Of a stretch of DNA of 64,000 bases, positions 1 to 64,000 are shown piece after piece (positions within the stretch are counted from its first letter, which is position 1; each line of letters opens with the position of its first letter). This DNA comes from Dimorphilus gyrociliatus (lineage: Eukaryota > Animalia > Annelida): NCBI GenBank assembly GCA_904063045.1, contig CAJFCJ010000006.1:2160946-2224945 (forward strand), read 5' to 3'. The notes beneath the pieces were generated by a model. That model saw only the letters and a list, made by a program, of their open reading frames with translations, did no database searches and had not been told where the DNA came from. A program made the translations under genes and the position numbers.

Positions 1-1063
1 AATAGAGTTTGTATTAAACGTAAACAAATTTATGTAAAATGAAACATTCGACTTTTCATGTTTTGCTGAATTGATTGAAAGTTGTTTGCTATTTGCCTAA
101 AGTCATATTTATAAATTGAAGACTGCTTTTAGAAAGTTCTTAGTTATATAGACGTATAAAATATAGATCGGGCAATCTTCTTTAAAAAGCTTAGATTGTT
201 CGCTAAGCGGTCATTTGCTAAAAAGCTTTTAATATAGGCAGCTTTAAAAAACGTTCTTTCAACAAGACAGTCAAGACTAGAGAGTATTTTGATTTTCTTT
301 TTCTTTTAAAAAAAAAATCAATCTATTTCCATTTACTTTTTCCTTATCATATTGCAAAATGTCATATATCTTCCTTTTTTTATTTCCCCGTTATCAGTAA
401 TAATTTAAAACAATGGAATATGTTACCTTACTTTTTATACCTATAAAGTTGTTAAACCCATCAAAAGGAATAAAATTATAGATATACTATATACGTATAT
501 ACTAGCATACATATAATTTCTAAGAACTTGTATCGTTTCTGAAATATTGAAAAATGATATATCATTAGCTATCTAAATTTATTTTATCTCCCCCCTTCCC
601 AATCCTATGTTTTTGCATTCGATATTTTTTACATTGTTGTTGACTATTGACCCAAAGTTTCCCTAGGTGAACGTTTTTATTGATAAAAAAAATAACAATA
701 ATTACTGCTAAGTGTGAATAGCGACACCTTCCTACATTCTAGTAAGTATTTATTGAATATTCAATTTTTTTTTTGTTTATTGGAATATTATTTTCTTTTT
801 ATATTTATATTTATATTAATATATTACTATATACAGTTTATATCCAATCTTTTATGCAACGTAAACAAATATACATAGTTTTGTTTCCAATGTGAAAGAT
901 GCCAACTAATTATTATAGGGAAAAAAAGTTATACAAAAGAGTTTATCTTCTTTCGTTGTACTCCCTCTATCGGGTAAATAAATCACCCACCTGTCGACCA
1001 TCTTGGCGATATATAATTTCTGCTAATAGACACTGCAAACAAAGCACGAACCGATCGACCGTT

Positions 1064-1077
1064 GCTTCCTTGACAAC
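1064..1077 (+). promoter_or_regulatory. X-box (RFX)-like element upstream of the C3orf84-like gene
   Basis: GCTTCCTTGACAAC has one mismatch to the 14-bp X-box RYYNYYATRRNRAC and lies about 75 nt before the ATG. Confidence 0.35.
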
Positions 1078-1150
1078 CGGCTTTGGCGTATACACAAAAA
1101 AGAACATATTTCCACTTTGTTCTCGCTTTTATGTAAATAATGAACGAATT

Positions 1151-1937
1151 ATGGGTATGAACAAGGTGGACATTGTCGGAACTTGGGTAAGTAGAACCGC
1201 TTTAGCTTAATTTAATTAATACTCTGATCACCTTAATTAACACTAAGTATTCTCTTCAATTTCCTCTCTAGTATCCGACCAGCTTTCATGGCCATGCTCG
1301 GAACAAGACCAGATATGACTTTCAAATTGATTACAGACAAAGAGCCAAACCAGAACCACCTCTGAAGTTTCTTAGTAGGTCTAGACAGAATATTAGTAAG
1401 CATCCATTTTCTCAACACGACAATCGGCATTCGTTTCTCTCCGATGCTTTATACTTTGAAGAGGGACTTGGTCGAAGGAGAATAGATAACTCAACATGTA
1501 AATCTGAGGTAGACTTATTAGATTGGAAACCTGTAAAGACAGACTTTTCAAGGCAGTCATCTGAATATAAGTTTGCTTATTCTGGAAAACCGGTTGTAAA
1601 TCGTTTAGTTAATGATTTAAAGAGACCAAAAACAGCCAACTTTAAACCCTTTTCAACATCTTACTCATCTGTACATGGAAATTGTACTTGGTTTCGCAAT
1701 GAACCTATCAGGAAGCCCAACGACGGTGATACAATAACCAACAGAAGGAGACGAGCTGTATCTGCCCATCCCCATTTAGACACAGTGGCAGCATGCCTAT
1801 CTTGGACTTCGTCCGAATTTGTACCAAAACCTCCGTCGTACAAAAGATGTAGTATACCTGCTGCTACTCAGACAACGATGCCTCCAACCGAAAAAGAACC
1901 GGTATCGCTTGAACCAGCAAAAGCTCGGACAGTTTGA
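1151..1937 (+). CDS. C3orf84: C3orf84-like / HDNR-motif protein, about 233 aa, 2 exons (1151-1186, 1272-1937)
   Basis: Exon 1 MGMNKVDIVGTW is followed by a GTAAGT donor, a CTCTAG acceptor at 1271 and an open frame to TGA at 1935-1937. The translation W-YPTSFHGH...YRQRAKPEPPLKFL...HPFSQHDNRHSF...EEGLGRRR matches the recalled C3orf84/TEX36 pattern (W..GFYGH...AKPQPP..FL...FSKHDNR.SF...GIGRRK). The gene is absent from the ORF track. Confidence 0.8.
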
Positions 1938-2856
1938 AAAACTTGCAAAACATTTTTATTTTTACTTAATAACTCTCTCTCTCTCTCTCTTTCCCTCTCT
2001 CTCCTCCCTATTCGTCTTCCTCTTGCTATACCTTTATCTACTACCATTTCCTATTCTATTTTTGTTTTTTTTTGTTTTGCTTATAAACTATAAACGAATA
2101 GTAATTAATTAATTATTATTGACTATTAATAATATCTAAAATTAGACCAAAAAAAAAAATAAGAGTTTTTTTTTTAAAAAAAAAATATTTTATTTTTGTA
2201 CAGCTTTGACAAATATTTTACAATGGAATTAAGTTAAGAAATATTGATAAATCTCTTTTAATATATTTCTTCTCATTCCTTTCTCTCTCTATATTTATAT
2301 TTTTTTAAAAAAATAATGGTTATAATACTATGTTAACTTTTAGCCTATAAATATAATGATAACAAATCCCTATATAATTATTCCTTTTAAAATACAGTTT
2401 TTAGATCGATTTTAATTGATTGTTCTAAAAATGAATCATTCAGTAGAGTAATTACATCTATTCTTTTATACTTTAAAAGAAAATTTTTCTATGATTAGTT
2501 AAATTGATCTTTGAAGAACTTTGACAAACTTTTTTTTTAATTTCATAATCCAACAAGATTTCTATTGTTAAACTCTTCAATCTGGTGTAATTATTTGTAA
2601 TTTATATAGGTTGATATAAATAGAGTTTAAATATTAAAGAAAACAATACTTTCTTTTTCTCTCTCTTTCTCTGTGACTCGCTTCCTCACACATACATACA
2701 CACACTGTCTATACTTTTATGCAAATATAACATAATTTGCAATACTTTTAATCATAAAAATTGTATTTACAGATATAATAGATCTATATCCGAATATTTG
2801 TTTACAAGTTAAGTTTATACTTCTTTTTTCTATATCAAAATTCATTGGGTGTGTAT

Positions 2857-2881
2857 GAGAGAGAGAGAGAGAGAGAGAGAG
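2857..2881. repeat. (GA)n microsatellite
   Basis: Uninterrupted GA run. Confidence 0.9.
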
Positions 2882-3690
2882 GTAAACTTGTTGTTTTAAT
2901 GAATACTAGATGGCGTTTACCGTGAGAGTGAGCTTATACTTTTTTTTTCTTGTAAATTTGAATAAGGAAAAAGTATACTTTTTTTTGAGCTCTAAAATTA
3001 ATATAATCCATAATTAGATAGTATTTATATTAATCCGTCTAAAAATATATATCTTTTAATAATTAACAAAAAAACAGCTATCTCTTTTTTATTATTAAAA
3101 GTTGCAAAGAGTAGCTAAAAAACAGTAAATTCAATCTATATTGAATTCTATATATAATCTTCATAAATATATATATATATTTATATTGATGATCTCTTAA
3201 ATCCAAACCACATTTATGGACCAATGTGTAATTATCATAATTGTTTGTTTATATACTACCTGTTGTATTATTAATACGTTTAATTAACTTACATATAAAT
3301 TTACTCATAGTTATACCATTCTTCTTTCGTTTCTATAGTATTTTATATATAAAACTATAAATATAGTTTTTAAAATGACAAACTGTAGAATAATTTTCCA
3401 TATTTAAAAATAAATAAATAAAGATATAAAGTAAACAAGATGCAGGATGTTTAGAAAATATTATCCTTATAATAAAGATAAATCGTTAAATCTTATCAAA
3501 GCAGTGATATTGTTGATTTCGATTGGAAATAGTAATAAAATATTGAATTATTGTTGTTATGATTTAATATTTTGTATTTGTCTTTTCAAACATTAATTGT
3601 TTGTTGAGATTTCAATAAAATTGTTTATAATTAACTCACTTTAAAAGTAAAATGTTAAAAATTAAGTTTTGAAAAACGCGCCAATTCTAT

Positions 3691-3729
3691 TGAGCATGCT
3701 CAGTCGGATTCTATAGCAACCGGTTGCTA
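3691..3729. promoter_or_regulatory. Promoter palindromes: TGAGCATGCTCA (NRF1-like) and TAGCAACCGGTTGCTA (RFX half-sites overlapping a Grainyhead site AACCGGTT)
   Basis: Perfect 12-bp (3691-3702) and 16-bp (3714-3729) palindromes lie 60-100 nt upstream of the ATG at 3791. Confidence 0.45.
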
Positions 3730-3790
3730 ACAACATGGCCGATCTGATTTGAAAAAAGGTATTGAAGAGAAAAAATCTTATGGTACAGTC

Positions 3791-4807
3791 ATGTCAGTAA
3801 AAACTAAAAGAGAATGTAAATTTGATAAGGAATTTGACGATCTCTCACGCAGCGTCGATACTTGCATAAACAGTCTACAAAAAAATAAGCAGTACTATGT
3901 TACTCCGGAAATTTGCCGCGAACTCCGCCACCTTAAGAATGGGGTTCAGCATATGCGTTTGGACGATGATCTTTTGAGAAGTTCTAGGGAATGGTGCCAA
4001 AAAAACGATGCCCATAGTTTAGAAATGGAAAGAAAGGTAAGAAAATTTTTAATAGCAGGGTTTTCCACTCACTAATCTCGAACAAAAAGTTTTCTAGGAA
4101 TTATTAAAGAACCTTATTAATTTATTTTCCATTTATATGGTGTTTTGTATTTTATTATTTATAAATAATGTAGAATGTTTTGTTATTTTCAGGGTGCAAA
4201 ATGTTCTTTGAACGTTGCCAAATCGAGATTAGAAGAAACAGGTAGAACGATTGATGTTAATAATTTTTCCAAATTATTGGATGGACAAAGCAGGGAAGCT
4301 CATCATAATACAGTTGGTAGGCTTAGAAACGCTCAAAGGGAAATGGGTCCATTTGCTCATGGTAGCGTTAATAGATTACAAAACTTCTGCGATTTTGTGG
4401 GAGTTACCGATCGGTATCAGAGCTACCGTGGCAACTTGAATTATCAGAGGCCGTCTACTAATCGTCCAATACCTGCTCGCTATCAATACGAGTCACGACA
4501 AACCCAATCAGCTCCGGTACAATGTAGAGTTAAGGAAAGATCGCCGATTAAAGAAAGATCCATTCAGGAGCAGTGTGGAATTAATACACTCTTTCCGGGA
4601 ATATCCGAATACGCTGAACGCTACATAAAACCACGAGAGAAAGAATCAACTGATTTTGAAATAAACCCGTCACCAGACTTTTCAAGAACTGGAAGGAGAA
4701 TTGCCACTCTTCGCTACGTTCCTGGAACTTCTGAATATCAAACAAAGTACATTTGGCCGGATGGCAGTACACTAAAAAGTGCCCCCTGGATAGCGGAAGC
4801 CTATTAG
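3791..4807 (+). CDS. Uncharacterised protein, about 286 aa, with two C-terminal PGxSEYxxxY repeats (possible ciliary microtubule-inner protein); 2 exons (3791-4036, 4193-4807)
   Basis: Two long ORFs are joined in phase 0 by AAG|GTAAGA and TTTCAG. The repeats FPGISEYAERYIKP and VPGTSEYQTKYIWP resemble SAXO/MDM1-type motifs. The start codon is uncertain. Confidence 0.7.
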
Positions 4808-5190
4808 TTGAAGCTCATTAAAATTCTACACAAGTAGTATAAATGATTTATTAGCGAATTGGAGGAGTACAAAAAAAAAGTATTATGAGTGTCAAAGTTG
4901 ATTAATCAAGTAAACATTTTTTATCATATTATTTAATGATTTGGGGCTGATTAACGTTGTTATGGTGACTGCAAATGAAAAAAATATCAAAATTGATACA
5001 AAAAATGGAAAGAAAGTTTAAATTTTTTCTTTTTCTCCCCCTTCCCCCACTTCCTTCCCACCTTTCCTTTTTTCTCTCTCTCTCTTACTTTCTCTTTTAT
5101 AAGGCTTTTTTTCAAAAGAAAACTTTGAAAAAACTCTCTGCTCTCCTCTCTATAGTCAATCTAAAAGTGCTGTTCAAACACTTTTCAAGA

Positions 5191-5195
<5 letters not shown>

Positions 5196-5229
<34 letters not shown>
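5196..5229. repeat. (CT)n microsatellite
   Basis: Uninterrupted TC/CT run. Confidence 0.9.
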
Positions 5230-5231
<2 letters not shown>

Positions 5232-6155
5232 ACTTAATGACATGCTCAATAAAAACTCAAATTATTTCATCTTGTTTGAATATTTTTACAGATAAAAAAT
5301 ATAGCCAGGTAGTAGCTTATCAGTTTTAGATAATAGATAGATTAGACTATATAATTTATTATTTAAATTAGGATAATTCATTCGATAAGCTCGTAAAAAG
5401 AATTGATATAATCAATAATAAATAAAACATACATGTTCCATTTTCACAATTAATATTAACATATTATTTTATAAGTGAAGATTTTCTTTATCTATTCAAG
5501 AAAAAAAAGACTCCTCGGACATTTTTAAGTATTCTGCAAACAACCATTTTTACTTGAATCTTTTGAATAAGAATTTCAGCAAATATTCAACAAGATCTAA
5601 TACAAAGGAATATTAATTTTATTGAATTTTTTAGTTGTACGCAAAAAAACAACCCGATATCTCTATATTCCTAATGTTTATAGGCAATTTTTATATATAA
5701 TCTATTTATTTTGTTTGTGGAGATCACTTAAGTCTGACACATATAATTTAAACAATATAAGAGCAACAGAGAGAAATAAGAAAAATATAGGTTATTCTAT
5801 CTTATTTTAAGTATTCCTTTTCAATTATCCACTATATACAATAGTTTTATGTTTACATTGTAACTAGGACAACATGTTTGTACCTAAACATCTAGGGTTA
5901 TATGCATAAAATATATAAATCAAAAGATTTCAACAAGAATCTTATTATAAATTCAAAAATTGGAAGTGAAAAGAGGTCAAAAAAACGAGATAAATAAATA
6001 TGATAGCTGAAAAGTGTTAATTATCATTAATTCACTTATTTAAATAATTAAAAAATTTTTATAAACAACTTAAAAACGAAAGTGAAACTTATTATAATAC
6101 AAAATCTACAATATGAAGAAAATTGGTTTAATAATGAAATAGTTATGTTAAAAAT

Positions 6156-8795
6156 TTAGTTTTCGTTGTTGATCTTATTATTCTGGCTACTTTTCATTGA
6201 TAAAATAAGAATTGTTAATGATATAAAAACCATTAGCACGAGCACAAAGTAACTTCCTGCAAGATAGAAAAGAAATTAGACAAATGTATTATCTCTCTCT
6301 CTCTCTTTCTTTGGATATTACCTATTCTTATCCTTGTAAATATCAAGCATTCGCCACCCTTCTTGGAATTTCTCTTTCCTTGCCTTAATCTCTTCAAGTC
6401 TCCTATTAAGTCACCATAATCACCTACGCTACTCTTCCCCTAATCAATAAATAATTTGTTAATTTAATTAAATAGTTATTAATAGACTATTTTTATTCAT
6501 TAATACATAATAGTTAAATTGTCTCAAAGATAATCCTAAAACTTCTCTTTTAATCCGTTTTTTGAATTGAGTATTAAGGGTTCTACTATCTTTAATGGAG
6601 ACAGTCCAATTGAATTTTTGCGTACCATAAGTTAATTGAAAATTGTATCGACCTATACTACTTGTATTAGGCTTAAGAAAGATTTTAATATAGTATCTAT
6701 TAGCGAATTTCTCTTCCAATAAAATAAAATAACTCTCCAAATCAATAATATTCTGAAAAAGAAAGAACAGTTTTTCCCGATCTTAATAAAAAAATGATGA
6801 TCATTCTCTTTCTTCAATTACCAACGTCATTCAAAAGAATTAAATAAGAAACGTTGAATGGAGGTAATATTCTATCGAGAAGAAAATTAACTTCTAATAC
6901 AGGCCTATAAATATCTATTGGTGTAATACTATTCGATAGATTTTTCGTTATCACAGGTTTATCTAAAGGGGAAGGAAGGGAATAATATATGTATTAAGGA
7001 GTTTAATAATGATTTTTCTTCTTCTTATACCAAGAACAAATAAGAAGGCTGAATCAAAGTCAAAAGAGTCATTGTTCGAACTGTCGCATTGTATCGATTT
7101 AAACGCCTTGTTCATTCTATTAATTTTCAGTAAAATCTCTTTCTCATTATCTCGTCTTCTCTTAATTGATTGGCTAATTTCCTCATTTTTAATCGTATCA
7201 ATTATTTGTCCGTTCAATCTCCACCTACAAGTAATAGAAGGTTGACCTCTACAGCGGCAAATAGCATTGAATTCATCATCAACAAATGAAAATTTTGATT
7301 TCAATAGCAGATTGACTTTTGATTTTTCGTTTAAACGAAAGTAGAACTTTCTAGCTATTACCTTTCCCGAATAATTTAGGGAGCAAGAATAGTTTAATAA
7401 GTGTTTAAGAGAGAAATTATCTACAGTTAAAGAAAATAGCACAATAAACGCATTAGAAATATGTACATAGGTGGCGTTTTAATAAAAGAAGTAAAAATTC
7501 TTGCCTATTCTCAGATAATAAGCAATAGTTGATTCTTGCGGAGTTTTTATAAAAGGGTATGAAGAATTTTTAAAAGGTTGTCCATCAATCTTCCAATCAA
7601 CGTTGATCCTTAGCGATTAATTAGATAATATAATAGGGTATTGTGACGATTGTTTGATAAAAAAAGATTGAATCTAACCTTATATTAGGAATACAAACTA
7701 TAAAGACTGATTGACCTAATGTAACATTCTGAATTGTTGTGGTAAACTTTGGAACTACTATATCGACGTTTTCCTCTCTCTTTTCCTCATTTCCCCATTC
7801 AAGATCTTTCGATTCAACTATTCTCCATTGATTTTCAGTTGATCTAACAGCGATAAGAAGACGCGTAGCGTCTGTTCGCTTCGGTTGTATAAAATAACCA
7901 TTTCCGGCTAAATCATATAAATCACATTAATAGTGCCAATCAATCTTTTTAACATGTGAGTAAAAGAAAAAAATACGCTTACTCCAAGGGTCAAAAGCGA
8001 AACCTAATTTGCTTTGAATGCGCCTTTCGTTCAAAATGGATATAGGCCTATTGTTTCTCCCAGATATAAAACTTTTAGTATCCAAGTAAAAATATCGATA
8101 GAAGCATGTTGCATGGCATTTCCAGTATAATGTTAATCTATTGAATTTGCCAGGTAGGATTGTAACTCTTTGAATTTGTTTTACAACAACACCCGGTGTT
8201 CCTATTTAATTATATAATTAAAATGCCAAAGTAAGAAATACTTAAAATTTTCATACGTTAAAGTTATAATCTCTTTGCTGTGAGAGTAATTAATTTTAAT
8301 CTATTGAAATAACTCACCGATATATGCTAATTCTAAGGATCTGGAAAATCCAATACCGCAAAGCGTTTGTGAACTACAGAGGTAAAAGCTGTTACCCCGA
8401 GTTGACAAAGGGACGCTTATTGTCTCGTTTTTATGTCCGTAAGAGTACTTATTCTCTTTGTTATATAAAGTTGACGGTGATGAGTTGCCGTCCAGTAATT
8501 CGGTTAAAAAACCTGAATCCCACCTATACCACTTGAAACTAGTGAAAAGAAGAAGGAGTTTTTAATTAAATTCTGATAGTGTAGCCCTATTTACTCAATT
8601 CCCCAATTAGATATAGGACAAGGAATAAGATGATGTATGCAGGATAAATTAACTCTATTCTCTTTACTTAATATTAACTTTCCATCAATGTCTAAGCCTA
8701 TATTTTACGAAATATATAATAAATTGTAAAAACATAAGAAATTATTAATTGATTTTACAAGAATTAATTAAAATAACGATGAATATTAATATCAT
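6156..8795 (-). CDS. Type I membrane protein, about 622 aa: signal peptide, Ig, FN3-like, three Ig-like domains, TM and a tail of about 15 aa; 11 exons
   Basis: Exons: 8795-8759, 8697-8595, 8538-8318, 8201-7983, 7907-7679, 7608-7505, 7420-7031, 6962-6826, 6752-6543, 6439-6322, 6256-6156. Phases are consistent, using one GC donor at 7504 and one weak GTTGGT donor at 6825. Ig hallmarks: NLSC...FKWY...FYLC; VFIVC...VDWKIDG...LRIDN...YSC; CRGQPSITCRWRLNG...IQC. The TM is YFVLVLMVFISLTILILSM. Confidence 0.75.
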
Positions 8796-9065
8796 ATTTG
8801 GAGTGTGTAATCTCTCTTTTCTCTATCTTTCTATCGTCGAAGCCAAGATACTATACATTTTTTTTAAGTAATTTTTTGAATAAATATATCGATTGAATTA
8901 AATTTAAATAGATCACGTACATAGGCCTATTAAGTTTAATTTTTCATATTTTTAAACTAATGATTTTATAATTTAATTATTAATTGAACGGAGACAACTG
9001 AGCGTATAGTTATCATTAAAGCGTACTTTGTATACTCTCAAAAATTCGAAAAGAATCGAAGGAGG

Positions 9066-9234
9066 GCGTCACGTGTACACAAGCTGACGTCTACAGATGT
9101 ACATCAAGCTGTTTACATATGCGTTTAGTCATCACCGATTTACTATATAAAGGTTCCTCCAGGTTTTATTAGGCGTAAGTTGACGGAAGAATTCAGACTG
9201 GAACGGAAGTCGTCATTTATTTCTCTGCATTGAG
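9066..9234 (+). promoter_or_regulatory. Probable transketolase promoter and non-coding first exon (E-box, CRE half-site, TATA box, ETS motifs)
   Basis: CACGTG at 9070, TGACGT at 9085, TATATAAA at 9144-9151, CGGAAG twice, and a GAG|GTATTA donor at 9235. An acceptor (TATTCAG, 11798) sits 4 nt before the TKT ATG. Confidence 0.45.
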
Positions 9235-9713
9235 GTATTATAGTCTGTAATAAGCTATCAAATGCTTACTTTCTATTAATCATTTATATTACTCTCTAAG
9301 GAATATATATGTATATACAATACTCATATCACGCAAAACATTTAAAGCATTTTAAAAGGATTTATCAATGAAATATTGCGAAAACTGATGCGTTCATCTC
9401 TTTTGAATAGAAACTCTAAAATCAAATGGAAAGCTTTTTAAACCAAATCGTAACTTGATTTTTCGTCCAGTGATATTTTGATTGTTGCTCAGATAGTTTA
9501 TTTGAATTTTGACTAACTATCTACGCTCAATCAAAATCTGAACTGAGCGAATATTCAACAGCAACCCTTTATCAGTCAATACCAACCAACAGGATTGGAC
9601 GGACGCAATATAATTATATTAACATATGTTATACTATCATAATGACTAATTATCATATACATATCTAATTTATTTATATGTTGTTTGTAGTCCTATGTAA
9701 ATAAAATTTGAAT

Positions 9714-9761
9714 TATATATATATATATATATATACAGTATATATATATATATATATATAT
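9714..9761. repeat. Interrupted (TA)n microsatellite; similar runs occur at about 30246, 30350, 46100 and 59347
   Basis: TA run with one CAG interruption. Confidence 0.85.
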
Positions 9762-11802
9762 TGTATATAAGCATTACATTGACTCGTCTCTTTACATAAC
9801 ATTTTTAATCAATTTCATAAAATTTGCAATGAATAAAGAAAAGAAAAGAGCAAAATATAAAAAAAAACTACATCCTATATGTAAGTCTTTCTTCTTTATA
9901 TTGTTTAATATTATAACAACACAAAAAATTGATAAACTTTTAAAATTAAAGGTAAATATTTACAAACAAAATAAACTCTTAAAAAGTTTTAATAAAGAAA
10001 TTTTAACTATCAAACATTGAATTATTATAAAAAAATAATAAAGAGGAATAAAGTACTACTAAAAATAGATTAGAATAATATTGTTTTTGTAATAAGGTAA
10101 TTTGTATACGTTTCTTTATATACTTTCAAGTAGGAAGAGGGATGGATTATACAGTATATATACTGTATAAAATAAATTCAAAGGTTGAGATTATGAGATT
10201 TTAACTTTAGATATGTTATTTAAGCAAATATGATCATGAATATCCACTGTATACACAAGTATATAAACTTTAAAAAAATCATTGGACGACATCTGCAGCC
10301 TTTAGCCTGAAAGAGCACGCTTGGTACCACATATTTTTATAAGTATGGTAACGACTTTAACACTCAAGCAGATTAGGTAGGACTAATCTTCAACGACAGA
10401 TGTTAATCCTATAAATCGATATTTCCAATTCCGAAAAAAATAAAAGTACTATTCAAAGGTCAACTCAATCAATCTTATAATATAAATAAAGTTATACGAT
10501 TGTCTTCACCTCTTACAAAAGCCTACTTTTCGGACAATAAATCAGAATTCTTGTAAATGCTTCTTGTATTTAGAAAGTATCTAAAACATAGATCTATCAA
10601 ACATTTCAACGTATTACATTCTAAGAAAACATCGGTTGTACTTGATCTAGATAAATTACAATATGGGACATACCAGTTCTAATTCTTTGACATCCCAAAT
10701 GTTTCCCATTAGTCGATTACAATAGAGAGTTGAATGAAGTAGTTCAGAGAAGACATGTATTGCATAGAGAAGTGTATCTTCAATTACTAAATATTTCAAA
10801 TTGTGTATAACATTACTATTTCTAAGAAAAATGAATAATTAGATAGTTAAAAACCTGTATTTACAACTACAAATATAAACGATCATTATGTTTCTATAAT
10901 TGGTGAATATTTACTAAAACTACAAAATACATGTTAATAATAGACTTAAATTAGCCTCTACAAATATTAAAGTGTATATAATAAGTACTTTAAATACTTA
11001 TATACTTGTATAACCTCTCATATTTCTAAATATTCGATTCTCATTAGCATAAACCAAAGATTAACTTGTTCATTTTTTAATCAAACAAGCAGTGCCATCT
11101 CTTGAATAAAAATTGAATTAAATTTACAACAAATATAGTATCTAAGCTGTTCAATAGGATCGATATATCTTAGCATAAATTTCAAACAATAATTGCCAAT
11201 TCATAATGACTATTTGTATCACGATTATTGTCGTATAAGACAAAGTCATGCATCCATCAGCCTATATAAGAATAAATAGATATAAAAAAAAATCTAAATA
11301 TGTATACTAATGTAATTCGTAGAATTGATAGACTAGAATTATTGAAATGTACTGATTAAATCAATGTATTTCTCTACGATAAAACATAATATAGAACAGT
11401 GCCTTATCTAAGGATAAATTCTTTATTAATTATTGGAAAATCAGTAAATCTTTATAAAGAGATTATCAATAAATAGTATATTTTTTGCACTTGTCTTAAT
11501 CAATGTAAAGACATTTTTAATTCTTATTTTGTGCAATTAGTTTTCTAATAAGATTTTTTTTTGTTTTAATTAAATAGGTCAAAAGAAATCTTTAATTTAT
11601 AGTAACAATGAATAGACGGTGAACCAGAGGTGAAATATAGGGATGTAGTAAAGAGAGAATGGTATAAATTGCTATTTAGTCAGCGGATCGTAGCCACATA
11701 TTTTCCCCTATATTGTAGGACTATTACAATTGGCCGTTAGATGTCACTGTCATAAATTGGTAGCAAAATATCAGCTTGTTCATTCATTCTCTATTCAGAA
11801 AG

Positions 11803-14393
11803 ATGGCTTCGTATCATCGCCCCGATTCGGTAACTCTACAAACTTTGAAAGATATAGCAAATAAATTGCGTATTCATTCAATAACATCAACGACTGCTAG
11901 TAATTCTGGGTATGTAAAAAACAGTAGGAGCGACTTGGTTAACTATTCTTTAAATATTGTAGATTAAAAATTGTCTACGTTCTAAATATTTATTGGCAAA
12001 TGTCTAAAGAACTTTTATTATATTGTCTGTTTAATTATAAAGGGGCTATAGAATATTTTCTGGCCTTGAATCTTTTAATAGTATTACTTATTCGTTATAT
12101 CAAACAGAACTTTTTCAGGCCTTTCTAGGCTTAAAAAGGAAATTATTCTATATCATATAAAGTTCATTTAACTTCTATTCATTCTAGGCATCCAACATCA
12201 TGCTGTTCTATTGCCGAAATTATGTCCGTTCTCTTCTTCCATGCAATGAAATATCGTGTGGACGATCCAAGACATCCGGCAAATGATAGATTCATTTTGT
12301 CAAAGGTAGGCTTCATTCGTTTGATATATATATATATATATTATAAATTAATTTGCTGATGAAGAGTAACCTTTTCCTTTTATAGGGTCATGCCGCACCT
12401 ATTTTATACGCAGCATGGGCTGAGGCTGGACTCTTTCCAACTTCAGAACTTCTAAATCTAAGGAAAATCGATTCAGATTTGGAAGGTAACCAAAAACTAG
12501 GGCAAACATTATTTCAGAATTTTTACATTATGTTCTGCTTCTTCCAGGTCATCCCACCCCACGTTTAAGCTTTGTAGATGTAGCTACAGGTTCTCTAGGA
12601 CAAGGGCTTTCTTGTGCTGCTGGCATGGCGTATACTGGAAAGTACTTTGATAGAGCAGAGTAAGTTATACAAGTATTGTAACAATACTATAACGCTTTAT
12701 CATTAAATCGTTCATTTTCTATTTTTAGTTATATGGTTTACTGTGTTATTGGTGACGGCGAGAGTGCTGAGGGTTCAATTTGGGAAGCTCTTGCTTTTGC
12801 TAGTAATAATAAATTGAACAATTTGGTTGCTATATTTGACATCAATAGACTTGGACAAAGTGAAGCTACAGCATTTGGTCATGATGTTGAGTCTTATAAA
12901 AGAAAGCTGGAAGCATTTGGGTAAGTTACCCTCATTTAATGAATGCAAAGTAGGAAGAGATAAATAGCTGCTTTCAGCAATATAAAACTATAATATATGA
13001 CGTATTATGAGGAAACATCTGTTCCTTTAGAAATGAATTAAACCTAATCAAAACCCCTATATATTAAATGTATGCAGGTGGAGAACACACGTGATCGACG
13101 GACACTGTATCAACTCTCTTTGTAAGGCCCTTTATGATGCTAAAAATACTTCCGACAAACCTACTTGTATTCTGGCCAAAACTCTAAAAGGCAAGGGTAT
13201 TGTTGGTATTGAAGATCAAGAAAATTGGCATGGAAAGCCGCTCGGCAATAAGACTCAAGAATCAATTGATGCTATAAGTCTTTGCATAGCCAACCATGGA
13301 CCACACGAGTTATCAGCACCAGTTCCCACCTGCCAGGTCTTGCCCAATAATATTACTAATATAACACTTTCGAGGCCTCCATCATATGATCTAGGACAGA
13401 AATTGGCACCTAGAGCAGCCTATGGAACAGCTTTAACGAAATTAGGCGAATCTTGCCCCCATGTTGTTGCTATGGATGGTGATACGAAAAATTCAACTTT
13501 CGCCATAAAATTCAAAGAAGCCTTTCCAGATAGGTTTATTGAATGCTTTATTGCAGAGCAAAATCTTACAGGTGTCGCTATGGGTTGTGCAACGAGAGAT
13601 AGAACCGTTGCATTTGTTTCAACCTTTGCCGCTTTTCTTTCAAGAGCATATGATCAAATAAGAATGGGAGCCTTGTCAATGACAAATGTCAATTTCGTTG
13701 GTTCTCATGCTGGCATTTCCATCGGAGAGGATGGGCCATCTCAAATGGCCTTGGAGGATATAGCAATGTTTAGGGCTGTTTCTGGTTCAACTGTCTTTTA
13801 TCCCAGTGATGCAGTCTCTACTGAAAGGGCAGTAGAATTAGCAGCAAATACTAAGGGAATCTGTTTTATAAGAACCAGTAGACCAGCATTCCCCGTGTTA
13901 TACGGAAATGACGAACCATTTCAAGTGGGTAAAGCCAAAGTCGTTAGGCAATCTAATAAAGATCAAGTAACAATCGTCGCTTCCGGCGTTACTTTACAAG
14001 AAGCTTTTAAGGCTGCAGAGAAGGTAATTAAAAAAACCTAATGGTTTTGCCCATGTTATTCTACTACAACCATATTCTATTTTACAGCTTGCTTATAACG
14101 GTGTTCAGGTTCGAATTGTTGATCCTTTCACTATCAAACCAATTGATAAGCAAACATTGCTCGATTGCGCAAAATCAACCGGAGGAAAAGTTTTAACAGT
14201 TGAAGATCATTACCCTCAAGGTGGAATAGGGGAAGCAGTAGCTTCAGCACTAGCCGAAGAAAGAGATGTACTCGTTAAAGTTCTTGCTGTTACAGCTCTC
14301 CCAAGATCTGGTAAACCAGAAGAACTTCTTGATAAATATGGTATATCTTCAAGATGCATTGTAGATGGAGTATCTTCTCTATTAAAACTATAA
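11803..14393 (+). CDS. TKT: Transketolase (animal type), 7 coding exons
   Basis: LRIHSI...SG|[34 protein letters not shown], the TPP motif [35 protein letters not shown] and [14 protein letters not shown]. All introns are GT-AG. Confidence 0.98.
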
Positions 14394-14755
14394 ATTAACC
14401 ATAGATAGTAAAACACCTTAAATGGATTCTATACTTACATATTTTATGTTTTTTTTTTTAAATAATTTGCTGTTCACCTAAGTTTGGTGATGATGGGTGT
14501 AGGGGTGTTTCTCTTCAAAATTAAAAAAAAGATATTCCTGCTAATAAACTATTAATGGAGAAAGAGTCTTTTAATTATTATTACGAAAATAATAGGACAA
14601 TATTGATTACTAATAGTTAAATATAAATTTCTCGTAAGCCTGGGAAAAGTTAAACTGTCTCGAACTTCCGTTGAGTGAAGAAAGGAAACCAGATGTCTCT
14701 GCTTGTCAAATACATTCTGTGCGAAACTATTATCTGTACACGTTGAGCAGACAAC

Positions 14756-16119
14756 ATGGCTTTAATTCGTGTAAATATCCTTCTTTTGTTTTTGTTATAT
14801 AATAATTAAACGACCTAACCAATGACTTGATTAATTCAGGATCCTTGTTTGTATTGTATAAAAGCCATTATAATTCTTGATAATGATGGAAATCGTTTAA
14901 TAGCCAAGGTTTGCCTCTTCAATAATTATTTGTTTATGATTAGTCAATTTAATAAAAAAAATTGATAAAACCCAGTACTTTGATGAGACGTTTCCAACAA
15001 ATACTGAGCAAAGACAATGGGAGAAGAATTTATTCAATAAAACTCATAGAGAAAATGGTAAATCACTTATTGTTCTTTCGTATGAAACAAACTTCATTAA
15101 TAGCAATCATCTCTCTTCAGCGGATGTAACGATATTAGACAATTTAACGATTGTATACAGGAGCAACGTAGATCTGTTTTTTTATGTCGTTGGAAATTCG
15201 TCGGAAAACGAAGTAATATAAAAATGATTTTCCATAAATACATATATATGTATATATTCTCTATATATTTTAGCTCATCTTAGCCAGTGTATTGTCAACG
15301 CTGTACGAGGCCATAAACCTAATGTTGAAAAAAGATGTTGAAAAGCGATCTTTGTTAGATAATATGGAAAATATTTTTCTAGCTTTGGACGAAATATGCG
15401 ATCAAGGGTATTGTATTAGAAATTTTATGCTATAACGTTTTTATCAATAGTATATTTATGTTAAACAATTCTATATAGAATAATATTGGAAAGCGATCCT
15501 CATGCTATTGTTAGTAGATGTGCTGTTAGAGGTGACGATATTCCCTTAGGAGAGCAAACAGTGGCTCAGGTAAGAACAGTTTCAATATAAATATATATGT
15601 ATATAGTTTTGTATTTTTGTACATATATATGCTTATAATATTTCTTTAGCAATTAACAAACAAACTAAAGGTTTGAATAATATTTCAAAATTAAAAGAAT
15701 TTAGGAAAAGACATCAGAAAGACAGTTACAACAATAATACATATATATATATATACAGTTTATATGTATTATTGCATGTTTTATTTTTTAGTACTATATA
15801 CAGTAATCAAACACTATTTCTATGTTTCTTAGAAGTCTTTTTTAATGTACTTTTTTTATTATTAAAAGCTTTTTAAAAAGTTAATGCTAACGGGTGGAAA
15901 TGCATGATTTTCAGTTATATAGGATAAACTTGTACTTCTATTTTTATAAAATGACTTTATTTTCTTATAAACTCTCTAAAAAAAGTCTATTTTTGCTTCA
16001 ATAAATTCATTTTAATAAGGTATATAATAGATATATAACTTTTAAATTTAATTATCTCTTTTCAACAGGTTCTGCAATCGGCGAAAGATCAATTCAAATG
16101 GTCTCTATTGAAAAATTGA
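14756..16119 (+). CDS. COPZ1: Coatomer subunit zeta, 7 exons
   Basis: MALIR|[23 protein letters not shown]|YFDETF...[10 protein letters not shown]...VVGNSSENE...ALDEICDQG...EQTVAQ|[16 protein letters not shown] is collinear with COPZ1/2. Confidence 0.96.
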
Positions 16120-17329
16120 AAAATAGACTTTCTTTTCTTTTTTTTTGCATCTTTTTCCTCCTTTCTGATAATCTGTTCGAATCATCAATTTTTCAACATT
16201 ATGGCTGAATAATAAATAACATAACCATCAATTTAATTAATTATCCTTTAATTCTCTGTTAAAAGAGGAAAAAAGAAATAAATTTGCATTTAGTATGTAC
16301 AATATCCTTATTATATATAATAACGATATTGGAAATGACATGAGCATGTTTAATACATTCACTGATATCAGTTATAGATTACTATTTATTTAATATTCTC
16401 TTTCACTTATATGAATTACAAATGATTCTTTTTTTAAGTCCTTTTAACTTGCTTTACTCCAGAAAGTGACGTCACTTAGATATAGTAAAAAAAAAAATCA
16501 ATGAAGATATTTTATCTTATCAAGCTGTGTTAGTATGCCAAATAAAAAAACTGTTCAGTTCATTAACCGGGAAATAGTTAAAAGATATAATAATTAGGCG
16601 TATTGTTTGATTGGTTTAATTTTTGAAATATGAAAGGATTGATATAAAATATAAAAGAAAAATTTACTTTGATTAACTATTTTTATTAGACTGTAAATTA
16701 ATTTTAATAAAACTAACTCTGATGTCATTAGTCCTTTTATTGCCCTTTTTGTGACCTTGATGAGAAATTTAATTAAACGTTTCTGGTAAAGTAATCAATG
16801 GTATTTCAGAACTTCCGCTCATGTATTTGCATGTGACTTGACTGACAGTTTAAATCGGGGATAAATATTTATATAATCTTATTTCAGCACTCCTTATTAA
16901 ACTAACAATATTTGTTTAAACCGATAGAACTAGTTAAAGTATAATAATTTGGGTCAAGATTTTATTCAGTTTTTACACTATACAAAAACCTGACAAACTC
17001 TATAAAAATTTCAAAATTAAGGATTTTCATACAATTAAATTCGTCATTTTAAATATTAGTATAAATAATGTGATAGAAATCGATTTTTATTAGTGCTTTT
17101 GATAGGTTAAACTAAAAAAAAGTACCGCTCAATTAGTGTGGTTCCGGACTGTGTGATATATTTTCCGCAAATAAAATGAAGGGGATGACAAATGATGATG
17201 ATAATTTCATTTAATTTTTTAAATAAAAATGTAAGTAAGTAAGCAAAAAAATATTAGTAATTTCTTATTAAAATTATTGTACTGAAAATACGTTGAAAAC
17301 GCCCACAAAGACGTTTGGGAAGTAGCATT

Positions 17330-17340
17330 TGCGCATGCGC
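17330..17340. promoter_or_regulatory. Nuclear respiratory factor 1 (NRF1) consensus site in the NRBP promoter
   Basis: TGCGCATGCGC lies about 70 nt upstream of the NRBP ATG, in otherwise AT-rich DNA. Confidence 0.5.
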
Positions 17341-17411
17341 TATGTTCCACTACTTAAGTCCGTAGAAAAAAAGGGCAGTCTACCGAAAAAACTCCTTCTG
17401 AAGGTACGAAT

Positions 17412-19942
17412 ATGGCCAGTACTAAACCAGCTGGTGAGCCAGAAGTTCCAGCAGCTGATCATAGGGATAGTGGTGACGAATCGGAAGATGAAGGGGAGGT
17501 TCTTGAGGAGAGCCCATGCTGTAGGTGGCAGAAAAGAAAGGAAAGAGTGGAACAGCGTGACGTGCCCGGCATTGATTGTGCTTATTTATCTATGGATACA
17601 GAAGAGGGTAATTATATGTCTGTTAATATCGAAGTTACATGTAAAAACAACGTCTCGATTCCCAATTAACGACGAATATAACATAATTATTCATCTGTTC
17701 GATTACGAATCAGTTGGTATTAGTCAAATTGGGAAATTTTGATGACGTAAAAACTATTAAAAATGAATGAATTTCAAAAGAAACATGATTCTGCCAGCTG
17801 TCTGATCTTCTCTTAGCCTATACATACTTTTTATGTATAAAATTTTATTTAAAAAGCCACAGTATAAATGTATGTAAAATCCATATTACGTAACACTCTC
17901 GCTCAATCCCCCATTGGTTAGCTTAGACACCCAGACAGTCTACTTTCCATCAAACAAAAAAAACTGAAGTTCACTAAACTCATTGTGTTGCCTTTTCAAA
18001 CAAAAAATATAGGCCGTACGAATCATTTTCCAAGAACAAATTGATTGTTATCTGTAATAAAGAATACTGTACACTGAGACTACGTATAAATTTTGTATTA
18101 ACTACTTTGTTCTAAATCATCTTTTGAAGCTTTAAAAATAGTGTTAAGAATATCCCTTACACTTGTAGAAATAATTAGAAATAAAGAAAATAGCTGTTTA
18201 AACCTCTTATATAATATACTTTCAATATTATTAGCTTCTTTTTTTATACTTCTAAAAGTAATTACTGCAAAAAGCAGATTGTTCAGTTAGACATAGAAAA
18301 AAAAAGTATTGAAAAACACAAAAAAAAGATAGATTCAATACAAAAAACACCATTTATATAATGTATATTATATATATTATATGTATATAATATCTAGATT
18401 CATTAATTACTATTTATATTTTATCTTGATGGACAATGCCATTGGGAGTTAATTCTAAAAATAGTCTCGAAAAAAATCTTATTGTACTAGATTGTTTCGA
18501 TTAATTCTATGCTGAAGAATAAGATAATTTAATCGGTGATAAAGATATTCTTTTATTCAGGTATGGAGGTTGTATGGAATGAAGTCTATATGCTACCTGA
18601 CAAAGATTTGAAATCACATTTGGAGGAGGTAAAAAGAGTATTCGACACTTTAATTCACTTAGATCACGCCAACCTTGTTAAGTTTCATACTTATTGGATT
18701 GTATATGGAAATAATTCAAATGATAGAAAGAAAGTGGTATTCATAACTGAATATATGTCATCGGGATCTTTTAAACAATTCTTATATAAAGCTAAGAATA
18801 AGCCTAAGACATTGGATATAAAAAATAAAAATAAAACTCTAAAGGCGTGGAAGAGATGGTGCACCCAGATTTTGTCAGCTCTCTCTTACCTTCATTCTTG
18901 TGAGCCGGCTATAATCCACGGAAATTTAACTTGCGACACAATATTTATCCAACACAACGGCCTCATAAAGATAGGTTCAGTGGCGCCGGACGCCATCACC
19001 AAGAACGTGAAAACGACTAGGAGAGATATTAAGAAAAATATGCATTACTTTCCTGCAGAATGTGATCGAGCCGAAAATGTAACAACGGCAGTAGATATTT
19101 TCTCATTTGGAATTTGTGCCCTTGAAATGGCCGCCTTAGAATTACAGCCAAATTCAGAAAACGGTGTTGTAACAGATGAAGTCATTAGGAACGTTTTAAA
19201 TAGTTTAGAAGATAAAGATCAGCGTGCCTTCATTAGTCTTTGTTTAGATGAAGATCCAGAAAAAAGACCGACAGCAAGGGAGTTATTGTTTAATAAGGTG
19301 CTTTTCGAGGTGCATTCTTTAAAGTTATTAGCGGCACATGCCGTTGTCAATTCGTCCAACGAGCAAAACATTCAAGAGGAAGTTTGGAAGAGAGATCCTA
19401 ATTGTGTAATTGCTGAATGGCCCAACTTAACAAGCGGTTTAACTCAGCAATGGAAAGTTTCAGATTCTCCTGCTTTAGAATTAGACAAATTTTTGGAAGA
19501 TGTTCAAAATGGTATTTATCCACTAACTGCTTTCACCGACAGTGTTGGAAATATAGCTCCAGCTAGAACAAGAGCCGTATCCCCTGAAATTCCCGAGTCA
19601 GTTAAATCTGAGTCACCTGAAATAGTCCAAGACAGAGAAACAAGAAGTTGCCAAATTGTTACATGTGACATTAAACCTATGGAAGTTATCAAAGAAACTC
19701 AATTGTTACCAGGTAGTGGAGATGAGGGTGAAAAGAAAAAATTTCAAGTTCATCTATTACTTAAAATGGAGGATAAAACGAATCGAGATTTACAAGGTGA
19801 AATCGGTGAGAATGAAACCCCTACTGTTCTTGTTAAAGAATTAGTGGATTTAGGTTTTGTCAGTTTGACTGATCATGATAAGATTTTAACAAGTTTAGAA
19901 GAAGCGTTGGATAAAGTTGATGCTCCGTTGATTGCTACTTGA
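17412..19942 (+). CDS. NRBP1: Nuclear receptor-binding protein (NRBP pseudokinase), 2 exons (17412-17607, 18561-19942)
   Basis: EESPCCRWQKRKE...MDTEEG|MEVVWNEV, FITEYMSSGS, KAWKRWCTQILSALSYLHSCEPAIIHGNLTCDTIFIQHNGLIKIGSV (degenerate HRD and DFG), the BC-box region ARELLF...VHSLKLLAAH, and LELDKFLEDVQNGIYPLT. Confidence 0.96.
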
Positions 19943-20452
19943 GAAACCTAAATTTTTTTTATCTTATGCTTTTATGTATATTTTGTGTTGTATATTAAAA
20001 GCGTTTGCATATTGGACTTGTGTATTTTTTAAATGTTTACAATGCAAAAGGTGTTTGTTAAATTTTTCGCTTAAAATACTAAGGCGATTAATCTGCTTAA
20101 GGTGAATTCATTGCACACTGCCAAAGTGATATTCGACAATTATATATAAATAAAAGTGAACATATCTAATTAATTTTTTTTACAATATTACTGATATCGT
20201 CACTGCAAAGATATTATAAACTAAGAGAATCTTGTTCCTTATTCCCGATTCTTTTACGTGAAGTTTTTATTAACTATACAATATTTTGATATTAGATGTT
20301 GAATAATAATAAAGACTATACTAGTTGCTTTCGTCTGATAAACATGATTCATCGTACTTTTACAAAACAACACTCCTTTTTAACTTTTATTTAACCAGTG
20401 TCTGAAATCTAGGAATGATAAATAAATACTTGTTCGTAATATTATGTTACTT

Positions 20453-23400
20453 TCAATGTCTTTTGTGTTGGTTTCGATATTTTTTAATACTGGAAGAAGA
20501 GTGAGCTCCATGTCGCTTACCCCTGTTGCGATGATGACGATGATGACTTCTTGGTCGGTGATAAATTGATCCTGATGATCGAGAATTTGAACGACGTCTT
20601 CGATTATGCTTTTGTTGATCAATCTTTCGACGCTTAGGAGACTTTTGTCTTCCAGAATACGAGGAATTAGATCTGTTGAAATACAGAAAAACATTTTAAT
20701 AAATACCTAAACGACTTAAAAGTATTTAAATACTTGTACCTGCTTCGGGATTCGTAAGACCGTTTACGCAATTTTCTATTATCCTCTGTATATTTCAATC
20801 TCTCTTTTTCACCATCCCTAAGTGAATAATTTTCAGTATTACTCTTATCAATGATGTGGTTGCCATTTTGGATTGGTATTTTATTCTTTTCAGTAGTAGC
20901 AGTAGATTTTATACCGACCGGCGGTGTGTTTTTATTTTCAGGTGTATCGGTCAACAATTTCGTTGCTTTAGCGTTTTTCTTAGCTTCGGCAATGGCACTT
21001 TTTATAACGTTTACTCTTTCTTCAAGAGTATCTACACTTAATCTGTTTAGAGCATATAATTTGAGGATAGTTAAAGAGATATCTTCAACTTCTGCGTCTG
21101 TTGCATTGAAAACTCTGTACCAAGGTGGTCTATTAGGAAGAGGAACTTGCATCTTTCGGCTGGCAAGGAAAATGCATGCGCAAGCAATACTTTCCGGTCT
21201 ATATCGTACCCATAGGTTCGTCCTTAAGCTATCGTTCATGTAGTTCCTGTGAAAGAACGGCGTACATGCAAAATGTTCCTCTGCACATAATTAGGGTTTT
21301 AATTTATCGAGACCCTGTGCAGATCTGCGTTGATTGGAGTTAATTTTAAAACTGAGTCTCCATATTAAATTCCTTAATTCTTGTAGCACCGTGTTTAAGA
21401 TATACTCAATATCAGTAACTTAAATCCATATATATATATATATTGGATCAAGATAAATTAGTAGAATACAGTTAGATAACATTATTTTTTCTTTAGTTGT
21501 AAGATTAAGAAAAAGAAATAGAGCAAGAAGAGGCCAAAGTTTTAGACTATAAATGCTTCTTAGATATATTCTGTTACGCATAAAAAAAATATCTTCTTTC
21601 TCGTAAATAGTATAAAATGAAAATTTAGAGGAGAAAACAGCTTTTCAAAGAGTAGATCTTATGGAGGCGTTACAAAAGAACATGTATCTGTATTCGATCA
21701 AACAATCGATGTGCTAATTTTTTGTCGCAAAACTATATATTATGTACAAGCGCCACGATATATGAAAAGTTATATACATTACCCCTGGTCATTGATCCGT
21801 CATAATCAATAGCTGGAATAGCACAGATTGGTTGGTTTTGCTATAAGACATAACAGATTACTGAAATTATTAAGCTATTAAAAACAATGGTGTAAGGCGT
21901 ACAGGAACCACCTGTCACACCAGATAGCTGTTGAATCTTGACACCAAACTCATAACAGCAGCTGATTCGCACAATTTGTCGCCACAACTCTCCATGTTTA
22001 ACTGGTTAAGGTAAAAGCCATAAAGTCAAAAGAGAACAGATATTTTTTTAAAAATGCTTTTAAAGAATATCTTACTGCCTCCCTCTGCGTTAAATTAATT
22101 AAGTACGATAAATTAAACAAAAATGATAAAGGAATTAGATTAAATCTAATTTTTTTCTCACAGCTATACTGTGTAGTATTAGTCAATAAATGGAAATCAA
22201 CTTAAATGAAAAACTATATCTTTTCAAAAGAGTATCCATTTTCATTTAGCTTAAGTATAATATTAAAGATTAAACTAAACTAATCCCTAAGCTCTTTTTC
22301 TAGGACTAAGTATAAAAAAGAGACTTATCTATAGATACTTATACATTATATAAAGTTAATATAATGATCTAGAATAGATTTATGTAATGAAAACTTTCAT
22401 TACGAAGCGATGGTGTAACTAGATAGGACGAGGAGGCAGCCGAAAATAGTGAACGAAAGACACAATGTAAATAGAGATATATAATATAAACGCACAGGAC
22501 CTCTTGAATAAATTAATAGAGTAAATTAACTTACCATGCTAATTGGGCTAATGAACTATCACGTTCTGATGAATTTGTATTACTCTGGCGGAGTGCTTTA
22601 AGATATGCCATAATTATCTGGAAAATTGGGAAATTCTTATGAAAATTAAATTCACTTTGAATAAAATCGGAACTAATAATAATAGTAATTATATTAAGAC
22701 GAGAAGAATTGAGTAGCTGAAAAAATAAATTAGTATTTCTCTTACACAAAATACTATCGAATTATCATCGTAGGATGGATTATTTAAGGTTTTCAATAAT
22801 TGGGTATTAATACGCGGAAAACGATAAGTCGTTTGCTTTAGTACCTTATATTGAAAACCTTCTGAAACTCTTTCTTACCTTATGAGGATGTTGAACGTGA
22901 ACACAAAACCCAAGCTCAATTAACAATCGTCTTTCTGTCTTTATAACCAAATTCTTTAAATGGACATAAGATTGATCAAGGATCATTGGTATTGGTGATC
23001 TATATTGATACAAAGTTATCGTAAATAAGTATTAGAGTTTTTAACTGTAAATTTTAAAAGTATACTTTTGCTTTCGAATCTGCTGTAAATGATGAAAAAC
23101 ATTGATTACATCTCGAATTTTCCGTGGATCTTCTTCAATTTTGGAGGCGAGATTTATACAAGCCATGGCCACAATCTATAAAGATATATAAAATATATTT
23201 ATTTATTATTTAATAAATTAACTTATCTCTTTCTTTCATCCTACCTCAAAATTATGTTTTACAAATGATTTCGAATAGTAGAATCTTTGATAAAGTATTT
23301 GACCAGTAGCCATCGCCACCTATTAGATAAAGTTTTATTATTATACAACTAGCTTTTGAAGCGTAAATCTAATAAATACTTGGGGTAATTTTAAAAGAAT

Positions 23401-23586
23401 TCCAGAAGTCTGAATCAATTCGCATCCCAAAACTCTTAGTTGAAGTTCGATTTCGTCGTCTAAACCATCGATACCGGAGGGTGTTGTTAATAATTTTTCC
23501 TCTGGTATTATAATATTTTCCAAAGAAATTTTAACTTCAGAAAAATTCCTTGTCGTCAACGGATTTGGTTGTTTATTTTCAACCAT
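20453..23586 (-). CDS. CCNL1: Cyclin L with C-terminal RS domain
   Basis: [49 protein letters not shown]|[28 protein letters not shown], and an Arg/Ser-rich last exon ending at TGA 20453-20455. An alternative in-frame ATG is at 23604. Confidence 0.95.
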
Positions 23587-24241
23587 GTTGAAAAATTTTG
23601 ACATATAAATGGCGTCTGTTTGCTGCAAGTCTATTATGTTATTACCCGATAAGATAAATCGAAACTAGTCGATCAAAATAGTACAATCGTTTGAAATTCA
23701 AATGTAATTTTGTGTTATTATTATCTAAGACATATGAGTTAAAAAAATTCTACCAACAATTACTACATAAAATTTTGGCTTTAGGATCAAATTTTTGCAA
23801 TTATATTCCTTAACAAAAGAATATTTCAAGTTATAGCTTTTACTTAGCTGATCGATATAAAATCGGCTGCTAGATAGGCCTAACAAGCGCTATTTATGCT
23901 AAGTTTGTTATTATGTAATTTCGTGTAATAAGTGTTACTGTTCAATGTTACAATCAATATAAATAAACAAGATAATTTTTTAATTTTATAAAAAAACTAT
24001 CAGACTTTGGAAGCTTCTAACAATATATTTTTATTCAGATGTTAAGCTTAGTTACTTTTCCAAGATCCATTAGTAAAATATAACTCTCTCTACCAGTTTC
24101 TTTCCAATAACAACCTCTTCCTTTGATATAAAGCTAGTTACTTACTACGTTAAAATTGAACTAGAGGAAACAATACATTGGAAAATACAGCTCATGAATG
24201 AAATTCAATCTGTAAAAATTCAATTTGAAAGAACTGTTGTC

Positions 24242-25466
24242 ATGTTTAACAGAAGAAAATTATACTCTATTATCATTCTTATAGGAATAATATTTCTTTC
24301 GTTTACTGCACTTGTTAAATCTAGATCCATTGAACGTTTCAATTTTCCTAAAAATAATGAAAATGCTGAAAAAGTTAACTTTGATAAAAAAAATCGTTTG
24401 GTAGTAGATGACTTAAAACCGGTAGATCACATCGATGCCGTTCGAATGGAACAGGATGGAGACCTTAATAAAGATTTTAAAAAGGAGATATTCCTGGGTA
24501 ATCATGAATCTATCGATAATTTAAGTGAAAAGGATAAAACGGAGAAGCTTACCGAGATATTCCATGCAGTCGATTTAGACAAAAATGGGCAACTATCGTT
24601 GATGGAAATGCAGGATTGGATATCGAAGAAAGTTGAAGAGCATTTCCTTGAAAATCATGAAGATAATGAAAGAGTTTTTAAATTTTTAGATTTAGATAAC
24701 GATGGTTTTGTTCATTGGAAGGAATTTCACAAACAATTTTTAATGGCCAAAGGTCATAATGAAAAACAAGTTGACAAACATATTGAAGAGTATGATACAC
24801 TATCAATTGACGATGAAGATAAGGATGCAATTGTAAATTACAAATTCCGTTGGACAGATGCCGACAGCGATCCTCAAGATAACAAACTAACATTAGAAGA
24901 GTTTAAAGAATTTCGGCATCCTGAAAGAAGCACTAAAATGATCCAGAGAATGGTTGATGAAATTTTAGATAACCTGGACTCTAATAAAGACGGAAGGGTC
25001 ATAGAAGAAGAATTTGCGGCTGTACCTAAAGGAGATCATCATCCACAATTCGAAAAGGTTGACGAGGTAAATAAAATCACAGTGAATTCAATTTAAAATA
25101 GTCATTTCACTTATCTAATTTTGCTTTCTACATAAAAGACATGGCAAAAAGAAAGAAGAAAGGAATTTAACGATGTTATAGACATTAATCACGATGGTAT
25201 AGTTGATAAAGATGAGCTTAGAGTAAGAAAACTATCTTTTTATCAAAACATGAAAACTAACAATTTTCTTTATATCTCTTTATAATTAGAAATACGTTGA
25301 TCCTCGAAACAAACAACACGCCTTAATGGAAGCAAAAAATTTACTTCAGGTGGCAGATAATGACAACAATGGAGCAGTTAGCCTCGAAGAAGTAATTGAA
25401 AATATTGATCTGTTTTTTGGTAGTAAATTAGTAGATGCAAATTCTGCTCTACATGATGAATTTTAA
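24242..25466 (+). CDS. SDF4: 45 kDa calcium-binding protein Cab45 (CREC family, multi-EF-hand), 3 coding exons
   Basis: Signal peptide, DHIDAVRMEQDGDLNKDFKKEIFLG (Cab45-type N-terminus), EF-hands DLDKNGQLS, DLDNDGFVHW, DSNKDGRV, DINHDGIVD and DNDNNGAVS, and a C-terminal HDEF*. An alternative ATG is at 24194. Confidence 0.92.
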
Positions 25467-28219
25467 ATATTATTAGTTTAGAAATTGTAAATTTATATTT
25501 ATATTATTTTCATTTGAAATTATAACGAAGTTGTTTCTACTTAAAATAAAAACAAAAAATTTCATTAAATCAAGAAAACTGAATAAATCAACTAAATATA
25601 ATTGATGCTTCTTATTTGCTATTGATACTATCAGATTTTATTATCAAAGGCAAGTATTTGAATACATATTTTTATGAAATTAATAGACAATATAAGAGAG
25701 AGAGATAGAAATAAAATATTTTCATATTACCTAAAGAGGAAAACCTTTCATATTAAAAGTTTCGTATTAAATAGCTTTTTTCAAAAATAAGAATTAAAGA
25801 GTATTCAAATTCTTTTCTATTGTGGTAACTATTACTCTAAGAAATATCCTATTGTACTACTATATTCAAGAATATCTAGATTATTTTTAGCCTATAAATA
25901 TACCTGTAAACTTTTGACAATAAAAAAATTATGCAACACTTTCATATATAAACACACAAATATATATATATAAAGATACTCAAAACAGCTTTTGCATTAC
26001 TTTTTCACTCAGTAATCTATCGTAAAATCATAAAAATTTTAATCTAATTGATTATTTTTCTTAAGTCCACATCGTTTTTAATAAATGTAGTTTAGAAAAA
26101 GCGTTTTTTTTAATAATCTCATAAACTATTAATTACATTTGTAATACTATAGCCATAGATACTTGTTTTAGACTCAAATAGGAAAATTTTAACATTCTCC
26201 TTCTATACTGCCTTTTATTCGAAACAAATCAATGGGATAAATATAAATGTAGTATATGTGTAAATATATATATCTATATATATTAAAATATCTATATTGA
26301 GCAATGAATAATTAAGATTGGAGCTGTTTATAAGAAATAAATAATAGAATAAATATACTTCATTTATAAATATCCCTGACTGCTGTGGATTAGCTATAAT
26401 TTATATATTATACTCTGAATAGAATTTTGTGGGTGGAATCGGACTGTTTCGCTTAAATTATTTCTTTCATTCAATGAATTTATTACCAGGTCTACTTTGC
26501 CCTTTGTCCTCTATACTGCAGGTAAAATGATTATTTGATAATATTAAACTGTTCTTTAACTATAGGATGGAAATTATTAGGCTAATCAATATTTTATTTT
26601 TTATTTATTATTTTATTATTGACTATCAAAGAATATTCTTGTATGACTCTTGTAAGAATTTTAAATATCTTCATTCGTTACTAATTCCTGTAAAAAAAAA
26701 TACTACTGATAATAAGATAGCATATATACTCATTGATAACGTTTCAAAAAAGCTGCCAAGTAAGCATTTTTAATAAAAAGTTTTTTCTTTGGTACTCAAT
26801 AATATAATTTCATAGGCAATATAACGTATATGAATCAATATTCTACCCCAACCCTTTCTTTTGCCTTCCAGCCGCCCACTTCTTTTCTTTTCACCTGTAT
26901 AATATCTCATTAATCGATTTTTTCGTTTCAAATGAAAAATAAAGTAAACCCTTTTTTTACGTCCTACGTAAATTTAACAGTTCAATTCAATTATTAATAT
27001 TTTTTACTATTACTTTCAAAATAGGACTATTCAAATATTAATCACATAATTATAAATTATCTATAACGGTATACAAGCCATATTGCTCTCTTGAACCGGT
27101 ATAATAGAATTGTCTTATTTTTATAACAATTTCCAAATATGATATCAGCAAAAGACATAAAATGAAAATAAGAGAAGACAGAGAGAGAGTTTGTAAAATT
27201 TAACGTTTTTCTAATCGTTTGTTGTGTCTATGTTTTATTGACTGTTTGAGAAAAAAAATTAGGGCAGATATCGGTTAAAGAAGTAAGATTAAGTGTACTT
27301 GTCATTGATAGTTATTCTGATATTATACGATGTTAATAGCATGAGGGAAAACATTATAAATATATAAAAATAAGATTGGTTAAAACTCCTATATTAGAAT
27401 ATACTATACAATACTGTTTATACTGTATATATAGTTTGTCAATATTTTATATATGTAAGAAATTCTATAGAATTTCACGTCTAGTTAACAATAAAAATGT
27501 CTAGGGTTTTGTGTTTTCCTTCCTTATTGATCGTTATGCTTTTCAAGAAAAGTGGGAAAAGCAAGTATTAGATAAAATATCTCTGTAAACATTCTCGCAT
27601 TTTATGTTGAATTATTCTTAGAAATCTTAACGAAAATGCCGCATGTAGCCTCGAAATTAATGATTTTGTTTCTCAAATTATAGTATGTTATGTTAGGTTA
27701 ATTCATAATTAGAAAAACGGACGAATTAAGTACTGGATCAGATTCTTTTTAAGATTAATAAATTGAATAGAGCTCTAAATGAAGTAAAATGTCGTTAAAA
27801 ATCGATTAGAACATTCTTGCTTTCAAGTTTTAAAAGTTTTTTTTTAAAGATGAACAACATCTGGTCTTAATATGTAGAATCTATTATATCAATTATAGTA
27901 AAAATATAAAAAAACAAAACATAAAAATCAAGCTTTAGAATGTTTTTATGGGTAATTATAATATTTTCTCTAAATAAAAGACTACTTTTTCTTATTATCA
28001 ACAGCTAAAGGAGATTAATGATATCTAATTTTTAATCTAATTAGGTAAAAATTTTAGTAAAACTATGACAATTTATTCAAATTTATGCATTTCATTTCTC
28101 CATTCAACATTTTGTGTACGTAGCCAATCGACAGCTAGTTGACAGTTGTAAATCGTCGAATCAGAGAATTTTTTACAGAAGCGGAATTTTTAGTTTTGTT
28201 TCCGGTTTGTAATTGAGGC

Positions 28220-28242
28220 GAGAAATTTCGGGGAAATTTCTC
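28220..28242. promoter_or_regulatory. GAS (STAT-binding) element inside a perfect 10-bp inverted repeat, in the probable distal STAT promoter
   Basis: GAGAAATTTC-GGG-GAAATTTCTC with core TTCGGGGAA. It sits in a GC-elevated island (CCAAT, TTCCGG, CCGCCC) followed by a GTAGGC donor at 28285. Confidence 0.55.
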
Positions 28243-30348
28243 TTTTTCCGCCCTATCCATCGGCTGATTACAAATCAATTATCGGTAGGCAGAATTTTTT
28301 ATTTATGAACAGTAGTTGTATGATATTTTTTATCAAGTTGCGTTCTTACTTATCTCTGTAATTATATTTTTATTCATTTTCTCGATTTATCATTCGTAGT
28401 CGAGCGTAATTCAACAGCGTCACGTGTTGAAACGTCTATTACAAATGAACTATAGTAAAATAAACAGCGTCCCTGTTAGAGGACAGATCGCTCTGCCAGT
28501 TCGATAAAATTGGGGCGCCATCTGCATCACTAGTACCCATAGTTCCTAATTACGAACAGTAGATTTGTGGCTGAAGTCATATTCAAACTGTCAAGTAGTA
28601 GTAACTTTATAAGATTCTTTTTCCGATTGTCTATTTATTAGGATAACCCACTCAAATGCAGAAACACTGAGAGGATTTAGTAAGAAATATACATGACATA
28701 AAAGAATTGTCAGTTTTATGTTGGATTATTATAACATAAATTTTACACAAACAGTTAATTATTACTTAAACATTAAGTCAAATTTCGCAGAGAGCGAAAT
28801 ATGATACAGAGATAACATGAAACGAATAATTAGTGCATTTTGATGTCTGAAACAATGAGTGAAATATAAAGCTCAGATGAAGAGTGCGACAATAATAATT
28901 CCTACAGAAGTATATTATTTCCCCTTATGTTTTTGTAATAGATTTTGATGCCAAATATTCTTTTAGTTTTATAAATTTTTTCCCTAAAACTTTCGTAATT
29001 GTTACGGAACGAACTACCTGAGCAGGGAAAAAAATCCCAAGGTGTAAGATGAGAAAGAATAATCAATGGCAACCAAAAGTAGTTGGCATAAAGTAACATG
29101 TTGCGTTATAGACGTCAAAGGATAAAAGCCTACTTCGTCTTACTCTTATCCTTTCTTTATTTTTCTACAAAATTTTTTTCCTTAGTCAATCTTTTTTATA
29201 TTTCTATTAAAATCAACAAAAAGTTGATTTATAGAATATATACGTAACCATTTTTTTATTTCATCATTTTAGACGAAAACTTAAAGAAACTTAGAATAAA
29301 AGAGAGTATATTAGAACTACCAAATTTAGGAGTCCAAATCAATTCTATATACCGTTTCTAACCTCACGTTTTTGAACTCAACAACGGCTAATTTGTGCGG
29401 AAAAAATCCGCGATTGTTTCCGTGGCTTCTTCTGCCCTTTGATCCTACATTCGGTCAATTTTTTTTATTATACTTTATCCTCTCACCGACCATTTATTTA
29501 TTTATTTTATATTTTTTTTACTGACTATCCCCGTTTAATAGATTTTCTCGTTTTTAACGAAACTGTCCTTCAACTGTTAATTAAAAATATTAAGAGTTTT
29601 ATTCAATTATGCTAAAATAACTATGGTATATAATAAAATTTAATATTATTATTATTATTATTTAGGCGTGCAATAAGTAGTCGTATATAGACTATATATA
29701 GTATGAAGTTTGACCTTCATGTGTGCCTATTGCCAATAGAGGACGAGTTTCAAATTGTTCACACGACTGAATTCTCTAATTAGCTCACCATTTGTTTTAT
29801 AATAACTATTATTATTTAAAGGTATTGGTGTTAAGTGTCTATGTAAAAAAAAAAAAGAGTAGGGGAAGAGAAGGAACCAAGGACGCATCGAGAAACGATT
29901 GACGCGCATAGAACATTCCATTTGATTATATTAACAAAACTAATTTTCGGCTTATAGATTGTGTGTGGGTTTTTCTTTTTGTTTTATTCTATTTATTATA
30001 ATAGTAGTAATAGTAACAAATAGTATTTGACTTAAATAATATGATAAATTGATTTTTTTCTTTTCTCTTTTTTCTCTACAAGTTAAATCTATTGCAAGAA
30101 TGATGTAATAATATTAATATAATTACAAGACTCTTAATTTAACTTAAAGAATAAAACTTGTTCTTATTAACTTAAAGTCCTTTTTAGTTGAATTATATAT
30201 AGAATATCTTTTTATTATTTATCAATTAACTTCATTTCTTATATGTAAATATATATATATATATATATATATATTTAAGATATATTATTTTCATATTCAC
30301 GAAGATACAGTGTTTATAGGATCATGGTGTTTATAATTATTTTAAAGA

Positions 30349-30380
<32 letters not shown>

Positions 30381-30871
30381 TTCCTCTTTAAGTAATGAAA
30401 AGTATTTAGACTCGTTTTTTTATTATTTCTTGAATAATCTGAATAGATAATAAGGTTTGATAATAAAAATAACTAGGATTAATTCCAGCAAAATCTATTG
30501 ATTACCAGCATTCCAGTCATTAGTAATTTAAAATAAATTCACCCAATCGGTTTAAAATGCTTCTGATGTCCTTAATAACAGTTAGTAATACAATTATGTG
30601 TACTACATGATATAACAATTGTTTTTTAAGTGTATATATATATATTAGATGTATATTTGGACTATAAACAGCAAATATAAATCTCTTTTTCTCATATACT
30701 ATACATTAATTATTGAGTTTTATATACGCTATATAGATAACATATTGGACATAAAAAAAAGTATATTATACTTATGGAACTACTCTATGCGCCCTCTTAC
30801 AGCTAGATATTTTAGTAAGAAATATTTAAAAAAAATCCTCTTAGCAGACGGATTATTTTTTATTCTGTTCA

Positions 30872-30892
30872 TCACGTGACTATTTAAGGGGT
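30872..30892 (+). promoter_or_regulatory. Proximal STAT promoter candidate (TCACGTGA E-box plus TATA-like TATTTAA)
   Basis: ATCACGTGACTATTTAAGGGG lies about 200 nt before the ATG. An acceptor (AATTGCAG) just upstream of the ATG indicates a spliced 5' UTR. Confidence 0.35.
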
Positions 30893-31087
30893 AGAATTGT
30901 TAAAGAATTCTTGTAATATGTTTCATTAATTTTATTATAGATTAACTGGTTTTTTTCAATATAATTCCAAGATAAAAGTATTTAAATAAGTTTGTTAACT
31001 TGAAACATACATTTATTATTAAATAATATGTATAAAAAAAGATTTATTTAGTGGCCTTTTACTAAATTTAATTGCAGCTATATAATA

Positions 31088-34000
31088 ATGGCGTTATGGG
31101 AAAGTGTGTCGAAATTACCGAAAGAACTGGCCGATAAAGTAATAATTACTAATTTTTTCTAATGTAGTAATTTATATAAATACAGAATAGATATTTTTGA
31201 TAAATTTCGCTTTGAAAACATTGATAAAATTCAATTTTTTCAAATAAGAATGAATATATAATGAATATTGACAGAAATTTTTCAAATTCTCTCTATCTTT
31301 ACTTTCTACTAGATTCAACAGCTTTATGGGACACCTTTTCCAGTAGAAGTTCGTCATTTCCTTGCCGAATGGATCGAGGCTCAACGTTGGTAAGTTTTTT
31401 TATGTCGACGCAGCGTCTATCGTCAACGCGCCCCCTGTTAGTAATAATTTATCGCCGCGAAAAAGACGGCCTTTTATACACGTTTCCCGCGTGTGGCTGT
31501 TCACTTTAGTTTTAAGGTCGGTAAGAGATGATGTAGAAGTTTCTCTTTGTCGGATCAATCTTTTCCTCTCCTTTTTTCTTACTATCTTTCAATCATCATC
31601 CTCTTAGAAGAGGGATGATGAGGTCCTTCAAAAGGGATATGAGAGAAGTTAATCCGTACGAAAAACAAGAAATGCTTGTCAGAAACAATTACGCCTATTA
31701 CAACAGATTGCAGTATCCTTACAATGCTTATCACAATCAGCATTATACAACAAGCGATAGAAGGTTGTAAGTAATTTTTTACTTGTATTTGTTATTGTTC
31801 TCTATCTAAGACAATCAATTTGTAGGAAAAAAGGGGAGTTAAGGATCGATTAGTATAGAAAATAAAAAGATACAGTAATATGCTACAATATCTAGTAATG
31901 GTTAACAATGCGATTTCATTCGTAGAGGGCTGTGTTGTTTTCCTATCCCGTTTTTCAAATGCATAATATATATATATATACAGACCCATATACAGATATA
32001 TACATGGAGATAGAGATAGAGACAAAGACAGAGACAGAGACAGAGAGAGAGAGAGAAAAAGTATGCAGTAACAATGTATATCATATCTGTGTATTTTATT
32101 ATTCATTTTCATTTGAACTGTAGAATGTGAATAAGTGCTTATATTTATATGTTTACTCATGAGAAGATATAGGAATGTATACAATATATAAATTATATAT
32201 ATTTATGTATTTATAAATATATGCAGATATATATATATATATAGTATATCTGGATATACATTCTGCATATGTTTATAGACAAAACGGTATACACCCCATC
32301 TTTCCTTTCTTTTGCAACCAAAACTTACCGGATACGGGAGTCGAATGGTTAAGGATTCAATTATGATATCGTATGCTTGTTTACAGGTTTTCGGTAGGCG
32401 AAAATAACCCTGCTTCTGCTAATGATTTAAGAGATAATTTATGCGCTCAACTGATGACCAAGGTACGAATTTACTATCTTTTCTACTTTTCAATTGATAT
32501 TAAAGAATGTATAGCTTTAGTTTCATCTTATTATATTTAAGGTGTTTTTAATTTCTTTTCGGAATTTTTATCTTCTTTCTTTCATGTTCAGCTTTTTTCT
32601 TTGCTTCTATCTATCTCACTTTCTTGTTCTTATGAAAATATCAATTTTATATTCCTTGTAATTCTTCTTTCAACTCCTTCTCTGGTGTCTGTTAAGTTCG
32701 ATAATATTAATTCAACTACCGTGCGATCAAACGCGGTTCCGGATGTTGTAAAGAGGAGACGCCAATGTTGTAAAAGGAAGCCGTAGAAGAAAAGGGGCGG
32801 AGGCAAATCAGTAGAATTTTGTTTCACGTTTCAGGATATCATTAACTCTTGGTGGCTCATTAGATTGGTAGGCCTGTGAAAAGAGAGATGAGACCCAACA
32901 CCCTTTCGATGACTGTGAATCGATAAAAGGCCATGCTTTTTCTTCCTTTTCCTTTCTTTGTCTCTCTGCCTTTTCACACCACTACTAAAAAAAATGCTTT
33001 TTATGATGCATAATTTATTATTAATTTTTTTCTTTATATATTCTCTTTTTCAATGGATTTTTTATGGATCTATTCTAGAAAAAAATCAATTTATATTTTT
33101 CTAGTCGTATTCATTCCATGAACATTGTTTCTAGGCTGAAGAACAAGAACGCTCAGAAAATATAATAAACCGTTTTCGTCTGAGGGAGTGCGCTGAATCG
33201 ATTCAAAATCATTTTAGTGGTGATCAAGGAGCAATGAAGTTAGTTCAAACTGTCCGTCATTGCCTCAATGCAGAGAGAGAGATTTTGAGTCAAGTAGAAA
33301 ATTCAGCCCAACCTTATTACCAGCAGCAAATGTTTCATCAGTCTGGTCCTGTCGACTTGAATCAAATTTTGTCAGATATTGCCCAAGAGAAGATTAAATG
33401 CGAAAACGCTTTGCGACTTTTACAGCAAAAACAAGAACATTTCATAATTAAATATCAGGATAACGCTCAAACTGAACAGCAAATTAATTCTGGCAAGTGT
33501 TCCCGAGAAGTGCTTGGTAAGCTGCAAGAGAAGAAGCGTTTGCTGCAGAATGAATTGACGACACTGGCCCAACAGTTATTGAATGAGAGACTAGCCCTTG
33601 CGGATCTGCTGCAAAATGCTATTAATGGTATGATGGAGGCACAGAAAATCATTTTGGAGGAGAGGCTTATAGAGTGGAAAAGGGCTCAGCAATTGCACGG
33701 TAATGGTTATCCAGACTTTCAAGTTGGACACCTGGACGTTCTACAAAAATGGTGTGAAGATTTAGCTGTTTTAACTTGGTCTATTCGTCAACAACTGAAG
33801 AGGCTACAGTTGCTCAGACAGCAGTTGCCGATCGCTTTACCAACTGGAAAATCAGATATAGTTCCAGGATTATTAGATCAGGTATGTAGTAAAATATAAG
33901 CTGTAATAATAATGCGAGAGAAATAATTTACTAAATAACACACCTCTAGGCCACTCAACTCTTATCTCAGCTAATTACGAGCACCTTCGTTATCGAAAGT

Positions 34001-35591
34001 CAACCACCACAAGTTTTAAAGAAAGATGCTAGGTTTTCAGCCAAAGTTCGTTTATTGGTCGGAGCTAAACTTTCAGTTCACCTTAACCCACCAACTGTAA
34101 AAGCCACTATTATTAGTGAAGAACAAGCTAGAGTGTTACTTAGAACTGTTGTTGGTCAAGATCAACGAGCCTCTCATATGTCCGAATCCTGCGGTGATAT
34201 TTTGAATAATTCTTCCACTATGGAGGTTCAGAATAATGGACAACAGCAAGTTCTGGTTGTTACGTTTAGGAATATGGCTTTGAAGAGAATAAAAAGAGCT
34301 GAAAAGAAGGGTAACGAAACGGTTACTGAGGAGAAGTTTTCAATTCTCTTTCAAAGTTCATTTACGGTTGGCGAAGGTGAACTAGTTTTCCAAGTGTGGA
34401 CTCTCTCCCTACCAGTGGTTGTTATTGTTCATGGCAATCAAGAACCGAGCGCCACAGCAACAGTTTTATGGGATAATGCATTTGCTCAACCAGCCAGACC
34501 CCCATTTGCCGTTCCCGATGAAGTTTTGTGGCCTGATCTTAGTAGAGCATTAAACATGAAATTTACAGCTGCTGCTGGAGCCAGTCTAAATAAGCAGCAT
34601 ATGGATTATCTAGCTTCCAAGTTATTCGGAGTGCAAGAGGAATACTCTAATTGCTTAGTCAAGTGGAGCGCCTTCAATAAGGAACCACTCTCTCCACGTA
34701 ACTTTACATTTTGGGAATGGTTTTATAATTTGTTGAAATTAGTTAAGGAATGGTTGCATGACTTATGGAAAGATGGTTTAATTCATGGTTTTGTAAGTAA
34801 GCAACAAGCCAGTAATTGCCTGTTGAATTCCGGTAAACCTGGAACTTTCATGCTAAGATTCTCTGATAGTGAATTGGGTGGTTTGACCATTTCATTTCTT
34901 GGATCAAGACAGAATGGAGCAAGTGATCACGTTGAAGTTTTAGCCCTGCAGCCGTATAGTGATAAGGATTTTAGAATCAGAGGTTTGGCTGATAGGGTCA
35001 AGGATATACCTAGCCTTCTTTGGCTATATCCTGATAGAAAGAAGGAAGAAGCTTTCTTGAAGCATTGGGGTCCTGATCCATCTAACGCTCCATCGCTTGA
35101 CGACGGGTGAGAACATATAATCGATTTCTCTGCTTATGCACACCTAATGCACACACAATAATAATTATACCAGAATGTGTAAAACATAATATTTTTTCTT
35201 CCAATAGCTATGTCCCCACAATCCTTGTGTCCGTAGTGCCTGGTATACGAACACCTGAACAAGAAAGACAGCAAGATGCTGTTCAACAAACTACTCAGAA
35301 CAGTACATTTACTCCGATTCAAAATGCTGAAGGATCTATATCGCCACAAGAGTAATTATAAATAAATGACTTTCTTTTACTCTTATTAATATTTTTCTTG
35401 TTTCTTCTTTTCATCTTTACATCACTAGCTTGGCATTTTTGGAGAGTCTTGATCATTTTGGCGAAATTAATGATCTAAATACAATGATGGATTACAATCC
35501 TTGCGATATAATAAATGCTAATCAATTCCTCTATGGACCGGAAGAGTCCGAAGGGGATCCTGATCATAGAGAAGTCGAAAGAATGGCTTGA
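31088..35591 (+). CDS. STAT5: STAT transcription factor (STAT5/6-like), 7 coding exons
   Basis: N-domain MALW...LYGTPFPVEVRHFLAEWIEAQRW; coiled coil; DNA-binding domain FRNMALKRIKRAEKKGNETVTEEKF...LSLPVVVIVHGNQ; SH2 GTFMLRFSDSE; activation tyrosine DDG|YVPT; acidic C-terminus ending at TGA 35589-35591. Confidence 0.97.
31615..31766 (+). CDS. Candidate alternative first coding exon of STAT (50 aa, Tyr/Asn-rich)
   Basis: The frame is open from ATG 31615 to a perfect GTAAGT donor at 31767. The phase (2) matches STAT exon 3, and a GC-rich island with E2F sites lies upstream. Confidence 0.5.
31971..32057. repeat. Compound microsatellite (TA / GAGATA / GAGACA / GA) in STAT intron 2
   Basis: Adjacent TA, ATAGAG, ACAGAG and AG repeats. 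These produce the spurious LSLSLS ORFs in the track. Confidence 0.75.
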
Positions 35592-36939
35592 TATGTTTTT
35601 TTTCTTGCTTTTTTTTGTGCTTATATAAATGACATTGTTATGCCCGCTAACGACGGTAATTTGTATACCTTACCTCTTGACGTTTCGACATATCTCTCTT
35701 TCTGTTTTTTTTCCCTAAAAATTTTCAAACTAAAAATGTAATATAAATCTTTTTTTCCCTTGTTTTTTTTCCTTTTTGTAAAATTGTAACGAACATTTTT
35801 TTTTGTTGTGGAACTTGCCATACTGGGTTATTGCGCCATATTTACTCAACTCTACTCGCATCTTTTACGATGTACTGTGCATTCAATAAAAAAGGAAAAT
35901 AAAAGAATAATTAATCAAAAAGAGGTATGTACCACGTCAATGATTGTACAGCTGCAAAAACTTTCGGTTTATCTTGTAGAATAATCTATATAGGCACATT
36001 GTCTTCTATCCATATAAGAATTTATTACAGAATGTACTAAACTTTGTACATGAATACACTTTGAATATGTAAAATTTGTATATTTTTTGTTTTTTTTTAC
36101 ATCTATTTGAAACTTATATAATATATATAAAGTATATTATATATGTATAATTACTGTATATAGATTTCTGGTATCAAAATTAAAACCAAAGCCCCGATGA
36201 TTCGGATGTGCAAAATATTACAAGAATTTTTCAACTGTTTTGATCCAGTGTCACATAACTTAACATGCTGTTTGTTTCATTTTTACATGTTAGTATACAA
36301 TCACATTTATTTTTAAATGTGAAAATTAAAAAAACGTTATAGAACAAAGCAAGAACCTGACATTTTTCTCTGTTGCTCATCTATAATATGATGGGAGAAA
36401 AGGATAGTTAAAAGCTCTACTAATTATTCAAAGGTCCATATGAGAGAGAAATGAGATACAACAGAGGAGGAGAATAACAGTGGGTGAAAAAAGAAAAGGT
36501 TTTTATTTAGAAAGGTAGTGGACAGGTTGATTATTTTAATCATGCTACATTTTAGACAACTAGAATTCTTACAAACTTATATGCTATATGTGCTATATAT
36601 TCTGTACAAATAGCATATAGCATATACACTGTAAATCTTCGCCAAGGCACTTGTGAAAAAATATTTTCTTTAATAAAAACATTAAAAACACAGAAAGGAA
36701 AAGAAAGAAGAAATATATTGCTTTGAGTAGGCAAATGGAAAGGTAAACTTGCTCTGTTCTTACACGGAAATGGGAAAGATGTCTTGAAAGATCCTCTGAT
36801 AATGATTCTTTACATCAATTCTCTTATTTAACATTAAAAATACATATAATTTAATAACCTATTAGACTTAATGAACAGAACAAGATTTTCCATTTCATCT
36901 AATGTTATTTATAGGTATAAAATATTGTATACAAATTTT

Positions 36940-39900
36940 TTATATAATGTTCGACTGTTGGACGTCTGAAGAAAAGAAATCAGAATTGTCTTCCCCATAC
37001 AGCTTCTTCCACCAAGGTAATTTTAGTTTGGTTAAATAATTGACATGTTCGACTTTAGCTTTGGTAGCTACTGCAACAGAGTTTGACCTATAAGTTTCGA
37101 TATCCTTGTCAGTTGCATTCTCTAACTTTGGAGCGTCTACAATACAAACATAGTAATAAAAATTCGACTGGATAAATATTTAGTAAAATCAAAAGCTAGA
37201 ATCAAGCTAATTTTCTTTACCGAATAATAATTGAGAGTCTAATTGTAATCTCGCCAATATGGCTTTTCGTCTTTGTTCTGACTTCCTTATATTCTTCGAT
37301 TCAAAGGCATGTTGACGTAGTAAGTTCTGAACAGAATTGTGAAAGTCGTTTCTATCTTCCATCTTCGTTTTAGGCTGAAAAAAAGAAGAAAAGGTAAATG
37401 ATGAATATAATTCATTCGTATTTCTAGTTTTATATTTCCTTATGCGCTCAGCTTCTTTGAGAATATGCAAAAGCAGCATTATTAATAATGCAGTATTTCC
37501 TTAGGCCTTCACATTAAAGCTTTTTGCAGTTGCTCATGCGTGTGCTTTAGCAGTTAAACAAAAAAGGGACACGATCGTGTTGCTTATCATAGAAAAGAAT
37601 AATTCTTAGGTTGTATCATTTGTTTAATTGGTACAATGCGGTTACATTCAACTCAACCATTATTGTTTGACTATTTTAGAATAAATTTATCAATTACGTA
37701 CTGGATGTAGGTGCTTATAGAGTTGAATTTTTTCATTCAATTCCACTCTTCTCTGATCATCTAAACCTGGAGGCCTTTGCCAAGCCGGGGGTTCATTTCT
37801 CCTAGCTAGAACCTTTTTTAGCCATTTCCTTATACTTCTTTGTAGTACAACAACAGCTCTTAAAGTCTTTATTTGTTCTTTTTGGTTATTAAATCTTCTT
37901 CGACTTAGTTTAGATCTATAACAAGCTTGAATTTTTATGGCCGCCTTATTTCTTTCACTTTCTAAATGCTCTTCGATCTTGGCTAAAAAGGAAAAATATT
38001 TCGATAGAATCACCATCAAAATAGGATTGATTTATGAGATTATATTAAGAAGAAAACAATTACTTACAAGCAGGTACGGATTCTAGAGTGAGGTAAACTT
38101 TTTCGTGAAATTTTTTCATAGTCTGTTTCCTATTGATTAATAACTGATGCTGTAATTCTTTCTGTAATCTGCCTTTTTCTTTAGTTTGTTCCTTTTCAAC
38201 TCTCTTTGCCCTGTTTTGAAAGCATTGAAAAATTAAAAATGACATATTAATTACCGTATCAATTTACCTGAAACTACGTTGAAATCGAGCTATACTTTCG
38301 TTTCTCTTTTTTATAGCTTCCCTAGTTTTGTGGGCTTTCCATAAGGCCTGTATTTTAGCAGCTGCCCTATTTCTTCTCTGTTTTATGTTAATAATAGTTT
38401 CTTTATATTAACAATAAAATCTTAAAAAAGAACTTTTGAAAGAAGTACATAATATGAAGAAAAAATCCAAAAAAAAACAAACTCTTTAAAAGGTTATTTT
38501 TATAGGGAATACTTGAAAATGAAAACACATTTACCTCATTAGCCACTTCTTCTAAACTACCCGCTTCCAATAATAAAATCAATCTATCCAAATCCAAATC
38601 GAAACCTTTTTTATGCCATCGGTTTAGTAAAGGTTTTAAGCCCCTTTTAAAAATTAGATAAATTAATTGTAAAGAAACGAAATTCGTCGCAACAGAGAAT
38701 ATAATAAGAATGAGAAAAAAGAATCAGTAAAAAAGAAAGTTAAAGATTAGGAAAAGGAAAGAAATGAAAATTATATTGTTCTAGAAAAAAAAAAGAGAAA
38801 GGCCTCTAATGTTAGGTAAAGAATCTATAAAATATAGTCTACAATTCCACACAATTAAGCTAACAATCTTGAACAAGACCTAACTAATTAATTGTATTTA
38901 AACTCTACGCCACGTGATATTCTACCTATTCTACAGTGTAGGGCAAAGAAGCGCTCATTTTCCCGTTAATTAAACATGATACAAATTTCCTCCCAATTAA
39001 TCTCAAAAACGTATCACAAAATTAAAGGCAACAACATTGTACTCGTTAAAAAAAGTTATCCACAAGAAATAAATCTTTAAATCAAAGTAAAAGACCCTCT
39101 TTTCCTTGTTAATTTTTTTACCTGCTAAACTCGTTCGTCCCTAGCCTAAATTAAGCTTATTTTTATTTAAAAAAGATATATCTAATGTCCAAAAATATAT
39201 TACAACATCTTAGATACAAATAGAATAAATGAATGCGTGTTTTATATAATTTTCTCGAATGTATATATAGAAAAAAAAAACAAAAAAAAATTCTCTTTTC
39301 TTTTACCCTTAAAAATATTTGTATATCTAGTCTTCAGGAAATATATATAACGTATACTGAATACTTACTTGTAACGTGTACACAGATGATGGACAATAGA
39401 TGGGTTAAAGTCGCAAGCTAATAGGACAGTTTTGATTGATGCCCTATAATTTAAAAAAACACAATATATATGACGTAATAGAGATGAATTGAAATAATAT
39501 TTTTTTTTACAAACCAAGCAATTTCGGGTTTGTCAGAAGAAGTTATTTTAAAAATAAGCTCATCTAGAAGAGTGAATACAGTACTGTCACCGATCTCTTC
39601 CATTATTCCTCTGAATAGGGAAACATACACAAAAAAATTACAATTATCTTTTGTTCGATTTTCTTTTAATAGTAACTAACGATGATTTTCTGCAAATATT
39701 TTGAAAAAAGGTTGTTATTATATTGACAATATTCGCATCCTCTGTCATGAGAATTTCTAGAAACTCCTCTGATTTCAATACTAAAATAGAATTTCACTGA
39801 TTTATATTAAACACGCTAATTAATTTATTTGTTTGCTTACCATTATAGCATAGAAAATTATGGCCACTGCAAAGTAAATCTAAAGATTCCAGAGAAGTCT

Positions 39901-40579
39901 TTAAGCATTCAGTTATGTCCTTTACTACTTCTTTTTTATAGATCAAAGTCTTCTGTAGCTTTAAATGAACTTTTTTACTCAAAGTCAGTACACATTTCAC
40001 ACATTCAGGTAGAAAAACCGTGTGATATTCATTGCAATCTCGCATATGCAATCCTGAGCAAGCATTGCTGTAAAAATCATCCAATTAGTTGTATTTGAAG
40101 TATCATTTAATCCCTGATAAACTCTCTCCTTATCAACGTTCATTTACAAAAATATTAATGAAAATTTATATACGTCTATCAAACCTAGCAAAGTTTTTTT
40201 ATTATATCTTTATGATAAATAAGTAGAGGTAAAAGTTGTATTATGAAAACTAACCATAGAATTCGAACCAATCTGGATGTTAATGTCCAAGCATTTCTAA
40301 ATTTCGTAACATCTTGTTCCAATACCGATACAGTTAAATGTAATAATTCTAGTGTCCATAAATCTTTTCGAATTTCTAAGCCTTGCTTGCTTCCAGATGA
40401 AACGGATGATAATATATCTATTATTTAAAATTTTGATATTATCGCTCATTTTTTTTCTTTATAAATAACTTAAGATTACCTTCTACTTTCAATAATAACT
40501 CAGGTATACGATAGTCAGGGTTTTTATCGATTTCCTGAGCTAGATTGAGGACTCGTTTATCTCGAAAGCTTTGAAGCAT
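36940..40579 (-). CDS. IQCB1: IQ calmodulin-binding motif-containing protein 1 (nephrocystin-5)
   Basis: MLQSFRDKRVLNLAQEIDKNPDYRIPELLLK resembles the IQCB1 N-terminus. Also LDELIFK, the IQ motif AAIKIQACYRSKLSRRRF...VVLQRSIRKW, LDDQRRVEL and the C-terminal APKLE...VATKAKVEH...LPWWKKL. Confidence 0.92.
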
Positions 40580-41319
40580 TTTCCCTTCCGAATCAAAGAT
40601 TTGGAATTATTTGAAAAAAACGAGTTGATGCACGTTCCAATTCCAAAACAAAACATGCAATCGATAAAGGGCGGTAATTTCAAATTATTACCCTGACATT
40701 TCGAACAGTAAATAAATAGGTCATTCAGTTATTTCTATTTAGTTCTTAAATTAAATTGTAAAGGTTCTGTTCTAGAGAAAATAACTATAAAGAGACATTG
40801 CACATTTCCTTTAATATCCTCCATATAAAAATAGATTATAGCACTTTTTTTTAATGTTATCAATTAAATAACTTTTTGATTATCATATAATTTATCTTTC
40901 TTGATATATAAGCACTTTAATCGTCACTAATTTTGTCGTCATATATAAAATATATATATTTAAAGTAATAACACAAAATTCTAATGTTTTTGACCGCCAG
41001 ATGGTGTACTTTTAATGCCACGTTTTTTTCAATTACCTTATAGTCCACAATCTTGATACACATACTCTTTTGCTTCCGTAAACTGAGTTCAACGTATAAT
41101 ATTTTATAATTATTCCATCTGCTTATAAAAATCGAGCCTCAGTGAGTTTTAAATCATATTGTCTAGAAACGACCTCAATAATATACAAAGTTTGTACATA
41201 CAAATTATATTTGTTACAAAACCACAACCAATTTCCAGTATTCGAGCAAATCCTTCAATTCGAACTTCGATTAAAAAGCTGTTCTTAAAAATTTACATTT
41301 GAAACCGTTCGTTGATTAA

Positions 41320-42889
41320 ATGACCAGCCGAAGGCGTACTCAAACCCCTGCCTCTCAAAATAAAGAGAACTGGCCCTATCAAACACCTAATTACGGTCAA
41401 GAAACTGGCAAAGGAGAATTTTCCAGCGGCAAATTTGGTCACAATGCTAATGAAACAGATAGTTTTCGAGATAGAACAAGAGAATTTCAGTCAGTTGCTA
41501 GATCTATTTTCTCAAGAAAAGTTGGTTATTCTTATAAAGAGCAGATAATAAGATCAGAATTACAATACTCTTTGTTTATTTACAGTTTAATGGGCATGTT
41601 CAACCTCTACAATCTGCAAATAATTTGCTTCAAAGAAGCCAATTCATGATGGCTGCTAGGTAGAAAAAAATTTCATTTATTGTATGTTCATTTAAATAAG
41701 AATTACGATGTATTCTTTAGTAAAATAGGAGGAAATTTAGCATATTCAACTGATAAACTAGAGAAATTAACTTTCCGTACGTGCAAATTATAATAATTTT
41801 AAGTACGTAATTAATTATAATAACTTTTCAGTGGTAAATAATGAATCATTGTACGAAGATTATAGTGAAGAAATACGGAAACTTACATCAATTATCCAAA
41901 AAGATATAACACAGTTAAATAGCGAAATAGAATATTTACAAAGAGTTTGTTTAAACCATTGATAGAAGAATTTATATTTTGTTTCTTGTATTATTTTATT
42001 ACAATAGATATCTGCAGAATCACGACAAGGAGGTAAGCATAAACAGATGCATACCAGTACAATTGTTATTATATTACAAGTAAGCTTTAGCACTGTAATT
42101 GATAAAAAAAGAAGAAATACCAACTGTAACATTATTCTTACAGTCGCGTCTTGCAAGAATGTCAGGAGAATTAAAAAATATTCTCAAAATAAGAACGGAA
42201 GTAAGAAAAATCTTACCCTTTTCAATGCACAATATTAATAAGCTTTGTCTTCCTAATAGAAAATAAAAGAAAGACAAGCAAAAGAGCAGCATTCTAATCG
42301 TTCTATAGATTCTAATCCATCACGTAATTCTGTTCAGGATAAAAGTAATAAACAAATTTTCTATCTATAGATAAACAGTGCATAGTAACCGAAACAATTT
42401 TTCTTTATAAAGAAAGCGCGTATGTTATGAGAGATGAAGCAGTTTCTGACAATGGCCAAGTTAACATAGATATGGGAAATTCGCCGTCTCTATCTCCTTA
42501 TAATAACACCATGGAACAACAAGCCCAAGCCTATATGAGAGCCAACCAGGAAAGATCCGACGATATGGTCAAGGTTGAACAAGCAATTGTTGATATTGGT
42601 GGTATATATGAAAGATTAGCTCTAATGATTCACGAGCAAGAAGAAATGGTTCAAAGGTTGTAATCATAAGAAAGCTAACACTTAAATTATTATTAATAAA
42701 TATATATATATATAAATATATCTTAACAGAATAGATACATATACTGATACAACGCAAATGAATGTGGAAGCTGCTCATACAGAAATTGTAAAGTATCTCA
42801 AAACAGTTACAAACAATAGATGGTTAATGATAAAGATATTCGGATTTTTAATATTTTTCTTTATCATATTTATTAAATTTGTGGTCTAA
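41320..42889 (+). CDS. STX5: Syntaxin-5 (Golgi Qa-SNARE), long form
   Basis: RDRTREF (Sly1-binding motif), SQFMMAAS...TDKLEKLT, LFDD...EEIRKLTSIIQKDI, H..TIV..LQSRLA, SNARE motif VEQAIVDIGGIYERLALMIHEQEEMVQR|ID, and C-terminal TM RWLMIKIFGFLIFFFIIFIKFVV*. Confidence 0.96.
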
Positions 42890-43266
42890 ATATAAATTTG
42901 AATATTGTCTGTTTATTCTTGATTAGGAATTTTTTTTTGCTTTGAAAATGATCTAAACTCATTTTCTAAATTATTAATATGAAATTACCTTTGTTGGTTT
43001 TAAATAAAAATAACTGAATTTTATTTATCAGTCTAATTAAAATATAATAAATATCTTTAAAAACAAAAAAAAATAGATTCTGGAAGGAAAGAAGCAAAAG
43101 TTAGTTTGTTTTTTCTCTTTGTTTACATTTATAAACAATTAAGTGATTAATAAAGTTGTTTAAATACTAATTAATATTTTTATAGTATTGAATTTTGTCT
43201 TGTAAAAGAGAATTTGACAAAAAATTTCCCTAGAAAGATTAGATAAATGATTTCCTTGAGATAACC

Positions 43267-44439
43267 TTAATCTTCGCCCATACCGTCAAAGTAAATCTTA
43301 AAACGCTCTGACCTAGGCGCTCTGTTGACTACGAGACGGCCGTCGTAACTTAATGATGCAAAAACCCAAGAGTCGGCGGAAGACCATTCTGCAGCATATA
43401 CGCTTTCTTCGTGCTCGTCATATATTTTAACTATTCCGTCTTGTTGAGGAACTCTTTTATTTTCTTCATCATTTATACTTTTATCATTTGTATTATCGTC
43501 ATTTATGTTGTCTTCCTCTAGCAAGGCTCCATAGGTTTCACTAGATATTGATACAGTACTTGATAATATAACTCTACTATCGGATGAAGAAGTTAGAACT
43601 AATTGGTCATGAAAATGATTAAATCGAACTGACCATACCCAATGAGAATGGTCTGAGAGAACTTTAACCTCTTCCTTAGTGTTTCGAACGTCCCAAAATT
43701 TAACTTTACAATCGTCACCACAGGAGGCCAGGTAGTATTGTCTATTTGGATTGTAATCTAAGTCTCTAATGAGCTGGGAATGAGCATTTTCTATAGTATA
43801 TACAGATTTTTTCGTTCGTAGATCCCACCCCCTTAAAGTAGTATCATTTGCAGTGCATATTTGAACGCAGTTGTGGTGAGGACCCCACTTTCCGCACGTT
43901 AAACTCTTCTGCCCCTTAACCTCCAAACTAAAAGAATTTTTTATTTTGCACTCATCCGATCCGACATCCCATTGTAAAATATGATTATCAACCAATGTTA
44001 TTACTTCATGGTCCTCCGTGCTGGGATGAAAAATGACTTGATTAACATCACCATAATCCAATGTTCCAAAATCAATTAACTTTGTTAATTCTTTGGCGTG
44101 ATGATTGTCCTGGGATGAATGTTTGTCTGATTCAGGAATTTTCCACAAGGTAGATGTAACCTCACGCTTACTTTCAACAGTTTTGCTGTAAATCGTCGAA
44201 AAAATAGTTTTATCCCACGGACAAGCTGCTATATGCCAAATTTCGCCCACATTGTGTGCATAGACATCTTTTGAAACCGTGTTATGATCATCATCGTATT
44301 CGATGAGGTGAACTTGATTATCGTGCTTTAAGCTTTGTGTGCCGGCTAAAAATTTTATTAATTCGGTTTCAGCTATTTGTGCTGTTAAACAGCGGCATTG
44401 GAACTCTAAACCGTAAATAACAGCTGCTTCATCCTCCAT
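43267..44439 (-). CDS. EIPR1: EARP/GARP complex-interacting protein 1 (TSSC1), WD40, intronless CDS
   Basis: One 390-aa ORF: MEDEAAVIYGLEFQCRCLTAQIAETE...FLAGTQSLKHDNQVHL, AHSQLIRDLDYNPNRQYYLASCGDDCKVKFWD, HSHWVWSVRFNHFHDQLVLTSSSDSRV and WVFASLSYDGRLVVN. Confidence 0.96.
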   Translation of the reverse strand: MEDEAAVIYGLEFQCRCLTAQIAETELIKFLAGTQSLKHDNQVHLIEYDDDHNTVSKDVYAHNVGEIWHIAACPWDKTIFSTIYSKTVESKREVTSTLWKIPESDKHSSQDNHHAKELTKLIDFGTLDYGDVNQVIFHPSTEDHEVITLVDNHILQWDVGSDECKIKNSFSLEVKGQKSLTCGKWGPHHNCVQICTANDTTLRGWDLRTKKSVYTIENAHSQLIRDLDYNPNRQYYLASCGDDCKVKFWDVRNTKEEVKVLSDHSHWVWSVRFNHFHDQLVLTSSSDSRVILSSTVSISSETYGALLEEDNINDDNTNDKSINDEENKRVPQQDGIVKIYDEHEESVYAAEWSSADSWVFASLSYDGRLVVNRAPRSERFKIYFDGMGED

Positions 44440-44756
44440 TTTCGAACGATTGCCTCTAAATAACAAGCAGGACTAAAATATTTAAAATGTATTAAAAGTT
44501 TATTCCATTCAAAAGCATCTATATTATTACTTTTTTTAAATTAAATAGAACAATTTTTTTCAAAAGTCTTACACTCAAAAAAGATTTTATCGATTTAAGT
44601 CAAGTTAAGGATGTTGAAATAAGTTTATCGCCACAACCATATTGCAAACTGCTACTTAGCAATACCGTTGATTTGTTCTGGCGTTTCATTGCAGTAGATG
44701 CAGTTGATGTTTATCACAAAACAGACTGAAAACAATTTGAAAGTGCCGAAAACGGA

Positions 44757-46093
44757 ATGCATCTTTCCTTTAAGATATTAGAAGCTTTATTATGTTTTAT
44801 AATCGTTCAGCCAAGTGCCAACAGCATAGATCAGTAAGTCTTTTTCTTATTAAAAGCTAATATTTTTTATAGAAAAAGTCGATAAAACCTTTGGTTTATT
44901 AATTAGCCCTAATTAAATTGTTCACATTTCTACCAGTTTTATGATATATATATACATTTACATTATTCCTTATTGTTTCAAAAGATGACCTTTCTTAAGT
45001 TTTTATCGATTAGTTTACTTGCATATTTAATAGAAACTTACAAATATTTAATTAATTTCTATTATAACAAAGGCAAAGTATTCGTTCTTTTGAAGAGAAT
45101 CTTTTAAAGATTGTAAAGGAATATACTTATGTAAAAGATATTACCTCCTCCTATGACGACAAAATAAAAGAGCTTGGGGCTACAACTTCTAGAATTAATG
45201 GTTTTAATTTAATTGGAGCACTGGCTAGCGGAATAGAAGAGATTCTAACGCAGAATATAAAATCCTTAGAGGTATTTTATTCCATTCTATAATTTTATAA
45301 ACGACTTGTTAAAATATATCAATAACAATCTAGTTCGCCGTTGAAGAAGCTGAACGAATAGCAGAAAATTACACAATAAATCCCGAGGTTTGTTTTATTG
45401 GAATATAAAACTTTAAGATAATCAAATTTAATTAAATTCAATAGAACAATTTAATATTTAAAATGATCTACTAGAGAGAGCTAAACGAATATTTTACATA
45501 ATTTACATAACACAGATGCTAGGTAATTTTATAAACGTCACGAACGCTATTGTTAGGAATCGATTCTTTCGCTTTTTTTAACTAAAAATCAGCCATGTGC
45601 TTCCATCTGTTAATTAATGAATATTTTCGTTGTTTAGTCTCGTGCTAACTTTGATTTTAATTATTTTATACGAAAGAAAAAGACCTTATTGAATAATTCT
45701 TGTTTTTTTTTTTTTTTTCATTAATAGTTAACAGAAGTCCATTATCTAAATGCTAGGAAGCTTGATCCAGACAAGGAAGGTTTTGTTTATCATCCAGAAT
45801 ATATGGAAAAGATAGGTGATAATGTGTCGGCAGTTCAAATTCCTGTTGAAATCTACGAAGGCCGTCAGTGTCAATTACATTAAATTTTCATATTATTGAA
45901 CAGGACGCAGTTATTATTATTCTTTTTTTGTTATTCAATATTCATATATCATTACAGGCAATGACGTATTGAACGATCTAAAGTGGACAAGTGCTATTGA
46001 AAAAACCTGGATTTCAAATAGGAAAAAGTATAATCAAACTTTATTCCAATACTTTGGAAGCTATACTGGTTTGATGAGAATTTATCCCGGTAT

Positions 46094-46131
<38 letters not shown>

Positions 46132-49100
46132 ATACTCGAAATATAAATATTTTATATTCTTATCAATATTCTATTAGCGACTAAATGGTCTACTCCCGAA
46201 CCGGATTTGTATGATGCTAGAAGGCAGCCTTGGTACACCCAAGGGGCAAGTTCACCCAAGGATATGCTAATATTAATAGATACGTAAGTTAATTTAATAC
46301 TTTTAATTACTACTGTATATAGATATACTAATACATTAGATAAATTTGCTTTAACTTAATAAACGTACATATAAAGTATATACATTTATATATATATATT
46401 TATATATATAGAAATATGTATTTAAATTTATATATTAGTTGAATAGGCTTATAATTAATTGATTATTAATTGTAAGAGTCCATGGACTCTGTCCTTCACA
46501 AAATTAATATATACAATAAATACAATTCTAATTAATTACTGAAACAAAAGGAGTGGCAGTACTCATGGACAAGCATTGACATTAATAAAAGAGACCGCCA
46601 AAGCGATTTTAAACACTTTGGGACAAAACGATTACGTTGCAGTCGTAAAAGTAAGAGATTGTAAAAAAAAACAAAAATATAAAAATTATAAAAAACTATA
46701 AAAAAAAAACTCTTTAAAATTTATCATCTTCTAATCTTTTTCTTTTATTACTATTATTATTAATATTATTGCTTTTTTTTTCTTTTTTAATTATCCGATT
46801 CATTGTATATATGATAAAATAACTCTATTATTAAAACATTAATTAATAACATTTACTTTTTTTTTTTACTTAATGAGAGATAGAGAGGGATAGATGAAAA
46901 AAAAATTATAGTTTTCATTAAATTTTGTTTTTATAAAAAAAAAAATTACAAATGAAACAATGAATCTGATAAATAAAAAAGACGCCTCTCTCGTTTCTAT
47001 TCTTTTAGAATTATCTTTAAAAAATTTTTCTTATATTTGTTACTGTGGAATTGTTTGAACACGAATGCAACTGTAATGCACATTTTTATTATTTCATTCT
47101 TAAAAAAAGAGTTACAAGCTAGTTATTTTCTCTTATGGTCTCGGATAAAAATATTATGTATCCTTCGTCGTCGTCGTCGTCGCCATTATTATCATGATTA
47201 ATATTATCTGTCACTTCTTCTTCTTCCTCTTCTTCTTCTGCTTCTGTTTCTGTTAATGTCAATAATATTTCTTTATGCAAGACAGCTGTCTAACTCTAAT
47301 AATATAATTTCTTTCTCTTATTTCTTAAATATTACCAAGCACTTTTTTGATATTATTTTACAAATAGAATTATTCTAGATATACACTATTTTTGGTTTTC
47401 TATGGGTTTTTCTTATATCTTATATATTATTATATAATCCTATATTTTCATAGGATATTTAAAGAAAAAACTTAGTTAAATGATGCATGATTAATGCAAT
47501 ATATGCATGATAACTTCTAAATAATGTTATTATCTATATATTTTATTCATTTCTTTTTATCATCTTTTTTCAACAAAATAGTTTGCCGAAGCAACTCAAT
47601 TTATTGGTTGTTTTAAAAATTTTGTTCAAGCTAATCCAAGGAATAAAGAAGTAAATAGTCTCTTTCTTTCTCTTTTTTTTGAAATATTATAATTATTGCT
47701 ATTAATATTTTAGGTGCTACTCAACGATATTGATAAATTACAGGCGGACGAAATAGCAATGTATAAGCAGGCTTTTAAATTTGCCTTTGAAAGAATTAGG
47801 GAAGTTCGTATTGAAATATTATAGATTTTATGTCAAACTTTAAGACTTTATCATAAAAAATATCATATTCTCTAGTTTAATAAATCATTGGAACAAGGGG
47901 ATCTTAATGGAGCAAAATGTAATAAAGTTATAATGTTTCTTACTGATGGTGGAACAGATACTGCTGAAGATATATTTAAAATGTACAATTGGCCAGAAAA
48001 GAAAGTAAGAAGATATCGTTACACATTTCTTTTTTAATGTAACAAGTAGTTGACTATTTCTCTTGTTTATAGGTAAGAGTATTCACATATATGGTGGGGC
48101 CACAACCTAATGCTTACGCAGCCGTTAAATGGATAGCCTGCGCTAATAGAGGTAGCAATAATGAATTTATTAATTTTTCAGTTTGATTAGTTAAGCGTAA
48201 TACAAGAGTAAAGCAATCGAATTACAGACATAAACGAAATTAACATCTTTTTCTGTAGGTCATTACTCCCGCATTCCTGCTATGGGTGATATTAGAGCAA
48301 CAGTCCAGGTACATTTAAAATCAATATATTAGAACTTAATTATAAATTAAAATGCCATTATTTTATCAATAGATATATTTAGAGCATTTGGCTCATAGCG
48401 CCAAAGAGTTTGTATGGACAACAAGTTACCATAAAGTTTGTTTTCAATGACAAACTATCATCATTCCATCAATTATTAATTAATGTTTTTCACTGAAGAA
48501 ATTAGGCATTATGTCGACTGTTACACTTCCTGTCTTTAATACCACAGCTGATCCACCTGTAAGATCTAAAACATATTTAAACAATTTACATCATTCAAAA
48601 GCTAATTAATATCTTTTGGTTTTAAAATCTAACTCAGAAAAATACATCTTTACTAGGCGTAATGGGTACAGATGTTCCAATTAATTTTCTAAAAAGACTG
48701 ATACCGAAAGAAAAGGTTTACAGTTTTTTATATTAAAAGAAAAAGTGTTTTATGATCGTTTTATATAAATTTTTTTCTATTTATATAAACAGTTAGGAAT
48801 TAATGGATATTCTTTCGCTATAAATAACAACGGATATGTTCTCTTTCATCCTGATCTAATATCTCAAAGGGGACTGCTAGGTTATACGCCTATACTCGAT
48901 TTATTAGAAATTCAAATAGAAAGTACAGATTTAATAGAGGTAATAGGTTTTGTTATATATTTTCGCATCAATGTCAATATGATTTATGTTTAATATAGCT
49001 TAGAAAGAGAATGATACAAAAACTTACTGGTACACACGAGATGGAGGTAACAGGTCCTGTACGAATAATAGGCGATGGTCATATTTATAACGCAACTCGA

Positions 49101-52100
49101 CTTTATTATTATACGTTTATACCGAAAACTACATATAGGTAAACCTTATATATTTGTTGTATATTTTATTAATTTATCAATTCAATGCTATTCAATTCAA
49201 GTGTGGCCATAGTTTTACCATCATATCGTAAACATTTCATTAAACCATTTGAGAAAAGCATTAGGAATAAACGTTATTCCGATGGGAAGAATTCTTTAGA
49301 TGAAGACGTAATGATCATATCACCTTGGTACGTGATAAATATAATAATGTAGAGGTGATAGATGATTGTATTGATCGATTTTATTAGGGAATGGTGCAAA
49401 AATGTGACTGATGTTGACAAATTGAAAGATACAGACATAAGTGGACCAGATTGTATGTAATAGGGTCTTTATTATTTTATTCTTTTCATCTTTCAAAACA
49501 ATCCATTCCAGGTGACAAAAATTTGATTGATCACTTATTCTTGGACATCTTAGCAACCGAGGATTTACTATCAATATGGAGAGAAAAAAACTCAAAGGAA
49601 TTTGTTTCCTCGTTCTTCTATACATCCGAAAGTGGTTTGACAAGGTTCTTCCCCCTTTCGTAAGTTTCTATCTTGATTCCTTTCATCTTTTACCATATAA
49701 TCAATATTCAAATTTACCATTCACTTTGTTCCCTAATAGAAGTCGAGATTCCTATCAAGATGATGCCGACGTACGGAAATCATCTTTCTTCAAAAGATCA
49801 TTGGACTCGAATGACTGGTTTTTTAGCACAGATAATCCCACAGGTTTTATAATAATTCAACAATTCAATTATAGTATTACACTAAAGGTAAACATTGCTT
49901 ATTGTTTATAGATTGTTTCAATGGCAGTTGTACATCAAATATTGTAGTTGGAAAATCATTTTCAACTTTTTCTGGGAAGATGAAAGCTTCAGGTATGCCA
50001 TCTGTCGGTTTATAGTTATATTTTTTTCTCCTCTTTTTTTTAAATTGGTTTTCAATAAGTAAGATCACATAAAGTAAATAATTCTAAGTAAAAAAAATGA
50101 AATATCCAAAGAGCTGTAGAACTGAAAAAGGGACAAAACTTTTAAGAAATCCAGACCACAATAAACAACGCTTTTATAGCTTGAACTCATTATTGAGTAG
50201 TTTTAAATGAAATGACTCTAAACTACTGTGTTCAAATTGTCACTTGTCCACTCTTAGTCGTTCGATTTTGTCCCTTTAAGGGTAAGATAGCTAGAGTATG
50301 AGCTGCGTGTCTGGAAAATTCATATACTTTCAAAATATCAAATGGAGACCAATATTCCTACTCTGTGTCCTGATACTTTCTCTTCTGCTTTTAAAAAGAA
50401 ATTTTCAATCGTCAACCAAATTGGACGTTTTCAAAAGAGGTTTGTTTGTCAGTGGTAGTGCAAGTGGAAGTTCCAAGAATGGGGTATACAGTATGAAAAA
50501 TAACGTTGGGAGTAATGGTGTACTTATTTGCGAACCATCTGGTGGTTTTGGCAATAAAGTTCGAGTTATTACCTCCTGTTATAAATTAGCCGAAATTCTC
50601 GACAGAAAACTCATTATTTTAAATACTTTTTCAAAGAGAACATGCAATATATCAAGACACTTCAACTTTACAAAATTACCAATTATGGGAAGAGATTCGA
50701 ACCTGACTATTGAAAAACAAGTGATTTTAACCTACGAAATGATACAAGACAAAGATACTTGTCTCAAAGACATCATTTACAATAAAGCCAGAGTTATCAA
50801 ACTAATTGCTTATCACAACTTCTGGATGCATTGTATAACTGGTAATAAACAACTTCAAACTCGTTATACACCAGAAGCGCTAGAATTTAACAATATGGCT
50901 TATAGAAAAGTGTTTGAGAACCTTTTTCAGCCAACACCAGAATTTAATAAAATATTAAAGTATCATAAGGACAATATTGTTAAAAGAAAACCTAGAGATA
51001 AGATGCTTTGTCTTCACATCAGAAGCGGTATGGTTAAAAGAGATTCGGCAAATGTTGTTAGCAAAAGTTGCCTTATCCGTTATATGATGAAAGTAAGAAG
51101 ATTTGTCAGGAATAGCCCACAAATAAAGTCAATACTTTTGGCTAGCGATAACGTTAACGTAACAGATTTTGTTTATCGACATTCACCCAAGAAGAGAATT
51201 ACCCATTATATACCAGGAAAAGTTGGACACTCAAGTAGACACGTAATGAGCTGTAAAGATATGGACAAATTATTTACCGAGTTCTGGCTAATGAAATATT
51301 GTGATTACGGATTGTTTCTATCATCTTCGAGTTTCTCTTACTATGGCATTCTAAGAAGTGCTCATCTTAAAGAATTAAGTATTTTCAATTGCCAAAAAAA
51401 CGATTTAACGGAAACGCCCAAATCAAAGGAAAAATATTGGGTTTTGAAATAATTTTTGGCCAAATTATGTTTTTGTCCCAAAATATTTATATTTATATTT
51501 TATTTTTCACTTATAATTATAAAAAAAAATACATTAATTTATTTAACGATCGGGGAGAAGACTATAGACAATATCATAGTGTAGGCCTATTATTAGTTTG
51601 GATAGTTGTTTTTTAATTTTGTTAGTTTTCAACACTTTTTATATTTCTGTAGTAACCGGTTTTAAGATGACCGCCAACAAACTTCGAAAAATCATAATAG
51701 ATAATGTTGCGTCTTGTACGAATACTGATTTCTGTCTGCTAATTGATGACGGAGGATACTTGATTGCATCTTCGAATGAGGACGATGAGAGATATGTAAA
51801 TATTAATTATCAAACCATATGTTATGGTATTTGCTATAATTTTATTAAAAATTTACTTTTTTAAAAACAGATTGGATCTTTTATTGGCAGTATTGAAACT
51901 CGTGAAATTTATGCGAAAGTTATGAATTTATTAGTAAAACAAAACGTTTACAAGCAGTAAGTTATTCTATTTATGTAAATGTTTTTAGTTTAGTCTACAA
52001 TACTAATTTGAAATAAAATATAAAACTAGGATTAAAGTGTTCGACTATCAGGCCAAATGTCCACAAGTTAGGAAAAAGACTAGCGGCGTATCTAGAACAA

Positions 52101-53180
52101 TTCAATTGGTAAGAAAAAGTGTACAAAGTAGTCTTTTAAATTTTAGTTAACCCTAATTAATTAAAAAAAAATAACTAACAAATTCTTTTAATCCATTTTT
52201 CCTTCCTTTTCTTTTTATCGTTCAGCCATTCATTTACGAATTACTAACATTTAGTTGGTGGAACTTAAAAATGAGTGCCTTATTTACTTATATAAACTTG
52301 TATGTATATATTTTTAACCCAATTAAAACATATATACAGTATTATAGATTTCTTTATTCTTTTAAATAAAGATTCTTCGTCTCCTCTGAACCAGCAGGTA
52401 TTGGTTGTTGTTTACTTTCTGAGTTCTATATAAAATTTCAAACCAATACACTTCTGATAAATTGTGTTATTTGGAATAGATTCCGCCTCGCTAGACGAAA
52501 CAGCCGAACAAAAGAGCTGCTTAAAAGCAGAAACTCTCTATATGCTAGAACATATTCAAAATGTACAAGCTGTATTACGAGAATGCTCAGAATGCGATAT
52601 AGGGTGAGTTCTAATTTAAATAATTATAAGAAACCATACCTTTTTAAATGTAATACGTACTCAATTTTTTATATGTTTAATTACAGAAACGTCGAAGGAT
52701 ACAAAATTAAAGAGACAAATCTATTTTTCGTCTCCTATAATGATTTTAACAGACAATGCGACATCTCTTGCCCATTTGATCTCCTTCCTCATAAATCTAC
52801 ATTAAATATCCTTTATTATTATTATTATTACTAATGTTAATGTAGAAAGACATTAAGACTCTTACTTTCCCAACTAAAAATTATTTTAATATTTTTACAA
52901 AAAATCATTCAATTTAAATTCTTTAACTCATTCTATACGTGACGATCCAGATTACGCAAAACTCGAATGTGTTCCAGATCAGAGATTTAGAAGAAGACCG
53001 GATTATTGCTTTCAAATTAAAGTAAAGGTTTCTTCAACGTAAAAAAAAATCTAATATATTCTACTATATTTCATATTTCTCTTCTTTAAACAGGAAACTC
53101 AAGTTTGCGGGACAACTTTTACCTATCCAAATCTATGGATGATATTAATATTAATTGTTTTCAAATTTAAACTACTTTAG
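44757..53180 (+). CDS. CACNA2D: Voltage-gated calcium channel auxiliary subunit alpha2delta, many small exons
   Basis: Signal peptide, [40 protein letters not shown]|[11 protein letters not shown], Cache domain GVMGTDVP...[46 protein letters not shown], and C-terminal CG plus hydrophobic tail ending at TAG 53178-53180. Confidence 0.95.
50298..51452 (+). CDS. Intronless type II membrane fucosyltransferase-like glycosyltransferase (GT37/GT23/GT11-like, GT-B fold), nested in alpha2delta intron 49993-51652
   Basis: A 384-aa ORF with an N-terminal TM ([14 protein letters not shown]), [12 protein letters not shown], motif I LCLHIRSG, motif II ILLASDN and motif [26 protein letters not shown]. The flanking host exons join in phase 1 across it (KMKAS-V-TGFKM). 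Confidence 0.85.
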   Translation: MSCVSGKFIYFQNIKWRPIFLLCVLILSLLLLKRNFQSSTKLDVFKRGLFVSGSASGSSKNGVYSMKNNVGSNGVLICEPSGGFGNKVRVITSCYKLAEILDRKLIILNTFSKRTCNISRHFNFTKLPIMGRDSNLTIEKQVILTYEMIQDKDTCLKDIIYNKARVIKLIAYHNFWMHCITGNKQLQTRYTPEALEFNNMAYRKVFENLFQPTPEFNKILKYHKDNIVKRKPRDKMLCLHIRSGMVKRDSANVVSKSCLIRYMMKVRRFVRNSPQIKSILLASDNVNVTDFVYRHSPKKRITHYIPGKVGHSSRHVMSCKDMDKLFTEFWLMKYCDYGLFLSSSSFSYYGILRSAHLKELSIFNCQKNDLTETPKSKEKYWVLK

Positions 53181-53758
53181 ATCAAACATTCGGCAGAAAA
53201 ACGACAAAAAAAACGAAAAAAAATAAAAAGAAACTTTTTCTCTCTTCAAAAACAGAAAGAAAACACCCTCTTCCTGTTCGAAAAAAATACTCTCTTTGTT
53301 TTACTACGCACAATCAATCCTTTATAATCGAATATATCTTTTCTTTCTTTCTTTACGGGTACTTAAAAAAGTGAAGATGTTGTAAATTTTTCACCTAGTA
53401 AGAAGAAGAAGAAAAGTAAAGGATCAGTTTTGTTAAAGAAAAGGAAAAAAGATAAATGAAAATTTTCTTATATGGAATTATTCTTTTTTTTTTGTTGATT
53501 TTTTTTTCCCCTTTTTCTTTTGATATTAAAGAAATGTTGATAAAAATAGACAAACAAAGCGTTACGTTTTCTAGTTATTGTTTTTTTTTTATCTATAAAG
53601 CTAATTTTTTTTATAAAAAGATAAGATCAAAAAAAAAAGTAGGTAAAAAAATAAAACGATAAAAATAGATATATGATGTATAAAATGATTAAAATAAATC
53701 ATCGTATTCTTTCCCTTTTGTCATATGAAAGAAGATTTGAATGAATGGTATCTTCTTT

Positions 53759-56700
53759 TTAAATATGACAATCTACGGCTGCTTCGTCACTCTTGTTTAT
53801 GAAAAATTTGACGCTATTTCTTCTGGGTTTCTTTCCATCGGGTTCATCTATTGGTTTTGTAACGGCCGGTAAAATTTGTACATTTTCCTCTTCATCATTC
53901 TCCGTAAAGTTACTTGATTTTCTTAGCAACGATTTCAGTGCTTGAGGTTTCTTTTTATTACATTGCATTAATAGATCGTCTAATGATTCAACTTTAGTTT
54001 TTATCTCTTCGCAGATATTTAACTGAAAAATGAAAAATATTCTAATATTTCATTGAAATTTTGCAGTTTTTTAAGTGAAATCTATAATCATTATACCTGC
54101 TTTGTATCGCGATCGTAATGAATCGTTCCCAATGGTATTTTAAGAACTCTTCCATCAGGTAGTTCAAAATTTACAGTTCCCCTTGAAACTTCAATAGTAT
54201 CGCCATCGCCTTCCAATTGTAATCGAGTTCTTCTTGAATCACTGTCTTTTCTGTGACTTTCAGGCATAATATCATCCAACCATTTCAATTCGTTTCTACT
54301 AAATAAACTGTTTAGTAATTTACGAATAGCTGTCATTCCTAATATCAAAAGCGGAAATACTATTGAAGCGGGTGGCATTTTCTTCACTAACCACAAAAGA
54401 GCTAAACAAAATAACTAACAAATAAAAAGTTATTACTATTTTTTATCCAAACTAGAATAACTGATAAATATCGTCTAGTTGATTGTTACCTGTATTAATG
54501 TGAACAAGTGAACGCGTTTCAGCTGAACGTGTCGGAGGTATGGATGGTTTGGTTGATATTTCTTTGGCATAAAAAATATTAATATTCTTTGAACAATTTG
54601 AAGCCCTCTTAAACTTGATATTCCCATGAAGAGAAACACTCCATATAGAACAGGCATTGGTACGTGTTTCAATAACGGCGTCATGAATATACTTTGACTT
54701 ATCAGAACAAAAACCAAAATTCCAGTAACTCTTTGCTCTCGAACACCGAGAAATTTTGGCTTTTCACCCGGTATAGAACACTTAGAAAATTTTGATAGAG
54801 ATCTAACATGATTTATAGATAAAACCGCTTCCGCAACGAACCAAGGTAAGCCAAGAATTGAACACAGACCAATCTAAATAAATTTTTAAGCAATAATAAT
54901 ATGATCTTAATTACACAATAGAGAAAGTCATACACTTACCAATAATCCAACTATTAAAAGATCCAAATGGTAGGCACTACCCTTTACTAATGTATGCTCT
55001 TTACGATTGACTATTATAGCCGTTATTTGCTGATCCATAAATATAAGAATTGTTGCAACAATAGCCGGTCCTAAAGCTGCTATACATGTCCATTTTGGAT
55101 TATCATTAAACGGTGGTATTATCCAAGATCTATCTTCTCTTGTAGGCTTATTTGAGAAAAGATTAACGTAGCTATCGAGTATATTTTCTTTAGATAAATT
55201 GTCAACTTACCCGAAATTTATCTGGAACAATTAGTTTCGGTGTTGGTAAATCTAATATATAATCAACAATACAAAATACGACAATAGCGATAAAAATGCT
55301 AAAATCACTTATAATCACTCGAACCTAGAAAACAATAATAAAAGCATTTTAAAAGCAATTATATATACATATATATAATATACCGTTGAAATGGATTTAT
55401 AAACTCACCCTTTCTGGAAAGAATCTTGTACTTTTGAAGGATTTACAACATTTTGCAACGATAAACGTGCCAGCGAATAGTATTATTGATAAAAAATATA
55501 TGTTATCTTTGTATACCGTTGCTCCACAACCCGATCCAATAGCAGTTCCATTCATCCTAAGACAATTTTTGTAGTTTAATTGCGAATAATTTACATATAA
55601 ATTATTGTTTGTCGTCGAATTGGAAACGTAAAAGTAATCGTCAGTGATATTCTTGTCCGTTATATTATTAAAACTATTATTCGATGGTGGAAGGCAATGG
55701 CAAGAATAATCGGGTGGATGTTGCCAATTAGGATGAAAATTGACTGGAAACTTATACTTAATGTTATAAATATTCCTGAAAGCTTCAACAATGAAGATAG
55801 CTCCTATTAGAAACGTAAATGATTCTTCTGTAAAACGCGTTATATAACGGACTAAGAATGATAAATCGAAAGCTACAATCACTATTATTATTGCACAACA
55901 CCATAAACCAATCCAAAATCTAAATGATAGATAATTCCAGTTCCATTCACTGTAAAAAAAATTCAACAATATACATAAAATATACACAATATACGTATGT
56001 TTATAATTATTTACAATCAACTATACTTACTCGCATAATTGATAAGATATTGTTTCATAAACTAAAATTGGTCCTGTTGCTCCTAATATTATTAAAGGTT
56101 GACCAGAAAATACGTGATAAGCAATACCACAAATTGTAGCTCCAAGAATACTCTCCATAACTCCCTAAAAGCAGAATATTACATTATTTATTATTAATTA
56201 ACTAATTGGAAAATGTAATATTTTCTATATTACCAAATTCTCGTCTGTAGCATCACCAAATAATCCCCCAAATGTTACTATTGGTGTTAAGCACGCAAAG
56301 TACATGAAAAAAAGAGATCCTATACATTGAATGTGAAGGCCATCTTTAAAATCACTTAAATAGTGTCCCTTCCTTCGTTTTACATCATTAAGAAAACCGC
56401 CAAATATACTATTGAATATATAGATAGATCATTTTGAATATTTAACTTTTATACTATTATTCTAATGCTTACCGATTTGTTCTACATAATCCAGCATCTG
56501 GATAGCCACATTCATTTTCTTCATCAATATTCAAAAGTAATTTTTTGAAATTTCCAGTTTTTACCGATTGCCTTCTAGTTTCCTGTATATTTTCATTAAA
56601 AGAGCATATATAAATTAATAAATAAAGCATATAGACTTAAGCAAAAGTTTTACCGGATCTCTAACAGAATTTGGTGGTTCTATTTTTATTTTTGGATCCC

Positions 56701-58541
56701 ATTCAGTTGGAGGTAACACTGTAACCTCATCTAAAAATCCATCAAAACCAGCCAAGAAATCACTTTTATCCAGTGCTTTATAAGCAACCTCTTGAAAAAT
56801 CTATAGAAAACATAGATGAAATAAACGTATAGAAAGAGTATGAAACTAGAATTATTTGTACGTACATTATCGGCCATTAATGTGGATATACACCTTCCAA
56901 TTTCGTGTAATTCATTTTTATAATTAATCGATCCAAGGATAATTACCATAAATCTAGTTGGAACACTTACTTCGGTAACATCCTCTAGATGAATACTCTT
57001 TTTCAAACGAGCTATTCCTACTACTGGTTCAGATATAAAATCCATTGTAGCCAACATAACGTTACTCGCTTCAGCATCTGCAGGTATCTTCTTTCGAAAG
57101 TGAGTATTTTGCTGTTGATAGAAAATATTCTTCATATTAAATGGCAATGTCAAATCTTATGAATAAAGTTTTTACCTTATGAATGACTCCATTGGTTACA
57201 TTCCCATCTAGTAGATTATGTTCACTACCTCTACTTCCGAGATTACCTTTAAAAAAGTCTTTTGTCTTAGTAAAGTTTAAAGAATACTTTTAATAAACCG
57301 TTGGTACCATTGACGTTAACTTTTCTATTATTGTTGGCAATTTCAGAGAAAGTACGCTTGAACAACGGAATTCCATTACGTTGTCTTGTAACTTCGTGCA
57401 AATGGATAACTTGTGACATCATTGTTAGAAAGACTTCCTCCTTCTTTTCAAACGGAATTAATTGATCTTGACACAAGTCAGAGAGTATATGTTCTTTAGG
57501 GAAAGATAATTCATCAGCTAATCTATCTTCAGTTAATATCTTTAATTCTTAATTTATTACTTAGAATTCCTGCTCTATTATTAACTTCAATATCCAAGCA
57601 AAATACTGTACGATTTGTAAAGCAATCTCGTACTTGAAATAGAAAATACAGTGGAAGAGATGCAACGTACGGTTTAGACCAACGCTGACCTTCCTCCTCA
57701 ACATCTTCTTCAAACTTTAACCATCTTGATTTTCAAGTAATTTGTCTTTGTTTATTAACAAACATCGCTAGAATGAAAATATTTACCGTGCAGTTTCGTG
57801 GAATGTACAAACTCCGCTTATTTCATCTCTTCTAAGTTCATCCATTTCACAGAATATTGTATGTGCTTTTTTATCTTCATTCTGGAGTATCTCTGTTATT
57901 CTAGCGTTCGACGCATCTCCTAATAAAAGCAACAGGAGAGAGAGAACAAAGACACAACCATTACATTTAACCATTGAAATACATAAAAAAAACTATACTA
58001 TAATAGCAATGTTTCTGTTATGTTGATAAAAGTAAGAATAACAAACTTTGAGTAATTGTCAAATCTCTACCATCAGCTGATACTCTGGATTCAGTACTTA
58101 TTTGCCTTGAATAGACATGTTCATATCCATTATTTAGTTCATTCCCTTCTTCACCTTCTCTCGACGTCTAGTTTAAAAGAGATGCTTTTTTAATATTAAA
58201 TAGTTGTATTTACTAAGAACCACAAAAAAAGGAGAAAAACTAACGCCTTGCTGAGATTTAGATTTATGCTTCCTATGTTTCCTCTTCTTTCTATGGCTAT
58301 CTCTCTGACAACAAGATTGCGCAATATAAATAGAATTATTTGCAGATGGATACTGCTGCAGATGATGTACTAGAATTGATTTAGTAGCGAAATTTAGGTC
58401 AGGGTAGCTATTTCTTCAAAATGTAAAAATAAAAACTTGTTTACCTTCGGCATCGACGTCTTCATCTCCGTAAGGAATATGAAAACATCTTTCATTTATA
58501 ATAAGTGCATCCAGATTATCTTCTCTAAAATTTCTTGCCAT
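53759..58541 (-). CDS. SLC4 bicarbonate transporter (Na+-coupled NBC/NDCBE type, SLC4A7/8/10-like)
   Basis: FCEMDEL...ETAR|[28 protein letters not shown]...[100 protein letters not shown] and [10 protein letters not shown]. The start codon is uncertain because an acceptor lies just upstream. Confidence 0.95.
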
Positions 58542-60810
58542 TGCTATTTTATAGAAATGATAATAATTACACTAGTATACATGTTTAAAATAAAATTTGT
58601 TAGTAGGCTCTAGTAGTAACCAAACAATATTTAAGTGCATCAAAATATGTTTTTCTGTTCTAGTTGGAAAGATTGATGTTGTTTAGTTTCGTACTTTTTA
58701 AACTCTATATAAACAGATTTATATTTATGAAAACTTATTGACACTCTTTTATCATTCTTCTTCTTATTCTGTCATATATAATAAAATTAAAAAGAGATTA
58801 AAAGGTTAAACGCAAATATCGATAGAAAAATGTAAATGGGGCTATATTAATTTTTCTTTCATGGGAAAGTGTCAAGTGTTGGGGTGAAGGAGTAAAAGTT
58901 CAACGGTTAAGACAGAAGTTTAAATATATTCCAGATGTTAACAGCAACAAGTGTTGTCTATATACCCAAAAAAAAACACACCTTTATATTTAAACAATCA
59001 ATATATCTGTCATAAATACTGGAAAAATAGCGCAAGCTGTTTCAGGTTTTCAATTAAAATTTACCATAAAGGGCTTTTCCACATTTTGGTAGAATTTCAA
59101 ACACAATGGTTGTCGCAATAGTAAAGGGAAAGTTTCCGATCTCCTACTTTTTGACCCGGTTACCAATAGAATTTAATACCCAAGACCCAGTTTTCAACCT
59201 TTCAGTAGTGCCCACCTGTCTAGCCCTTCCCATAAAAAAAATGGCAACTGTAATATTATACAGTCAGATATTAATTAGTTTCAAACACTCTTAAAGTACA
59301 ATTCATAACTCGAATTGGGTCAATAAAGAACACCAATAAAATATGAGTATATATATATATATATATATACAGTATTTCAAATACAACAATGTATATTAGA
59401 ACGTGAATCACAAACGGGGGAGTCAAGAGATTAGAGAATCAATATAGATGTTAACAATCCCATTTTAGCAGCATAAATGCAAAATATTATAAGAGGGAAT
59501 GTAATTTTGAACATTAAAGTTTTTACTTAAAAGCAATTTGAGTGAAAAATTCACTGTTGATGAAAATAAAAAGACCATTCAACGACATTTACCTTTAAAC
59601 TCTTATAAATATGTTAAATTCGCTATTACTTTCCAGCGACTTTCATCTGCTATCTTCCTATTAGACCTTAACCATAGTGTAGAGAAGCGTCTCAATAACG
59701 ACAGTGGACTGGTTTCGAAACCCACTACGCCTTAAATTGTCAAATTTAGAAATTAAGCGGTCAAGTTAACCGGTCATCTGTCATTACCGGTTCATTAAAC
59801 TGTCTAATTGCATCCCGTTCAACTTTTTTCCACTGTAAACAGTCCTTCATAAAGAATTGTTGGTTATATGAACGTGTCCCTACGTTGTACACATTATATA
59901 AAGTGAAAGTATATCTAAAGAGAATATAGGAATACACACCGGAAGAGACAGTATATTACTAATATTACATATAAACTTGACTAAAATCATATAACCTTAA
60001 ACAGATAAGGAAGCACATAGACGACAAAAACTTTTCAAGAATAATGTAAGTATTCTTTAGAAAAAGAAAAATATTGTACATTTAATAAATATACATATAT
60101 TTGTTTATATTTTTAGTCTCATTAATTAACCGATTAGATAAGCTAAATAACGATGATAAGATAGTAAATAAAAATATAAATATTCAAAAATTCTTCTTTT
60201 TTATTATTATTACTATTACTTCCTTCTTTTAGATTTTTTCGTAATTTGTAGGCCTAGTAAGTATATATATATATATATGTATATTGATTGTTTATAATTA
60301 TAAAAAATAACGGCTATTTATGTATATAAACAAACGAAAAAGAGTTATCTTTATACTAAATTTTTAGTATTTTAAAATTTGTGCAATATGATTCATAATT
60401 TCATAATAGGTCACAATTTTTTAGGTTAGGACAGAAAAAGTTCACTATTTGTGTCGTAATAAATCCTAAGTCTATTTATATACATCTGCAGAATAACATA
60501 TTTTATTAAATATTGTTGTTAAGTGTTGTTAAGTAGTAACGTTTTTCGTGGTATTTTAAAAGGAACGCTGGATATTTCGTTTGAGTAATATGGCGGTGAT
60601 GTAGGATTACTTTACAGTGCCACGAAATTATACTTACATAACCTGATTGAGTAACTTAAAGTTACTAGATTGAGTTTTTTTTAGAGCCTATGATATATTA
60701 TACAAAATAAGGTTGACATAGCAATCGAAATCGGTCTATTCGATCTCGATATCCGATATTCATATCAATAAACAAGCACACGATGCCTGGCGCAACACGC
60801 GTAATAGGAC

Positions 60811-60849
60811 TGCGCATGCTCAATTGCCGGTTTAATCTTGCTAAATCAT
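60811..60849. promoter_or_regulatory. NRF1-like site and ARE-like element in the CNC/Nrf promoter
   Basis: TGCGCATGCTCA at 60811-60822. The reverse complement of 60839-60849 is ATGATTTAGCA, which fits RTGABnnnGCA. Confidence 0.35.
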
Positions 60850-61224
60850 TCTTGCATTCTTCTAGAATATTCTATATTATCAACAATTTACTCATTTCGA
60901 AGACCGTACGCAACGAAGCTTTATTTGGAATAATTTGACAAAATCGACAAATCGGTTGAATTTTAAGTACATAGCACAACATCGATCCTTTGAAAGGTTT
61001 AATCTCGGAGCCAGTGCCTCTCTTCGTGCAGTTCATTATCTTTGTCAAAGAACTTTCTTTGTTTTCAAGAACTGATAAGGAAACTCTGCTGTCTACGATC
61101 GTCAATTTTTAGTCAAGTTTACCCCAATTTGTTGGACATTTAATATTTACAATCTAATTTGGTAGTAAAGAAGCGGTTGAGGCATTACGAAATTTTGGTG
61201 ACTCATTCGATCATAGGCCTCACC

Positions 61225-64000
61225 ATGTGGAAAAAACAACTTACTAACGGACTCGTACAACTTGCAATCTTGCTTACTGTTTTGAAGTTGAGGAACGTCA
61301 ATGATTTAAATGATTTGCTGAACATTTCAAATAATTATCCAGAAATTCGCGAGTTCATCGAAGGACCTACATCAGCTTTCACGCAGACGTTTTCCTATCC
61401 CCTTTCAGAATCATATCCGCACCCCAAGATATTCAGAAATGATTATGAAAATATTTTGAATGAAATTTACGATTTAACAAACTACGATGAGGTTTGTAAT
61501 TATTTAAAGTAATTTCTGGTCTGAATTATCAACGAAAAATTTTTAAAGCATGTGATATCAAGAGGACACCGAGATATGACTACGTTGTTGATGGTCGAAG
61601 CACAAAACGGTGCGACTGGTGGTGAAGTGGAAGTTGCGGGCTCGAGTACAGCTTCCAGTAATGCACAAAACTTGTCAAATTTTACCGACGGATTAGATAT
61701 TTTTCCTGGAACTTCACTAACTAAAGATGTAAGTTAACATATCTTTGCAATCTCGTCACTTCGACATGCAATGTATTCCCTTTCATACATACTGAATGCT
61801 GTCATATCTGCTCAATAACATATGTTATAAATCAGCAGCTAAATTAATGCACATGTTAATTACTGCGAACGTTTACCTCATGTGCCGAGGCCAATCAATT
61901 TTGTGACCTAACGAATAGAACTTACTCACTTTTTATTCAGATATGTTCTTAAGATGTATTGCCAAGCTGGCTAAAAGTAGAGCAGTTATAGCTCGATTGA
62001 GAATGTATCGAGAAGTAATAACATATTTTAAGCATATTTTGATTAATAGTAAGACCCTAAACAACATATTTGTTATATTAGTCAGACTAAAATACAAATG
62101 GTTAAGGTATAAGTTCAATTTCGAAATTATTTGGAATGGTTTTTAAATTTCTTGCTGACGATAAGTACACGATAAAAAAACTGGTTGAAAGGATTTACAA
62201 AAAACCGGTTAACGTAATTTTTCGTGATAAAAAAGTCCCTGGAAGGATATGTACAAATAATTCTGTATTATATTTTAATTGCAATCGTGTTTTTAAAAAG
62301 TGAGAGATAAATGCTATTTATATTGAGAAAGTTTAAATGATATCACTTGTGTGCTATTTGTTATATGTTTGAGCAGTCAAGGCAATGGGATCTTGAGAAC
62401 TATTCAATGTGCAATTATTACTCTTTTCCTCCAGGATATCAATTTGATTGATGATCTATGGCAACAAGAAGAAATTGATTCAGAAACAAATTCAGAAAAT
62501 GCGGTCGCTTCACTCCATCAGAAGGGCGCTTATTCATTTCTAGACACGTTCACTCCTGTTTTGGACAAGTTTGAGACAAAGGAGCCATTTCTTGGCAAAC
62601 CGGATGCTTTATTTCAATCCACAAGTGAATCTTCAAGATATCTGTCGGCGAAAACCAATGATTCATTCGACGAACTGGGAATTCAACCCACAAATGAGAA
62701 CAAAGGAAATGAATTGCAAGATTTTTTGAATGCTAATTTCACAACCAACACAGATGCTTTTGGAAGTTCTATTCCAGAAGATGTGCTAATGAGCGACGCC
62801 TTTATATCTGATGACCAAGAGACACCATTAGATAATCTATTGCGTGATTTAGACGGTAAGTTTTATTTATTCAGAAATTGAAAGTGAAATTAATGATTGT
62901 TTTCCGTAACAGCCGCCGAATTGGAAGTTACTACTCCAGAAATAGAAAACATAGCCTCTAACTGGGGCTTGGATATGATTCCAAACTCGCCTGAAGCAAA
63001 TCAAGGTTTTTTAATAATAATATCATTTTGAAGAAGTTATTAACTTTTGATGTCTTTAACAGATGAATCCAACATAAAAGATGATAGTTCTGATAGTGGG
63101 GTATCAAGTAGAGGAAGCACAACCAGAGTAATTATATTTTTCTATCAGTTTAAATCTTGCAATGCATTTTTGTAATCGATTTCTACAAAAAAGGGCTTGG
63201 CCAGAAACACCACTCCCTATTATAAATGTTTAAAAAAATCCATAATTGAATATTTGTATTCTTTTCAGTTTTCCCCAACTGAAGAACACTTAGAGGACAG
63301 TCGCTTACCTCTTTATTCAATTTCCAACCCACCTTCAGATATTTTATCTCTTGCTTCCGATTACACTGACACCGAGCCGTTAGAAGCTAAAGTATCTCAT
63401 TATCAATATGAAAACTCTACCAAATCTGATGATGAATCTGAATTGGAGGAAATGGGGGCTTATGGCGGCGTTGATCCTTCTTGGATTCAACACGATCACC
63501 CATATTCTACAACCGAAAGTCAACATGTTCATCGACAAATGACTGCCCAGAGACATCACTCTATTGTCAATACCAGGAGGCCAAGGCAACGTTCTATGTC
63601 TGCTGCTCCAAGAAGAGCTCTTCCTGAGCCAGTTAATGTTCAAAAACACACAAGATCTCGAGATGAGAAGAAAGCTAAGGCTATGAAAATACCATTAACT
63701 ATTTCACAAATTGTTAATTCAGCAGTTGAAGATTTCAATGATTTGATCGCTGATCACCATCTCACTGAACCCCAATTGCAACTTATTCGAGATATCCGCC
63801 GAAGAGGAAAAAATAAAGTTGCTGCTCAAAATTGTAGGAAACGCAAAATTGAAGTAATTGATCATTTGGAAAAAGAGGTTAATACTTTAAGGCAAGAGAA
63901 AACAAGTCTAGAGAAAGAAGAGGACATGCTGAAAAGGCAGGTAGAAGAATCTAGGAGAAGAATTGAAGAATTGTCTGCTAGTCTATTTAACGAAATACCG
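61225..64000 (+). CDS. NFE2L1: CNC-bZIP transcription factor (Nrf1/NFE2L1-like, membrane-anchored), truncated by the window end
   Basis: CACC-ATG start; NHB1-like MWKKQLTNGLVQLAILLTVL; GPTSAFTQT; LTKD|DINLIDDLWQQ; DSGVS degron; CNC domain SRDEKKAKAMKIP...DFN...LTEPQLQLIRDIRRRGKNKVAAQNCRKRK followed by the zipper. Confidence 0.95.

Follow-up and report, generated by a model that had tools for sequence, protein, structure and literature searches.

A complete open reading frame inside an intron of a calcium channel gene raises three questions: whether it is a gene in its own right, what kind of enzyme it encodes, and how it came to lie there. The locus belongs to a stretch of 64,000 nucleotides of the Dimorphilus gyrociliatus genome (contig CAJFCJ010000006.1), which is called the window here and to which all positions refer unless the contig is named. 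An earlier note, made from the letters alone, had described a 384-aa type II membrane protein with fucosyltransferase motifs on the strand of an alpha2delta host. The features of the locus are collected in Table 1.

Table 1. Features of the nested gene and its host gene, with positions in the window
Feature	Position	Strand	Basis
Host exon, Pfam VWA_N (alpha2delta N-terminal domain)	45960..46094	+	43.8 bits, above cut-off; contig 2206905-2207039
Host exon, Pfam VGCC_alpha2	49514..49663	+	23.5 bits, above cut-off; contig 2210459-2210608
Host exon adjoining the nest upstream	49912..49992	+	3' end set by RNA, 5' end inferred
Host intron holding the nested gene, 1660 nt, GT..AG	49993..51652	+	RNA joint 49990->51651 (cut +2)
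Conserved block directly 5' of the ATG, putative 5' UTR or core promoter	50257..50297	+	Near-identical in related species; unspliced in X1
Nested single-exon CDS, 384 aa, ATG to TAA	50298..51452, stop codon included	+	ORF search, related-species orthologue, RNA contigs, dN/dS
Predicted signal-anchor (transmembrane) helix, residues 17-34	50346..50399	+	AF2 helix H17-34; hydropathy maximum, windows starting at residues 13-19
GT-B fucosyltransferase-like catalytic domain, residues ~72-372	50511..51413	+	Fold matches and paralogue matches
N-terminal motif GGFGNKVR	50541..50564	+	G83 invariant, R89 nearly invariant (alignments A1, A4)
Motif I, CLHIRSG	51009..51029	+	C238, G244 invariant; R242 putative GDP-phosphate-binding arginine
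Motif II, LLASDN	51135..51152	+	D284 invariant in A1 and A4
Motif III (TEFxL..C....S.SFG in the family profile)	51276..51347	+	F329 nearly invariant; C335, S344 invariant
Putative 3' UTR of the nested gene, end approximate	51453..51545	+	High-depth RNA contigs
Host exon adjoining the nest downstream	51653..51795	+	RNA joints 51651/51653 and 51795->51871

Two Pfam matches on the same strand mark the host as an alpha2delta-like calcium channel gene, and an RNA joint sets the beginning of the VGCC_alpha2 exon at 49512. Enumeration of GT..AG paths through the host exon chain from 48793 to 49992 gave many open paths, and therefore only host exon ends fixed by RNA are given. The exon upstream of the nest has an open frame (CFNGSC...GKMKAS), and its donor GT at 49993 is used in a spliced contig of RNA run X2, which is 100% identical to the window and joins 49992 to 51653. 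The host frame continues across this joint (...GKMKAS-V-TGFKMTANK...). Host exons are spliced across the entire nested gene on the same strand, and the clean nesting that had been read from the sequence is confirmed in RNA. The remaining host introns seen measure 59-117 nt. Were the large intron retained, the host frame would run for only 7 more codons (GMPSVGL) to a stop codon that lies about 280 nt upstream of the nested ATG.

The nested ORF is a real gene and not a chance frame, it is under strong purifying selection, and it is present in RNA. In a related species, an intact 385-aa orthologue with approximately 81% amino acid identity lies between the same host exons; the flanking intron sequence has diverged and the ORF has been kept. 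Comparison of the two ORFs gave pN 0.108, pS 0.74, and a dN/dS of about 0.04, with dS saturated. Unspliced RNA contigs from two independent studies cover the ORF. The complete single-exon frame proposed in the earlier note is thereby borne out; a lack of expression, which the note had named as grounds for rejection, is contradicted by the RNA. A collection of 15 billion proteins does not contain this exact sequence, so the gene is probably unannotated and would fill what seems a gap in the public gene set for D. gyrociliatus. Gene predictors easily miss genes that lie in an intron on the host strand.

The RNA evidence consists of assembled contigs, which cannot show transcript strand or ends. 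Run X2 gave contigs at 49963-50739 and 50710-51432, and X1, an independent coral metatranscriptome, gave one unspliced contig at 50253-51418. The block directly upstream of the ATG is nearly identical in the related species, the remaining intron having diverged, and conservation starts about 40 nt before the ATG. This block contains the palindrome CCCTTTAAGGG (50272-50282) and a GTAAGA (50282-50287). The latter had been suggested as the donor of a short leader; it lies inside unspliced contigs of both runs and is part of the conserved block, which does not favour that role. On the 3' side, high-depth RNA contigs extend to the 51349-51545 bin and are absent by 51546-51742, and the RNA reads are cut at a simple repeat (51480-51546). 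A block AATTTATTTAA(C/T)GAT is conserved 3' of the ORF, and the related species has AATAAA immediately before it.

The predicted protein has a short N-terminus, a hydrophobic helix, a low-confidence stem (residues 35-70), and a globular domain. The helix of the AF2 model (pLDDT 74.7, pTM 0.72) and the hydropathy maximum agree, in keeping with the type II membrane protein described earlier. The GT-B fucosyltransferase superfamily comprises GT11, GT23 (NodZ/FUT8), GT37 (plant FUT1), and GT65/68 (O-FucT). A Foldseek search with the model matched AtFUT1 (8e-12), NodZ (1e-10), FUT8 (4e-9), and POFUT (1e-7). The VIA-align Z scores were 19.4 for AtFUT1 (289 residues), 18.1 for NodZ, 15.8 for FUT8, and 13.5-15.5 for POFUT1/2, followed by GT9 at 10; the top five structural matches are thus all enzymes with the GT-B variant fold. 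In the model, the fold matches run from residues 62/68 to 378/384; the paralogue matches run from residues 64/76 to 368/382.

Profile comparisons lead to the same superfamily. A family profile matched PDB sequences of FUT8 (1e-4), AtFUT4 (1e-4, full length), and NodZ (8e-4), and it aligns GGFGN..R..LAEILDR, LFxP, C-hIR-G, the aspartate of (A/T)SD, and the Motif III pattern to AtFUT4 (9nqh), FUT8, and NodZ. In hhalign, the clade of the nested protein matched the clade of NodZ-positive paralogues with 99.6% probability (E 1e-23, 275 columns). Homology to bona fide GT23 members can be demonstrated by this match together with the profile matches to the FUT8 and NodZ chains (E 1e-4 to 8e-4). Within the motifs, GGFGNKVR aligns with GLGNRL of AtFUT4 and GYGCQL of FUT8, CLHIRSG with VIGVHVRRTDK of FUT8 and LGIQIRV of AtFUT4, LLASDN with YLATDDP of FUT8, and Motif III with LAEMYLLSLTDNIVASSRSTFGYV of AtFUT4. 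Residues G83, R89, R242, D284, F329, and S344 are invariant or nearly so in 18 sequences and stand in register with FUT8, AtFUT4, and NodZ. The H-x-R-R-x-D form of Motif I found in GT23 and GT11 is absent; the nested protein reads H-I-R-S-G-M there, with Q-I-R-T-G-W or h-I-R-S/T-G-W as the consensus of the family. Two paralogues carry K in place of the Motif I arginine.

Assignment below the superfamily is a different matter. The nested protein reached no Pfam family, and neither did its orthologue or most group-B paralogues, which makes a CAZy family assignment impossible. It matched neither of the GT23 families (NodZ, PF05830; FUT8_N_cat, PF19745); the NodZ cut-off of 28.3 was passed only by a distant paralogue group (P0006, 33.3 bits; P0026, 29.1). 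For GT37 (XG_FTase, PF03254) the protein had no match, and the best relative, paralogue L010, scored 16.2 bits vs a cut-off of 23.4; GT37 membership is therefore not established. For GT11 (Glyco_transf_11, PF01531) the protein again had no match and only a rotifer relative (P0008) scored, at 14.2 bits, and O-FucT (PF10250, GT65/68) matched neither the protein nor any relative scanned. A single-sequence search of the PDB with the ORF returned only chance matches to AKT1 (E 0.8). The predicted fold and all four aligned motifs fit the GT-B fucosyltransferase superfamily, and the family call holds at that level. Of the resemblance to GT37, NodZ, and FUT8 claimed from the motifs, the alignment stands and the best folds are AtFUT1 and then NodZ, whereas GT37 membership itself does not stand. 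Oyster CgFUT2 was considered as a member of the same family and rejected; it is a classical GT11 enzyme with VHVRRGD.

Besides the nested gene, the D. gyrociliatus genome holds 19 matches to the family, of which at least 13 are intact open frames whose catalytic domain lies in a single exon. The closest paralogue is 3.7 substitutions per site from the nested gene in the tree. The nested gene is a deep, single-copy branch of a dinophilid family of about 20 copies with a single-exon catalytic domain, related to NodZ-like genes of rotifers. Since the family shares this organization, the intronless state is a family trait and does not point to recent retroposition or horizontal transfer. A word-indexed homologue search, with the single protein or with an 18-sequence profile, found only the ~80% orthologue, and the distant relatives came from an exhaustive search of 1.84 billion representatives. 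The latter returned only 9 relatives, the named ones being bdelloid rotifers, with no plant or bacterial sequence among them. One family paralogue is 100% identical to NCBI DgyrCDS6904. The Atlas gave leads only, namely a 323-member cluster, mostly of Mollusca, and cnidarian FUT8-like clusters. A short contig (L015) looks tRNA-like by eye at its end, where ARAGORN found no tRNA. A literature search found nothing linking Dimorphilus to this glycosyltransferase family.

We consider it likely that the nested ORF is a functional, separately transcribed gene for a type II glycosyltransferase of the Golgi membrane, within the GT-B fucosyltransferase superfamily, and a branch of the dinophilid family described above. 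An intronic promoter near 50200-50253 would start transcription, which would end near 51500-51550; host polymerase would read through the nest, and the whole unit would be removed by splicing. The luminal domain would bind GDP-beta-L-fucose through its C-terminal Rossmann half (R242, D284, E328/F329, S344). Fucose would be transferred with inversion and without a metal to a glycan acceptor, both donor and acceptor being putative. Six conserved cysteines probably form luminal disulfides.

Other explanations of the arrangement can be weighed against this one. The ORF could have no promoter of its own, and host alpha2delta transcripts that retain or end in the intron could supply a bicistronic RNA for a truncated host protein and the enzyme, which would tie its expression to alpha2delta-expressing cells. 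The shared strand suits this explanation. In X2, a single contig passes without interruption from the host exon (49963) through the donor into the ORF, so some of the RNA comes from host pre-mRNA or from a form that retains the intron; however, the 30-nt exon overlap is what a k=31 graph branch yields from any trace of pre-mRNA. Although contig depth is a poor measure, k-mer depth was about 2000-3400 over the ORF vs 50-250 over host contigs in X2, and 12 vs 2-5 in X1, which is about 3- to 60-fold deeper across the two runs. The early stop in a retained intron would also leave the nested ORF as a poorly translated second cistron, and both the onset of conservation just upstream of the ATG and the start of the X1 contig at 50253 speak against supply by the host. 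D. gyrociliatus has neither trans-splicing nor operons (PMC7854359). We regard host-driven expression as improbable. The earlier note had also proposed a retroposed or horizontally acquired enzyme, and either a recent retrocopy or the horizontal arrival of a plant or bacterial gene in the intron would account for the single exon, for a plant enzyme as the best structural match, and for an A9 run 70 nt past the stop codon. The note had itself named many intronless paralogues as evidence to the contrary, and these were found. The distance to the nearest paralogue is too great for a recent copy, and the nest is old, being common to species at saturated dS. At the nest there is no poly(A) remnant and no convincing target-site duplication; the sole flanking direct repeat is an AT-rich match of 76%. 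Against a horizontal origin, the exhaustive search turned up no donor among plants or bacteria, related worms and rotifers supply the closest relatives, and the GC content of the gene (0.31-0.33) equals that of its flanks. The gene has the marks of neither a processed retrogene nor a horizontal transfer; a recent origin of either kind is largely refuted and in our estimate extremely improbable.

The chemistry is the subject of the other alternatives. The same fold could use a different nucleotide sugar, or the protein could be a Ser/Thr O-fucosyltransferase instead of acting on glycans. Plant GT106 rhamnosyltransferases are a precedent, being related to O-FucT and using another nucleotide sugar. 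The lack of a Pfam family for the nested protein would suit this explanation, as would a family Motif I without the second Arg and the Asp of GT11 and GT23, which we take to be closer to the HLRxGxDW of POFUT1, and the clear structural matches to POFUT1/2. It is nevertheless rather unlikely, because the best structural and profile matches (AtFUT1, NodZ, FUT8) are glycan-acting fucosyltransferases, a linked paralogue group attains Pfam NodZ, and Pfam O-FucT is not matched at all. A catalytically dead pseudo-enzyme, a lectin-like protein, or a decaying copy could be imagined, given that several paralogues are broken (3 TAA, TGA, or TAG codons inside the matches). We judge this very unlikely for the nested gene, which keeps every superfamily motif residue, has a low dN/dS, and is abundant in RNA. 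A bolder reading takes the clade of the nested gene, its orthologues, the L010 type, and the tandem expansion as a new spiralian glycosyltransferase family of CAZy rank with novel donor or acceptor specificity, and the old, conserved position of the nested gene inside alpha2delta as a reflection of a shared chromatin environment or enhancer that couples expression to excitable cells. This is a doubtful proposal; if it were true, these enzymes might, for example, build unusual fucosylated glycans in the mucus or cuticle of meiofaunal worms.

A miniature, gene-streamlined annelid retains a family of about 20 fucosyltransferase-like genes, related to NodZ/GT37, that have diverged so far as to escape recognition by Pfam; this bears on the glycobiology of invertebrates and on the coverage of CAZy. 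The locus is also a clean, long-lived same-strand nest, set in a genome where other introns measure about 60-120 nt. The nested gene does not show plant-to-animal gene transfer and its nesting is of a common type, so that the wider significance is modest. It is a solid but ordinary addition to a known enzyme superfamily.

Among known enzymes, the GT37 pair AtFUT1/FUT4 offers the closest likeness in structure. AtFUT1 is the best structural match, AtFUT4 aligns over its full length with the four motifs in register, and the plant enzymes are type II Golgi proteins, a layout also predicted for the nested protein. However, identity is only 11-13%, the nested protein is about 100 residues shorter and has no counterpart of the plant extra stem region, and as an animal protein it has no cell-wall acceptor. 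The alpha-1,6-fucosyltransferases NodZ and FUT8 (GT23) are the second-best structures and give the best profile E-values. R242 aligns with the arginine of HVRR and D284 with the aspartate of ATDD in FUT8, and the nested protein is homologous to paralogues scoring above the Pfam cut-off for NodZ. In contrast to these enzymes, its Motif I has no second Arg and no Asp, and the coiled-coil and SH3 domains of FUT8 are absent. POFUT1 and POFUT2 (GT65/GT68) share the GT-B variant fold. They are luminal, disulfide-rich, metal-independent, and inverting, as is predicted for the nested protein. Their structural and sequence scores are lower and Pfam O-FucT is not reached; moreover, POFUTs are soluble ER proteins, unlike the type II Golgi-anchored layout of the nested protein. 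For the arrangement itself, the nested genes of Drosophila are the best comparison, as 28.7% of them lie on the host strand and 72.5% of the same-strand ones are single-exon (PMC3814207). Same-strand nesting, which the earlier note had called the rarer arrangement, is by this measure not unusual for a single-exon gene. The D. gyrociliatus nest resembles these cases (PMC3814207) in combining a short single-exon gene, an enlarged intron, the host strand, and unaffected host splicing. Drosophila nests are often young duplicates, whereas the nest in D. gyrociliatus is old and its gene strongly constrained.

The 384-aa fucosyltransferase-like ORF lies in an intron of a host gene that, judged by its domains, is alpha2delta-like (see table). 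Two public runs, a coral metatranscriptome (X1) and the RNA contigs of a second run (X2), were aligned over positions 48000-53900 of the window. The spliced X2 contigs match the window at 100% identity, and 14 other host GT..AG joints on the same strand skip 59-117 nt each. The host frame is open over the 1660-nt joint (...GKMKAS/V/TGFKMTANK...). A complete same-strand ORF nested between cleanly joined host exons had been described in the earlier note, and all elements of this arrangement (ORF, joint, open frame, and Pfam domains) proved to be real. The GC content of the ORF (0.31-0.33) equals that of its flanks. Matches to the VWA_N domain of alpha2delta occur at no fewer than four loci in the genome, on contigs C20, C5, C11, and C6; several alpha2delta paralogues are thus retained in a compact genome.

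Features of the nested gene and its surroundings (window positions)
Feature	Position	Strand	Evidence
Nested CDS, 384 aa, ATG to TAA	50298..51452	+	ORF scan
Host intron holding nested gene, 1660 nt, GT..AG	49993-51652	+	X2 joint skipping exactly 1660 nt
Pfam VWA_N, 43.8 bits	45960-46094	+	Six-frame search of the window's own genome
Pfam VGCC_alpha2, 23.5 bits	49514-49663	+	Six-frame search of the window's own genome
Band-3 / HCO3- cotransporter gene, convergent to alpha2delta 3' end	about 53640-59810	-	Pfam HCO3_cotransp and Band_3_cyto in relative's contigs
11-nt palindrome CCCTTTAAGGG before nested ATG, conserved in related species	50272-50282		In conserved upstream block

An intact orthologue of 385 aa, with 81% amino acid identity to the nested ORF, is present on contigs of a separate study (L011-L014), where the same host exons flank it and the Band-3/HCO3 transporter gene follows on the opposite strand. 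The two ORFs share 77% nucleotide identity, and the surrounding intron is mostly unalignable, except for some 40 nt just ahead of the start codon and a brief stretch in the 3' UTR. Values of pN 0.108 and pS 0.74 give a dN/dS of about 0.04, with dS saturated. On this sequence comparison, the nest is old and the encoded protein strongly constrained.

Assignment of the protein to a family depends on profiles and fold. Pfam gave no match in the nested protein or its orthologue, and a single-sequence search of PDB sequences returned nothing. An alignment of 18 family members contains four conserved blocks: C-x-P-x-G-G-F/W-G-N/D-x-x-R...L-x-R; L-F-x-P; C-h-h-I-R-S/T-G; and D284, followed by T-E-F-x-L-h-x-x-C...S-x-S-F-G. 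Its profile matched PDB chains of FUT8 (E 1e-4), NodZ (8e-4), AtFUT1 (0.014), and POFUT1 (0.09), as well as Arabidopsis FUT4 (9nqh; E 1e-4, profile positions 37-314 of 344). Each of the GT37-, NodZ-, and FUT8-like motif pairings given in the earlier note was reproduced in these alignments. An AlphaFold2 model built on the same alignment (pLDDT 74.7, pTM 0.72) retrieved AtFUT1 (8e-12), NodZ (1.3e-10), FUT8 (4e-9), and POFUT2/1 (1e-7) with Foldseek. An independent VIA-align scan ranked AtFUT1 (Z 19.4), NodZ (18.1), FUT8 (15.8), POFUT2 (15.5/15.0), and POFUT1 (13.5) before the GT9 heptosyltransferases, at which Z falls to 10. Furthermore, hhalign joined the clade of the nested protein to that of the NodZ-positive paralogues and rotifers (99.6% probability, E 1e-23, 275 columns). 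Taken together, the profile, fold, and hhalign matches firmly place the protein in the GT11/23/37/65/68 fucosyltransferase superfamily. No single CAZy family can be assigned, because the query fell below every curated family threshold tested and its motif I is HIRSG, not HxRRxD. Among known proteins, AtFUT1/FUT4 (GT37) and NodZ/FUT8 (GT23) come closest; the nested gene is an animal relative that has diverged far from both, in a clade without a curated family model.

The protein has a short N terminus, a hydrophobic helix (residues 17-34), a disordered Ser/Gly-rich stem (residues 35-70), and a globular domain from approximately residue 72, with four N-glycosylation sequons and six cysteines kept across the family. 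NodZ, FUT8, AtFUT1, and POFUT1/2 are inverting, metal-independent enzymes that transfer fucose from GDP-fucose. By analogy, the nested enzyme would act in the Golgi lumen and catalyze the same type of transfer. R242 would contact the phosphates of GDP-fucose, and the walls of the pocket for the nucleotide sugar would include D284, E328/F329, and S344.

Across 1.84 billion representatives, an exhaustive phmmer search returned nine matches only. These were the 80% orthologue and orthologues of further D. gyrociliatus family members, proteins of the bdelloid rotifers Rotaria and Didymodactylos, a single metagenomic protein, and a homologue with 40% identity whose source organism, at 23% GC, belongs to the sample series that also yielded the 80% orthologue. 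Some of these relatives score against the Pfam models NodZ, FUT8_N_cat, XG_FTase, or GT11, and P0006 exceeds the NodZ threshold (33.3 bits, cut-off 28.3). The Logan contigs L015 and L016 (SRR23372231 and SRR23372229) encode a 361-aa homologue with 40% identity at 23% GC; these samples would then comprise two or more related species, unless a second and highly divergent copy, absent from D. gyrociliatus, exists in the relative. An Atlas search gave leads, and leads only, to mollusc and cnidarian clusters. The exact nested protein was not found in a 15-billion-sequence collection, and two homology searches with it gave no self match, whereas a paralogue on contig C8 recovered its own NCBI record (DgyrCDS6904, 100% identical). 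The nested gene is thus probably missing from public annotation. Another protein of this genome, P0027 (DgyrCDS1847, 713 aa, 4.6-Mb contig), is annotated as 'hyaluronidase'; its N-terminal 300 residues match Glyco_hydro_56 (310 bits), and a BLASTP alignment at 33% identity spans 96% of the NodZ-like paralogue on C8. Either two genes have been merged in this model, or the protein is a genuine fusion of GH56 and fucosyltransferase-like parts.

The genome (77.9 Mb, 349 contigs) holds 19 other matches with 20-37% identity to the nested protein, at least 13 of which are intact open frames with the catalytic domain in a single exon. Many of the paralogues form small local clusters on C56 (8.5-28.5 kb), C194 (8.9-12.3 kb), C23 (1.7-5.4 kb), C66, and C8 (587.5-589.9 kb, a convergent pair). 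Several copies are broken by internal stops; together with the clusters, this indicates that family members continue to arise and decay. Most paralogues lack an in-frame ATG and anchor, and therefore probably have a short 5' exon; in L010 and the window gene, the anchor shares the exon of the catalytic domain. A maximum-likelihood tree separates two deep groups, A (C8 pair, P0006, rotifers, metagenome protein) and B. Group B splits three ways, into L010 plus P0003, the window gene plus the 80% and 40% homologues (support 100/99), and a 12-member expansion. Even the nearest paralogue is 3.7 substitutions per site away, so the window gene did not arise as a recent copy of any paralogue. Neither a poly(A) remnant nor a credible target-site duplication was found in its flanks. 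Given these results and the many intronless paralogues, which the earlier note had named as grounds for refutation, retroposition or horizontal acquisition, as suggested there, is unsupported for this particular copy. The family member P0012 sits in ordinary intergenic DNA, so the nesting is peculiar to the window gene.

Transcription could start within the intron or be fed by the host. Unspliced X2 contigs cover 49963-50739 and 50710-51432, and a single X1 contig, with 15 differences from the window, covers 50253-51418. X1 also contains spliced alpha2delta fragments (48638-53900), with the nested gene approximately 98.7% identical; a Dimorphilus-like worm thus inhabits or contaminates the coral sample. 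In both runs, the ORF contigs are far deeper than the host contigs (k-mer depth about 2000-3400 vs 50-250 in X2, and 12 vs 2-5 in X1), which is suggestive only, as contig depth is a poor measure. Conservation upstream of the ATG starts at approximately 50257. Retention of the intron would bring a host stop after seven codons, approximately 280 nt before the nested ATG. The genome has about 350 scaffolds, very short introns, no trans-splicing, and no operons (PMC7854359). Since the upstream conservation, the X1 start, the conserved palindrome, the early host stop, and the lack of trans-splicing agree, an intronic start is most likely, as read from assembled contigs. One X2 contig begins 30 nt inside the host exon; any pre-mRNA would produce this overlap where a k=31 graph branches, so the contig neither demonstrates nor rules out a minor host-fed form. 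The GTAAGA at 50282-50287, proposed earlier as a leader donor, lies inside unspliced contigs of both runs and thus does not serve as a donor in the predominant RNA. The two arms of a perfect inverted repeat of 12 nt, AAAGGGACAAAA / TTTTGTCCCTTT, lie at 50127-50138 and 50266-50277, separated by 127 nt, and the second arm overlaps the palindrome; these elements may act in regulation or form a stem in the 5' UTR.

The nested gene is useful for annotation and invertebrate glycobiology, and is not surprising. In Drosophila, 29% of nested genes share the strand of their host, and of this same-strand set 72.5% have a single exon (PMC3814207); the gene described here fits this common arrangement.
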